A DNA stretch of 64,000 bases from Rebecca billardiae RCC1528 (GCA_965240325.2 OZ251230.1:2170001-2234000); one strand, 5' to 3'; counted from the first letter of the stretch, positions 1-64,000 are shown. Notes: generated from the letters alone by a model not told the origin. Made by a program: numbers and translations.

Positions 1-66
1 GCCCACAGCCCGCGCCGCGATCCCGTGTGACGCACGCGCGCGCCTGCGTGTTCCGCGCCCGTGCAG

Positions 67-1277
67 ATTGTGTACGCCAACTTTGCGATTCTATATGGCG
101 TGCTCTTGCCCTGGTACAGCTGGACGGCGCCTGCCGTGCTGCACTACACCATCTTCGCGATCATATCCGCCTTGGCCATGCTCTCGCACCTGCGCGCCAT
201 GACGACAAACCCCGGCGCGGTGCCGCTCCAGTGCCCGCTGCCCCCGCACGTGGTGCGCACGCGCCCGCGGCTGGGGTGGCGCGCACGCGCGCGCTTGCGG
301 CGGCGACTGGGCGGCGGCCTCGCTCGTCGCACAGCCCCCAACCGCCCTCCCCGCCCTCCACCGTCGCCCCTCTCACAGGACGAGAGCCGGAGTCACGTGC
401 CCATGTGCCACCGATGCGACGGCTACAAGCCGCCGCGCGCACACCACTGCTCGCAGTGCAATCGGTGCATCTTCAAGATGGACCACCACTGCCCATGGGT
501 GAACAACTGCGTCGGACACAACAACCAGAAGCACTTCATCCTCTTCCTGTGCTACACGCTCACGCTCTCGGCGTACGCGCTCACGCTGCTCGCGATGCGC
601 GCCGCCTCGTCGATGTCGCAGCTCGAGTCCGCCACGCGCACGCGCAATCGGCCAGCCGCGCTGCTCAGGCCAGCGCACGGCTCGGGAGGGGGGTCGCGCG
701 CGGCGGGCGATGACGCGGCAGCCGTCTTCATGAATTGTATGCTCTTCTTCGAGGTGCGCGCGCGCGCGCGCGCGCGCGCGCGCGCGCGCGCCGAGCCCAG
801 CCGCGCTGAGGACGGCGCGAGCGCCGCGCCGCGCCGCGCGCGTCGTGCGCGCAGGCCATCCTGTTTGGCCTCTTCACGGCGGCCATGCTCACCGACCAGC
901 TCACGTCGATCCTCAACGACACGACGGCGATCGAGCGCCTGAAGAAGGAGGACCGCGACCGCGTGCCGCACGCCTCGTGCCTGTACGCCCTCTCGGAGAC
1001 CTTCGGCCGGCCGTGCTCGCTGCTCTGGCTGGTGCCCACGTCCGTCAAGTTCAACGGCCTCACGTACGAGCAGCTGAGCGCGCCGGAGATGGGCGCGGGC
1101 TACTACGAGTTCCTCAGCGACGCCGGGCACGTCGCGCCCATGGGGCACGACTCGGATGGAGGCAGGAGCGACGACTACTCGTGCGCCGATGAGCGAGACG
1201 CGGAGCTCCTGCACGTCACAGATGCGCTCTCGCCCCGACATGCTGCGCAGTTCGCAGCAAACGACGTGATGTCCTGA
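67..1277 (+). CDS. DHHC (zDHHC) protein S-palmitoyltransferase, 5'-partial; exons ~67-252, 379-753, 855-1277
   Basis: [50 protein letters not shown] motif, TM segments, TTxE motif (DTTAIE); GT..AG introns 253-378 and 754-854 give a continuous frame; acceptor CAG at 64-66 implies upstream exon(s). Confidence 0.93.
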
Positions 1278-1798
1278 CAGATGCCGTGCCGCGTGGTCAC
1301 GCACGCCTTGACGGCCAGATCCGCCGCGCACAGCGCCTCACCCAGCGGCAGACGCGAGCCCGGCCGAGCATTGGCAACGTGCGTTCTGGCCTGACTCGGA
1401 CAAGGCCCGCACCGCTCGTCCCCGAGCGAACCGAGCGGCATCGTTACTTGTCACGCACTCGACTGCGCTGGCGTTCCAACGGAAACCGGAGTCGGCCCGA
1501 GGCCGGACCCGCCGCACCGGCACGGACAGACGGTCCGGATCCGGTCCCGGAGTCCGTCGTCAAGCGCACGACTATGGTCGCGAGGACGTACGTTTGGCTC
1601 AGCAGGACGACGGTCGCCTCATACGGCGATATACAGATCAGATGCCGTAATACGCTTACACACGATGACGCGCGCGCTAGCATACCATCCACGGATTGCG
1701 GCCGCTCTCTCCTGTCTCCACTCTCCACGGACCACGCGGACGTCACCGGGGGCAGAGAGTCTGCCAATGGACGAAGGATACGTACTGTACGGTCCGCG

Positions 1799-2761
<963 letters not shown>

Positions 2762-2763
2762 TC

Positions 2764-3528
2764 ATGCGTGTTTTCGGCCTGTTCCGACAGCAAGAGCCTC
2801 AGGCGTCGGCCGAACGTGGCTCGCTCGATCCATCAGCCTTGCGGATCGCGATCCCTTCCGCGCACTTTGCAAAGCCTCTGAGCGGCGAGAAACCCTTTGC
2901 GGTGTTCGATCTCCTGCTGCGTTACGGCGAGCGCGAGTGGTCGGTGCACCACCGCTTCTCTGAGTTCAAGGTGCTCGCTGACGTCATCGGTGAGCGCTAC
3001 TCGGCGTCGAAGCGGAACCTCCCGCCGCTGCCCGGGCAGAACTTGCTGATGCACTCCATGAGCCGTGAGCTGGTGGAGCAGCGACGAGGAGCGCTGGCAG
3101 AGTACCTGACCAAGCTGGTCCGCGTGGTGCCCCTCTCTGACGACTGCCTCAGCGCCTTCCTCGGCCTCGAGACATTGCACACAGCCGATGACAGTGCACT
3201 CACGAGTACTCCGTGTGTGCCCGCTCCCGCTGTGTCTGAGCGCACGCCGGGCGAGCCCGAGCAGCCTAACGACAGCGTGCGCGCCTCCAAGCCTGACGAC
3301 GGCCGCGCGGAGGGCAGCAGCGACGCGGTGGCTGACCACGCCCAGCTGCGCGCCCAGCCACACGCCGAGCATCACGCTGCCACTCTCGTCGCGTCGTCAC
3401 CGCGACGACCGCGCATGTCCGAGCCTGCTGCGCTGTTGCGCACCAGCGAGGTGCGAGCAGAGCAGCCAGAGCCGCTTCCCTTCTCGTGGGAGCTGCTCTG
3501 GGAGGGGGCGATCGGCGGTGCTGCTTAG
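2764..3528 (+). CDS. PX (phox homology) domain protein
   Basis: WSVHHRFSEFKVL...LPPLPG...VEQRRGALAEYL...FL PX signature; ATG 2764 preferred because the longer ORF starts very close to the divergent ARL1 gene. Confidence 0.82.
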   Translation: MRVFGLFRQQEPQASAERGSLDPSALRIAIPSAHFAKPLSGEKPFAVFDLLLRYGEREWSVHHRFSEFKVLADVIGERYSASKRNLPPLPGQNLLMHSMSRELVEQRRGALAEYLTKLVRVVPLSDDCLSAFLGLETLHTADDSALTSTPCVPAPAVSERTPGEPEQPNDSVRASKPDDGRAEGSSDAVADHAQLRAQPHAEHHAATLVASSPRRPRMSEPAALLRTSEVRAEQPEPLPFSWELLWEGAIGGAA

Positions 3529-3840
3529 GCTACGCAGTCTTTTGGGTGGCCTGCTGCTGCGCCCCGCATCGGCGACCTGCCCTCTGCCAATGCCAGCAAG
3601 CGGGTGCCCACGCCCGATTCGAGACTCGACGACGACCGCCAGTACGGACTAGTTACGGAGTACTGTCCGACTACTGGCTCCGGCTTCGGTCCCCCCCCCC
3701 AGTCCGGGTCACTGGAGCGTTACATCTTGACACTGCAATCGGCGGGATATCGCCGCCTCTGACTACTGTAGGCGTCCGACGGCCGCGGCCCGCGCCCGGG
3801 CCCGGGGCTCGACGAGTGTGAATGACAGTGAAACTGTCAG

Positions 3841-5793
3841 TAGGTGGGTCCCTCCCAACTGGGGCGATATTCTGGCGCACTCAGAATGGCGTCCTAGATT
3901 TCGTCTCTCACCCAGAATCGACGCTATAAATGCGTCCCATCGGGGCGGAGCAAAAGTTTCGACCTCAAATCCTACTCCGCGTGCCGTCGCGCGGCCGAGC
4001 GCGCGCGCGCCGCGCCACTAGTGTCACATAGAGATTTTGCGAAGCGTTACTTGATGGTTATGGTGGCTAGATGGCGACATGCGATCGGAATGACTTATTG
4101 GCAACCGTTGACACCCGACCGAACCATTTTATGAAGCAAAGAGTGGGGCTCTATGCTGTGCGCGGATACCTCCAACAAACTACAGCAAGATCGAGCAGAT
4201 TACCCACTTTGTATATAGCCAATTACCCGTATATATAACGACGGTTACCCACTTTATATTGACCATGGATGTGGCTCACTATATATTCAAATTCGTTCCG
4301 ATATGTGGGTACGTTTGTTGGGTCATCGAATAGGCGCCGAGCGACGCGGACACAGGCAAACCGGGCCGCAACGGGACTGCCTGCGAGTGGCAGTGTTTGT
4401 GGCGGGCTGCGTGCCGAGGCACGCATCATCGCCCGCCACCGAGCATGTCACCGTCGTCACACGGGAGCCCTCCGCCGTCGAGGCTGGACTATCAGCCAAC
4501 GCCACCGCCGGAGCTTGCCGCGCTCGGCGGCTTCCGTGCTCGTACTCAGCGTGTCACCGGTCGTCGTATGCCCACCCGCGTGAGGCCGCCACCAGTCCAC
4601 GACTACCGCAGCTGCAGCCCATGCCGTGGACGATACCTCCTACAATCTTCTTGCCAGGCAGCAATACGATAGGTTCACCGACGCTGCTGCTAGGCTGAGA
4701 GCACTCAGCCAGTTGGCCGGCGAGACGTCAGATGGTTGAGCTGCTGGCCTAGCCATCACGTTGCGGCTTCCGCTCGCTCAAGTACACCCAACGTGACGAC
4801 GAGAACGTGCCGGGCAATCATCAGACATGCGTCTGAGGGGTCTACCACGCCTAGCCGTAGATTTGCTGAGTACGAGTCTTCGCAGATAACAAGCGGAACG
4901 AGTGGGACCACCCGATGGCAGGAGCAACAGCGTGGGGTGGCACCCGCGCCTGTCAACGCGACCGAGTTCTGTCAAGAATGGACCCATATCCTGCGACCAC
5001 GCTCGAGCACCGCATATTATGCCCACACTCGGCATAGGGAAGGATCGCTGAGCGCCTGCTGCCGCTGTCAAAGGCCCTGCTGATCTTCCTGGCGCTTGAT
5101 CGTGCACACGGATGGCAAGTCAGCGTGCTCGATGCACATCGCGGCGGCTTCTTAGCATCCCAAGTCCTCAGTGCACCCATCCCAGGCCTGCTGGTCGATT
5201 ATTGGTACCAACCCCCACCAAACACGCCCTCTCGGAAGTCGCCAATCGCTCACATGGCTCCCCGAGAGCCCGGGGCTGGCTGTCGTGCGTTCTCACGAGC
5301 AGCTTGCGCGCAGCCCAATTGTCACCTTCACGGTGCGTAGAGCTGCTCAAGATGGCGGGAGCGTCAAGAGTATGCACATGCCTGATGGTGACCCATGCCT
5401 CCCGTCGCCTGACCCGCTTGTAGCGAAAAGTGACCCTGCTCGAAGGCACGGGTCGAACACCTGCCGATCGATTCAAGTTGTCTGTACGCGTCTAGCCGGG
5501 CGAGAGTCAAACATGCCGGCCCGTGCCAGGCGGGGGATGTGTGACCACGGATCCCATCCGTGAGCACGCGCAAAGCGCTGGAGCGCGCGATAGGTGTTGG
5601 CAGTAGTCTACCCGACACACGGCGGCTCGGTCGCGCTGGAGAGGCGCTCCGACATCGTCGGGAGCGTTCAGATCGGGACCCCGGCCGGCGGCCCGGCGAT
5701 TTTCCCGAGCCGCGCTCCGCGCGAAAAGAAATCCGGCCATAAAACCCGGTAAATGTTTAAAAGACCGCTGGAAAATCGCCAGGGACCCACCTA
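3841..5793 (+). mobile_element. Decayed hAT-family DNA transposon (~1.95 kb) with terminal inverted repeats
   Basis: 13-bp perfect TIR TAGGTGGGTCCCT (3841-3853 / 5781-5793); frameshifted transposase remnants in order on +: GWT (~4480), TRW (~4910), DYW..LSEVA..RAFS dimerization-domain-like (~5190-5300). Confidence 0.68.
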
Positions 5794-5890
5794 ATTACTG
5801 TGAATGCTGCCATCAGCCTGATTAGTGATTAGTGATTGATATCGGACTGAGTACAGTCTACAGAGTCGTGCTGCACCGGCGCCAGGTCGG

Positions 5891-7409
5891 CTAGCGCGTA
5901 TTGCGCGTGGTCCATTTGCAGCCCTTGCGACTCGGTGTCTTGAAATCGTACATGTGCAACCACAGATTCGTCCCGTACTTGACTCCGGAGATAGGCGGCA
6001 GCGCCTCATGGTGTGTGTTGGGCTCATCAACGGTGAGGTTGGCGTCGATCACCGACGGCCAGAGCACGGCGCTGCCTTTCTTGGGCTGCACCGTCAAGTC
6101 CAAGTCGGTGAAGCGCGTACCGCCCCCTTCCTCGACGTCGTTGATGTACATGAAGAACGTGAGCAGCCTCACGCCCTGCGGTGTCCACGGCGCGCAATTC
6201 TGGTCGTGATGGACCTTGTAGAACTCGCCCGGCATGTACCTGCGGCTCCAGGGGCGGCACGCGCACGAGAGGCGCCGGCGGAGGGGCTGAGTGCGCCGCG
6301 CGCGCGCCGCGGGCACGCTCGCGCTCGCGCGCCGGGTGCAGGCGCATGCGCACCTGACCACCTGCGCGTACTCCGCGTTCTGCTCGGGCACGCCCGTCAC
6401 CTCCACGATGCGCTGCGTGAGCGCCTGCACGCGCGGGTCCTGCGTGCACGCGTCCGTGGAGCACCAGCACTGGTTGGATGTGCGCACGGGCGAGAGGCGG
6501 TCGCCTGCGAGCGAGCGAACGAACGACGCGTTGCAGTGCTCGAGCAGGGCCGCCCCCTCCTCCTCCTGCAGGAAGTTCTCGAAGTGCAGGATCCACGGCT
6601 GCCTGGAGAGCACAGACGGCGAGTACTGCGGGAACTCGGCGAGCGCGCGCTCGAAGAGGGCGTTCAGCCCGCCTGGCTCGGCGTCGATGGCGCAGCTCGA
6701 CTCGATGCGATCGCACGCGACCTTGAGCTCCTGCGCGGCGATGGCCCGGGGGCGAAGAGATGGTCACTGCGCGGCGAAGGGCGCATGCTGGTACCGCGCA
6801 CAGCGAGTCGCCCTCCGCAAAGAGAGGAGTCAGCGTGCGCATGGCCCCGGGCGCACACACCTCACACGTGTTGCACGAGACGGCGCACGAGGTCCGCATG
6901 AACTGCGGATTATTTTCGCACTCGCCTGCTTGCGCCCACGACCTGCAGCTTGCGTCGGAGTCGACGCACTCCTCGTCCTCGCCATCGGCGCCGCCGCTCG
7001 CCGTCGCACTCGCTGCAGCACTGTCCTCGCGCGCCTTGATCGTGGCACACGTCTTGCAGCTGCGCGCACACGAGACGGACATGTACTCTGGGTTTGATTC
7101 GCACTCACCCTGGGCCGCCCAGCTGGCGCACTCACCGGACGAGTCGAAGCACGTGGGGTCGACATCGTCCGGCTCGTCAGCCCCGGGGCCGGGCATGCGC
7201 GTCAGCTCCGTGGCGGAGAGAGCCTCGGCGGCTGCATCACTGTCGGCCGAGAAGATGCGGTCCATCAGCGCATCGCCAAGAAGGTGGTGAGCAACCGCAG
7301 CGGCGGCCAGACCCACAGTCAGCGCCGTCAGCCATCCCGCTCCGGGCCCCGCACCAGCGGGGGCATCGCTTGCTCCGCGCTTCCGAGAGCCAGCCGTTGC
7401 AGCCGCCAT
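5891..7409 (-). CDS. Prolyl 4-hydroxylase (2OG-Fe(II) dioxygenase) with two ShKT domains and N-terminal membrane anchor; exons 7409-6861, 6730-6354, 6239-5891
   Basis: Two C.D....C..WA..GECE.NP.(Y/F)M...CA.SC..C ShKT repeats; HHD, YINDVEEGGGTRF, HEALP...GVKYGTNLW P4H motifs; GT-AG introns 6860-6731 and 6353-6240. Confidence 0.93.
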
Positions 7410-8462
7410 CGTTTGTGGAGGGGCAAGACGCCGCGTGGCCTGGTGCTGAGAAAACGGTGCTGAACAACTTCAAACTTGCCGCTACCCCCATGGCCTGTTT
7501 TATAATATTTCTACCAGATTCCATTTCCTATGTCACGGCGACAAACCCCTGCCCGCCAGTGGGAATCGGTGTCACGCCCCGTTGGGTGTACCTCTCACGG
7601 CCGATGGCGGCCCCCACGTGCGCAAGGAACGCGATTCCTGCACTCCTCGGTGACCGGTGAGTGCAGGAATCCAGTTGCGGCGCTCGTCCGCCTCGTCGTC
7701 GTCGCACACGAGGTACACCCAACACCATGGGTCGGATCCTAGAACTCTCCGCGCGCTCGCGCCCGCGCGGCGAGCGCTTGCAGGCTTGTTCTCATCATCT
7801 TGGCCAAGACTGCAGCCTGCCAGATGCGCCAGGAGACGTGTGCACGCCTTTCCGCGCGTCATGGGTGCGCGTGGCACGCACCTTGTCATAATATACGCCG
7901 AGGAGGCCTGAGCATCCGGCCTACCAACCTTCCGCGCTCACGTTCAAATGCAGGCGGCAAGCTGCATGCAAGCGCACGCCGAACGGAAGCATCTCAAGCT
8001 CGACAAGGTAGAGGCGGCGGAGCGTTTAGAGCTAGTGGCGATTGCAGTCCATCTGGCTGTGAACTGGTCGCTAACTGACGCGGGTGCGATGCAGCCAAGG
8101 CAGAGTGCTTGCAGCTTGCAGAGGGCCTGCAGCTGCGGCGGTTTGCCGCCGCTCGCCGGCTGCATCGTACACACTGCCGTGCACCGCAAGTGACCGCTGT
8201 GTCAAGGCGAAGCACCACGGCAAGGCGAAGCAGCATGTCTGACAACATCCTTCGCCACAGCGCAGCGCCTCAACACGAGAATGCGCGAACGACGTGCCAT
8301 CACTACTCCGGACTAGCTCCGGCGCCCGCACCAGCGGGCAAGCCGCCATCTTACCGCGTTTTGGCGAATGTCGCCTTTGGGCTCTCGTAGAAATAAAACA
8401 GGCCCCATACAGTTTGTAACAAACTGTAACCTATCAGACAGTGTCTAGTGTGGCTATTGCTG

Positions 8463-8509
8463 TACAGTTTACTAAGAATAAGAGACGCACACAGCTCAGG
8501 CAGGCGAGA
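8463..8509 (+). repeat. Copy of a short dispersed repeat (TACAGTTTACTAAGAATAAGAGACGCACACAGCTCA..CAGGCAGGCGAGA)
   Basis: 36 bp identical to 47588-47623; variants at ~8598-8644 and 63103-63132. Confidence 0.8.
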
Positions 8510-8908
8510 TTACAGTTTACTATGTTTTAACGTGCACACTTGGTCAAGGCGTGATACTCACGGTGGACACGCCTTAAAAGCTATACTATTGATAACAGAA
8601 TAAGAGCGGTACGCACAGTCGCACACCGCTCAGCCAGGCGAGATTGACGAATCGCTCCGTCATGACATGACGATCCTGCTGATCGAGCGGTTCACGATGC
8701 CGCAGTCTGTCTTTGACTGTGACCGTACGTGCGGCCACGCGTGTCGGCTGGCCGGCGATCCGGCAACCGCGTCCGGTGCTGTGAGCCGACTCGTCCAGCG
8801 AACTCTGCAGCTGGCCAGGATCTCTGGACGCACTTGTCACCAATCCCCTGCGCTGAGCACAGCTGATACCAGTGTTGGCCGGATGCTTCGGTCTGAAGCA
8901 CCCCCTCG

Positions 8909-9298
8909 TCACTTGACATAGCTGTACACCGGAACCTTGCCCGTTCCATCAACGTCCACCAGGTCCGCGCGCAGGAAGGCATGTCGGTGGTGGAAGTGGC
9001 AGCACTGATTGTATGGATACTGCGAGAAGTAGTGTGTCTCTCCCTCGATAGTCGTCCCCCCAAATAGATCGTTCTCCTTCACGTACTCCGCTGTCTCCTC
9101 CGGCATGCACGACATATGGCACTGCGGCCCCGCAGGGCTTTCGACGTCGGTGAACCACTTCAGTACGACGTTATCGCTGGGGCATTTGGGGAAGCCATAG
9201 CTATACTGTGTGCACTGCTCGTTCGGGTGAAAGAAGAGATACCAGCGAAGCCCTTTCTCGGGGACGTCACCGTCGCCCCAGGGCACGTCATTACCCAT
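8909..9298 (-). CDS. Hypothetical Cys/His/aromatic-rich protein (~129 aa from ATG 9298)
   Basis: Non-low-complexity ORF with globular-looking composition; longer ORF begins at GTG directly after an acceptor-like AACAG; no family recognised. Confidence 0.6.
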   Translation of the reverse strand: MGNDVPWGDGDVPEKGLRWYLFFHPNEQCTQYSYGFPKCPSDNVVLKWFTDVESPAGPQCHMSCMPEETAEYVKENDLFGGTTIEGETHYFSQYPYNQCCHFHHRHAFLRADLVDVDGTGKVPVYSYVK

Positions 9299-9566
9299 CG
9301 TGCGCTCCTGCTCGCGCGCCGGCCACCCGCCGAGGCGCCTTGCCGCGCCAAGGCCACGAAGAATGTTGAGCGCTCTGGAGCTCAGCACTGTTGGGTAGAC
9401 AGGTGCGCAGTGATTTGTGTGGGCGCAGGCCTGCCCACCTGCCGGTTCGTCGGCTCCACATGGACGAATTGTCGACGAGGGAGATCAGCAGAAATGAGAA
9501 ATCCACAGGCAAATCCGGCGATGACGAGATCCAGGATCTCGCGCCCAGGCCGCTCGCGGCATCGCG

Positions 9567-10214
9567 ATGCGGCGATGCGCTGCCCTCGGTGTCGCCGCTG
9601 GCGGTGCTGTGGCCTCTGCGGCATGGAGCTCCGAGCGCCTGTGGGGTCCTCGGCACAGCGCTGCGGTCTGTGAGCCCTCCCCCAATGTGCAGGCTCGAGC
9701 TGAGCGAGCGCCATCGTACGAGCAAGCTCTCGACGCGCGCCAGGAGCTGACGCGGCTGACGCACTACGGGAAAGTTCACAATGCTCGGGCGGAGTTCCAG
9801 GAGGCGCAGCACTCGCTCATACACGCGCGACGAGGTGCGCGTGAGTTTGAGGAATTTGACGTGTGGCGGGACACGAGCACGCCGCGTACCCTCGCACTGG
9901 TGCGATTTGGTGACACTCTGTGCGGGCATCGTGGGATTGTGCATGGCGGTGCCACAGCTGCTGTTGTCGACGAGCTCTTCGGGTGGACGGCACATCGGTG
10001 TGCCCCGGGGGAGCCCACGCGTATATTCACGGCGACCCTGACGGTTGACTACAAGGCGCCCATCCCCGCCGGCACGACCGTGCTCATCACCACCTCGCTC
10101 GATCGTGTGGATGGCAGGAAGCTCCATATGGCATGCCGGGTGGAGTCACCAGAGGGCGATGTACTGTACGCCGAGGGGCGCTCCTTGTTTATCGTCGCAC
10201 GCGAGCAGTCGTAA
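9567..10214 (+). CDS. Hotdog-fold acyl-CoA thioesterase (PaaI/THEM4-like)
   Basis: CGHRGIVHGGATAAVVDE motif, FTATLTVDYKAP, DRVDGRK..M, YAEGRSLFI. Confidence 0.92.
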   Translation: MRRCAALGVAAGGAVASAAWSSERLWGPRHSAAVCEPSPNVQARAERAPSYEQALDARQELTRLTHYGKVHNARAEFQEAQHSLIHARRGAREFEEFDVWRDTSTPRTLALVRFGDTLCGHRGIVHGGATAAVVDELFGWTAHRCAPGEPTRIFTATLTVDYKAPIPAGTTVLITTSLDRVDGRKLHMACRVESPEGDVLYAEGRSLFIVAREQS

Positions 10215-11373
10215 GATGCACCGCCGAGCCTGGCCATGAGCAGCCTCCGGCTCGCTGCTGGCCATGGTCCGCGGGGCTGGGTGCCTGCCACCCGGCTGCT
10301 CGGCATCACGGCCTCGAGCCGAGGCGACGCCCAGGGCACCTCGGGCGCCCTCGGGCTCAGTTTGCAGGGCGTCGGCGACAAGTCACGACGTCACGGGGGC
10401 ATGGCTGCTGCCTCTGCGGTGGCCTTAGCATGTTAGGGCACGACGCCACGGAACCTTTGCGCATTTGAAGCGGCCATCCCCTTCGGACGAGGTCGATGTC
10501 GCACTACAGGCGCCGAGTCACGCGCGGACCATGCCGCATGCGCTCGCCGGACCGCCCCGGCCGGGGACCGGATAGTCTGTCCGGACTGCGAACTGCGGCA
10601 GGCAACACTGTCACACTACAGTGAGACACCGCCGAAAGTCGACGGCGCGCGGCGCTGCCGGTGGCCGGTGCGGCCACTACTCATCACTAGCCGCACGGCG
10701 GACTCGGCTTCCGATTCGACGAACTGGCTATTCTCTGCTAATTGAAATTCTATATACTATTCTAGTCCGCGCCATCACATCACAGAGGCTGCTGCCGCGC
10801 GCCGCGGACGATGATATGCCATATATATGACTCAGTCTCATGAGGCAGCCCGCGCCGGTCGACGCGGACCGCGCCGCGGGCCAGGCCGGCGGCCCGGCCG
10901 ACAGTCACGACGTGATCGAACGACGATACTATAATAATATTACGTACTATATTATTATTATTACTGACTAAATTCACGCGCGGTAAATACAAGGCGGTGA
11001 TCATTGATGACGATGATTCCAGTGACGTGACGACGGACCGACGACGGCGACTGGTCATCCGATGTTACTCGCGCCGCTAGCCCGCTGACGCCCGCCCGCC
11101 GCGCGCTCCGGAGTCCAGGTGCGCGCGGACGGCCCGCCGACCTGACGCCAGCTGACGCTGTCGGCCCGTCGGTCCGGAGCTGAGGGAGCCTGCGCTCTTG
11201 AGTCCGCGGGACTCTGCCGCAGCACGGACCGAGTGCCACACATACTGTATCGTCAGTCTGAGATCACTGATGACAGTGTAGTTCGTGTTAAACTGTAGTA
11301 TTCTGTGAGCGTCACACTCATGCAGCAGCGCATTGATACACCGACCGCCAGGCCGGGCTCCGTGGTGGGACTA

Positions 11374-11919
11374 CAGGCAATCGCGGGCAATAAGGAGCTG
11401 TCACGTTAAGAAACTGGGGCTTGCCATCTGCGGATCTGGCCTAGAAACTGAGACTGCTAGCGATTGGCTGGTTCGCTATACTACGCATAGTCAGACTAAG
11501 AAACCGGAACTACGTCGTCGCGGCTGACGAGTGCCGTCCGCCCGGAGGCGCAGTCGGCCCGTGGGACGCGACGCGCGGCCCGACTACGAGTACAGGCCAA
11601 GTCCCGACTTCTCCTGATGACTGACTCCTGGCCAGTGCTCCGCGCAGCATCCATGCAGCAACATCATGCCAGATTTGCTCCAGCAAAATCGGATGATGGC
11701 CCAAATTTTTCTTCGGCCTCGCCGGCCGGGCCTTAGGCTTAGAAACTCTAAATAAAGCCACTCAGCCGGGGGGGCTCTGCCCCCCTGCGCCCCCCGCGCC
11801 TGCGCGGCGGGCGGACCTAGCTAAGAAACTGAGACTCCGTAGGCGCTCGAGCTACCGAACGGCTAAGAAACCGAGACTAGCCGTGAGATCTCTGACTTCT
11901 TATTGCCCGCGATTGCCTG
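11374..11919. mobile_element. Tc1/mariner-type MITE (546 bp) with 21-bp perfect TIR and TA target duplication
   Basis: TA|CAGGCAATCGCGGGCAATAAG at 11372-11394 is the exact reverse complement of 11899-11921; internal subterminal repeats AAGAAAC(T/C)GAGAC. Confidence 0.8.
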
Positions 11920-12155
11920 TACGTCGCGAGCAGCTTCCCGCCGCTGTGTCGCAGGCCTGCAGGTCCGGAGGCTCGACGGCGAGCAGGTGCGACGACGAGG
12001 CTCGCACCTCGAGCCGCGCAAACGGCCCACGCGCTGTGGTCTGTGCACATCCTTCCCGTCTGCCGGTCAGCCACGGCCGCCGTGCAGAGTCTGCGCGGCG
12101 TCCCTGGACCTGCGCGGCGTGCGACCGGAAGTGGGCGGGTCGGTGCAGACGGCGC

Positions 12156-13214
12156 TCACTTCTTCTCGCTCGGCGCCGCCCACTGCACGGAGAGGATGAG
12201 GTGGTCGTAGCCGTGGCCGTTGAGCTTGTCGATGGCCGCCTGCCCATCCTCGCGCTGGTAGAAGGTGATGAACGCAAAGCCGCGCGACAGGCCGGTCTCG
12301 CGGTCTTTGGCCAGGTACACGCGCTGCACCGAGCCAAAGCGGCGGAAGAGGTCGCGCAGGTCGGCGTCGCTCACGTCGTCCGAGATGTTGGACACGCGCA
12401 CCGTCGTCGAGTCGTCGCGCTCCTGGAAGTTGGCCCGATCCATCCGCGAGCCATCGGCATTGCGCATGCTCGGCGGCACGTACCGCCCCGAGCCCGCCCC
12501 ACCCGCCGCGAGCGCCTCGAGCGAGGAGCCGGGCTTGCCCCCAGCTGCGCCCGCCACGTTCGCCGCAGAGCCGGAGATGCCCTGCTTCTCGGCCCACTCG
12601 CGCGCCGCGGAGCCGGAGTACGTCGTGCGCGAGCCCTCTGGCTGCGGGTCGAGGCCCGCCAACGGGTCCGCCTGCTCCGTCGGCCGCGCGCTCGGCCGCC
12701 ACGCGACGAACGTGCCCTGCTGCGCGTTCTGGAAGGCCTTGTCCGCCGCCTTGTTCGACTCCTCGAGCTGCTTCGACTTGGGCTTCAGGTCGAGCGTCTG
12801 CTCGGAGATGTCGAAGGATGTTGTGGACTCGCCCGAGAAGGTGAAGCCCGCGCCGTGGTAGCCCGCGGGCTGATCGGCGCACTTGCCAAACTTGGCCCAC
12901 TCCCGCCGCGCGATCACCGCCTTCGGCAGCCGCACCTGCTTCTTCTCGACGCGCACGGTCTGCACACACTTCACCTTGCGGTTGTGGTCGTTGATTTTGA
13001 AGATGGTGACCTGCTTCAGGCCGTCGGCGCCCACCTCCGTCTCGGTGCGCTCGAGTGTCCGCTCGCCCTGGCCCTCCTCGCCCTCCTCGCCCTCCTCGCC
13101 GTCGTTCTCCTCGACGTCGTCTGCCCACTTGGACTTGGGCGCCTCTTCGACAGCGCCAGCAAAGGCCACCTTCGGGCCCGCGTCCCCACCCTCGCCATCG
13201 CGGAATTCAGGCAT
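12156..13214 (-). CDS. EIF3G: Eukaryotic translation initiation factor 3 subunit G
   Basis: KWADD, AVIARREWAKFG, YVPPSMR, C-terminal RRM (RVSNISDD...LAKDRETGLSRGFAFI...LNGHGYDHLILSVQWA). Confidence 0.95.
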   Translation of the reverse strand: MPEFRDGEGGDAGPKVAFAGAVEEAPKSKWADDVEENDGEEGEEGEEGQGERTLERTETEVGADGLKQVTIFKINDHNRKVKCVQTVRVEKKQVRLPKAVIARREWAKFGKCADQPAGYHGAGFTFSGESTTSFDISEQTLDLKPKSKQLEESNKAADKAFQNAQQGTFVAWRPSARPTEQADPLAGLDPQPEGSRTTYSGSAAREWAEKQGISGSAANVAGAAGGKPGSSLEALAAGGAGSGRYVPPSMRNADGSRMDRANFQERDDSTTVRVSNISDDVSDADLRDLFRRFGSVQRVYLAKDRETGLSRGFAFITFYQREDGQAAIDKLNGHGYDHLILSVQWAAPSEKK

Positions 13215-13688
13215 GCTCAGCTGCGCGTTAGCACGCACGAACGCTCAGTCCAGGCGGCAAGGCGTGGACCGAGGACGCTTGTCCACGATGCCCGCCGCGT
13301 ACGTGTCGGTCGATTATTCGTAGTCGCACCCTCGTCAACAAAACAAATGGAATCTAAAATCCCGCGAGCCGGTATTTTCGGATGCTGGCATTTTCTTTTC
13401 CCGGCGCTGCCCACGGACCAGGCCGGTCGGGCTGATCCGGAACACGGTGCGTGAAGCAGCCTGCCAGCTTCCGATGCTGGTAACGCTGCCGCACAGACGA
13501 GATTTCGCGTGGTATACAATGCAGGTTATGAGGCGTCTGACTCCGAACTCAGTCTGGCTTACTTGTTCGGCTCCGGGACTGCAGTCGTCATCGGCATCGG
13601 CTGAGCATGAAGACAGGCAATGCGCCTGCGCGGCCGCGGCGGGCGGCACGGCTCACGCGGGACCCTCACCTGATGCCGGGCGTGGGCC

Positions 13689-15004
13689 TCAGTGCTCACC
13701 GTCGACCGGGATGTTGAGGCTCCTCTCGAGGCGAGTGCGCAGGTGATCCGTGGCGCCGTCGTGCACCGTGCTCAGGTGCGCCTTGAAGTGTCGTGCAACC
13801 AGTTGGCGGCAGTCGAGGATCTGCGCGTCGGCGAGCGCGCGCATGCGGCACGAGCGCTCAGTCAGCGACTCCGCGCGCAGGGCACGCTCCGGGGCGGGGC
13901 AGCGGGGTGGGGTGGGGCGGGGCGGGGCGCGCGCGGCGGCGGGGCGCGCACCTGGTTGGTGATGGCGTGCGGGTCGATGATGTGCTGCTCCTCCTCGCCG
14001 TCCGCGCGCGCCCTGCTCACGAGCTTGACCTCCTTGCCCAGCACGCCGTTCAGGAACTCCTCCGCGGTGCCAAAGCCCTGGTCGCCGCAGAGGAAGCCGG
14101 ACTGCGCGAAGAGGCTCTCGAGCCACAGGTGGTCCGCGGGCAGCTCGTCGCCGTCCGCCTTGCGCGACATGGCGCGGAGCGTCTCCTTGATCGCCACGTG
14201 CAGCGTCAGCTTCTTGAGCAGGTCGAAGGTCGCGCGGCGCGTGGGCGTCGAGTCGCCGAGCGCCGAGCCGTCAAACGCGGGCATCGCGCGCTTGGCGCCC
14301 TCGTCGTCGGGCGAGCCCGAGCGGACGACCTCGTCGTGGTGGCGCCAGAGCTCGATGTCCTCGTGCGCGATCAGGTCGAGGTCGGCCGTCAGCTCCTCCG
14401 CGATCTCGTCGCGCACGCGCAGCAGGGAGGCGCCGATGCGGTCCGGGTAGATGGTGATGTCGTGCGTCGCCTCGCGCTGCTGCTCCATGTACGGGTTGCC
14501 CGGCGAGCCGCGCCACGAGGTCGAGCCCCAGGACGCGCGGACGGAAACGACGACCGGCGGGCTGGCGAGGAGCGTGTCGATGTACTCGGTGGGCTCGGCG
14601 TGCAGCGCGTCGAAGCCGTGGTACCGCTCGATGCCCGCATGCTCGTGGAAGTTGGCGAGGAAGCCCGCCGACGGCCCGTCGCGCAGCTCGTGCAGGTAGT
14701 AGATCTGCGTCTGGACGGCGCGCTGGACGAGGAAGCGGTCGAGGAGCGCGTTGTGCCGCGCGAGCTCCGGCGACGGGGATGCGCACTGCTCGTCTCCGCT
14801 GCTGCTCGGGCCCATGGCCATGCGCACGCGCGCGCCGTTGCGCGCGCGCGCGCGCGTTCGCAAGATGCCCGTGGGGTCGGTGGCGGCGCGCGCGGGCGTG
14901 CGTGCGAGGGGAGTAGGCCGAAGCGTGACGCTGCGCCCGTCGAGCACGCCGACGAGCATCAGCAGGAGCACCGCGCGGTCGAGGAAGCTGGTGAAGGAGC
15001 GCAT
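13689..15004 (-). CDS. Putative plastid-targeted protein with two tandem RbcX-like helical modules; exons 15004-13952, 13820-13689
   Basis: Signal peptide plus Arg/Ala/Thr-rich transit-like region; FLVQRAVQT..L.E..D...FL..F...EYI..L...LLRVRDEIAEEL and LTLHVAIKETL..M...WL......EEFL..V.....ILDCRQLVA; GT-AG intron 13951-13821. Confidence 0.7.
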
Positions 15005-15519
15005 GCCGTTGGGGTTTGCCTTGCCGGTTCAGGTCGGTCCGCTTGCCGGTTGGTGAGCGCTGGCCGCGGCCGCCCGGTAGCGGCGGCGGGTGGCACAACG
15101 GATGTGTCGGGTTTGGTTTCTTTTCGGCAAAGCTCATGAAAGCCGGCGCAAGCGAGCATGGCGGTTCGTGCGCACTGCCTAGGTCCGTGGCCCATGGGGG
15201 TACACCTTGATTGGTCACCACTAACTCGTCTTGCCCACGTGTACACCTCTCAAGGGGTATCCACGAACCGAAAGCGGACTCAAACTTTAAATTGGGTGCC
15301 ATAACGTGCCGAACCTGACCGCGACGATTGGCCGCGCCCGCGATGATATCATCGGCCGGGACCGCTCGAAATGCGCGAAAGGTCACCTTTTACTGGTCTC
15401 TCATCATCAGGACTGCTCCTTGATAACCGCCGCACGCGTGCTGCTTGAGAGCTGCATTCGAGGAGTGTTCTCCGTGGAATCCCGTCGTATTCTTCGAATA
15501 ACCCCGCCTACTGTACACG

Positions 15520-17717
15520 ATGGCGGCCGCCGCCATCACGCTCTCGGACGTCGAGCGTCTCGCACGTGAGCGGGGCGTCATCATGCCCCCCGATGAGCCG
15601 CAGACAATGGACGACGCGTCGGAGGAGCGTTTCAATCTCGTCGTCGCCATCGGCCTCCTCGCCCTGGGCAGCACGTTCGTTGTCTCGCACAGCCTCGAGC
15701 GCATCGGCGTCACGTGGCTGCCCGAGGCAGCGATTGGCATCTTAATGGGTGTGTCGTGCTCGGCGCTGCTCTTCGTGTTCCACAGCGAGCTGATCGACCT
15801 GCTCCAGTTTGACTACGAGTTCTTCATGGTGTGCGCGGCCGGCGCCTCGCGCTGTGCGCACGTGCGCGAGCGATGTGCCCGCTCGCACGGACCGAGCGTG
15901 AGCCGCGCGCGACCCAGCGTCGGCCGCGCGGTGTGCGGTGTGCGGTGGGCCATGGGCCGCGCGCACCGCGCGGTCGGATCTGGCCCACGCTCTCGCACGC
16001 CCACCGCGGCGCGCCGCCCACCCCGGCCCGCGCCGCGCGGCAGATCTGGCTGCTTCCGCCGATCATCCTGGACGCCGGGTACACGATGCAGCGCGGCTAC
16101 TTCTTCGGCCAGTTCGGCGCGATCCTGCAGTTCGCCTTCGTCGGCACGTTCGTCTCAGCGCTGGTCGTGGGCGGCGTCGTCTTCACGGCGGGGCAGCTCG
16201 GCTGGTGCCACGCGCTCGGCGGCCTCGACTCGCTCACCTTCGGCGCGATCATCTCGGCGACCGACCCTGTGACGGTGCTCGCCGTGTTCTCGCGGCTCGG
16301 CGTCGACCAGCACCTCTTCTCCATCGTCTTCGGCGAGAGCGTGATGAACGACGCGGTCGCCATCGTGCTGTGCGAGACGCTGCTCTCGTTCCGCTCGACA
16401 CACTGCACGCCGCGCACGGTGCTCGACGCGTTCGGCGTCTTCGCCGGCATCTTCGCCGGCTCGGTCGCCACGGGCGTCGTGACGGGCGTGCTCTCGGCGC
16501 TCACGTTCAAGGCGCTCGGCCTCGTCGGCGGCGAGCACGTGATCACCGAGACGGTGCTGTGCGCGGTGCTCGCGTGGACCGCGTACTACGTGGCGGAGGC
16601 GCTGGGGATGTCCGGGATCGTGGCGATCCTCTTCTGCGGGATCGTGATGGCGCACTACACCATCGACAACCTGTCCGCTGGCGCGCGCGCGCACACGGCG
16701 CTGCTCTTCAAAAGCCTCGCCACCTTCGCCGAGGCGTTCATCTTCGTCTACCTCGGCTTCGCCGTCTTCGCGTACCCGATCTACCAGCACACCGTGTGGC
16801 GGCTCGTGGGCGTGGCGATCGTGGCGTGCCTGCTCGGCCGCGCGCTCAACATCTTCCCCAACACCTGGCTCATCAACGCCTGCCGCGGCGGCGGCGATGC
16901 GCCCAGGGGCGCAGCCGGCGGCGCGGCGCGCGCAGACGCCGGCCCAATCTCGAGCACGTGCGCCGGCGTCATCTGGTTCTCAGGGCTGCGCGGCGGCGTG
17001 GCCTTTGCGCTCGCCACGTACGCGTACTCGCGGAATGTCTTCCCAGAGCACGGTGCGCGCGCGCGGCGCTGCGCGCCGGTTTGGGCCTGCCGACGCGCGG
17101 TCGGCGGCGGCCCGCTGGCCACCCACACGTGTGGGCTCACGACACGCGCGACACCGCGCGCGACACCGCGGCGCGCGTCAGGCGATGGGCTCGCCATTCT
17201 GCAGGCGACGCTGCTGATCGCCGTGCTGTCCATCTTCGTGCTCGGCGGCTCGGTCGAGTGGCTGGCCGTGCGCCTCGACCTGTTCCACCGCGAGCCCGAG
17301 GCACCGCCCGCCATGGGCGAGGGGGCGAGGGCCAAGCTCTCGCGCCTCGAGGAATTGGACGAGTGCGCGCCCGAGCGCGCGCGCCGCGAGGAGCCCCGTG
17401 CGGCTCGCCGCTGGTCGCGTCCGCCGCGTCCCCAATCACGGCCGATCGCACAGCTGACAGCATGCCGATGCCCGCACCGATCGCGCGCGCGGCGGTGCGC
17501 GCCGTGCGTCCGCAGGCGGTACATCCGACCCCTCCTCACCATCAGCGCCGTGCACGCGCACCACGAGCGCTTCGAGGACAGCGTCTCTGCACTGGCGGCC
17601 GACGACGAGTGTGCGACTGTCACGTCACTGGCAAATGCGCCGACGGGTGGCGCGGGCGACGACGCTGGGCTGCGGAGCCGAGGAGAACGGGACGCGGTGG
17701 TCATTGAACTGACCTAG
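15520..17717 (+). CDS. Na+/H+ exchanger (CPA1, NHE/NHX family); exons 15520-15828, 16044-17052, 17182-17362, 17516-17717
   Basis: LPE, FF..LLPPIILDAGY, ISATDPV, FGESVMNDAVAIVL, SGIVAILFCGI, GRALNI, SGLRGGVAFALA; three GT-AG introns. Confidence 0.95.
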
Positions 17718-18710
17718 CAACGGGACTATTCGCAACGCGTCACTGATTATTCCGCCGGGGACCGCGCGACGCCGACTGGCCGCGGTCGGGACTCCCGTCC
17801 GACTCCGTGCAGACCGTGGGTCATTCCGTGGGCCGACCGGGCGACTCCGAGTCTGTCGGGCAGTAGCTACGACGTATGTACGTACGTTAGATCTGACGAT
17901 CTTAACACAATAATTGACCGGGCGGGCCACAATAATCCGCGGCAGCGAGGTTGGCCATAAGGAGTTCGGCCCGGCCGACCGGCGCACAGTCCGTGTGACC
18001 GGGTGCGGCGGCCGTCCGGCACAGACCTGCTGAGTACGACGATAATAACGATTACGAGTTGTGATTTAATGTATAGTCAGTGCAGTAGTGAATCATGTGT
18101 AGCAGTCATCATCCGCGCCGCCGCCTTACTAGTTATCTGAATATACTCTTGTTAGCTGGCACCGGGCGCTCACTGGACCGCGCTGACTAGGACTGCGGAT
18201 GGCGGCATCGGCTGTATATATACGACTTGATCCGCGGGTGATGATGACTTTCACTTATTATTATTGTCTTATTATTATATTATTATATATAATAATTCGT
18301 CCGGGTATTGAATTATAATAACGTGCGCCGCCTCCGATCTGAGTCATCAATTCAGATTTACTGAAATATCCGGGATGATCCGTAGTAATCATCCGACTAT
18401 ATACCATCGGCGCGGATGACTATTAATATTAACTGCTGCTCATCGTCCAGCTTAGGCCGCCTGCGAGCCCTGCGACGTGAGGACGTCATCTGCCATCTGG
18501 CTCCGTGGCTCCGGACGGTCCGGTCCCGCGCACCGCGGTCGGCCGGCGCGATCGAGTCTGCCACTCCGTCTCTCACTCTCTCTATAGCTCTCTCTGCATA
18601 CACATGACGGGCCCGCAAAGCATGTCGTCACATTCATGCCCATAGGATCATTTGTGTTGACACACTGCCAGGTCGCACGGCGACGTGCGCCTGAGCAGAC
18701 TGAGCAGAGT

Positions 18711-19286
18711 TCACGATCGTAGCCCGAGCAGGAGGCCCGAGCCAAAGCCGGTGGCACCCGGCAAGCCGTGCTCGAGCATGCTGGCGAGTTGCTGATACTG
18801 GGAGTTCATGTCACGCACGGTGAGCGCGCCATCACCATCCTGGTCGAGCTGCCCCTTCCAATCGCGCTCGATCTTGTCCCAGTGCACTGTCACGTAGCCG
18901 TGGTTGGCCATCACCTGCATGGCGACGAAGAGGCAGCCCGTCGTGAAGATGACCGCCTGGGCAGCGCGCTTGATCGCGAAGCCCGCGGCGTAGCCGCAGA
19001 AGCCCGAGATGCCGAACTCAGTCGCGTACTCCACCTTGAATATGTCCATCAGCGCATCTCCCCCCGTGCCAGTGCCAACACCGCTGCCGTTGCACCACGA
19101 CGCAGGCGAGCTGCTGCTCACGCCTGCGAGCCCCGCCGAGCCCAAGCTGATGGCGAGGCCCGTGGCGCGGCGTGGGAGGGTCCACGTGCGCCCAGCCGCA
19201 GGCGGTGCGAAGGCAGCGACACCGAACGACCGCTGCGCCCGGGAGGCACACGCGGAAATGCGCGTGGTGAAGACGCGGGCGAGCAT
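18711..19286 (-). CDS. FUN14/FUNDC-family mitochondrial outer-membrane protein with EF-hand-like loop
   Basis: GFCGYAAGFAIKRAA...G.LF...Q...HGYVTVHWDKI...GFGSGLLLG FUN14 pattern; mitochondrial presequence-like N-terminus; DQDGDGALTVRD loop. Confidence 0.85.
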   Translation of the reverse strand: MLARVFTTRISACASRAQRSFGVAAFAPPAAGRTWTLPRRATGLAISLGSAGLAGVSSSSPASWCNGSGVGTGTGGDALMDIFKVEYATEFGISGFCGYAAGFAIKRAAQAVIFTTGCLFVAMQVMANHGYVTVHWDKIERDWKGQLDQDGDGALTVRDMNSQYQQLASMLEHGLPGATGFGSGLLLGLRS

Positions 19287-19632
19287 CGCGCACGCACGCG
19301 TTGGATCTGGACACGCCCCCGGGCGGTCCTTTTGGCGAAGTCCGGCCGGGGTGGACCGCCGTTCGGCGTCGACAATCACGGGAGCGCTGGCGAGATCGCA
19401 TGCGGCTCCCCATCTTTTACTATCAGATACTCGGGAGCCGCGTGATGATTAGTCGAGTAATAGTCGTACAATAGCATGAGCTGGGTAATCTCCTTATCTA
19501 TGATCTCCATCTGACCATCTCCATTATCGGGCTGACGGAGGCCACCGCTCTCGAGTGAGAGAGTTGTGAGCGCCTTGCCCGCCGCCAACAGCAGCGCGGG
19601 GCAGGCGGGGAAGCGCCCCCGCGAGGGGGTGG

Positions 19633-20314
19633 ATGGGATGCGCCAGCAGCGCGCCGGCGGCGCAGGAGGGCGCGCCGGCGTCGGCGTCGGCGGCGTCCTC
19701 CTCCAAGACGCGCGTCTATCTTGTCTCTGCGGCAGCCCCCGCCGCCGCCGACGACAGCGCGAGCACCCCGGCAGGCCACGGCGTTACGCCGACCGGCTCA
19801 CACGCCGCGATGCCATCGTCCGTGGCAGGCCCGCCCGCGTCGGCGGAGGACGTGGAGCGTAAAGTGCAGCTGATCCGCGACGCGGTCGGCAGCTTACCCG
19901 GCCTCGACATCGGCATGATCAAGGCGTGCTTGCACGAGCAGCACGACGACGTCGAGCGCACAGTGAACGTGCTGCTCGACGGCTCGTACGCGGTGTCGCT
20001 CGCGGCGGTGCCCGCGCTGGGCGACGGGGACGCGAACGGTGGCGGTGGGCTGGGCGCCAGCGGCCGCGGCAAGTGGCGCTTCCGCACGAGCAACCCGGCG
20101 CCGCCGCCGCAGGTGGTGCTCGGCGCGTGGACGACGCACCTGCACATCGAGACGGGCAGGCGCTACTACTTCAACCAGGCGGACCCGAGCTCGGAGAGCG
20201 TGTGGACGCTGCCGGTCGGCGCGGTCGCGGACGTGATCGACGAGGAGGAGATCGTCGAGCTCGCCGAGCACATCGACAGCCTGCGCCGCTCCGCCGGCGA
20301 GAGCGAAGGCGCGC

Positions 20315-20345
<31 letters not shown>

Positions 20346-21558
20346 GGACGGCGCGGACGGCGCGGGCGGCGCGGGCGCGCTCGCGATGCCTCACGCCGTG
20401 CTCACGATCCTGTCCAACCTCGACGACGCGACGGCGGTGCGGCTGGCCATGCACCAGTCGCGGCAGCAGGCGGCGGCGCTCGCGAAGCTGAGCCCGGCGA
20501 CCGACGGCGCGCTCCTCTCGCCAGGCACGCGCGCGGCGCGCGAGCGGCACGCCGCGGAGGCGTCGGGCGACCTGCACTTCCTGCGCCCGTCCGAGCGCTT
20601 CCCGTCGCTCCGGTGGGAGCAGCTGGCGGTGGACGGGCAGCACGCGCCCGCGTTCCGCACGGGCGAGACGCCGGCGGTGGGCTCGGGCGTGGGCGCGTGC
20701 ACCGACGTGTGCGTCGCGCTCGCCGTGCGGCTGCTGCGGCACTACGAGCTGCACGGCCCACGCGCCTTCTCCGAGCTGCTCGGCATCGCGGACGAGCGGA
20801 GGCCGCTGATCTCGCCCGACCGCGCGTCGGCCGGCGGCGGGCGCGGCTTCGGCACGGACGCGCGCGCACTGCAGCCGCTGCGCGAGCTCGTGCACCGCGC
20901 GGTCGGTGTCGGCACTGCGATCTACGACGCGCAGGGCTCGAGCGCGCAGATGCACTACGTCGAGGAGGCGCTCCGCCTCGCCGAGCTGCACGGCGTGGAG
21001 GGCGCGGAGGGCGTGCACAAGGCGCGGCCGGACGTGCTCTTCAACCTGCCCGTCACGTGCGACGACGCGCAGCTGCTCACGCTCGACTCGTTCGCGGACA
21101 CGCTGCGCGCGTCCGCCGCGTCGACGCACAAGGGGCCCGTGTGCGCGCTCGTCGTCGCAGAGCGCACCTCGTGGACGGTGATGCTCCTCATGTACGCCGA
21201 GACGGTGCTGTTCATCGACCCGCACGGCGGCGAGGGGCAGGCGGCGGTCGTGCTGCTGCGCGGCGAGACGCACGAGGTGCTGCGCATGGCCGCCGAGGCG
21301 ATGCAGCTCGTCTCGTCGCGCCCGCTCTACCCGACGTTCGAGTCGCCCACACAGCCGCGCGTGTGGCTCGACCCGCACGCGGGGCAGACGGAGCTGACCA
21401 CGCTCGCGCTGCGCGGACCAGCGGCCGGTGCTGCCGCGCCCGCGAACGGCGCTGCCGCCGCCAACGTGAACGGCAACGCCAGCAGCAGCAGTCGCCATGC
21501 TGCCACCGCCAATGGCATTGGCAGTCACGGCGCGCGTCCGCTCAGCGGCGCCGCCTGA
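19633..21558 (+). CDS. N-acylated CUE + WW + UIM protein with putative viral-tegument-like (VTD) deubiquitinase domain
   Basis: MGCASS; CUE-like LPGLD.GMI..CL.....DVERTVNVLL; WW (W......GRRYYFN......VWTLP); UIM-like DDATAVRLAMHQS; GACT...FIDPH Cys/Asp-Pro-His motif pair. Confidence 0.75.
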
Positions 21559-22017
21559 CGCACTAAGCTCACTCAGGCCGTAAGGAGCGCAGCCTCGAAT
21601 ATATAAAAAAGGGCGGCGGAGAAAAGGCCGACGACGAACGAAAAAAAGAGAGTCCGGTCGCGAGTTCCACTGCCTTCCACAGAGGCACTCTTCCGGTTTC
21701 GTCGCAACAATCGGCCGAGGGCCCAACATTTCCAGGCCAACCCTGGACCGACTGAAGATTTTTCACGCCCGCACGCCCGTTCGCTCTCCTCGACTTCCGC
21801 GGCTGGTCTCGGACCAATCCTGTCGCGCCACACTCTCAAAGCGGCGGCTCGGATTGGCTGAAAGCGCCAGAAGTGCGCAAGCCAGCCTATGAGCGTCGAG
21901 CGAGTGTCGGGCTGGGACAACCGCGGTCTGTGGGACACGTGCAGGACGAAATTCGGAGCCGCAGCCGACGACAGCCGTCCACCCCGCTTCGCAACCTCCG
22001 CACGAAGTCCCGTCGCA

Positions 22018-23013
22018 ATGGTCGAGTCGTCCGTCACCGTCGCCGTGACCGGTGCCGCCGGTCAGATCGCGTACTCGCTGCTCCCGCGCCTGCTCGACGG
22101 GTCCATCTTCGGCAAGCACGTCAGGGTCAACCTCCACCTGCTCGACATTGAGCCCTGCCTCGAGGCGGTCAAGGGCGTCGTGCTCGAGCTCGAGGACCTG
22201 CGCGTGCCGCTGCTCGGCAAGACGCTGGTGAGCTCGAACGCCGAGGAGGCGTTCAAGGACGTCGACGTAGCCGTGCTCCTCGGCGCGTTCCCGCGCAAGG
22301 ACGGCATGGAGCGCAAGGACCTCCTCGCGAAGAACGCGGGCATCTTTGCCGCGCAGGGCAAGGCGCTCGCCAAGGTGGGCAAGCCCGAGTGCAAGATCGT
22401 CGTCGTGGGCAACCCGGCGAACACGAACGCGCGCATCCTGGCGGACGCCGCCGCGCCGACGGTCCCGCGGCACAACATCACCGCGCTCACCCGCCTCGAC
22501 CACAACCGCCTGCACGCGCAGCTCGCGATGCGCGTGGGCGCGTCGGTCGAGGACGTGCGCCAGGCGGTGATCTGGGGCAACCACTCGTCCACGCAGTTCC
22601 CGGACTGGACGCGCGCCACGGTGAAGGGCGTGCCGGTGAGCGAGCTCTTCAAGTCCGAGGAGGACCAGGCCTGGCTGAAGGGCGACCTCATCAGCTGCGT
22701 GCAGAAGCGCGGCGCCGCGATCATCAAGGCGCGCAAGCTCTCGTCGGCCATGTCCGCCGCGCGCGCCATCTACGACCACCTGCACGACCTGTTCAACGGG
22801 CACGACGACTGGGTGTCGATGGCCGTGCCGTCGGATGGGTCGTACGGCGTGCCCAAGGACATCGTCTACTCCTTCCCGTGCAAGTGCACCGGCAATGGCG
22901 ACTACGAGATCGTGCAGGGCCTCGAGATTGACGCGTGGTCGCGCGAGAAGATGGACGTCACCACCGCAGAGCTCGTCAAGGAGTTCGCCGACGCGCAGGC
23001 GGCGACCGCCTGA
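22018..23013 (+). CDS. MDH1: Cytosolic-type NAD malate dehydrogenase
   Basis: VAVTGAAGQIAYSL, GAFPRKDGMERKDLL, VVGNPANTNA, TRLDHNR, IWGNHSSTQFPD, ARKLSSAMSAA. Confidence 0.97.
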   Translation: MVESSVTVAVTGAAGQIAYSLLPRLLDGSIFGKHVRVNLHLLDIEPCLEAVKGVVLELEDLRVPLLGKTLVSSNAEEAFKDVDVAVLLGAFPRKDGMERKDLLAKNAGIFAAQGKALAKVGKPECKIVVVGNPANTNARILADAAAPTVPRHNITALTRLDHNRLHAQLAMRVGASVEDVRQAVIWGNHSSTQFPDWTRATVKGVPVSELFKSEEDQAWLKGDLISCVQKRGAAIIKARKLSSAMSAARAIYDHLHDLFNGHDDWVSMAVPSDGSYGVPKDIVYSFPCKCTGNGDYEIVQGLEIDAWSREKMDVTTAELVKEFADAQAATA

Positions 23014-23723
23014 GGCGCGCGGCGCACCTGCACGACGAGTGGCATCCTGTGTCGGCTGTAGGCGCCTCGTGCTCCATCATGGCCGTGGTGGGACAGTCCG
23101 AGCCTCCGGGCCGGCAGGCGCCCGCCCGGAGCCCGCGGCGCCGGGCCGCCAATGCAGCAAATGAGCGAAGTGTCGGACCGGTGGTCACGTCCGCCGAACA
23201 CCATCATAATCATCTTCCATTAGATAAGAACGGTGGCCCACTGGCACTGGCCACTGGCTGCTGATCGGACCGAGACGGACCGTCGGCGCGGACCGTCACC
23301 GAGTAAGTGCGGGCCCCGGCACTGGCGGCAGTCGCGCGGGGCGGCCCCGTGGCCGTGACGCGCCTGCCGCGGGTCCCGCGGTCAGTGTCACGACAGTACG
23401 AAATACTACTACGTCCGGCTACGGCTGACGGGTGACGCTCATCCACGGGGTCACTGACTAGCAGTTAGTCTAGTAAGTATTCTAGGCCGTACCGTAGCCT
23501 ATTCTGCCAAACGTTGACGGTCATAATAGCCTGCTCCGACCATCTCAGGATGCAACTTGCAAGGGCCCTTGGCCCTTGCGAGCAGGTGACTGCCGTGATT
23601 GTGACATTTGTGTGTGAACCGAATCTGACGATTGATGATACAGTCTTAACTGAAGGCCCTTGTCCTAGCTTGATCTGAATTCTGATCAAGGGTGAAGGGC
23701 CCTTTACTGTACAGACTGTATGA

Positions 23724-25028
23724 ATGAACTCACTGGGCGAGTGCCGAGTGGGTGGAACGCCTTCGATGTCCGATATGATGGCCGCCTTCTGCGTATTACG
23801 CCGGCTCGATGCGCGCGCGGGAGCGCGCGCCTCGCTCCAGCTCTTGATCTTGACCATCGCCCTCCCGCCCAGGGCATGCACTCCTGTGGAGCCGCAGCGC
23901 CCTTATTGCCCCGGTGTGTACCAGCTGCTGCTTCCTGGCTCGGCCGCACCAGCTCTCATCATGCCTCGGTCCCTCCCACCGCCCACCAAGATGGGCGACG
24001 TGGTCTTCCCCCACTCGGGCTCGGTGAAGCCACACGCCTTGTTCCGACGAGGGCGGGCCGCGCTCAAGGCCTTCCACCGCAGCGTGCTCCCCGAGCTCCG
24101 GCTGATCAGCGCGCGCGAGCTGGGCAGCACTGCGTGTGTCGTCGTCGACGTGGGCGCCGCGCAGTACGGGGTACTCGGAGGGTACGACGACAGCGACAGC
24201 CTTGAGTTCCTCGAGCTCTTTGGCGGCGAGTGCGCTGTGCACGCCTTCGACCTGGCCGAGGACCAGCTGCGCAAGCTCGAGCAGCTTGCGCTGCGTGCGT
24301 CCCCTGCTCGCGCGGCCGCGCTGCACACGCACCACCTGGGTCTTTCGAACGAGAGCGGCGTGCGGGCGGTCGTTGGCGAAGAGGGTCGTCAGAACATGTG
24401 GGCCCTCGCGCGCCCGGGCGCGCCCACGACGCGTGCTGCGCCGACCGGCAGCGGCGAGCGCGGCGCGCCGCACGCGGCCGTGCGCACCACAACATACGAC
24501 AGCTGGGCTCGCGCCGCAGGCATCGGCTTTGTGCTGTACGTCAAGGCGGACATCCAGGGGCTGGAGGCGGAGCTGCTCGCGGGCATGCTCGGCGCGCTGC
24601 GTGGCCGGCGGGTGGCGGCGTGCAGCTTCGAGTACTCGTACCACTGGCCTGCGCACGCCTCTCTTGACAGCCTGCAGCGGACGGTGGCGGCGCTGGGCTA
24701 CGCAGTGTACATACTGGGCGCGCACGTGCCGAGCACAGGCGCGCGCGGAGAGGTGCGCTCGTCGCGTGGCCCCCCGAGCACGAGCATGTGCGGCGCGCAC
24801 CCGTGCGTGGGCGCGCACACGTCCGACGCGTTCGCCTACCCTGTGAGCGGCCCGTACTGGACGGAGGCTGCGGAGCTGTGCGCCGCGCGCAAGCGGCACT
24901 GTATCGTAGACATTCTCGTGGTCCAGAGCCCCAGTGCGTACGAGGACGCCATCCTGCAAAGCCTCAACGGCTGGCGCAGGGGCCGCGTCAGCCCGTCGTC
25001 GCTGGGGTCAGTCGACTGCAAGCCATAG
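23724..25028 (+). CDS. FkbM-family SAM-dependent methyltransferase (start uncertain)
   Basis: VVDVGA motif I, VHAFD, GLSN, TTYD, VKADIQGLEAELLAG, FEYS. Confidence 0.8.
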   Translation: MNSLGECRVGGTPSMSDMMAAFCVLRRLDARAGARASLQLLILTIALPPRACTPVEPQRPYCPGVYQLLLPGSAAPALIMPRSLPPPTKMGDVVFPHSGSVKPHALFRRGRAALKAFHRSVLPELRLISARELGSTACVVVDVGAAQYGVLGGYDDSDSLEFLELFGGECAVHAFDLAEDQLRKLEQLALRASPARAAALHTHHLGLSNESGVRAVVGEEGRQNMWALARPGAPTTRAAPTGSGERGAPHAAVRTTTYDSWARAAGIGFVLYVKADIQGLEAELLAGMLGALRGRRVAACSFEYSYHWPAHASLDSLQRTVAALGYAVYILGAHVPSTGARGEVRSSRGPPSTSMCGAHPCVGAHTSDAFAYPVSGPYWTEAAELCAARKRHCIVDILVVQSPSAYEDAILQSLNGWRRGRVSPSSLGSVDCKP

Positions 25029-25731
25029 CATAAGCAGTGTACAGTATATATCGTTGGAGTCATCAGCAAGTTCATCAGAACTATTCATCAGCGCAGCAGC
25101 TGATAATAAATATCATATATCATCATCAATATGTGGCGTTATAGGGAACCTATAACTGAGCGAGTGTCTATGAGCGACGCCAAGAATCCGGCTCGCACGG
25201 CATTCCTGCGTTGTCCTGTGCGCACCGCCGCGCGCAGGAGTCCTGTTGCGCTGCCAATCTGGCCCACAGCCCCACAGCGGCGCACCTGCAGGACTCGGTT
25301 GGTTACCGCTCACATCGGATCGATCAGGCTTCGCTCTCGGGGGCGCCATGGGGCTGCTCACGACGAAGGCGCCGAGCTGGGCAAGGGAATCGCCTGCATC
25401 GAGCACTGCCGGGTGCACTCTCCGCTGCAGGAGGTGCACCGCAGTCGCGCAGCCCCTCTGCTCGGTAAGGTCGCTGGCTGTCTGTGTGGCCCGGCTCCCC
25501 GCCTGATCGTTCGGCGGCGCGACGACATCATCTACTGTCTTCGCCGCGTCGCCCCTCATGCAATATGGTCTCCTGCTCTCGCCGCTGTCGCGTCAACCCG
25601 CACGCTTCATCGTTTGCCCGCCCGCCCACCCTCGGCCTCTGGCGGATATGGAAGCACTGCAGTGTCAGCGAGCCATCAGCCTTAATCGACCTTGCTCAGT
25701 GACTGACGACTCGCGGGCGCCCTCTCGACCT

Positions 25732-25854
25732 CGGGCAGCAGCTCAACCGCCACGCCGCTGCCAGCGCCCGCTGTCGTTCGTTGCTCAAATCCCGGGCAGC
25801 AGCTCAACCGCCACGCCGCTGCCAGCGCCCGCTGTCGTTCGTTGCTCAAATCCC
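25732..25854 (+). repeat. Two-copy 61-bp tandem duplication
   Basis: CGGGCAGCAGCTCAACCGCC...GTTGCTCAAATCC repeated at 25732 and 25793. Confidence 0.9.
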
Positions 25855-25990
25855 AACATAGCTAACCTGATCGTTCCATGATTGATCATTGTGGTCTGTC
25901 TACTCCACGACGCCGCGCGCCGCGACCATCCAGCTCCAGAGTCCATTCGTACCCGACGCCTTGTACGAGCCGGGCATGGCGGAGTGGCTA

Positions 25991-25993
<3 letters not shown>

Positions 25994-26058
<65 letters not shown>

Positions 26059-26083
26059 TATAAATATAAATATAAATATAAAT
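25994..26083. repeat. (TA)n microsatellite grading into (TAAATA)n
   Basis: Directly visible. Confidence 0.95.
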
Positions 26084-26381
26084 GTCGATGAATCAGCAGT
26101 TCTACCGGAAACGGCGGTGACGACTAGGTCACTAAGACCGTGGGCCGTGCTCGGCCAGCGTCATCACTACAGCAGTCATCATGTACATGTGACGACTACG
26201 ATGATGGGCCGCATCAATCGGGGTAGGTCGTAGTCATGCAGTATCGTCAGCAGAGTCGGAGTAGCTTAGCTAGTAGTCGGAGTCGGACTGCCGCCGCCGG
26301 ACGCCGCTGCGCTGCGGGCCTGCGGCCGGCGCCGCTGCGCGACGGGCAGCGGACCGCGGCCACGCCGCCCTTCATCTGGCC

Positions 26382-26651
26382 GGCAGCGGCGCAAACGAGC
26401 CGGCGGTGCGGCCCAGTCCCTAGGGCTAGCTAACTAGATCGGCGGCAGCGAGCTGCGCGTCGGCGTGACGGTGGCGGCTGCTTGCACGGCGGGCGCTCCG
26501 CCGGCCGCCAGCCCAACCGCAGCGTGCGCAACTGCCAGACACTCGCCGCGACTCGCGGGCTCGGCGCGCCCGCTTTGGCGTGAGCAGCCTCGGCGCGCCG
26601 CGCACGCCGTCGGGCAGAGGCCGCGCGCCGAGCGAGAGCGAGAGCGAGGTG
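26382..26651 (-). pseudogene. Diverged duplicate of the 3' end/3' flank of the LRR gene (28772-28989)
   Basis: Shared GTGCGGCCCAGTCCCTAG..CTAGATCGGCGGCAGCGAGCTGCGCGTCGGCGTGACGG...GAGCGAGAGCGAGAGCGAGGTG with indels. Confidence 0.85.
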
Positions 26652-26738
26652 TAGGACTGTAGTATATCAGCAGCTCGTCATTGTACTAATTAGCCGGCCC
26701 AGATGCTGCAGTGCTGCTCATCATCGATCGTCGTCGAG

Positions 26739-28287
26739 TCACTGGCTGCCGGCCCGCGCGTGCAGCCCACACCATTTGCGGTGCGTACGCCAGTCGCGCC
26801 GCTGGCACTCCTCACTGCGATGAATCCACAGGAGCGCGGGCACGCGCCGCGACGCGCGTACATCAGACAGGCGGGGCACGCAAGGGACGTGTCAGCACCA
26901 AGGCCGTACAGTGGCATAGCGCGCGCATGGCGCTCGGGCGCCGCGCCGCGCCGCACCTGCAGTACACCACCGCCTTGCAACGCCCGCACCGACGGCCGCC
27001 ACAGCCGCCGCACGCGGCGCACGCGCGCGTGTCTCGATGCAGCGGCGCATGCCCGCGCTCGACAGCATGCGGCAGCACGTGCTCCACCCACAGCTGCTGC
27101 ATAGCGCCCGAGTGCACGCCGCCAAACCTGCCGTCTGCAGCCAGCTCATACCCCAGCGGCAGCAGCTCCACAGCGCGCGCGCGCGCGGGTGCTGGGAAGA
27201 GGTGGTGGGTCTTGGGGCTCCACGGGCTGGCCGCCGCGACCACGGCCGCCGCGGCACCGTGGTGCGGATCGGTTGCGAGCGCGGCGTAGGCCAGCGCGAG
27301 GGGTGACGACTTGCCATCGGCGCTGAGGGCGTCGGTGTCGGTGAGCGCGCGCAGCTGTGCCACCGCCTCCGCCTCGCTCAGCAGCTCGACGTGGTGCAGG
27401 GCAGTGGGCCAGCGCGACGCGCGCTCGAGCCAGGCCGAGAGCTCGCTCTCGTCACCAAAAAAGCGCATTGCACCGCTCGCGCCAGCTCGCTCACCGAGAT
27501 CGAGCATGCGTATCCCGCGCAGCGCTTGGGCCTTGCACAGCAGCTGCACCACCTGCAGCCGCTCAGCGGGCGTGTGGTCGGTGCGCTTCGCTGGCTGTTC
27601 GCAAACAGCCCGTGCCAGCAGGGTGCCAGGCATGCCAGGCATGCCTAGAATCACTGCCGAAGGCTCACAGGCGTCAACATCCGCATGCGCGTCGAGCAGC
27701 AGCCGCACGCACGGCGCGCGCAGCTCTCGCACCGCCGCGGAGATCGGCTGCGGCATGTCGTGATCTCCGTCGATGCAGTTGATGTTTGCGCGCGCGGCGA
27801 TGAGCAGCTGCACGCACTCGGCGTGGCCTTGGGAGCAGGAGACAGAAATTGCACTTCGGGTGTTCTCGAAGCTATGCTGGTCGACGCTCGCGCCTGCGTC
27901 GAGCAGGACGCGCAGGCACTCCGCATGGCCCCAACAGGACGCGATGTGGAGGGCCGCCAGCCCGGTTCTTGTGGTGGTGGCATCCGGGTCGGCGTTCGCC
28001 TCGAGGAGGAGCTGCGCGCACACCGCATGACCGGCTGCACATGCGTGATGCAGCGCGTTGAATCGAGGCTGGTGAATCTTATCCTTGATGTGAACGTCAG
28101 CGCCTGCCTCGAGGAGCAGCCGCGCGCACTCGGCCTGTCCATTGGCGCATGCGCGCGTGAGCGCGGTCCACCCGCGTGCGTCGTGGCCGTCGAGATCGCC
28201 GCCCAGTGCCAGAAGTGACTCGAGCTGGTGCACATCGCCACGCAGGCACGCGTCCGCCATGTCTTCCGTCAGCTCCTCGCGAGTCAT
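26739..28287 (-). CDS. Ankyrin-repeat protein with C-terminal MYND zinc finger; exons 28287-26957, 26814-26739
   Basis: Ankyrin repeats (GWTALTRACANGQAECARLLLEAGAD etc.); splicing of GT-AG intron 26956-26815 completes CAAC....RCGRCKAVVYCSEECQRRDWRTHRKWC. Confidence 0.9.
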
Positions 28288-28811
28288 CGCCTCGAGGCAG
28301 AGCCGCCGCTGCGTACACGGCGCGCGTCGCGGGGTCTACAGGTCGTGGTGCGAGGCGCCACGCTTTTGGCGGGAAGACGGCGCGGCCTCTTTGGCTCTTT
28401 CGCGCCCTCGACTCCCAGACTGACCAAGCAGGCAGTTCTTCATATTGTCTCCTCGGTCTGGTGAGCTTACTATACATGCATAGTTTACGAGGTTACTATT
28501 TGTTTTAACGTGTGTGAGGCTCATGCACGGTGGCAGGTTGCCGCGCCATCCTTCATCGCATGCTCTCCGAAGAGAGACCTGGAAACTGGTTTGCAGTAGC
28601 AAGGGCGGAGCAGTAGCTAGTAGTATCGCGCGCATCTATGCAAGTATCGTCTAACCAGAGTCCCGCGCGGCGCGGGCGAGCGTCGCGACCGGATTGGCGC
28701 GCGCCGGCTGCGGGCTGATGCCAGTGCGCGACGTAAATATATGACCCCGGCTGCGCGCCGCTTCGTCTCGGGCAGCGGCGCAGACGAGCGTGCGGCCCAG
28801 TCCCTAGCTAG

Positions 28812-31775
28812 CTAGATCGGCGGCAGCGAGCTGCGCGTCGGCGTGACGGCGGCGGCTGCTGGCACGGCGGGCGGCGCTCCGGCCGCGAGCCCAGCCGCCG
28901 CGTGCGCACCCTTTGGCGCGAGCAGCCCCGGCGCGCCGCGCACGCCGTCGGGCAGCAGCCGCGCGCCGAGCGAGAGCGAGAGCGAGGTGACCATCGTCGA
29001 GCCCATGCTCACGCTCACCGACGTGCTCAGCGTCGAGGTCTGCGTGGGCGAGGGGAGGCGCGGCAGCGGCGCCGCGCCGAGGCCCGGCGATGCCTCGAGC
29101 GCGGTGTGCGGCCGCGCGGGCGGCGCGCGCGGCTGCTGCGCCGCCGCCGGCTGCCCCGCGCCCTCCGCGCCACCGCCGCCGCCCGGCTCGGCGCCCGCAC
29201 CCGCGCCCTCGCCCAGCTCGCGCGCCAGCGCCTCGCACGCCACCTCCGGGCCGCGCACCTCCGCGCGCACGCGCCGCAGGCCCGCCTCGTTCTCCGCGCG
29301 GCGCGCGGCGTGCGCGCGCGCCGCGGCCTCGAGATCGTCGGCGCGCGTTCGCAGCGCCTCGCTCTCCCGCGCGGCGGCGGTGTGGTCGACCTCGGAGAGG
29401 ATCCACTCGAGCAGCGGCCGCGCCGCCTTGGACGCGCGGCCCGCGCGCTCCAGCATCGCGCGCTCGCCGACCGCGCCGTCCAGGTTGGACGACAGCAGCG
29501 AGACGAGCGCCGGATCGAGGCCTCCGGACGGGTGGCTCTCGACCCGGCCGAGCGTCTCCGCGCGCAGCACGTACGCGCGCGTCTCGCGCCAGGGAGGCAC
29601 GAGCGCGCTCCAGGCCGCGTGCGCGGCCGCGTGCGCCGCGTCCGTCGCGCCGGCGCTCGCCGCCGCGCCCGCCGACGCGGCCGCGCCGCCGCGCGGCGGC
29701 GTGGTCAGCTGGCCCGAGCGCGCGCGCCTCACGGCCGCGGGCGCGCCGCGCGGCCCGCCGCCGCCCCCGGGCAGCGCGGCGGCCGACTGGCCGCGCGCGA
29801 GCGGCGGCGCGTGCGCAAAGCCGCTGCCACCGCCACCGACGGCGTCGGCGGCGCTCTTGCGCCGCGCGCCGCCGCCGCCGCCGCCGCCGCCGCCTCTACT
29901 GCCCACAGCAGTGGACGGCGGGCGTCGCGTCGCGGGCGGCGGCAGCGGCGGCGGCGGGTGGGCCGGGCTCGGTGCGCCGCCTTTGCCGCCCGGCGGCTGG
30001 GTGCCCTGCGCCGCGCCGCTCTCCTCGCGGCTGGGCTCGGCGCTCGCCGCCAAGCCGTCACCACCCGCTGCGGCCGCGGCCGCCTCCGCCTCCGCCTCCG
30101 CCGCGGCCGCCTCCGCCGCGGCCGCCGCGGCCGCCGCGGCCGCGCGCTGCTTCGCATCCGTGGCGGCAAACGCGGCGAGCGCTGCGGCGGCGCCCGGCCG
30201 CGCGGAGACGCCGTCGAGGACGAGGGCGAGCGCCTCGAGCGTGCGGCGCACCACGGCGGGCGGGCGGTCGAGCGCGCGCAGCTCGTCGAGCGCCGCGCGG
30301 GGCACGCGCACCGCCGCCGCGCGCGCGCTCTCCGCCCGAGCCTGCGCGGCCGCGAGCGCGCCCTGCGCCTCGCGCAGCCGCGCGTGCGCGCCGTCCGCGG
30401 CCGCCTCCTCGGCGCGCAGCGCGTCGGCGGCTCGGAGCAGCTCGCGCTCGAGGGCGCGCTGCCCGCCGAGCGAGCGCTCGCGCGCGCCGAGCGCCGCGCG
30501 CAGCGCGACCAGGTCGGACGCGAGGCTGCGCGCCGCCGCGGCGCGCGCCGCCTCGTCTGCGCGCCTCGCGTCTCGCTCGCGCCTCCGCTCGCCCACCGCG
30601 GCCGCGCGCCGGAGCATGGCGGCGGCCTCGGCGGCGGTGCGGTCGGCGAGGGCGGAGCGGGCGGAGGCCTCGCTCGCGGCGAGCTCCGCCGCGAGCGCCG
30701 CCGCGCGCCGCCGCTCCGCCTCGTCGCGCGCGCGCCGCTCCGCCTCGCGCGCGCTCCGCGCCGCGTCCGCCGCCGCCTCGCGCCGCGCCGCCTCCTCGTC
30801 GGCCGCCTGCGCTCGCAGCCACGACAGGACGGCGGCCGTGCCGCGCGCGACGACGGCGGGCGGCGGGCGCTGCAGCGGGTTCGAGCCGAGCGGCATCTCG
30901 CGCAGCGCGGGCGCGTGCCCGAGCGCCAGCGGCAGCGCGCGCAGGCAGTTGGCCTCGAGCGACAGCGTGGCGAGCGCGGGCGCGTCGCGGCGCGCGTCCC
31001 ATGTTGGCCCGATCGGCAGCGCAGGGAGCCGGTTGTGGCCGAGTCTGAGCGTGCGCAGCGCGGGGCAGGCGAGCAGCGTGTGCGGCAGGCTGACCAGGTC
31101 GTTGCGCGAGAGGTCGCACCACTCGAGCGCCGCCCACGCGCCCTCGCCGCCCTCCGCCCGCCCCGCCTCCGAGCCCGGCGGCAGCGTCGCGTGCGCCATG
31201 CGGTTTCGGCTCAGGTCGAGCTGCGTGAGCGCCCGCAGCGCGAGCAGCGCGGGCGGGAGGTAGGTGAGGCGGTTGGCGGCGAGGCAGAGGTGGCGCAGCG
31301 CGGGCAGGCCGAGCCGGACCTCCTCCGCGCTCGGGAAGTTGGGCGCGAGGATCATGTTCCCGCCCAGGTCGAGCAGCTCGAGCGACGGGATGAGCGTGAG
31401 CTCGTGCGGGAACGACTCGAGGCTGTTGCGCGAGAGGTCGAGCGAGGTGAGCGCGCCGAGCATGCGGATCGAGATGGAGCGGTCGCCCAGGTCGGAGAGC
31501 CGGTTCCGCGACAGGTCCACGTCGCGCAGCTGCAGCAGCTCCTCCGGGTCCAGCCGGCCGAGCTGCAGCTCGTGCACGCCCGCGATGTTGCGCTCCGACA
31601 CGTCCAGCACGCCCGAGGGCGCGAAGGTGACGACGTGGCGCTCGACGGCGGTGAGCGGCGTGGTCTGCAGCGGGATGAGGAGGCCCGGGCGCACGCGCGG
31701 GGAGCCCAGCTCGGCGAGGACGCCCCCGTCCTCGCCCGCCTCCGCGGCGGCAGGCGCCAGGGGCCCGCCGTCCAT
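28812..31775 (-). CDS. Leucine-rich-repeat protein with coiled coil and dynein-stalk/MTBD-like domain
   Basis: LxxLDLSRNxL repeats ending in NPLQRPPPAVVARG...VLSWLR cap; Ala/Glu/Arg coiled coil; LDELRALDRPPAVVRRTLEAL and RASKAARPLLEWI; upstream part of the 1813-aa ORF is antisense to the TUTase. Confidence 0.8.
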   Translation of the reverse strand: MDGGPLAPAAAEAGEDGGVLAELGSPRVRPGLLIPLQTTPLTAVERHVVTFAPSGVLDVSERNIAGVHELQLGRLDPEELLQLRDVDLSRNRLSDLGDRSISIRMLGALTSLDLSRNSLESFPHELTLIPSLELLDLGGNMILAPNFPSAEEVRLGLPALRHLCLAANRLTYLPPALLALRALTQLDLSRNRMAHATLPPGSEAGRAEGGEGAWAALEWCDLSRNDLVSLPHTLLACPALRTLRLGHNRLPALPIGPTWDARRDAPALATLSLEANCLRALPLALGHAPALREMPLGSNPLQRPPPAVVARGTAAVLSWLRAQAADEEAARREAAADAARSAREAERRARDEAERRRAAALAAELAASEASARSALADRTAAEAAAMLRRAAAVGERRRERDARRADEAARAAAARSLASDLVALRAALGARERSLGGQRALERELLRAADALRAEEAAADGAHARLREAQGALAAAQARAESARAAAVRVPRAALDELRALDRPPAVVRRTLEALALVLDGVSARPGAAAALAAFAATDAKQRAAAAAAAAAAEAAAAEAEAEAAAAAAGGDGLAASAEPSREESGAAQGTQPPGGKGGAPSPAHPPPPLPPPATRRPPSTAVGSRGGGGGGGGGARRKSAADAVGGGGSGFAHAPPLARGQSAAALPGGGGGPRGAPAAVRRARSGQLTTPPRGGAAASAGAAASAGATDAAHAAAHAAWSALVPPWRETRAYVLRAETLGRVESHPSGGLDPALVSLLSSNLDGAVGERAMLERAGRASKAARPLLEWILSEVDHTAAARESEALRTRADDLEAAARAHAARRAENEAGLRRVRAEVRGPEVACEALARELGEGAGAGAEPGGGGGAEGAGQPAAAQQPRAPPARPHTALEASPGLGAAPLPRLPSPTQTSTLSTSVSVSMGSTMVTSLSLSLGARLLPDGVRGAPGLLAPKGAHAAAGLAAGAPPAVPAAAAVTPTRSSLPPI

Positions 31776-32034
31776 CGCGCCTCCGCGCCCAGCGCTGTGC
31801 GCGGTGCCACGCTGCCCAGTGGCGGCGCGCACAACCGAAGAATGGAGCCTTCGCGATGACCGGACTGGGAAGCGAGCGAAGCGAGCCGCACGCCCGCCCG
31901 CCCGCACCGGACCGGGTTTATCGGTTCGCAACCCGCCATCTTGGATTGCGCGCCCACCACGTACGTGCGTGACGGCTGAGCGCGCTCTGGGCACATCCCC
32001 GGGCCCTCCGCGCGGTGCGCTGCTGGTGGCAGCC

Positions 32035-32716
32035 ATGGGCGAGAGCCGACTCCAGGTGGAGAACTTCCTCAAGTCCGCGCTCGGCGTGGGCGCCGCGCCG
32101 GGCGGCGGTGGCGGCGGCGGCGCGGCGCGCGCCGAGCCGCCGCCGCCGCCCGCCGCGTTCGGCGCGCCGCCCGGCCTGCCGGTGGGGCCGGGCGCGATGG
32201 GCGCGGGCCCGGGCGGGCTGGCGCGCGACCCGTGGGCCGCCGACTGGCCTGGCGCGCCGCCGGCCGGCCTGCACGTGGGGCCACGCCCGCACCACGCGGG
32301 CGCGGCTGCGGCCGCGCCGCGCGCGCCGCCGCAGCCGCCGCAGCCGCCGCCGCAGCCGCAGCCGCCGCCGCCGCAGCAGCAGCTGCTGCTGCAGCAGCAG
32401 CTGCAGCAGCTGCAGCAGGCGCAGCAGGCTCTGGAGCAGCGGCGGCAGCAGCTCGTCGCGGCGCTGCAGCACCAGCAGCACGCCCCGCCGCCGCAGCACC
32501 CTGCCGAGGCGGCCGAGCGCGACGCCGCCCGCTCGGCACTGCTAGCGGAGCTCGAGCGCTTGGACGCGCAGCAGAGGGCGGTGGCGCAGCAGCTGCTCGG
32601 CGCGGGGGCAGGGCTGCGCGCGCAGCAGCAGCGGCAGCCGCCGCCGCCGGCGCAGCAGCACCAGCCGCCGCCCGGCCACGCCCCGTGGCCGCTCGGCGCC
32701 GCGCCGCCCCTGCCCG

Positions 32717-32754
<38 letters not shown>

Positions 32755-35081
32755 GCGCCGCGCCCGCCGCCGGGCCAGGCGGCGGCGCCGCCTCCGCGTG
32801 CGGAGGGCGCGGGCCGCGGCGCGGCGACCGCCGCCGCCGACCCGTACCTCGACGCCCTCTCCGCGGCGATCTCGTCGCTGCACGCCTCGCGCGCGCCGCC
32901 TCCGGACGACGCGCGCTGGCGGCGCGCCGTGCACGAGCATGTGTCCGCGATTGTCTCGGGGCTGTGGCCGGGGGCGGCGCTGCACGTGTTCGGCTCGTCG
33001 GCGTCGGGGCTGCACACGCGCGGCGCGGACCTGGACATGTGCCTCGTCCCGCCGCGCCCGCCGCACCTCAACGCGCAGCGCCGCATGATCGAGAAGCTCG
33101 CGGGCGCGCTGCAGCGCGCGCGCATGACCCAGATCCTGGCGTTGCCGTCCGCGCGCGTGCCCATCGTCAAGTTCGTCGACGCGGGCTCGGGGCTGCAGTG
33201 CGACGTGTGCATCAACAACCAGCTGGCGCTGCACAACACGCGGCTGCTCGCGGCGTACGCCGCGCTCGACCCGCGCGTCAAGCCGCTCGTCGCGGTCGTG
33301 AAGGCGTGGGCGGCCGCTCGCAAGGTGAATGAGCCGTACAAGGTGTGTGCACGCGCACGCACGCAATGGCACGCGCTCACACCACGGTCACACGCGCACA
33401 CGCACAGTGGCACACGCACAGTCACACGCGCACACGGTCGCACGGTCACACGCGCACGCGCGCACGCGCGCACGCGCGCCGCCGTGTCACGCTCGCGCAC
33501 CGACGGTGCTCGGCGCGCCGCCCCTGCGCGGCTTGGCTCCCGCGCCTCCCCTGCCTCCCGCGCGCACACGCACGCACGCACACGCACACACGACACACAC
33601 ACGCACACGCCCGGCACACCTTCGCGCAGGGCACGCTGTCCTCGTACGCGTACGTGCTGCTGTCCGTCTTCCACCTGCAGACGTGCGCCCCGCCCGTGCT
33701 GCCGTGCCTGCAGCGCGTCGGCCGGCGGCCGGGCGAGGCGCGCCTGGTGGACGACACGCATGACGTGTGGTTCTGCACGGACCCCTCCGCCCTCTCCGAC
33801 GCCTTTGAGACCGGGGCGAACACGGCGTCGGTGGGCGAGCTGCTGGTCGGCTTCTTCGAGCGGTGCGCCGCCGCGCGCCGCCGCCGCTCGGAGGGGCCGC
33901 GCGAGCAGCCCACCGCCCTGACTGACGCCCCGCCCATTCCCGCGCGTGCGCGCGCGCGCCCCGCCACCCGCCCGCCACCCGCCCGCAGCTACGCGCACTT
34001 TGACGCCGAGCGGCACGTTGTGAGCATCCGCGAGGGGCGCTGCCTCACGCGCGAGGAGAAGGGGTGGGAGGCGGACAGGCGCGCGGACAAGGACCGGAAG
34101 GGGCGCAAGGGAGACCGGCACCTGCTCTGCATCGAGGACCCGTTCGAGGTGCGCCACGCGGCACGCCCGAGCGAGCGCGGGGCCTGAGCCGCCCGCCCGG
34201 CCACCGCGCGCTGTGCCGCGCCGCGCGCGGGGGGAGGGCGAGAGGGCGCGCAACGGCGGCGCGCGGTGGCGGCGGTGGCGGGGCGTAGCCGCTCACGCGT
34301 GCGCCGGCGCGCACGGGCCGCCCTTCCCCCTGCGCACGCGCGCGCGGCGCGCACGCAGGTGAGCCACGACCTCGGCCGCGTGATGGACACGGAGTCGGTG
34401 ACTTGGGTGCAGGCCGAGTTTCGACGCGCGCACCGGCTCACGCGCGAGTGCGCCTCGCTCGATGAGCTGTGCGCGCCGTGGAGCGAGGAGGAGGAGGCGG
34501 CGGAGGCGGCCAAGCTGAAGGCCAGCAAGGGCGCGCAGGGCGCCGCGCCCAAGCAGCAGCCGCAGCCACAGCCGCAGCAGCCCAAGCAGCAGCAGCCGCA
34601 GCCGCCGCCGCCGCAGCAGCAGCAGCAGCGGCCGCAGCAGCCCAAGCAGCAGCAGCAGCAGCAGCAGCCGCCGCAGCCGGCGCAGGCGGAGGCGCGGCAG
34701 CCTCTGCCGCCCGGTGTTGCCCTGCCCACCGCGCACGCCGCGCACGCCGCGCACAATGGCAGCGTGGGCGCGCACCGCGCACCGCCGCTGGGCGAGGCCG
34801 CGCCGCCGCCCGGGCTGGCACCGCACGAGCTGCAAGGCGGCGCCGCGCGCAACGGCGCGGCGCACGGCGCCGACCCGTTGGGGTCGCTGCACATGCAGCT
34901 GGCGGCGGCGACGCTCGGCGAGGGCCGCGCGGACGGCGGCGCGCTGCACGGCGTGCCGCTGCTCGGCCACCGCCCCGCCCAGCCGCCGCCGCAGCACGGC
35001 GCCCACGGTGCGGACGAGGACGACGCGGACGGTCTGGACGTGGACGACTTTGCGGCGCAGCTGCCCTCCGGGCTGATCTGA
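32035..35081 (+). CDS. Terminal uridylyltransferase (Cid1/URT1/TUT-like); exons 32035-33342, 33630-33862, 33989-34148, 34359-35081
   Basis: FGSS.SG....ADLD, ARVPIVKF, CDVC.NN..ALHNTRLL..Y, VKAWA, GTLSSYAY, IEDPFE..HDLG; three GT-AG introns; Q/P-rich disordered termini. Confidence 0.92.
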
Positions 35082-35787
35082 AGCTGCATGCAGCATCCGA
35101 AGAGCGCATGCGGCCTCGGGGCCGTTCACGTTGCAGCCGGCGGTGTGCGTCGCTGCGCGCGAGCCGGCCGGGTGCGCGTTGCCGCGGGCGCGGTCGCGGT
35201 GGACACGGTCGCCGTCTCCGCCCGGCCTCGGTCTGCTGGCGGCCGCCCATGGACAGCGCGGGCGCCTCTGGAGGGCCGTCGTCGGCATCAGAAGAGAAGG
35301 TCTCGTCGTGTGAGTTGTCGTTGAGGTCCCAGGCATCAATCGCGCCCGCGGCCGCCCTCGCGCGGCCCCCTACGCGCCGTCAGAGCTCACGCGCGCCGGG
35401 GCGCCATCGAAGATACGCTATAGCGTATCTTCCCCGCGGCCAACGGCAACAAAGAGATGTACCGACTTATTAATTATTGTACCGCCATGGCAGGCCATGC
35501 GCCCGGCCGCCCATGGACCATCACTCCCATGGCCAGTCGCACTGCTGGCGCCCGATCGAGCCGCCCCGAGTCACTGGCGGCATCACTGATATGATGGCGG
35601 CGCGCGCCGACGGGCCGCACGGCCGCACGGCAGTGACTGACGCGCGCGGGCTGCTGCTCAGTAGCGACAGCTTATAAGCAGACTGCTGTACGACGACATA
35701 CGACGCGCGCGTATAATAGTGTCGTCAGCAGTGTGATGCAGCATCATCATATATAGCAGTAGTCGTGTCGCGTCGTCGTCGTCGTCA

Positions 35788-37872
35788 TTATTCCACCGCT
35801 GCGGCTGCAGCGCCCATCACCACCGCCGAGGACGCGCACCGCCCCGACGGCGACGTCACTGCTGACACTGCTGACGTGCGCGCTGGCGGCCGGCCGAGGG
35901 CGGACGATGGCAGCGCGCCGCCGTGCCGGCCGGACGGCCCATCGCCGCGCGCCAGCCGCGTCTGGGCGGCATGCGACGGGAGCTCACGCGCGAGCGTGGC
36001 GCCCGCGGCCCCGTGTGCGGACGGGGCCGCGCTCGGCGCCGTGCGCGAGGGCGGAGCGGCCTCCGCCCCAGCGGCGTGCGGCGGCGGCTGCTGCTGCGCC
36101 TCTGTGCTCGGCACGCGGCGGTCGGAGGGCGGCGGCGGCGCCCTCCACCCATCCGCCGCATGCCCCCCCTCCGCACCCGGCGCCCGCGCCCCCTCCGCCG
36201 GCCGCCCTCGCCCGCCCTCCTCGGCGCCCTCCTCGTCCCCGCCCAGCGGCTGGCCGGCCGTGAGCGGCTGCTCGGCGTCGAGCAGCGCGCCGAGCGCGCC
36301 CACAAACGACTCGCGCTTCAGGAAGTGGGCCTCGACCGTGCCGCGCGAGAAGAAGCGCACCGCGTTGGAGATGGTCGCGGCGGTGTACGGGTGGTTCCGG
36401 ATGAACGAGCCGCCGAAGAAGATGCGCTTGAGCCCGTACTTTTGCGCGTTGAGACACGCGATCTGCGCGGCGCGGCGCGCGGCGGCGCGCGGCGCGCGGG
36501 CGGCGCGGGTGAGCGGGGCGCGGAGGCGAGTGAGGCGCGTGCGGCCGCGGCCGCGGCGGCAGCGAGCGGCGGCGCGCACCTGGCCGATGTTGTTCGAGAC
36601 CATGCGCAGCAGGCTCAGCGCCACGTCCTCCGCGCGGAACTCCTCCTCGAGCCGCGAGTTGGCCACGCGCGCGCGCGCGCGCCGCGGCAGTCTGCACAGC
36701 CGGCCGAGCGCGCGCGCGAGCCGCGAGCGCGCGCGCCGCGCGCGCGGGTCCTCCCGGCGCATGACCACCTTGCCGAAGGAGGCGGCGATCACGTCGCGGT
36801 TGAGGTTGTGCGTCGCGCAGTCGCCCCCGTAGATGTCGCCCACCAGCATGTCCACGTTCGACGACACGCCCGACTGCGTGAGTTCGATCAGTTCGTCGAA
36901 GGAGCGCGCGCGCAGCAGCAGCCGGCACAAAGCCCAGAACGTGCCGCCGCCGATGGAGGAGCCGTCGACGCGGCGGAACTTGTCGCCCCAGCCCGTGACC
37001 TCGATGATCGACACGCCCGAGCCGATGCTCACGAACAGGTACGGGAACGGGTCCTGCGACGGCGGCAGGTACCGGCGCGGCAGCGACGCGGCCGCCTCCG
37101 GCGAGAGAGGCGAGAGCGGATCTCCGCCGTCGACCGCGAACGCCTCGCCTTCGACGGCGGTGAGGAGGAAGTTGAGGCCGTTGACCATCGAGCGCATCTC
37201 GTCGCGCGGCTTGAGCTCCACGCCGATCCGCTCGAACGCCGCGCGGTACTTGAGCGAGCCGCCGCCGGTCGCGCGCAGCTCGAGCCGCGCGGGCAGCGCG
37301 GCGCGCGCCGCCGGCGCGAGCGAGGCCGCGCCGCCGGCCGCGCCGCCGGCGCGCGGCGCCGCGGCGGCGCGCAGCCGCGCGCGCGCCGAGCGGCGTGGCG
37401 GCTCGCGCGTGCGCTCGCCCCCGTCGCGCTGGCCGCGCACCCAGAACCGGTCGACAAAGTCGATGCAGTCCTCCATGTAGCGCGTCTCGAAGAGGACAAA
37501 GTGGATCGAGCCGCCGAGCGCGGGCACGCTGAGCGACTCGGCGGCGAGGCCGGAGCCGCGCCCGCTGAAGATGGTGGAGCAGTTGGGCAGCGTCGAGCCG
37601 CGCGGCTGGAAGAACGCCACCTTCGCCAGCGAGCCGCCGATGTCGAGCGACCACGCGCCGTCGTGCCGGTCGAGCACGTTGACCGTGCGCAGCAGGTGCA
37701 GCGCGTCGCCGCGGCGCATCGGCTTCTCGCGCGGCGGCATGCTGGCGGCGAGGTGCGGGTCGCTCACGAGGGGCTCCACGCGCTCGCGACGCCGGCGCGA
37801 GCGCCCGGCGGGCACCTCGCGCGCCGCGAGCGGCGCGGCGACGAGCAGCAGGGCCAGCGTCAGCCGCCGCAT
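35788..37872 (-). CDS. PANK: Type II (eukaryotic) pantothenate kinase; intron 36579-36463, possible second intron starting 37440
   Basis: LDIGGSLAK, ATGGGS.KY, DEM..MVNG, FPYLFVSIGSGVSI, GSSIGGGTFWAL, VDMLVGDIYG, AASFGK, SLLRMVSNNIGQIA, FGGSFIR, GALGA. Confidence 0.93.
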   Translation of the reverse strand: MRRLTLALLLVAAPLAAREVPAGRSRRRRERVEPLVSDPHLAASMPPREKPMRRGDALHLLRTVNVLDRHDGAWSLDIGGSLAKVAFFQPRGSTLPNCSTIFSGRGSGLAAESLSVPALGGSIHFVLFETRYMEDCIDFVDRFWVRGQRDGGERTREPPRRSARARLRAAAAPRAGGAAGGAASLAPAARAALPARLELRATGGGSLKYRAAFERIGVELKPRDEMRSMVNGLNFLLTAVEGEAFAVDGGDPLSPLSPEAAASLPRRYLPPSQDPFPYLFVSIGSGVSIIEVTGWGDKFRRVDGSSIGGGTFWALCRLLLRARSFDELIELTQSGVSSNVDMLVGDIYGGDCATHNLNRDVIAASFGKVVMRREDPRARRARSRLARALGRLCRLPRRARARVANSRLEEEFRAEDVALSLLRMVSNNIGQVRAAARCRRGRGRTRLTRLRAPLTRAARAPRAAARRAAQIACLNAQKYGLKRIFFGGSFIRNHPYTAATISNAVRFFSRGTVEAHFLKRESFVGALGALLDAEQPLTAGQPLGGDEEGAEEGGRGRPAEGARAPGAEGGHAADGWRAPPPPSDRRVPSTEAQQQPPPHAAGAEAAPPSRTAPSAAPSAHGAAGATLARELPSHAAQTRLARGDGPSGRHGGALPSSALGRPPARTSAVSAVTSPSGRCASSAVVMGAAAAAVE

Positions 37873-38990
37873 CTGCGGGCCGTCGGTGGGGTCGGGCGGA
37901 GAATCTGCAATCGGTGCGGGAACAATAAAGACGAGATCAAGGTGGGTATTTTCCTACAACGAAGGTGGCTGGACGTCAAAAGTTCAAACGGCGATCAGCA
38001 AAACCGTCAATACAGGCCCTATGGGGGTACTCGTGCGTCGTCTTGTACTCGTGTATCGTAAGAACGAAGCGTCATGACATTCTCATTACTCATTGTGGAC
38101 GGAACGGCACTGCCCCGCGACGCCACAACACGAGACCGCCCTGGCGAGGCTCAGCCGGCTGAGGCTTCCCTATTACACAAGGCAGTCGTAGTTCTGCGTC
38201 GTCGCCTGAGACTTGGCACCAGCTCATTCAGTCACTGATTTGCCGCGTTGGTCTGCGCCTCCTTCAGACTTCCCGAGTTCCCCTTCCGCCTCGGCGCCGC
38301 ACTCGCACTCGCCGTGCCCGTTGACGCGCTCGACAGCGGTGGCAGCGGTGGCAGCGGAGGCAGCCCGCCCGGCGTGCGCGCGTCCCGCCGGCCGTTGGCG
38401 CAGCACACGGGCGGCGGCGCGCGCCTGAGGCCCCTCAGACGGCGGCGCCGGCGGGCAGCAGCGGGCGCGCGTTCGCCATCCGGCCGCACGTGGCGTCTCG
38501 CAGCCCGAGCAGCGCGCCGAGCTCTGCGCCCGACCAGCCGGCGAGCACGTGGCCGAAGCGCGCGCGCAAGCGGGGCGCTCCGGACCGCCATGCGGCGCGG
38601 CGGCAGCACGCGCGGCACACACTCGCCGCGTGGCGCCAGCTCGGTCGGCTCACGGCGGGTGCTGACAGCGCACGCGCGCGGGTGCATGCGGCGCGTCGCG
38701 GAGGAGCACCGCCCACGCGCCGTGGCCGATCCGGTTCCGGAAGCCCCGCGCGTCGAGCTGGCACCTGCACACCGCCCAATGCGCCCTCGGCCACCCGCCG
38801 GAGGCCAGCCAGCGAAAGGGCAGAGGTCGGCACAGGCCAGCACAGCCGTGAGATGAGCGTGGCCGCATCCATGGTCAGTCAGACAGACAGCTGTGCACGG
38901 CCCCGCGCCCTCCTCGCGCCACGGGCGTGGCACCGCCGCTGGCCGCTGGCGGCCGTGCGCGCGCCGTGCGCGCGCCTGCCCGCGACGACC

Positions 38991-39803
38991 TCACGCCTTG
39001 CCCGCGCCGCGCGCCTTGTACGCCGCGGGGCTCTCCACCGCGCCGCGCTGCGCCCACAGGCCGCGGCGCGCGCGGCGCGCGGCCGCCTCGAGTGCCTCAA
39101 AGTGCGCCCTGCCCTTCGGGCCGTACGAGCCGCCGGCGCCGGTGTAGACCTGCGCGTGGCCGGAGCGCGCCATCTCCTCCTCGACATAGCTGCGCAGCGG
39201 CCACCAGCCCCGCCGCACCGTCGCGACCGCGCGCCCGTACTGGTCCCTCGCCAGCAGCCGCACGGCCACCATCCTGCCTCCAATCAGCCTCTCGAGCCGC
39301 TCGCGCGCGGCCTCGCCGAAGGGCTGGCCGCTCTTGCCGAACTTGGCGGTCTCGGGCGCGTCGATCGCGCACAGCCGGATCTGCAGCGTGTGCTCCGAGA
39401 GCTTCGCGCCCGCCGGCAGCCGCGAGCTGTGCAGCCACGTGGGCGCGTGCCGCAGTCGGAATGTGTCGCCGTCGCTCACCGCCGCGACGCGCCCGCGGAG
39501 CATGCGCGCGTGCTCGCCGAAGAGGTGCTTCGGGAGGTCGGACACGGTAGAGTACCTGTACCAGAACGGCCGGGCGCGGCTCAGCCGAAGGCCGAGGCCC
39601 ACCCCCGCGACGAACGCGCACCCCGCGCACAGCGCGGCCGTGTCGGCGCGGACGGCCGAGCCTTCCGCGCGGAGCGCCTGTGCCTGGGCGGAGAGCGCGC
39701 CGAGGAGATCGCCGGTCTGGCTGGACAGAGCCGACCAGGCCGCTGCCAAGTCGTCCGCGGCTCCTCGCCTCGGGCCGTCCTCATCCCCGGCGGGAGTCGG
39801 CAT
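38991..39803 (-). CDS. Staphylococcal/thermonuclease-domain protein (LCL3-like) with N-terminal TM segment
   Basis: VSDGDTFR, IRLCAIDAPE, QPFG, DQYGR, GHAQVY, EAAARRARRGLW, ESPAAYK. Confidence 0.9.
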   Translation of the reverse strand: MPTPAGDEDGPRRGAADDLAAAWSALSSQTGDLLGALSAQAQALRAEGSAVRADTAALCAGCAFVAGVGLGLRLSRARPFWYRYSTVSDLPKHLFGEHARMLRGRVAAVSDGDTFRLRHAPTWLHSSRLPAGAKLSEHTLQIRLCAIDAPETAKFGKSGQPFGEAARERLERLIGGRMVAVRLLARDQYGRAVATVRRGWWPLRSYVEEEMARSGHAQVYTGAGGSYGPKGRAHFEALEAAARRARRGLWAQRGAVESPAAYKARGAGKA

Positions 39804-40049
39804 CGCTGGCGGCCGCGCGGGAGTGATGACGGGACTGCTGATGCGTCGCCCCGCGCCGTGGCGGTTGGATGACGAATGAAAATGAAAATAGCAGCATCAG
39901 CGCGCAGTTTTTCCAAGCAGCGACGAATAGTATCGTCACGATGATACACACTGCGGCATGCACGCACGCGCCCTGGCAGACGTGGCGACCGTCTCGGCCG
40001 CAGTGCCCGTCGCCGAGCTCCCCGCCGGCACGCAGACACGTGCCGTCGA

Positions 40050-43000
40050 TCAGTCGTCGTCGTCGCCGTCGCTGAGGTCGGGCACGGCCACGTCGCCGAG
40101 GTTCGCGACGGCGGCCGCCGCCTCGTCTGCGTGCCGCTTGGCAATCTCGGGGCTCGAGATCGACGCGCGGCTACCGCCGGAGCCTATTCGTGTGGAGCCG
40201 CGGCGGCTGCCGGGGGGTGCGCGCACGACGCCCATCGACTCGAGCGCCGTCGCCGCCGCGCTCGTCCCCGCCGCCTCCGCCTCGCGCTCCACCATGTTGT
40301 ACAGGTTGACGCGCTCCTTCACCTCGTCTCTCGTGTCAAACGCGCGGCGCGGCGCCCAGGTGTGCTTCCACTCCTTGGCCTCCTGGATGCGGCGCTCGAC
40401 GCCGGAGCGCGTGTTGGTGCGCTCGCTCGGGTCGCCGACGAGCGACATGCCCACCGGTAGCGGCGCCACCTGCGACGCCGTCTGCGCGATGTCGCTCCAC
40501 TTGAGCGAGCGCTCGTTGATGCGCAGCAGCGTCGGCTCGCCGCCGTCGGCGCCGTCGGGCGCAAACGCCGCGGCCGAAGACTGCCAGTAGCCCGGCTTGC
40601 TCGCGTCCTCGAGTCCGGGGCGCTCGGCGGCGAGGGCGAGGGCCTCGCCGCCGTCGGCGTGCGTCGCGATCCGCGTGCCCAGCTCCTTCGGCTCCAGCCC
40701 CTCCGGCACCTTCACCACCCCGTTGTCGATCAGCTCCCTGAGAACCTTCTCGTCGACCTCGTGGTCAGCCATCTTGGAGCCGTCAGGCATCGTACCCTTG
40801 AGGATGTACGCGAGGAAGCGCTGCAGCCGGAGGAGCTCGCGGTCGGCGGCGGACTCGGCGTGGCGCGGCGGGACGTACGCCGCCTCGTACAGGTGCGAGT
40901 CCACCGCCCAGCGCAGCCGCTTGAGCAGCGTGTGGTCCTCGCTGTTCACGATGAGCGGCGTGTCGCCCAGCTTTGCCGCCTGCGCACGGCGCGGCGCGCG
41001 GCGCGCGCGGCGGGCGCGCGGCGGGGCGGGCGGGCGGCGTGGGGCGTGAGCGCGCGGCACGCGGCGTGCGCGCGCGCGCGCGCGCGGCCGCGTGCGCGCG
41101 CGCGCGCGTGCCGTCTCCCCCGGCACCCTGAACGCGTTGGGGAAGCGCAGCTCGTAGTTACGCAGCGTCGAGCGCAGCTTGATCGCCTCCTGCTGTGACG
41201 AGTGCATCGCCATCCGTGCCGCCACGAGCTGAGTCTCGAGCTCCTGTGTCGCGATCTGCATGTTCTTCTGCTTGATGTCCTCGCGCTGCAGGGAGGCCTC
41301 GGCCTCCTGCAGCACCAGCGAGTACCTGCGCGAGGGCGGCGCCGCCGAGCAACCGAGCGAGCGAGCGAGGACGCAGCGGTCAAAAGCGCGCAGCTCAGCG
41401 CGGCGCGCGGGATGCGCGGCGCGCCGGATGCGCCGCGCGGCGCGGCGGCGCGGCGGGCGGCGCGCGGCGGCGGCGCGGGCGCGCGCACTCGCGCATGCTC
41501 TCCTCGATCATCATGTTCGCCTCCTCCTGCTCCTGCAGCGCCTTGATCAGCTGCCCGCGCGTGCGCACCTCCACGCGCTTGTGCACCGCCAGGTCGAACC
41601 ACATCGCCACGATCCGGTTGAGCAGGCCGCGCGCCTGCCGCTTTCGGAACGCAGCCAGCAGCGCCTCCTGCGAGCGCCGGATGATGCGCCGGTCGATGGT
41701 GTGGAGGTACCACGCGCGGAAGGGGAGCTCGGAGCGCCGCTTGATCAGGTCGATCCAGCGCTCCAGCGCCACCAGCCGCAGCGTGCGCGCGTGCTCCACC
41801 CACGAGCGCAGCGCGCGCAGGATCGTCGCCTCCAGCCGCCGCAACACGGCGGTGAACCGCCGCTCCGTCTCGACGCGCGACGCGGTCAGCCGCTGCCACG
41901 CGCGCATGTGGTCGCGCATCGTGCGCACGTCGTGCTCGCGCAGCGCGACGCGCTTGTTCGCGCGCACGACGAACGTCATCCCCGCCACGCGCGCCGCGCG
42001 CACCACGCGCCGCCACCCGGCGAACAGCGCCGCCTGCAGCCGCTGCCTGTAGTGGCGGCGCGCCGCAATCGTCTGCGCGAGCTCGCCACGCGCGGGCAGG
42101 ATGCCGAGTGTGTAGTTGCGCCAGCCGCGGACGACGGCGTTGAGCAGCGCGCGCGCCGCCGAGGTCTCGATCACGTGCAGCTGCGCCTCGATGATCCGCT
42201 GCCGCAGCACGTACGCCAGCAGCATGTCCGACGTCGACGCGAGCTGGCGGCGCCGCCACGCGCCGAGCGCGTCGCGCGCGCGCCTGTACCGCGCACGCGA
42301 CACAAACCCGCGCGCGCCGGCGCTGAGCGCGGTGGCGGCGCGGACCTGCTGCTTCTGGCGCTCGGTGAGCAGCGTCGAGTCCAGCGCGACGAGCCGCTCG
42401 TCGATGCTCGTGAACGAGTCCTGCAGCCGCGCCTGCAGCTGCAGCGTGTACTCGACGTTCACGTGGCGCATCATGCCCTCGACGGCCGAGAGCCGCGCGC
42501 GGAGCGACTCCGTCTCGGCGCGGAGCTCGGCGATGGTCTGCGCGTCGCGGGCGGAGCGCGGGGTGTGCTCGTCCGCGCCGCCGCCGTCCGCGCCGCCCGC
42601 GCCGATCGCCTCGTGCCCGCCGCCGAGCAGCGCCGTCGCGCGCATCGCAGGCGGCGCCGTGCGCGGCGGCAGCGGCGCGGGCCCGTGCGGCGACCACTCG
42701 GACGGAGCGGTCGCGCCGAGCGAGGCGTACACGCTGGCGTGCGCCGGCGCGGTGGGCGCGCGCGAGACGATCGAGCCCGGCCTGCGCGCGTGCGCCGCGA
42801 AGCCCTCGCCCAGCCCGCCGCCGCCGCCGCCGCCGGGCCCGCCGATCGCGCGCAGCGTGTGGATCGAGACCGAGCCGGGTGTCGGCGGGCGCTGGCGCTG
42901 GCGCTCGAGGGCGCGGGCGCGCTCCTCCGCCTCGCGCTGCACATCGGCGGGGTGCTTGTCCAGCGCGACCGCGATGTGCTGCATCTGCCGCCGCAGGAAC

Positions 43001-43152
43001 ACCTCCTCCACGCTCTGGCTCTCGTAGTAGGTCCGGCTGAGGCTCGGCATGTTGCGCGTGCGCGCGAGGTCGGTGCGCGCGCTCGAGCCCGAGCGGCGCG
43101 AGTCGGGCGTCCAGCCGCGGGACATGGGTCTGGACATCGGGGTCGCGTGCAT
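40050..43152 (-). CDS. Coiled-coil protein with IQ motif and Sfi1-like Trp repeats; exons 43152-41489, 41325-41127, 40979-40050
   Basis: AATALSAGARGFVSRARY IQ-like; repeated F/L..W (ALFAGWRR, MRAWQR, LRSWVE, PFRAWY, VAMWF); GT-AG introns 41488-41326 and 41126-40980 keep frame. Confidence 0.72.
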
Positions 43153-43487
43153 CGCCGCGCTCCCGCCACTAGCGCTTGCTCACGCCTTTTTCTCACAGCG
43201 CGCGCGCGGCTTGGCGCATGGCGTCCGCGGCCTCCACGGTGCACACCTTGTGCAAGCGCGCGCCCCGGTTCGTCCCGCAGTTCCGTGTGGGTGGAAACCC
43301 GAAACCGCCAATCTCGAGGCGAATCTCGCAGCTCGTTTTCTTTGCGCGGATTTTCTTTTCTTCGAGAATGACGACTGCAGAATTCAGGCAGCCGCGACGA
43401 CGACAGGCGCGCGCGCGGCGCGCCGTGGCCGTCGGCCAGCCACGGCCCGAGTCTGCCACCGGGGCCACTGCGCGGGGCGCAGAATGC

Positions 43488-46370
43488 TCAGCGTGTGCAG
43501 CTGCTCCGTCGGGGCGGCTCTGCAGCGCCCTTGCCCGCACCAGGCGCCACCGGCGCGCCCGCCGAGGTGGAGGGCCGGTAGTTGTCGTCGGGCGCGCGCA
43601 GGCGCGCGACAGCCATGCTGACGCCCGCGCCGCACGCGAGCAGGTGCGCGCACGGCAGCACGCCGCCAAAGCTGCGCACGGGCTGCGGCGGCACCCGGCT
43701 CGTCGGCCCGGCACCCGCGCCCGCCGACCCCAGCCCGAGCGCGAGTGCGTTGCTGCCCCACGCGTGCACGGCGCCGCCCTCGGTCGCGGCGAGCGCGTGC
43801 GCGGGCCCGCACGCGACCGCGCGCACCCGACAGCCGTCCAGCTCCGGCACGCGCGAGGGCGGCGGCGGCGGCGCGTCCTCGGCGCTGCTCGGGGCATCGG
43901 CCGGCGGTCGGGGGCCGCGCCGCGCGGGCGCGTCGGGCGTGCGCCATTCGTACACGCCCGCGTCGGGCGCGCGCGTCAGCGCGAGCATCCCGCGCCCGCC
44001 CGCGCTCAGCTGCGCGACGCGCGCTCCGCCGAAGCACTCTGGCCCGAGCGAGCGCGGCGCGCGCAGCCTGCAGCCGCCGATGTGGCCCCAGATGTGGACG
44101 GTGCCGTCGGCGTCGAGCGCGGCGGAGTGGGCGTGGCCCATGGCGAGCTGCACGGCGCGCGCGCCCGCGCGGAGCGGTACGCGCTGCGGCGTGCGCACGA
44201 GCGCTGGCGCCGCTGCGCCTCGCCCCGGGCCGGCGCCGGCGGCTGCCGCCCCGCCCACGCCCGCCTCGCGCGCCGCCGCCACCGCCGACGCCTGGCGCTC
44301 GTCATCCAAGCCCCATGCCCAGACGGCGCCGGTGTCGTCGATCGCGCCGGAGTGGCGCGCGCCCGCGTCGACGGCCAGAAAGGCGAGGCCTGCCGCGCAC
44401 GCCTCGCCCTCCACCGGCACAGCCGCCCACGCCTCGTCCGGCGCGCGCCTCCCCAGCTGCGCGCGCGCGTTGCTCCCCCAGCCCAGCAGTGCGCCCGCCT
44501 CGCTCACAGCGAGCGAGTGAGCCGCGCCCGCGCCAATCGAGCGCGCGCGGAGCGGCACGCACGCGGCAGGCTCCCACTCGACGCGCGCGCGGTCGGGCGG
44601 CTGCGCGTCGGCGCCGTCCGCCGCGCGCTCTCCGTCGCCCGTCCGCGGCCCAGCAGCGCAGGCCGCGGCCCCGTCCGCGCCGCCCCCCGCTCCAACCCCT
44701 CGCGCCGCGGCCGCAGCGAGCAGCGTGAGCGGCATCGGCGCATGCGCGCGCTGCACGCGCGCGCCGAGCCCGAGCTCGCCGCGGGCGCCTCTGCCCCACG
44801 CCCAGACGCGCGCGTCGTCGGTGAGCAGCAGCGCGTGCGGCCCGCCGCCGCAGCACAGCTGCACCGCCTGCCGCGCGCCCAGCGTGCCGGGCAGCGCGCT
44901 GCATCGCACGCGCGCGGGCTCGGCCGCATCCGCGAGGGAAGGGTGCCCAAGCGCGCCCGCCATGCCGCCGCCCCACGTTGCAACGCCTCCGAGCTCTGTG
45001 AGTCCGACCGCGTGCTCGAGGCCGCCGCACAGCTCGCGCAGCGCTCGGGCTGGCTTCGCGCCCGCGCTCGCGCGCCCGCCGCGCCGCTCGGCCACACACC
45101 CGCTCACACCGCCGCCACCGGCGCCGCCGCCAGCGGCGTCGCCGCCGCCGCCGCCGCCGCCGCCGCCGTCGGCGCCGTCGGCGCCGCCGCCCGCCGCGTC
45201 GTCGCCCGCCCCCTCGCCGCTGTCTGAGGAGGAGTCCGCGTCTGGCGCGCCGCGCAGCGAGGCGCCGTTCGGCGCGGGCGGCGCGGTGGAGGCGAGCGTG
45301 CGCCCCCAGACCAGCGGCACGCCGCCGTCCGTCAGCGCAAGCGACGTGTGCCCGTGGCACGAGTGCACAGATGCAACGCTCAGCGCGCTCAGCGCGCCCG
45401 CAGCGCCGGCCGGCGCGGCCGCGCGCGGCCGCGCCGCCCTCAGCAGCTGCGCAGGCGGCAGCAGCGCGGGGCTCGAGCGCGGGCGCGTGTCGGCGAAGCC
45501 GAGCTGGCGCATGTCGTTCCTCCCGAACACGTACAGCTCGCCCGACGCGCAGAGGACGAGCGAGTGCTGCCGGCCGCACGCCACGCCCGCGCAGCGCGCG
45601 TGCGACACCGGCGCGTCCACAGGCGCAGGCGCGGGCTCTCGCGCAGCCGCGGCGCGCGAGCCGAGCTGGCCGTGCGCGCGCGAGCCGCACGAGAGGACGC
45701 GCGCGTCCGTCGTGAGGAGGAGCGTGTGCTCCGCGCCGCACGCCACGTCCGCCACGAACGCCGGCCGCCCGTCCGCGTCCGCCAGCCGAAGCGAGAGCGG
45801 GGTCGGCTGCGCCGCGCACAGCGCGCCCTCGCCCAGGCCGAGCTGCCCGCTGTCGTTGCGGCCCCACGAGGCGGCGAGGCCGCCGTCGAGGACGGCGACG
45901 CAGTGCTCGGCGCCGCACGCCACGCGCACCACCGCGCGCCCCGCCAGCGCGTCGATCCGCCGCGGCGCGTCCGTCGCCACCGTCGAGCCGTGACCGAGCT
46001 GACCGCTGCCGCCGCGGCCCCAGCTGAAGGCGCTCCCCTCGTCCGACACGCAGCAGACGTGCCAGCGGCCGCACGAGACGGAGGCGATGGACTCGCCGAC
46101 GAACGGGAGTGTGCGCACCGGCGTCGGCATGCCGCACACACCCGCGCGCTCGTCGAACGTGCCGAAGATGAGCACGTCGGACGCGCCGGTCGCGCACGCC
46201 GTGAACGCGCCGCCCGCGCCGACGGCACGCACAAACTCGGCGCGCAGCGCCGCGACCTCGCGCGGCTCGGGGCAGTCGGCGAGCTCCGCCTGGCCCAGCA
46301 CGCCGTGCTCGCCGCGCCCCCAGGTGTAGATCACGTCGGCCTCCGCCGCGCTCCCCTCGGCGTCGTCCAT
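43488..46370 (-). CDS. RCC1-repeat (double beta-propeller-like) protein
   Basis: More than 10 repeats of VACG.EH...L..DG....WG.N..GQLG. Confidence 0.9.
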   Translation of the reverse strand: MDDAEGSAAEADVIYTWGRGEHGVLGQAELADCPEPREVAALRAEFVRAVGAGGAFTACATGASDVLIFGTFDERAGVCGMPTPVRTLPFVGESIASVSCGRWHVCCVSDEGSAFSWGRGGSGQLGHGSTVATDAPRRIDALAGRAVVRVACGAEHCVAVLDGGLAASWGRNDSGQLGLGEGALCAAQPTPLSLRLADADGRPAFVADVACGAEHTLLLTTDARVLSCGSRAHGQLGSRAAAAREPAPAPVDAPVSHARCAGVACGRQHSLVLCASGELYVFGRNDMRQLGFADTRPRSSPALLPPAQLLRAARPRAAAPAGAAGALSALSVASVHSCHGHTSLALTDGGVPLVWGRTLASTAPPAPNGASLRGAPDADSSSDSGEGAGDDAAGGGADGADGGGGGGGGGDAAGGGAGGGGVSGCVAERRGGRASAGAKPARALRELCGGLEHAVGLTELGGVATWGGGMAGALGHPSLADAAEPARVRCSALPGTLGARQAVQLCCGGGPHALLLTDDARVWAWGRGARGELGLGARVQRAHAPMPLTLLAAAAARGVGAGGGADGAAACAAGPRTGDGERAADGADAQPPDRARVEWEPAACVPLRARSIGAGAAHSLAVSEAGALLGWGSNARAQLGRRAPDEAWAAVPVEGEACAAGLAFLAVDAGARHSGAIDDTGAVWAWGLDDERQASAVAAAREAGVGGAAAAGAGPGRGAAAPALVRTPQRVPLRAGARAVQLAMGHAHSAALDADGTVHIWGHIGGCRLRAPRSLGPECFGGARVAQLSAGGRGMLALTRAPDAGVYEWRTPDAPARRGPRPPADAPSSAEDAPPPPPSRVPELDGCRVRAVACGPAHALAATEGGAVHAWGSNALALGLGSAGAGAGPTSRVPPQPVRSFGGVLPCAHLLACGAGVSMAVARLRAPDDNYRPSTSAGAPVAPGAGKGAAEPPRRSSCTR

Positions 46371-46580
46371 GGGGCCGAGCCGTGCCGCGCCGTGCGGGCC
46401 CAGTCTATCCTGCTCGATCTATCTCCTCGTCAGGCGAGATTGTTCTGCGTCTCTGGATTCTGTACAGAGGCTTCGGCCGCCAGTCTGATCACCCGGAGCC
46501 CGTTATAAAGGGGAATTTAAAAGTTTAGTAATACATTAGGGTACAGTATTCCAGAGTACTGGTAAGATCAAGCCGATCTG

Positions 46581-47549
46581 TCATGTAACCAACCTCCAAT
46601 AGCTGGCGGGAGTCTGAACTACAAACAATTCTGTCCGAGCCGAGAGGAGTTTGGGGGGAGGGCCGGGGCGGTGAGCCGCGTTGCCAGCCGCTCGGTGGCG
46701 CCGCCGCCGAGGTCGTCTCCGCGTCACACATCGACGTGCGTCGGTGTGATGTGTCTCATCGGGCGTGTGTGAGTACTTGCAGGGGCCCTGCATTCCTTGA
46801 AGGCTCGGTATCGCACCCCTCCGAGTGTGCACGCTCGTCAACGCCGTGCCGTGCGACTCAGCTGCGCGTGTGGGCTTACACGCCGGCAATGTAGGCGAGA
46901 CGAGCGGGGCTGAGCGCCAAGAGATGGGCGCTTCCACGCGGGAGTAGTCTGGTGCGAGGCCCCCGATCCCTCGCGCATCGGCTCGAAGCGCGCCTGAAGC
47001 ACTGGGCACTCTCCTGCACAGTCTTGTCTCCCCCATCCCAAGCTGAGCTAAAACACCTCAGAACGACGTGTTTCTGCGATTTGGACGATGGTGTGGCCAT
47101 CGCGTGGGCAGCGGACAGACTCGCTACTTCAGCTCCAGGCGCGCTTCGAGCCGATGCGCGAGGGATCGGGGGCCTCGCACCAGACTACTCCCGCGTGGAA
47201 GCGCCCATCTCTTGGCGCTCAGCCCCGCTCGTCTCGCCTACATTGCCGGCGTGTAAGCCCACACGCGCAGCAGTCGCACGGCACGGCGTTGACGAGCGTG
47301 CACACTCGGAGGAGTGCGATGCCGAGCCTTAAAGGAATGCAGGGCCCCTGCAAGTACTCACACACGCCCGATGAGACACATCACACCGACGCACGTCGAT
47401 GTGTGACGCGGAGACGACCTCGGCGGCGGCGCCACCGAGCGGCTGGCAACGCGGCTCACCGCCCCGGCCCTCCCCCCAAACTCCTCTCGGCTCGGACAGA
47501 ATTGTTTGTAGTTCAGACTCCCGCCAGCTATTGGAGGTTGGTTACGTGA
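46581..47549. repeat. Long inverted repeat/foldback: ~420-bp arms (46581-47000, 47132-47549) with ~130-bp spacer
   Basis: Arms are reverse complements with a few substitutions and a small indel; mirrored ORFs 46581-47036(-) and 47088-47549(+). Confidence 0.93.
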
Positions 47550-48535
47550 AATTGAAAATGGGCTTCATCGCGGCAACCTGAAGACAATACAGTTTACTAA
47601 GAATAAGAGACGCACACAGCTCATACTGCGGTCATGTTGAAGCCCCCCCCCATGTCCTTCTGTAGGGGGTAGGTGCACCCTGCTCGAAGGGCTGATGGGC
47701 TGCAGGGGGGGGGGGTGCAACCTGCTCAAGCTCTAGGCTGGCAGGCTGCAGCCACAGGGGGCGGGGTGCAGGCACCCCGACTTCAGCAGGCCCATGGTTG
47801 GGTGCTTCGCGCAGGCGCGCGCGGCGGGCCCGGGCCGTGGCTGTCACAGTGTAGCAAGTGGTACCAGAACTCTGGAGAGCGCGCCTGCGGCGCAGGGAGT
47901 GACCTTCATATCATAGTAGTCTTCATCACGTATCCACCACCTCACGATATGCGCCTGCCCAGGGGCCACCGCACCTGCCTCGTGTCGGCGCGGCCCACCG
48001 TGCCGTCCGCGGACTGGCGACCGCAATCGTCGCCCCTGCCAGGGACTCGGCCGCCGACTCGGTATTCATGAGCGGCACCCTGCCTAGGGTGGTCGGCGCG
48101 TCGCTGCTCGCAAAGTGCCCACCCAAGCAGACGCCCCAGCCCGGCCCAAGCTCGGCCACTGCCATGCCACCGCGTGGCGAGCGCAACCGGTGCGCTCTGG
48201 GCTGACCAAGCCCGCAACGGCCGGGAGCGGCGCGGACGCCGCGCCACCGCGTCTGCCTGCCGTCGCGGTTGGATTGAGCACGGACCGTAGCACGAAGACA
48301 CATGGCGTGCCAGCGCGCTGCCAGCCCACCAGCGCTCTCTGTTGCACGTACGCGCACAACGCACGGCTTGGCCGGGCGGCCGGGGGCCGCGGGGCGGAAT
48401 CCAGCGCCGCCATCGTCTTGGGCGCGCGCCTTCGGCGATGCTGTTCTGCTCCGGTAGGACAGCGCGCCAAAAAGGGCCAAAAATTTTCTTCGCCTCGGGC
48501 CGGCGGGGCCCCGGGGGAGGCCCCCCGGACCCCCC

Positions 48536-51500
48536 GGAGGCCACTCCACCGAAATCAGCCGACGGGTAGGGGAGCCAGAAGCGTCTCGGGTAGGGGTCCC
48601 CTACCCGATCGCGCACCTCGGGTAGGGGGGGCGGAGGCTGCTGTCGCCGCGCGCCGAGGGCGTCGCTCGACGCGCACCGCGGGCGTCGCTCGAGTCTGCG
48701 CGGCCCGCGCACGCGTCCTGCGGGTGCGCCCCGGCACTGTGCCTTCGCGCGCCGCTGGCTGCGCGCCTCTCCGCCGCTCACGCCGCTCGCCAATGGCCCG
48801 CGACTGCGCGTCGGCACGTTTGTCTGCTGCGGCCGACCGCGAACGCGCACAGGCGGGCACAAGGAAGTCGGACGATGATTTGCTGTCGTGTTGTGCGCGG
48901 ACCATGTGTATGCGCTCCGCCCAGCCGCGCGCGTCGGTCGCGCACGCCGACCAAGGCGAGCTCGAGCGCGCGCGCAAGCTGGCGCTCGCGCGTTTTGGAC
49001 CCATGAAGGTGCCAGCGACTCGAGCGCGCCCAAGCGTCGGTAGAGCGCGCGCCGCGCTCGCGCGAGGAGCTGTGTGGTCGCAGCTCGCCCGCACGCTTGC
49101 GCCCTGGGCGATCCGCGCCCTCGCATGCGCCAGCCGCGCGAGGCAGCGGCGCGTCGCACATGCCGGCCGCGCGAGCGCGGCGCGCGCCAAGCCTGCGTGC
49201 AGCGGCCGCAGCTGGTGTGCCTCTGAGCCTCAGCTGTGTGCTAGCCTGCGCGAGGATGCGGACGGCGCGCAGGGCGTACACTTGAACGGGTAGGTTGTGT
49301 ACCAGCGCGGTGGCGCACCTAAGCCTCTTCTGATCCTCGCACGTGCTTCGTCTTTGGATAGCACATCAGCAGAATCGTCACGACAGACTCCCAAGTCCGC
49401 GCTGCGTTGCTGTCGCCAGGTGAGGGTTGCGCAACCAGTCGCCACACGACACCACCATCGTCTCCGGCTGTCATGACGAGGACGCGTACAGCCCGGTACT
49501 GACTCGGGCGTTCAGCGCCACGCGTACTCACCTCGAATGGAGTCGCTGCGTGCGCAGTCCGGAATCAACGCCAGCGATAGCCCCGAAGGAGTGCTCTGCA
49601 CAGCATCGATGCAGACGCAAGCGTGGGCGAGGAGCAACTTGGGCGCTAGGCGGCAACGACTGCGTGTTGATTGATCGACTCATGCTGCGATGAGGACTCA
49701 GTGGCAAGGGCCCTCAGCCGTTGATGTATGGCAGGCGCAGTGACGTCGGCTCAGCATGGAGCACGGGGCTTGACGTGTGACGCTTCTGAGCAGCTTTCTG
49801 TCGTGGTCGTGATTGAACCGCACTCGGTGCGGGCTGCATGGCGCATGCCATCGCAGCGGACCGGCCTCGGCCGCGCGGCCGCCTGCCCTGGGATCGGTCG
49901 GCGGGCCCGTCGGCGCCCGCCCGCTGACTGCGGCGAGACTCTGGATGAGACCGAGTCCGATGGCCGCGGTGTGGCGCGCAAGGCTCAGGTCACACGGGCT
50001 GCGCTGGGCCGCGCAGCGCCGCCGCGCTTTTATCAGCAGCATCGGCCCGCGGCCGCCGCGGTGGCTGGCCGCCTGACGGCCTGTGCTCGCAGGCCGCAGC
50101 CCACGCATCCTCGTGGCAGTCTGCACGCAGAGGATGGCAGACCGGCTAACGGCGGCCTCGGCGGCCGCGAGCAGTCCCTTCATCTTCGGTTGACGGCGTG
50201 TCGGCGGCCAAGAGGTGGCACGGGCGGCCACGGTCGTGTCGACTCAGTGCCTCTGACGCCGCGCCTTTGTCGTCCCAGTCAGTGCCAGGCTGCCGCCGTG
50301 GACGCCTTGGATGCCGATGCGGATGCCTTGACGAGCGCATGCGGTCGTTGCGCCTGAAGTGTCTCTGACAGAGCTGATGGCTATGCCGGACGAATTTGCC
50401 GCCGCGGAGCCATCGGCAGTGCCTGACGCACCGCCATCGCCGCGCCGATGCGCATTCGCCGCGCCAGCGCCACGCAGTCCGGACTCCTGCGCCAACTCCC
50501 AGCTGCTGCTGTCCGTGCTCGGGAACACGGCGCAGCTGGACACACTCTGCGCGCACAGCCTTCTTGCGCGCTTACCAGCCAGAGTGAGTGGCACAGCACA
50601 TGGCCAATTCGGGCGTGGCGTGCGTCTGAGGCGGCGCTGTGTGACATTGTGCTCGCTGTGAACGGCGCTGTCGACCACAGCGCAGGCGGCCACGATGCAA
50701 CGAAGTGTGGCCGCGACGCGTGCGTACATTGTACTGCCGAAACTAGCGTACCTGCGCCAATATTCAAGTGACAATGCCCGCGTCTGACATGCTGTTGGTC
50801 CCGCGAGCATGCTGTCCCCTTGTCTCAGCCTATGACTCAGATTGACTAGCACCGTTGTCTAATGGCATCGAGTAGGCTACAGGTAGCAAGGCGCGCGCCG
50901 CGCTCGCGCGGCCGGCATGTGCGACGCGCCGCTGCCTCGCGCGGCTGGCGCATGCGAGGGCGCGGATCGCCCAGGGCGCAAGCGTGCGGGCGAGCTGCGA
51001 CCACACAGCTCCTCGCGCGAGCGCGGCGCGCGCTCTACCGACGCTTGGGCGCGCTCGAGTCGCTGGCACCTTCATGGGTCCAAAACGCGCGAGCGCCAGC
51101 TTGCGCGCGCGCTCGAGCTCGCCTTGGTCGGCGTGCGCGACCGACGCGCGCGGCTGGGCGGAGCGCATACACATGGTCCGCGCACAACACGACAGCAAAT
51201 CATCGTCCGACTTCCTTGTGCCCGCCTGTGCGCGTTCGCGGTCGGCCGCAGCAGACAAACGTGCCGACGCGCAGTCGCGGGCCATTGGCGAGCGGCGTGA
51301 GCGGCGGAGAGGCGCGCAGCCAGCGGCGCGCGAAGGCACAGTGCCGGGGCGCACCCGCAGGACGCGTGCGCGGGCCGCGCAGACTCGAGCGACGCCCGCG
51401 GTGCGCGTCGAGCGACGCCCTCGGCGCGCGGCGACAGCAGCCTCCGCCCCCCCTACCCGAGGTGCGCGATCGGGTAGGGGACCCCTACCCGAGACGCTTC

Positions 51501-51542
51501 TGGCTCCCCTACCCGTCGGCTGATTTCGGTGGAGTGGCCTCC
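48536..51542. repeat. Internal ~650-bp inverted repeat (48536-49188 / 50890-51542) with 1.7-kb spacer
   Basis: Identical translated ORF segments on opposite strands; arms contain iterated CGGGTAGGGG and the palindrome CGGGTAGGGGTCCCCTACCCG. Confidence 0.93.
50620..50770 (-). pseudogene. Decayed hAT transposase C-terminal dimerization-domain fragment
   Basis: LEYWRRYASFGSTMYARVAATLRCIVAACAVVDS.....VTQRRLRRTP resembles L.WW.....FP.L..VA..L.IPASSA..ER.FS....T.RR.RL.P. Confidence 0.5.
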
Positions 51543-52890
51543 CCCGCTGTGGGTCCGGGGGCTGGCGCCCCCGGACTTCCGGTGCGGGGGGGGGGGGTGC
51601 TACCGCCTCGGGGCGGCGAGACGCTCAGGAGGGGGTTGGTGCAACCTGCTCACACCCAGAAGGGCCCACAGAAGGACACAGTGGCCGGGTTACAACATGA
51701 CTGCAGTATCAGGCAGGCGAGATATGTTTGCGCGCACGTTCCTCTGCAGAGGAACAGTGACTCAGGAACAGTGACTCAGCCGATGGTACGCCGCTGCCGG
51801 CCACCCATGTGGTGCTGCGCGTGACGCAACCCATGTTGTTTAGCATCACCGTATTGTAGCCAGCCTCGCGCGCTACCGAAGACGACCTTGATATGCTAGT
51901 TACTACTGGGGAAGTCGGCGGCGAGCCTGCCGGAGCGGCCGTCGGTGCTCCGCTGTAGACGCATGCGCTCGTGCGCTCGAGGTGGCGTTCGTCGTACAGC
52001 GAGGTGAACTGCGTACGCGTCGTCGGGCTCGAGCCCTCAGCGCACGTGTAGCTCTCCATAGCGCCCAGCCTGGCGATAAGCGCGGAGGACGGCGCGGAGG
52101 TGTCGCTCCGGCGCTCCACTGTGCGCATGAGCTGACGCAGCAGTCCCTGGAGCGCGTCGGCGAGCGCGTGCGTGTTGAGGTGGTCGTCAGGTCGAGGCAA
52201 GCGTCGAGCACGCGGCGGTGCAGGTGCAGCCGCTGGACAAGCAACTACTCGCGGCGCCACGCGGACGCGTGGCGCAAGGAGGAACCGCTCGAGCTGCTGA
52301 AGGGCACGCTGAGCGCACTCAAGGCTGAGCTCGAGCGCAAGTTGCAGCTGAGCGCAGGCGTGCGCGTGCAGACGCGCGTGCGGGGGCATGCTGCGCAGAC
52401 GCAGCGCTGCAGCCAACATGGAGCCTGCCTGGAACTGACCTCCAGCACACACTCTTGCGCGCGCCCTTCAGCGCAGCTGATCGACAAGGGCCTTGGCCAC
52501 GGGTCTGACGGAGCACTCTCTCACGGTGGCCTGCTCAACGCCGTGTATGCCAGCAGCGCGCTTCGCACGCTGGCCGTCAGCGGCGAGCACGGCGAGATCA
52601 TCTACCGAGTGTTCGAGGTGTCCCTGCTTTCCCTTTGCGAGCAGCACGTACTTCACCGCGAGCACGGCGCGCGCGCGCCGCCACGCTGCTTCTTGTCGGG
52701 CGCGGGCTCGCCAGCCTCACCGAGGAACTCGAAGTGCTTCCCGACGCCCGGCGCCACTGCCTCCGCCGGCCAGTGCACGACTGCGTCGAGCAAAGGGCGA
52801 CTGAACAGGCCAGCGCGGTTCAGGACGTTTGCGACCGAGCCGAAGACCGTCGGCGCATCGCTCCGGCGTTGGCGCGGATCCTTAATATCC

Positions 52891-53004
52891 TTAATGTGGC
52901 AGCCGGTCGCCTTTAATAATGTGGCAGCCGGTCGCGGGGCCCTTAATACTGTAATGTGGCAGGTGGTCAAGGACTCAAGGCTTTCAGCTTAATGTGGCAA
53001 CCGG
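52891..53004 (+). repeat. Four short direct repeats TAATGTGGCAG(C)CGG with variable spacers
   Basis: Copies at ~52892, 52917, 52952, 52990. Confidence 0.8.
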
Positions 53005-53199
53005 ATGAAGCCCAAATTCCGACGCTGCCACGGGCGCCACAGGGGCGCAGCGGCGGGGCTGACGACGCGCGCGTGGTGCCACAGCGATTGCATGTTAGGA
53101 GAATGGCAAGGTGCCCGAGGATGCCCAAGTGGCTCGGCTCGATAGCAGGTCGTAGTTACTAGAAGCGGCCACAACGATAATGAAGTGGGGGCTGGCCGC

Positions 53200-53626
53200 T
53201 TGCTTGACGAATGAGAAGCTGCCTGGATGCTGATGGAGAAGCTCCCAAGAGATCAATCTCAGCACATGCTATCTCGAGTCTCGAGAGCCGCCAAATAAAT
53301 AGACACGAGCGAGCCGTATAGAAGAGTTGGACAGGCGGAGGCCATAATTCATAAAGGAGGTGCTGCCATGAGTGGTGATGAAGAACGTAATAATACAGTA
53401 GCACATCATGATGATAGTAAAAGATCTTGTCAAACATCATACTCCCTGGTGTTGTCTGTTGAAGGGTCGGCCGAGATGGGTGGAGGCAGCAAGTACTCGG
53501 AAACGTGAGCCGCCGGCACCATTGGGTACCAGCAGTCACCACCTGCAGGATCACGCACTCGCAGCAGATGACGATGGATTAAGCCCTTGGTCGCAAGCGG
53601 CACGCCTGCATCGCCTCACCTTCTAG
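53200..53626 (+). mobile_element. Possible heavily decayed Ty1/copia RT-RNaseH fragment
   Basis: Lower GC; RRHHWV and frameshifted SQQM..DGL..ALGRKRH resemble the copia RNase H C-terminus (R.H...; AD.LTKAL...H). Confidence 0.4.
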
Positions 53627-54299
53627 CCTCCGGACACACTCGGTCGTTATATCGATCTGCACTATAATATTAGTCTAAAACGCCACATATATATATATAT
53701 ATATATTGAACGTCGTCGAAAAATACTGAGACGGCACCCGCCGGGCCGCCACCGCGCCAGCGGCGCGCCAGCTGTCCGCTCGGGAGTGCTGACGCCTCAC
53801 AGTGTCTGGCCGAATGGCAGGAGTGCTGTGCCAACGCCGCCTGGATGTGCGAGTGAATCGAGCCTTGGGCCTTGGGTCACGGAGTACACCAGACTGCGGA
53901 GTGTTCCTGTCTGATGCAGGACGGGGCCACCAACCACGGACCAGGTGGTAGTGCGCCCGGTCGGCCGGTGCAGGCGATCCGACTGGCCGGGTGGCTCACG
54001 GCGCGGCGCGGCTGGTGACGGTGTGATGAGGACGAATCATGATGATGCCGATGGCGAGCGGCCCGTTGCGGGCGGCCTGTCGCGATGGCTGCGATGGAGC
54101 GCGTGAGAACGAGAAGATCGCGAGGATGCCGTTCAGGGCATGGCAGACCGGGCGGGCCGAGGGAGCGAGGGAGCTGCTCGCCGAGCTTGGGGCGTCGCGC
54201 CGTCACAGTGGCACGCCGACCGGCGACCGCGCATGATGATGGGAGCTCCAGGGTGTGTGCCTTGATCTTGATGAATACGGATGCCGAGTAAGCATACCC

Positions 54300-57200
54300 T
54301 CAGACGCTGACGACGACTTCGTCAGAGAGCGGCGTAGCCGGGGAAGCGGGCGCGCGGTGGCGGCGGCGGAAGGCGAGGACGGCCACGGCCGCGAGCGCTG
54401 CGCCGGCTGCCAGGAGCAGCGTGGCGGCGCGCCCGTCGTGCCGGCCGCGGCGCTCGGCGAGGTTGCGGCGGTGGCCCTTCTTGCCGGCACCGACCTCGAC
54501 CCAGTCGCTCGAGGCGTGCACGCCAAAGTCACCCGAGGCGCCGACAGGGTGCTGGTTGGCGGCGACGACGCGGGCGACCTCCCAGAGGCGGGGGAGGGAC
54601 TTGGAGAGCGTGTTCTGCGGGTCGCGCGCGCGGTCGCGGCCGTGGACGCATGAGCCGGCGAGTGTGCGGCGCGTCGAGGACATGCGCATGGCGCGTGCGC
54701 GCGCGCGCACCCCGATCTGGCACAAGGCGCGGCAGGTGATGATTTCGTCCAGGCCCTCGTCGTGAACGATCCGATCCCGCCCGTCGGTGATGATCACATC
54801 GCGCACACCGTCGTTGGCGTAGATCGTGTCCCGGCCGAAGCCGCCGTCGATGCGATCGTAGCCGACGCCGCCGGTGATCACATCCCTGCCGCTTCCGCCG
54901 TAGAGCTTGTTGTGGACGGTGCCGCTCGTGCCGCCACCGAGCTTGCCCGCCTCGGCGTCGTCGCCGCCGACGATTGTATCGGCTCCCCGACCGCCTGCGC
55001 GAGCCGAGGCCACCGCCGATCAGTCCGCGCGCGAGTGTGGCGGCGCGCGCGTGGCGGCGCGCGCGCGCGCGCGGCTCGGCGGTGCGCTGTGCCTGCGGGC
55101 GCACCGTGGATGTAGTTGTACGCGTCCCCGCCCGTGCCGCCGTTGCCAAGGTCGTCCACGTCGATAGAATTGCTGCCGGGTGGTTGGTTGATCTGTCCGA
55201 GCTCCGGAGCCCCAATGCCGGCGTCGCCGCCCGAGATGTAGTCGCTGCCGGCGCCTCCCCAGAGGTGGTTGAGGGCGCTGCCGCCGACCTCCTTGTCGGT
55301 GCCCCAGCCGCCGGAGCCACCGACGATCGTGTCGTCGCCGTGGCCGCCGTACATTCGGCTGACCGCGTCGCCCGACTTGCCACCGTATTGGCCCTTGTCC
55401 TCGTCGTCGTACCAGCCGCCCCAGCCGCCATCGCCACTGCGCAAGTAGTCATCGCCGAAGCCGCCGCGCGCGTGGTTGTACGTGTCGCCCTCGACGCCAC
55501 CGTCCCAGTTGAAGGCGCCGTCGCCACCAACAATGGTGTCGTCGCCGGTGCCGCCGAGCAGGACGTTCGTGGCGCCGCCACCGCGGCCGTCATCCCAGTT
55601 GAAGCCGCCGTTGCCGCCGCGGAGGTAGTCGTCGCCGCTGCCGCCGGAGAGCGTGTTCGTGGCGTGGCCGGCGACCGCCTGCCCAGCCCCATCGCCTGAC
55701 TCCCAGGCAAAGCCGCCGTACGCGCCGCGCAGGTTGTCGTCGCCGCTGCCGCCGAGGAACGTCGAGCGCACGTCACCGCCGATCGCATCGTGCGACCCCA
55801 ACGCGTCGGCCCAGCCCGAGGTGCGCACATCTGCGCGGTCGCAGTCGCGGTCGCGGTGGCGGGCACGCACACATGGACCCATTCGCGCACCCGTCAGCAG
55901 CAAGCCACCGCCACCACGGTAGGTCGCGCGCACCGCGCCCAGCCCCCCCCCCCCCCCCCCTGCGCGGCACGCGCCGTCCGCGCGCTGCTGCGCGCACATC
56001 CGTAGTCGTCGCCCGCGCCACCAACAAAGACGTTGTCGACATCGCCGCCTCGGACGTCACCATGTTCGGCCCACGCGGCGCCGTCGGACAGGAACGTGTC
56101 GTCGCCGTCGCCGCCGGAAAACACGTTGAGCTGGTTGCCGCCCCTGCTGTAGCCAAAGGAGTCGACGTCCGTGTTCTTATTGTTATAGGCCCAGCCGCCA
56201 TCTCCGTGCGAAAATTCGTCGTCTCCCTCTCCGCCGGCCACGAAGTTTGCAACGTCGCCACCCCTCTGGTAGCCGTCCGGGCCGTACGCCTCCATGGCCC
56301 ACCCGCCATCATTCGCGAGGAAGTAGTCGTCGCCCGCGCCGAGGCGCACGATGTTGAGGGCATCGCCACCGCGCGCGTTGGTGGAGTCCAGAACCCATCC
56401 GGGGTTGATGCCATGAATGTTGTCGTCGCCAGCGCCGGCGTCCGCAATGAGCACGCCGTCCCCGCCGCGCGCGTAGGAGGCCTCGGTAGTGGCGTCCACC
56501 CAGCCGGCATAGGGTTTGTTTCGGAAGTCTTCGATGCCGTCGCCGCCGCGCATCACGATGATCGACGAGCCACCGCCAGCCTCGCCCTCGCCATAATAGA
56601 CGTAGCCCGTGGATCCGCCGTTGAATGGACCAAGCTCCGTCGTATCACCGCCGCTGTCGCCGTGGAGGATGAGGTTGAAGACGTCGCCTCCTTGCCCAGC
56701 GCCGTACGAGACGTCGCCGCCGCGGCCGACGAAGATCTCGTCCCCCCCGTCGCCGTTCGCAATGATGTTCACGACCGAGCCGCCCTGCCCCTCGCCATTT
56801 AAGACATCGCCACCGTCGCCGCCGACGATGCGATCTCCTCCGCCGTCCGTGCCGATGAGCACGTTCAGAGCGGCGCCGCCGGTGCTCTTGGCCTTGGAGA
56901 CGGAGTCGAGCGAGCCGCCGGCACCGCCTTGGATGTCGTCGCCGGAGAGCCAGTTGCGCGCGTTCCGGCCGGCGACGCCGAGCCCGCCGGTGAAGGTTTC
57001 GCCGTCGTCGCCGTACTCGGTGGTGAGGGCGCGGCGCGCGCTGCTGACGACGCGCGGCGCACCGAGCGCGTGCCGGCGGGAGGGCGTCAGGACGCAGCGG
57101 CGGCGCGTGGCGGGCGCGGTGTGATGGGGAGAAAGGCGAAGCAGCGGTTGACGAGGGGAATCTCCCCGCGCTGCCCCTGCGCGCTGCGCAGGAGCCGGTC

Positions 57201-57434
57201 GCGACGGCGGAGCGGGCCGCGCGAGCTTCAGACCCACCTCGGGCTCGGCCGCGACGCGTCGGCCGCGTCACCGCGGTGGGCCGTGTCCTTGAGGTGATGC
57301 GCGGAGGGCGACGTGGATGATGCGCGGCGCGGATGCAGCACGCCGTGGTGCGATCGGGAGAGGCGGCCGTGCGCCTCGCCCGCGCTCGCCGCCGACACGG
57401 CGACGAGGCATGCGAGCGTCACGAGCGCCCACAT
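54300..57434 (-). CDS. Type-I membrane protein with hemolysin-type (RTX) Ca2+-binding glycine-rich repeats; exons 57434-57238, ~57040-55998, 55830-55105, 54994-54711, 54614-54300
   Basis: Signal peptide MWALVTLACLVAVSAASA; many GGxGxDx(L/I/F) nonapeptides; C-terminal hydrophobic helix followed by RRR; four GT-AG introns with compatible phases. Confidence 0.88.
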
Positions 57435-59623
57435 CTCAGACCGCTTGCGTCGACGAGTCGCGCGGCGCCCCTTCGTCCCTTCGGCTTGTTCGAGCCCGCG
57501 TGCGGCCAATCACCCCGGGCGGCTCGCGAAGGTGCGGCCTTGCGGCGCAGGACGGGACGAGGCGAGGGCTCTCAGAAGACCCTCATCGTCATGATATCCG
57601 CAACGGTGTATGACAAACGCGACGGCGGGTTTAGGGATCTCCATGTCAACTCATAGTCCTTGATGGGCAGGGCTAGCGGTACTGACACAGTAGTAGGGCG
57701 AGTGTGCACGTGTAAACGCATTGGCGCAAATGTGCGTGTACTCGGTATGCCTGTATGGGGGTACTGCTGTGTCGGTCGATGCGACAGCGCGCCACATTTT
57801 CAACAGCGCCTGGTTTTCTGATGAGGCCTCTCACCGCTTCCCGCCAAAGTTGGGCGCGGCGCGTGTCCTCATATCGGCGAGGGGCCTTAGAAGTGCATGG
57901 AGTATGGACGCCTGCTGTATTACAGTGTTATTTACAGTTTACCCCCAGCATACCATACTAAACTGCGGGGGCCTGGCGGCCTTGTCCCGCGGTGGGGCTG
58001 GTCGAACACAGCGCATCTTCCGGACGCGACGGAGAAGCTTGCCACTTGCCAGGCCTGGCAGACCCGACGACGATGGGACGACTTACTCAGCGCTGACGAA
58101 CTATCAACTAACTAACTCGGTATATTGACTAATCCAGTGGCGCGCCGCAGGCGCCGCAGGCGCGTGCGCGCGCGGCGCGGACACTGCGCGGCACCGCACC
58201 GCCACCGCGGTTCTGCAAGGCCCATCGAGGCGCACGGCGAGGCGCGCGTCGATGCAGTCGTCGCTGCGCACGACCGCTCGGGCACGACGGCGCGGCAACG
58301 GCACGCACCGCGGACTGGCCCACCGGTCTGCGACTGCAGGCGCGGGCCGAGCTGCGCAGGCAGGGCACAACCTGCACAGCGTAGTAGACTTGCAGCCGTC
58401 GCTGAGCACGGCCCGTCGGGCACGACGTGGTACGGGCGGCTCGTGTCGTTGTGAATGTTGTGTTGTGCAGCTCGCGCCGGCGGGCACGCACCTCTGCGAT
58501 GGCGCCGCGAGCCGCGCGCGGCGCGGCTGACGGCTCGAAGGCTGCGCCCGTTGATGACGAGCCAGCGCAAGTAGTGGTCGGGCAAGTCGGCGCCAGCGGG
58601 TCGGGGTGGCTCAATGGTAGGCTTGTGGTACGAGCTTTTCCATCAGGCCGTTCGTGCACGTCATCTGATGCGCGGGTGCGGCTGCTTGATCGCCGCCACG
58701 TGCCGCTGGATCTCCGCCAGATCGGCGCAGTACCTCGCGACGCCGACGATGGCATCTGGCGCTGGGTTCGGCGGAATCGGCGGTGGCCCGCGGAGCTGAT
58801 CCTCGTCGCGCACGTGTGTGCGAGCGCGAGTGCCGGCAGCGTCGTCGAGCCACGCCGGCTGAGCGCCATTCTGCGTGTCGCGCGCGGCCTTCGCCTCCTG
58901 CAGCAGCGCGCTCGTTCGTCATACTCAATCGCGTGCGCCGAGCGCACGCGGCGCGGCGGCGAAAGCACTCGTGCGTCGCGGCTCCTCGACTTGGGGTGCG
59001 GATGGTCGTAGAAAAGCGTCAACAAATCGGTGGGAATCGCAACGCATTCCGTATGGCGCGCGCTCAAAAAGGTAACGACATGCGAGTCTCGATTCCCGAG
59101 GCGTGCCTAATAAAAAATCGTTTGAGGCCTCATTGTTCGTATTCCTACTCCGGTATTACTTTCCTCAGCAGTACGTCACACCAATTAAAGGGGGTCGGAG
59201 CTGGGTCTCCCAGAGCTTTGAGAATAGAATTAAAATTCTTTAAATAAGCTGTGTTCATCAGAATTATTTAAGCAGAATATATATTTAACGACGTGGCAGC
59301 ATCGGACAAGCGTCATTAGGCTCAGAGTGCAACAGACACATAGAATGCGCCCGTGCCATCCGTCCAGGTCAGACAGTGCGCCACCCGCAGCCCTGCCCCC
59401 CTACGGGAGCGGGGCCGGAATGGAGCACCGCCTCGGCCTGGGGCACGCAGCGGCGACGGCAGATGCCGCCGCGGCCGAGCGCCTTCCGGAGCACTTGGAT
59501 GAGGGTGAGGTCGTAGTCGATGTCGCTGCCCGCCGACCTATCGGCGAGTAGCTCCGGCAAGCGGCAGCCGCGGCTGTCGCCCCCGTGCGCCCGCGTGGGC
59601 GCCTGGATGAGGATGAGGTCGTA

Positions 59624-60405
59624 CAGGGTCTCCAACATTAAACTGGACACTTTGGGCAGCAGCTCAGCGTACGGCCTGTGGCTGCCTCGCGCGGGGTCAG
59701 GAGCGGCCAGCTCGGCTCGTGTGCACCCCACTAGGTCTGTCTGCGACCGCGCATAGCCGGGCAGCCCGCGTGGAGCACCCCTCTGGGTCATGCGGACAGT
59801 CGGCACAAGGCTGGTCGTGAGGGCCGTGAAGCAGCCGTGTGGCTTCTGCGCATGTCTGTAGCCAGCAAGCCCGCTCAAGGCCGCGCAGATATTATTACGT
59901 GGCATGGTCGATGACTATGCGGCATGCGCTCGACAGCCCTGGGCAAGCCCGGACGTAGCGCTACACCAGGAGTATATACGGCTCGATCGGACCAGCCTAC
60001 CAGTTGCGCACCTCGCTTGCACAGCTGCTGCACAGCCCATCGATCGGCTCTGGCCGTGCAGGCAAGGGCTACAGTCGGCGCCACTACCCGCAGCGAACGC
60101 TGGAGACCCACCAGTGCGCGCACCAACCCGCCCGCCGCCAAATGCAACCGTGCGCCAGATACGAATTTTAGCAGGCATGCCACCCGCGGGGGCTCCGTGG
60201 ACCTGTTCAGAGCCAACCGCTAGTCGGTTGAGCTGTACATCCAAGCCAGCCCTGGCCACACGCTGAGCGCGCCGCTCGCTGCACCCACACCCTGTCGTCA
60301 TCCGAGGAGTAAGGTCCATGGCGCTCATGCGAGCCTCTGGCCCATCTCATCGTTAGCAGCCGTAGTCAGCAAAAATCAGTGTCCGAACAATTGTTGGGGA
60401 CCCTG
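59624..60405. mobile_element. Tc1/mariner-type MITE copy 1 (782 bp)
   Basis: Imperfect 27-bp TIR CAGGGTC(T/C)CCAACA.......GGACAC; preceded by TA. Confidence 0.88.
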
Positions 60406-60517
60406 TGTGCACACTCGCCTGCCGCATGTTGAGTGACTGTCAGCCAGGGAGCTGAAGACGACGGCTTCTCAGAGGCCGCGCGAGCTCGACGGCGGCGCGC
60501 GCGGGCACGGTGGGCTG

Positions 60518-61389
60518 GCGCGGCCCCGGCGCGCGCCCATCCGGCCGCACGCCGCCGCGCCAGCCGCTCCTGCACGCGGGCTGACCGAGGCGCCAGCCTC
60601 ACCCAACCGCCGCTGCTTGCCGTGGAGCTGGTCGGGAGATGATGGGGTGGGTCGGCTGCTCCCAGAAGCTCTCCACGCGCGCCGCGCGCGCTGCATACGG
60701 GTGCGGCGGGTCGGCGCGGCCCCGCCGCGCGCCCATCCGGCCGCGCGCCGCCGCGCCAGCCGCTCCTGCACGCGGGCTGACTCAGGCGTCAGCCTCACCC
60801 AACCGTGAGCCGCCAGCTGCTTGCCGTGGAGCTGGTCGGGAGAGGATGGGGTGGGTCGGCTGCTCCCAGAAGCTCCCCACGCGCGCCGCGCGCGCTGCAT
60901 GCGGGTGCGGCGGGTCGGCGCGGCCCCGCCGCGCGCCCATCCGGCCGCGCGCCGCCGCGCCAGCCGCTCCTGCACGCGGGCTGACTCAGGCGTCAGCCTC
61001 ACCCAACCGTGAGCCGCCAGCTGCTTGCCGTGGAGCTGGTCGGGAGAGGATGGGGTGGGTCGGCTGCTCCCAGAAGCTCCCCACGCGCGCCGCGCGCGCT
61101 GCATGCGGGTGCGGCGGGTCGGCGCGGCCCCGCCGCGCGCTCATCCGGCCGCGCGCCGCCGCGCCAGCCGCTCCTGCACGCGGGCTGACTCAGGCGTCAG
61201 CCTCACCCAACCGTGAGCCGCCAGCTGCTTGCCGTGGAGCTGGTCGGGAGATGATGGGGTGGGTCGGCTGCTCCCAGAAGCTCTCCACGCGCGCCGCGCG
61301 CGCTGCATACGGGTGCGGCGGGTCGGCGCGGCCCCGCCGCGCGCCCATCCGGCCGCGCGCCGCCGCGCCAGCCGCTCCTGCACGCGGGC
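60518..61389 (+). repeat. 204-bp tandem repeat, ~4.3 copies
   Basis: Near-identical ORFs start at 60617, 60821, 61025, 61229 (period 204). Confidence 0.95.
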
Positions 61390-61825
61390 ATGGCTGCCGA
61401 AGATCCGCACGGAATCGGCCGGGCATCAGACAGCAGTACCCGAATAACGGTTCGAATCGCTCAGTAACGTCGAAAGCAATGCCTGCCGGCCGCGGCGCGC
61501 CGGCGCGCAGGTCAGCACGGCGGGCACGCGCTGGTACGGACCACTGTGGTGCTCCTGCGAGCAGCTGCTGACGCGTTGGCGCGATGAGACCAGCGTCCTC
61601 GCAAACACGTGACCAGGTGGCCCAGTGCCACTGCCCTGCCTCCACACGCTAGTCGAGGGAGTGACGCGTGCCGAATGTGTCTCGCCGGATGACCACCAAG
61701 GCTGCTGTCAATAAATATGAGGTGGGTCTCGTCGACAACCCGAACTGCTGGGTGTCTATTTGAAATATACTCCGCAGATTCTGCCAGTGGCAGCTACGGA
61801 GCTACGCTCGTCGCCGAGATACCTT

Positions 61826-62607
61826 CAGGGTCTCCAACATTAAACTGGACACTTTGGGCAGCAGCTCAGCGTACGGCCTGTGGCTGCCTCGCGCGGGGTC
61901 AGGAGCGGCCAGCTCGGCTCGTGTGCACCCCACTAGGTCTGTCTGCGACCGCGCATAGCCGGGCAGCCCGCGTGGAGCACCCCTCTGGGTCATGCGGACA
62001 GTCGGCACAAGGCTGGTCGTGAGGGCCGTGAAGCAGCCGTGTGGCTTCTGCGCATGTCTGTAGCCAGCAAGCCCGCTCAAGGCCGCGCAGATATTATTAC
62101 GTGGCATGGTCGATGACTATGCGGCATGCGCTCGACAGCCCTGGGCAAGCCCGGACGTAGCGCTACACCAGGAGTATATACGGCTCGATCGGACCAGCCT
62201 ACCAGTTGCGCACCTCGCTTGCACAGCTGCTGCACAGCCCATCGATCGGCTCTGGCCGTGCAGGCAAGGGCTACAGTCGGCGCCACTACCCGCAGCGAAC
62301 GCTGGAGACCCACCAGTGCGCGCACCAACCCGCCCGCCGCCAAATGCAACCGTGCGCCAGATACGAATTTTAGCAGGCATGCCACCCGCGGGGGCTCCGT
62401 GGACCTGTTCAGAGCCAACCGCTAGTCGGTTGAGCTGTACATCCAAGCCAGCCCTGGCCACACGCTGAGCGCGCCGCTCGCTGCACCCACACCCTGTCGT
62501 CATCCGAGGAGTAAGGTCCATGGCGCTCATGCGAGCCTCTGGCCCATCTCATCGTTAGCAGCCGTAGTCAGCAAAAATCAGTGTCCGAACAATTGTTGGG
62601 GACCCTG
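61826..62607. mobile_element. Tc1/mariner-type MITE copy 2 (782 bp), direct repeat of copy 1
   Basis: Same sequence at offset +2202; followed by TA. Confidence 0.88.
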
Positions 62608-62971
62608 TAGTACGCGTCGCCGCGCGCCGGCCAAGCGGCGCGCAGCTGCAGAAGAGGGGCTTGGAGAGTGAGCGCGCCGCCTAGCGCGCTCTGGACGATG
62701 AAGCAGATGAGGTTGTAGTCGATGTCGCAGCCCGGCCCGCCGGCGGGCTGCTGCAGATGCAGTGCTTGATGCTGGGGAACCTGGCCCCCGGGCGCGTCAC
62801 ACCCCGCACCCCCTGCCCCACCTTGACCTAGGGTGGAGCATGGGGCACGGAGGAGGCCAGCGCCAAGGGCCAGATGGGTGCAGCGGCGTCCACCTGCTGC
62901 ATCGCCCCCCGAGGCGATGCAGCCGGCGGCCGGCTGGAGAAAGAGGGTGCCAGTGCCTATATCCCAGAGCA

Positions 62972-63099
<128 letters not shown>

Positions 63100-63885
63100 G
63101 GGAAGAGACGCGCACAGCTCATCAGGCAGGCGCGCAAACAATGCGTACGACAGCACTTTTACTACAGCTTATTCCTGATGCGAGCTTTCGCGCTGCGTGC
63201 CTGCGTCTCGCCGAAACCTTTTATTATTATGGCGCACGGCCCCCCCGAAAGGTCTGAGCGTGAGCGAAACTGAAAGCCGGGGGGGGGGGCGGCGCACGTG
63301 CTCCGCAAAATCAAAAAAGATAATGGCGCGCGTGATGCTGGTGGGGATTTTGTACGTACTTGTAGCAGGGGGAGGGCTGCTAGTGAATGGCATTCAACCC
63401 CCTTGATGACGCTTGATTGCGTTCGTACTATCCGATTCCCCTGCTCGTATTAATCTCTTTATGCAGGCATAGATACTAATAGCGGGACAATTCCCTCGCT
63501 GAATAGCACAAATGGCCTTGGCCTTCTTGGCCCAATGCGGGTGGGATTCGACATCTCTATCTGCGAGGATTAAGAGCTCTCTGATGAAAAAAGTGTGGTG
63601 AGTGTGTCCTGGACAGCCTGAGCGGAAAGGTCAATAATTACGGTTGTGATTCAAGATTCCTCACCCCGTATTGCCAATTGATTCAAAACCAATGCGGGTG
63701 TGAATCGACGCGTTTGTGCTCTATCTGCGATCAATATGAGCTCTCTGATTCAAATGGGTGTACGCTGTCCTGGACAGACTCTGATCAATGATGATCGGCG
63801 CGAAAAGTTGCGCGTGAGCTCGGTGACGACGATCCAACGGCAAAGTGCCACCGGCACGTGAGTCGGTGGCTCTGCGTGGAGTGCG

Positions 63886-64000
<115 letters not shown>

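Follow-up and report, generated by a model that had tools for sequence, protein, structure and literature searches.

The 64,000-nucleotide stretch of DNA analyzed here (the window) carries a gene for a tandem RbcX homologue that, all features taken jointly, is almost certainly a plastid protein and a member of a conserved red-lineage family. The gene is a nuclear gene of a haptophyte, and what is new here is an RbcX fold in a new architecture and a new lineage, with changed binding residues. The RbcX homology is visible only through family profiles and structure and not from the single window sequence. Pfam searches returned no match to the window protein, either with exon 1 and exon 2 at E<=10 or with the module-1 piece at E<=1, and the protein alone found no match among PDB sequences in a single-sequence search.

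The strand reading and the ORF table placed the gene on the minus strand at 15004-13689, in two exons with a spliced product of 394 residues. Exon 1 (13952..15004, minus strand) starts with the ATG at 15004 and contains 351 codons, Met1 to Gln351, ending with ...HAITNQ at 13952; in the alignment its N-terminus lines up with where homologues P0005 and P0006 begin. The intron (13821..13951, minus strand) is a C-rich GT-AG intron of 131 nt with its AG at 13822-13821. It is followed by exon 2 (13689..13820, minus strand), whose 43 codons plus TGA supply the rest of helix 4 of module 2. The exon 2 protein opens with ILDCRQLVARHF... directly past the intron and reads ILDCRQLVARHFKAHL...DGEH before the TGA at 13689. 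Without splicing, the exon 1 frame continues past the GT and runs through a C-rich stretch to a stop. Because 131 nt is not a multiple of 3, the two exons lie in different DNA frames, matching the ORF list.

Comparative evidence supported this predicted intron. In four of the six closest homologues (P0002 and P0004-P0006), the aligned sequence is contiguous at NQ/ILD across the splice junction, and the gene models of P0003 and P0007 keep an unspliced insert at the site of the intron in the window gene. The insert lies at the identical point in both models, indicating that the intron position is conserved. The window protein also ends at the same point as its homologues. A GGTGAG just before the stop codon prompted us to consider an extra 3′ exon, which was dismissed since the homologues stop at the same place. 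The initial annotation had proposed that module 2 is completed only by splicing out 13951-13821, and both the GT-AG borders and the contiguous homologues agree with that proposal; the peptide strings that it quoted were all present in the minus-strand frame.

A word-indexed search with the window protein retrieved six relatives with 50-57% identity, the sole named one being Diacronema lutheri KFE25_011485 (Haptophyta, Pavlovophyceae). A profile of these seven sequences was run against 1.84 billion cluster representatives and identified relatives in 474 clusters at E<=1e-3 and in 214 at E<=1e-10, mostly 300-450 residues long and spanning both modules. A match of the seven-sequence profile to DotY (E 0.6) was discarded as chance-level. 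We then aligned 68 full-length members and built a family profile from them. When this profile was compared with the PDB, the eight best matches were all RbcX, with the best E-values for 2py8 (1.7e-5), 2peo (1.3e-4) and 7xsd (2.1e-4) and with the Synechococcus ORF134 series and 3q20 among the further RbcX matches. The profile of module 1 alone matched only RbcX in the PDB (E 1.5e-4), as did that of module 2, which matched nine RbcX sequences including both Arabidopsis proteins, 2py8 being the best (2.7e-6).

Pfam RbcX (PF02341) was touched by 29 of the 68 members, with a best E-value of 8.3e-7, and no other Pfam family recurred in more than two of them. PF02341 was also the top recurrent Pfam family when the modules were searched separately, matching 22 of the 68 module-1 pieces and 10 of the 68 module-2 pieces. 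Language-model neighbors, which we used as a lead only, placed an RbcX cluster first for both modules (score 0.87, 188 and 192 shared features). The resemblance to an RbcX consensus, noted in the initial annotation, was therefore recovered in the whole-family profile, in the per-module profiles against the PDB and in the recurrence of PF02341 in each half.

The two modules are also related to each other. A profile-profile comparison of module 1 with module 2 by hhalign, based on the 68 sequences, gave a probability of 98.8% and an E-value of 9.7e-17 over 124 aligned columns, confirming the internal similarity noticed earlier and indicating that the window protein is an internal duplication of an RbcX-like unit. 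With seven sequences the similarity of the modules was not significant (hhalign P 0.029).

Structures were modeled for the full-length homologue P0005, which is 53% identical to the window protein, and for the window protein's own module 1. The AlphaFold2 model of P0005 from the 68-row alignment had a mean pLDDT of 87.4 and a pTM of 0.83. Both of its modules are alike: a long helix 1 is followed by two short helices, then by a beta-hairpin and finally by a long, broken helix 4, and this four-helix order with a broken helix 4 is the RbcX layout plus a hairpin. When Foldseek candidates from the PDB were aligned to P0005 with VIA-align, the 17 best matches were all RbcX (cyanobacterial proteins, Arabidopsis RbcX1 and RbcX2, and Chlamydomonas RbcX-IIa) with Z of 6.1-7.6 and the next, unrelated chains reached 5.1, VIA Z of 6-10 for helical proteins being, taken alone, a range where chance matches occur. 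On P0005 residues 201-338 (module 2), the alignments covered 104-113 of the 105-118 residues of RbcX, essentially the whole chain. Foldseek itself gave these comparisons E-values of 0.19 or worse and RbcX probabilities of 0.9-1.0.

In the window protein, the RbcX-fold module 1 (14318..14770, minus strand; about residues 79-229) is composed of helix 1 with F91-L-V-Q94-R-A-V-Q-T, helices 2 and 3, the hairpin, and a long helix 4 with L-L-R-V-R-D-E-I-A-E-E. The AlphaFold2 model of this module (residues 76-242, from its own alignment) had a pLDDT of 89.0 and a pTM of 0.79. An exhaustive comparison with 48,161 PDB representatives yielded Z>=8 for only five chains, all of them RbcX: 3q20 from Thermosynechococcus (Z 10.5), 2peo from Anabaena (10.1), 4gr2 (Arabidopsis RbcX1, 9.9), 4gr6 (Arabidopsis RbcX2, 9.1) and 5bs2 (Chlamydomonas RbcX-IIa, 8.9). 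The next chain had a Z of 5.4. Module 1 covered 103-114 of the 105-118 RbcX residues, with Foldseek RbcX probabilities of 0.85-0.99. Module 2 (13692..14239, minus strand; residues 256-394) is interrupted by the intron and was assigned from its RbcX-only profile and from the superposition of module 2 of P0005; it consists of R256, helix 1 with F-D-L-L-K-K-L-T-L-H-V-A, W-L-E-S-L-F, a short hairpin, and helix 4 from P345 with R356. Such Z values could arise by chance, but here the top matches are exclusively RbcX, span the full chain and agree with the sequence profiles, which removes that concern. Modeling and structure comparison, which had been proposed together with the original assignment, thus made RbcX the exclusive top match for both modules.

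RbcX is an obligate dimer formed through helix 4. The pTM of 0.83 for P0005 requires a fixed arrangement between the modules, and an independent ESM-Atlas model of a 414-residue diatom cluster was matched by both modules at once (TM 0.70, 274 residues, rmsd 3.2 Å); the two models suggest that the inter-module packing is fixed. The two modules would then pack through their long helices 4 as an intramolecular RbcX-like pseudo-dimer.

Several features depart from canonical RbcX. In the models, both modules have a beta-hairpin inserted after helix 3 and before helix 4, which gives a structure to the loop insertions noted in the initial annotation. In module 1 the insertion occupies 14450..14554 on the minus strand (residues 151-185, with strands defined by DSSP), and its loop is G-S-P-G-N-P-Y, of which N170 and P171 are nearly invariant family-wide. 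According to the gap pattern of the profile alignments, the aligned RbcX chains have no counterpart of the hairpin. The presence of the insert in both modules implies that the hairpin is probably older than the duplication. The inter-module linker is ~25 residues long and ends in a conserved S-S-P-x-R, whose arginine is R256 in the window protein.

To compare the binding groove, we mapped its positions by HMMER alignments to RbcX and by column counts over the 68 members. We take Tyr17 and Tyr20, probed in PDB 2pej (Y17A/Y20L), to be the RbcX groove residues that hold the C-terminal peptide of RbcL. Neither is kept in module 1, where they correspond to F91 and Q94 (F in 37 and L in 24 of the 68 members at the first position, Q in 59 of 68 at the second), or in module 2, where they correspond to L266 and H269 (L in 39 of 68 at the first; Q, H or R, variably, at the second). 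Helix 1 of module 1 has a sharply conserved Q-R-A-x-Q-T instead (Q94 in 59, R95 in 61 and Q98 in 59 of 68). The position matching RbcX Q29, mutated in PDB 2pek, is Y or L; that matching E32 is E in 27 of 68; and the T-N of the RbcX E-T-N-P is replaced by R-D. Both modules retain W-L-x-x-F in helix 2, the proline at the start of helix 4 (P187 and P345) and the arginine of V-R-E (R198 and R356). The mapped positions thus indicate that the fold and the dimer-forming helix were kept and that the peptide-binding chemistry was changed and is now asymmetric.

In nuclear-encoded proteins destined for complex red plastids, a transit peptide comes after the signal peptide, and the +1 cleavage position is often occupied by Phe (the ASAFAP motif). 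The window protein begins with a signal-peptide-like segment (14936..15004, minus strand; about residues 1-23), assigned heuristically, with a hydrophobic core at residues 12-20 that has a mean Kyte-Doolittle value of 3.26 over 9 residues. A transit-peptide-like leader rich in R, A, P, S and T follows (14771..14935, minus strand; about residues 24-78), and residues 24-80 contain 10 basic and 4 acidic residues. A heuristic scan, used in place of a trained predictor, found no Phe after the predicted core (LDG/RSV), whereas the relative P0005 reads LDA/FAAS at the corresponding place. The first 40 residues of P0005 were modeled by AlphaFold2 as disordered (pLDDT 46-54). In a crude scan, an N-terminal hydrophobic core was present in 114 of 156 leader-bearing family members, and small-x-small/F occurred right past the core in 68 of these 114, for example as TASA/FVP in a diatom and also as ACA/FAP. 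Judged from sequence, the family is very likely targeted to the plastid, and the signal-plus-transit-like leader points to bipartite targeting of the window protein. The initial annotation described a signal peptide plus a transit-like leader; the window protein has the hydrophobic core and a basic, hydroxylated leader but no Phe past the core, and targeting signals occur family-wide.

Named family members span Rhodophyta (Rhodosorus marinus and Porphyridium purpureum), Cryptophyta (Proteomonas sulcata and Rhodomonas salina), Haptophyta (Diacronema lutheri, with two genes, and Haptolina ericina) and Ochrophyta (Fibrocapsa, Stauroneis, Nitzschia, Fistulifera, Cylindrotheca, Pseudo-nitzschia and Cyclotella). 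The red-lineage setting suspected from the window alone is thereby established by name in red algae, cryptophytes, haptophytes and diatoms. All named members are labeled hypothetical or uncharacterized in the databases, and none has a precomputed Pfam domain. These four groups are lineages that use form ID Rubisco (PMC9833100). A maximum-likelihood tree of the 68 members joined the window protein and KFE25_011485 in a clade at 100/100; the pavlovophyte Diacronema lutheri is the closest named relative. The opposite half of the tree contains the second Diacronema gene, KFE25_006915, together with Haptolina and the diatoms, and this separation of the two genes indicates at least two old paralogue groups. 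The family is large and ancient with at least two paralogue groups, and its groove tyrosines are not conserved; both points go beyond what had been noted before. A description of the tandem RbcX family was not found in the open full-text literature.

The genes around the tandem RbcX-like gene gave no functional hint, and no linkage to CbbX was seen within the window. An eIF3g gene lies at 12156-13238 on the minus strand, and the neighboring gene that starts at 15520 on the plus strand had no Pfam match. A CUE-WW-UIM protein is also encoded nearby.

RbcX promotes the assembly of RbcL into RbcL8 and is then displaced by RbcS, and the RbcX dimer, itself symmetric, binds a single asymmetric RbcL tail. 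No known Rubisco exceeds the red-type (form ID) enzymes of red algae and diatoms in CO2/O2 specificity, and these enzymes have long been a target of crop engineering, but they fail to assemble in tobacco chloroplasts and other heterologous hosts. RbcL assembly is the only known role of RbcX (titles of PDB 3rg6, 2wvw and 7xsd). The failure of form ID Rubisco to assemble in heterologous hosts has been put down to unknown chaperones (PMC9833100, PMC6508576). The same sources state that red-type form IC Rubisco assembles without RbcX, a beta-hairpin of the small subunit replacing it, and that organisms with red-type Rubisco lack homologues of RbcX and Raf1 (PMC9833100, PMC6508576).

The explanation of the whole that we favor, with slightly better than even confidence, is that the window gene encodes a plastid single-chain RbcX pseudo-dimer that clamps form ID RbcL during assembly. 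A function in Rubisco biogenesis as such would have an even chance of being correct, and the most economical function, clamping of red-type RbcL in RbcX fashion while it is assembled, may be right with roughly the same probability. In the plastid stroma, the fused modules would act as a single-chain "RbcX dimer" whose asymmetry is permanent. It would most likely bind the form ID Rubisco large subunit at an extended segment and could keep RbcL dimers or octamers stable until its displacement by the small subunit. The altered groove (F/Q and L/H for Tyr/Tyr) and the G-S-x-x-N-P-Y loop may be adapted to red-type RbcL and its extended C-terminus. Fusion leaves the two halves free to specialize, which fits the strong conservation of helix 1 in module 1 vs the looser conservation in module 2. 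We propose more tentatively, at somewhat less than even confidence, that the family, with two paralogues per haptophyte genome, is the missing lineage-specific assembly factor of form ID Rubisco, a single-chain, asymmetric descendant of the cyanobacterial RbcX that persisted and was re-tuned once the red-algal ancestor had exchanged its Rubisco.

The main rival to an assembly role is that an RbcX-derived scaffold now serves some plastid client instead of Rubisco, which we regard as unlikely, although several observations favor it. The tyrosines that bind the RbcL tail are replaced in both modules, the strongest conservation lies partly in elements that RbcX lacks (the G-S-x-x-N-P-Y loop and the S-S-P-x-R linker), and the literature gives red-type Rubisco an in-built substitute for RbcX. 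In such a history, which we likewise consider improbable, RbcX would have lost its role once the red-algal ancestor took the proteobacterial red-type enzyme in place of form IB, and its fused duplicate would have found a new partner; the two ancient paralogue groups leave room for such sub-functionalization. However, no other client of the RbcX fold is known, and the phyletic range that we found is that of the form ID Rubisco lineages. The retention of L-A-x-R-x-x-x-x-R-E-x-I-A-E in helix 4 and of W-L-x-x-F in both modules also argues against a new client, as does the failure of heterologous form ID Rubisco expression, which implies that factors are missing.

Considerably less probable is a role that is associated with Rubisco without being that of an assembly chaperone, for example as an adaptor for recruiting the enzyme into pyrenoids or in partnership with the CbbX activase on the extended C-terminus of red-type RbcL. 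Changed groove residues fit a different binding mode, and Ulva, a green seaweed, has in its pyrenoid matrix an RbcX-like protein that bears a Rubisco-binding motif, indicating that RbcX folds can serve pyrenoid-linked roles (bioRxiv 10.64898/2026.07.16.738900). The family, however, occurs in red algae and pavlovophytes whatever is known of their pyrenoids, repeated linker or sticker motifs were not seen, and the window, with eIF3g, a gene without assignment and the CUE-WW-UIM protein nearby, shows no CbbX linkage. A chance resemblance, in which a generic helical bundle only looks like RbcX, is effectively refuted. Blank single-sequence searches, Foldseek E-values no better than 0.19 and the middling Z values that helical models often reach would be expected of such a bundle, but three independent lines, the HMM profiles against the PDB, the Pfam matches in 29 of 68 members and the exhaustive structure search, converge on RbcX for both modules, and the gap in Z is clear (8.9-10.5 vs 5.4).

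A conserved plastid-targeted tandem RbcX homologue in four red-lineage phyla contradicts the stated absence of RbcX from these organisms. The tandem RbcX genes are concrete candidates to co-express with form ID RbcL and RbcS. Should the family be the assembly factor that we propose, the lack of it in heterologous hosts would partly account for the failure so far to assemble red-algal and diatom Rubisco in E. coli or tobacco. The gene of a chaperone appears to have survived when horizontal transfer brought a substitute for its original client, and a homodimer would have been turned into a fused pseudo-dimer that is able to evolve asymmetrically.

Three known systems can be compared with the tandem protein. 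Joshi et al. 2015, as cited in PMC9833100, present the beta-E/beta-F hairpin of red-type RbcS as an "in-built RbcX" that stabilizes the RbcL8 core. This hairpin is proposed to fill the role of RbcX, yet it belongs to the small subunit and is no homologue; because of it, the field assumed that no RbcX was needed or present in the red lineage, where the tandem family now reveals a surviving homologue. The RbcX proteins of the green lineage (Arabidopsis RbcX1, 4gr2, and RbcX2, 4gr6; Chlamydomonas RbcX-IIa, 5bs1/5bs2) are likewise nuclear-encoded, plastid-targeted proteins with the RbcX fold, and they superpose on window module 1 with Z of 8.9-9.9 at a sequence identity of only 9-15%. Two diverged paralogues per genome are a feature of plant RbcX also. 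In contrast to the window protein, green-lineage RbcX proteins are single-domain homodimers that act on green-type RbcL and have neither a hairpin insert nor a tandem fusion.

Cyanobacterial RbcX (PF02341; 2pem, 2peo, 2py8, 3q20 and the RbcL-bound 3rg6) shares the four-helix fold, in which helix 4 is long and kinked, and matches window module 1 over its complete chain with Z up to 10.5. The two also share x-L-T-x-x-A-x-x-T in helix 1, W-L-x-x-F in helix 2 and L-A-x-R-I-x-x-V-R-E-x-I-A-E-E in helix 4. Cyanobacterial RbcX, however, is a homodimer of single-domain chains of 110-155 residues, whereas the 394-residue window protein consists of two fused modules, each with a hairpin insert and with Tyr17 and Tyr20 of the groove replaced. 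The cyanobacterial gene lies in the rbcL-rbcX-rbcS operon, whereas the window gene is nuclear and encodes a signal-plus-transit-like leader, and the Rubisco served by cyanobacterial RbcX is form IB, whereas that of the window host is form ID.

The intron of the RbcX-like gene (13821-13951, minus strand) is very rich in C on the coding strand, where CCCCGCCCC and CCCCACCCC runs occur. It interrupts the reading frame between N-Q and I-L-D, and related haptophyte genes carry an intron at the same place. In the database gene models of two homologues, P0003 and P0007, their own intron at this N-Q/I-L-D site was translated as coding sequence. Within the region encoding the transit peptide, a (GC)n dinucleotide run at about 14838-14862 on the minus strand encodes the peptide R-T-R-A-R-A-R-N, and this run is a likely source of length variation in the leader.

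Directly downstream of the RbcX-like gene, and likewise on the minus strand, lies the gene for translation initiation factor eIF3g (12156-13238; Pfam eIF3g, 1.3e-15; RRM_1, 2.9e-17). This neighbour is a housekeeping gene and provides no functional link to the RbcX-like gene. On the opposite side lie plus-strand ORFs at 15520-16272 and 15938-17707, where a divergent ORF with hydrophobic segments resembling those of membrane proteins begins approximately 500 bp upstream of the RbcX-like gene. At E ≤ 1e-3, a Pfam search matched neither of the two ORFs; the gene model here probably has several exons.

The UniRef cluster of P0266, the homologue from Pseudo-nitzschia multistriata, is named 'Selenoprotein O', a label that seems to have been propagated in error; all other named family members are labelled hypothetical. 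Diacronema lutheri possesses two paralogues, KFE25_011485 and KFE25_006915, which are located in opposite halves of the family tree.
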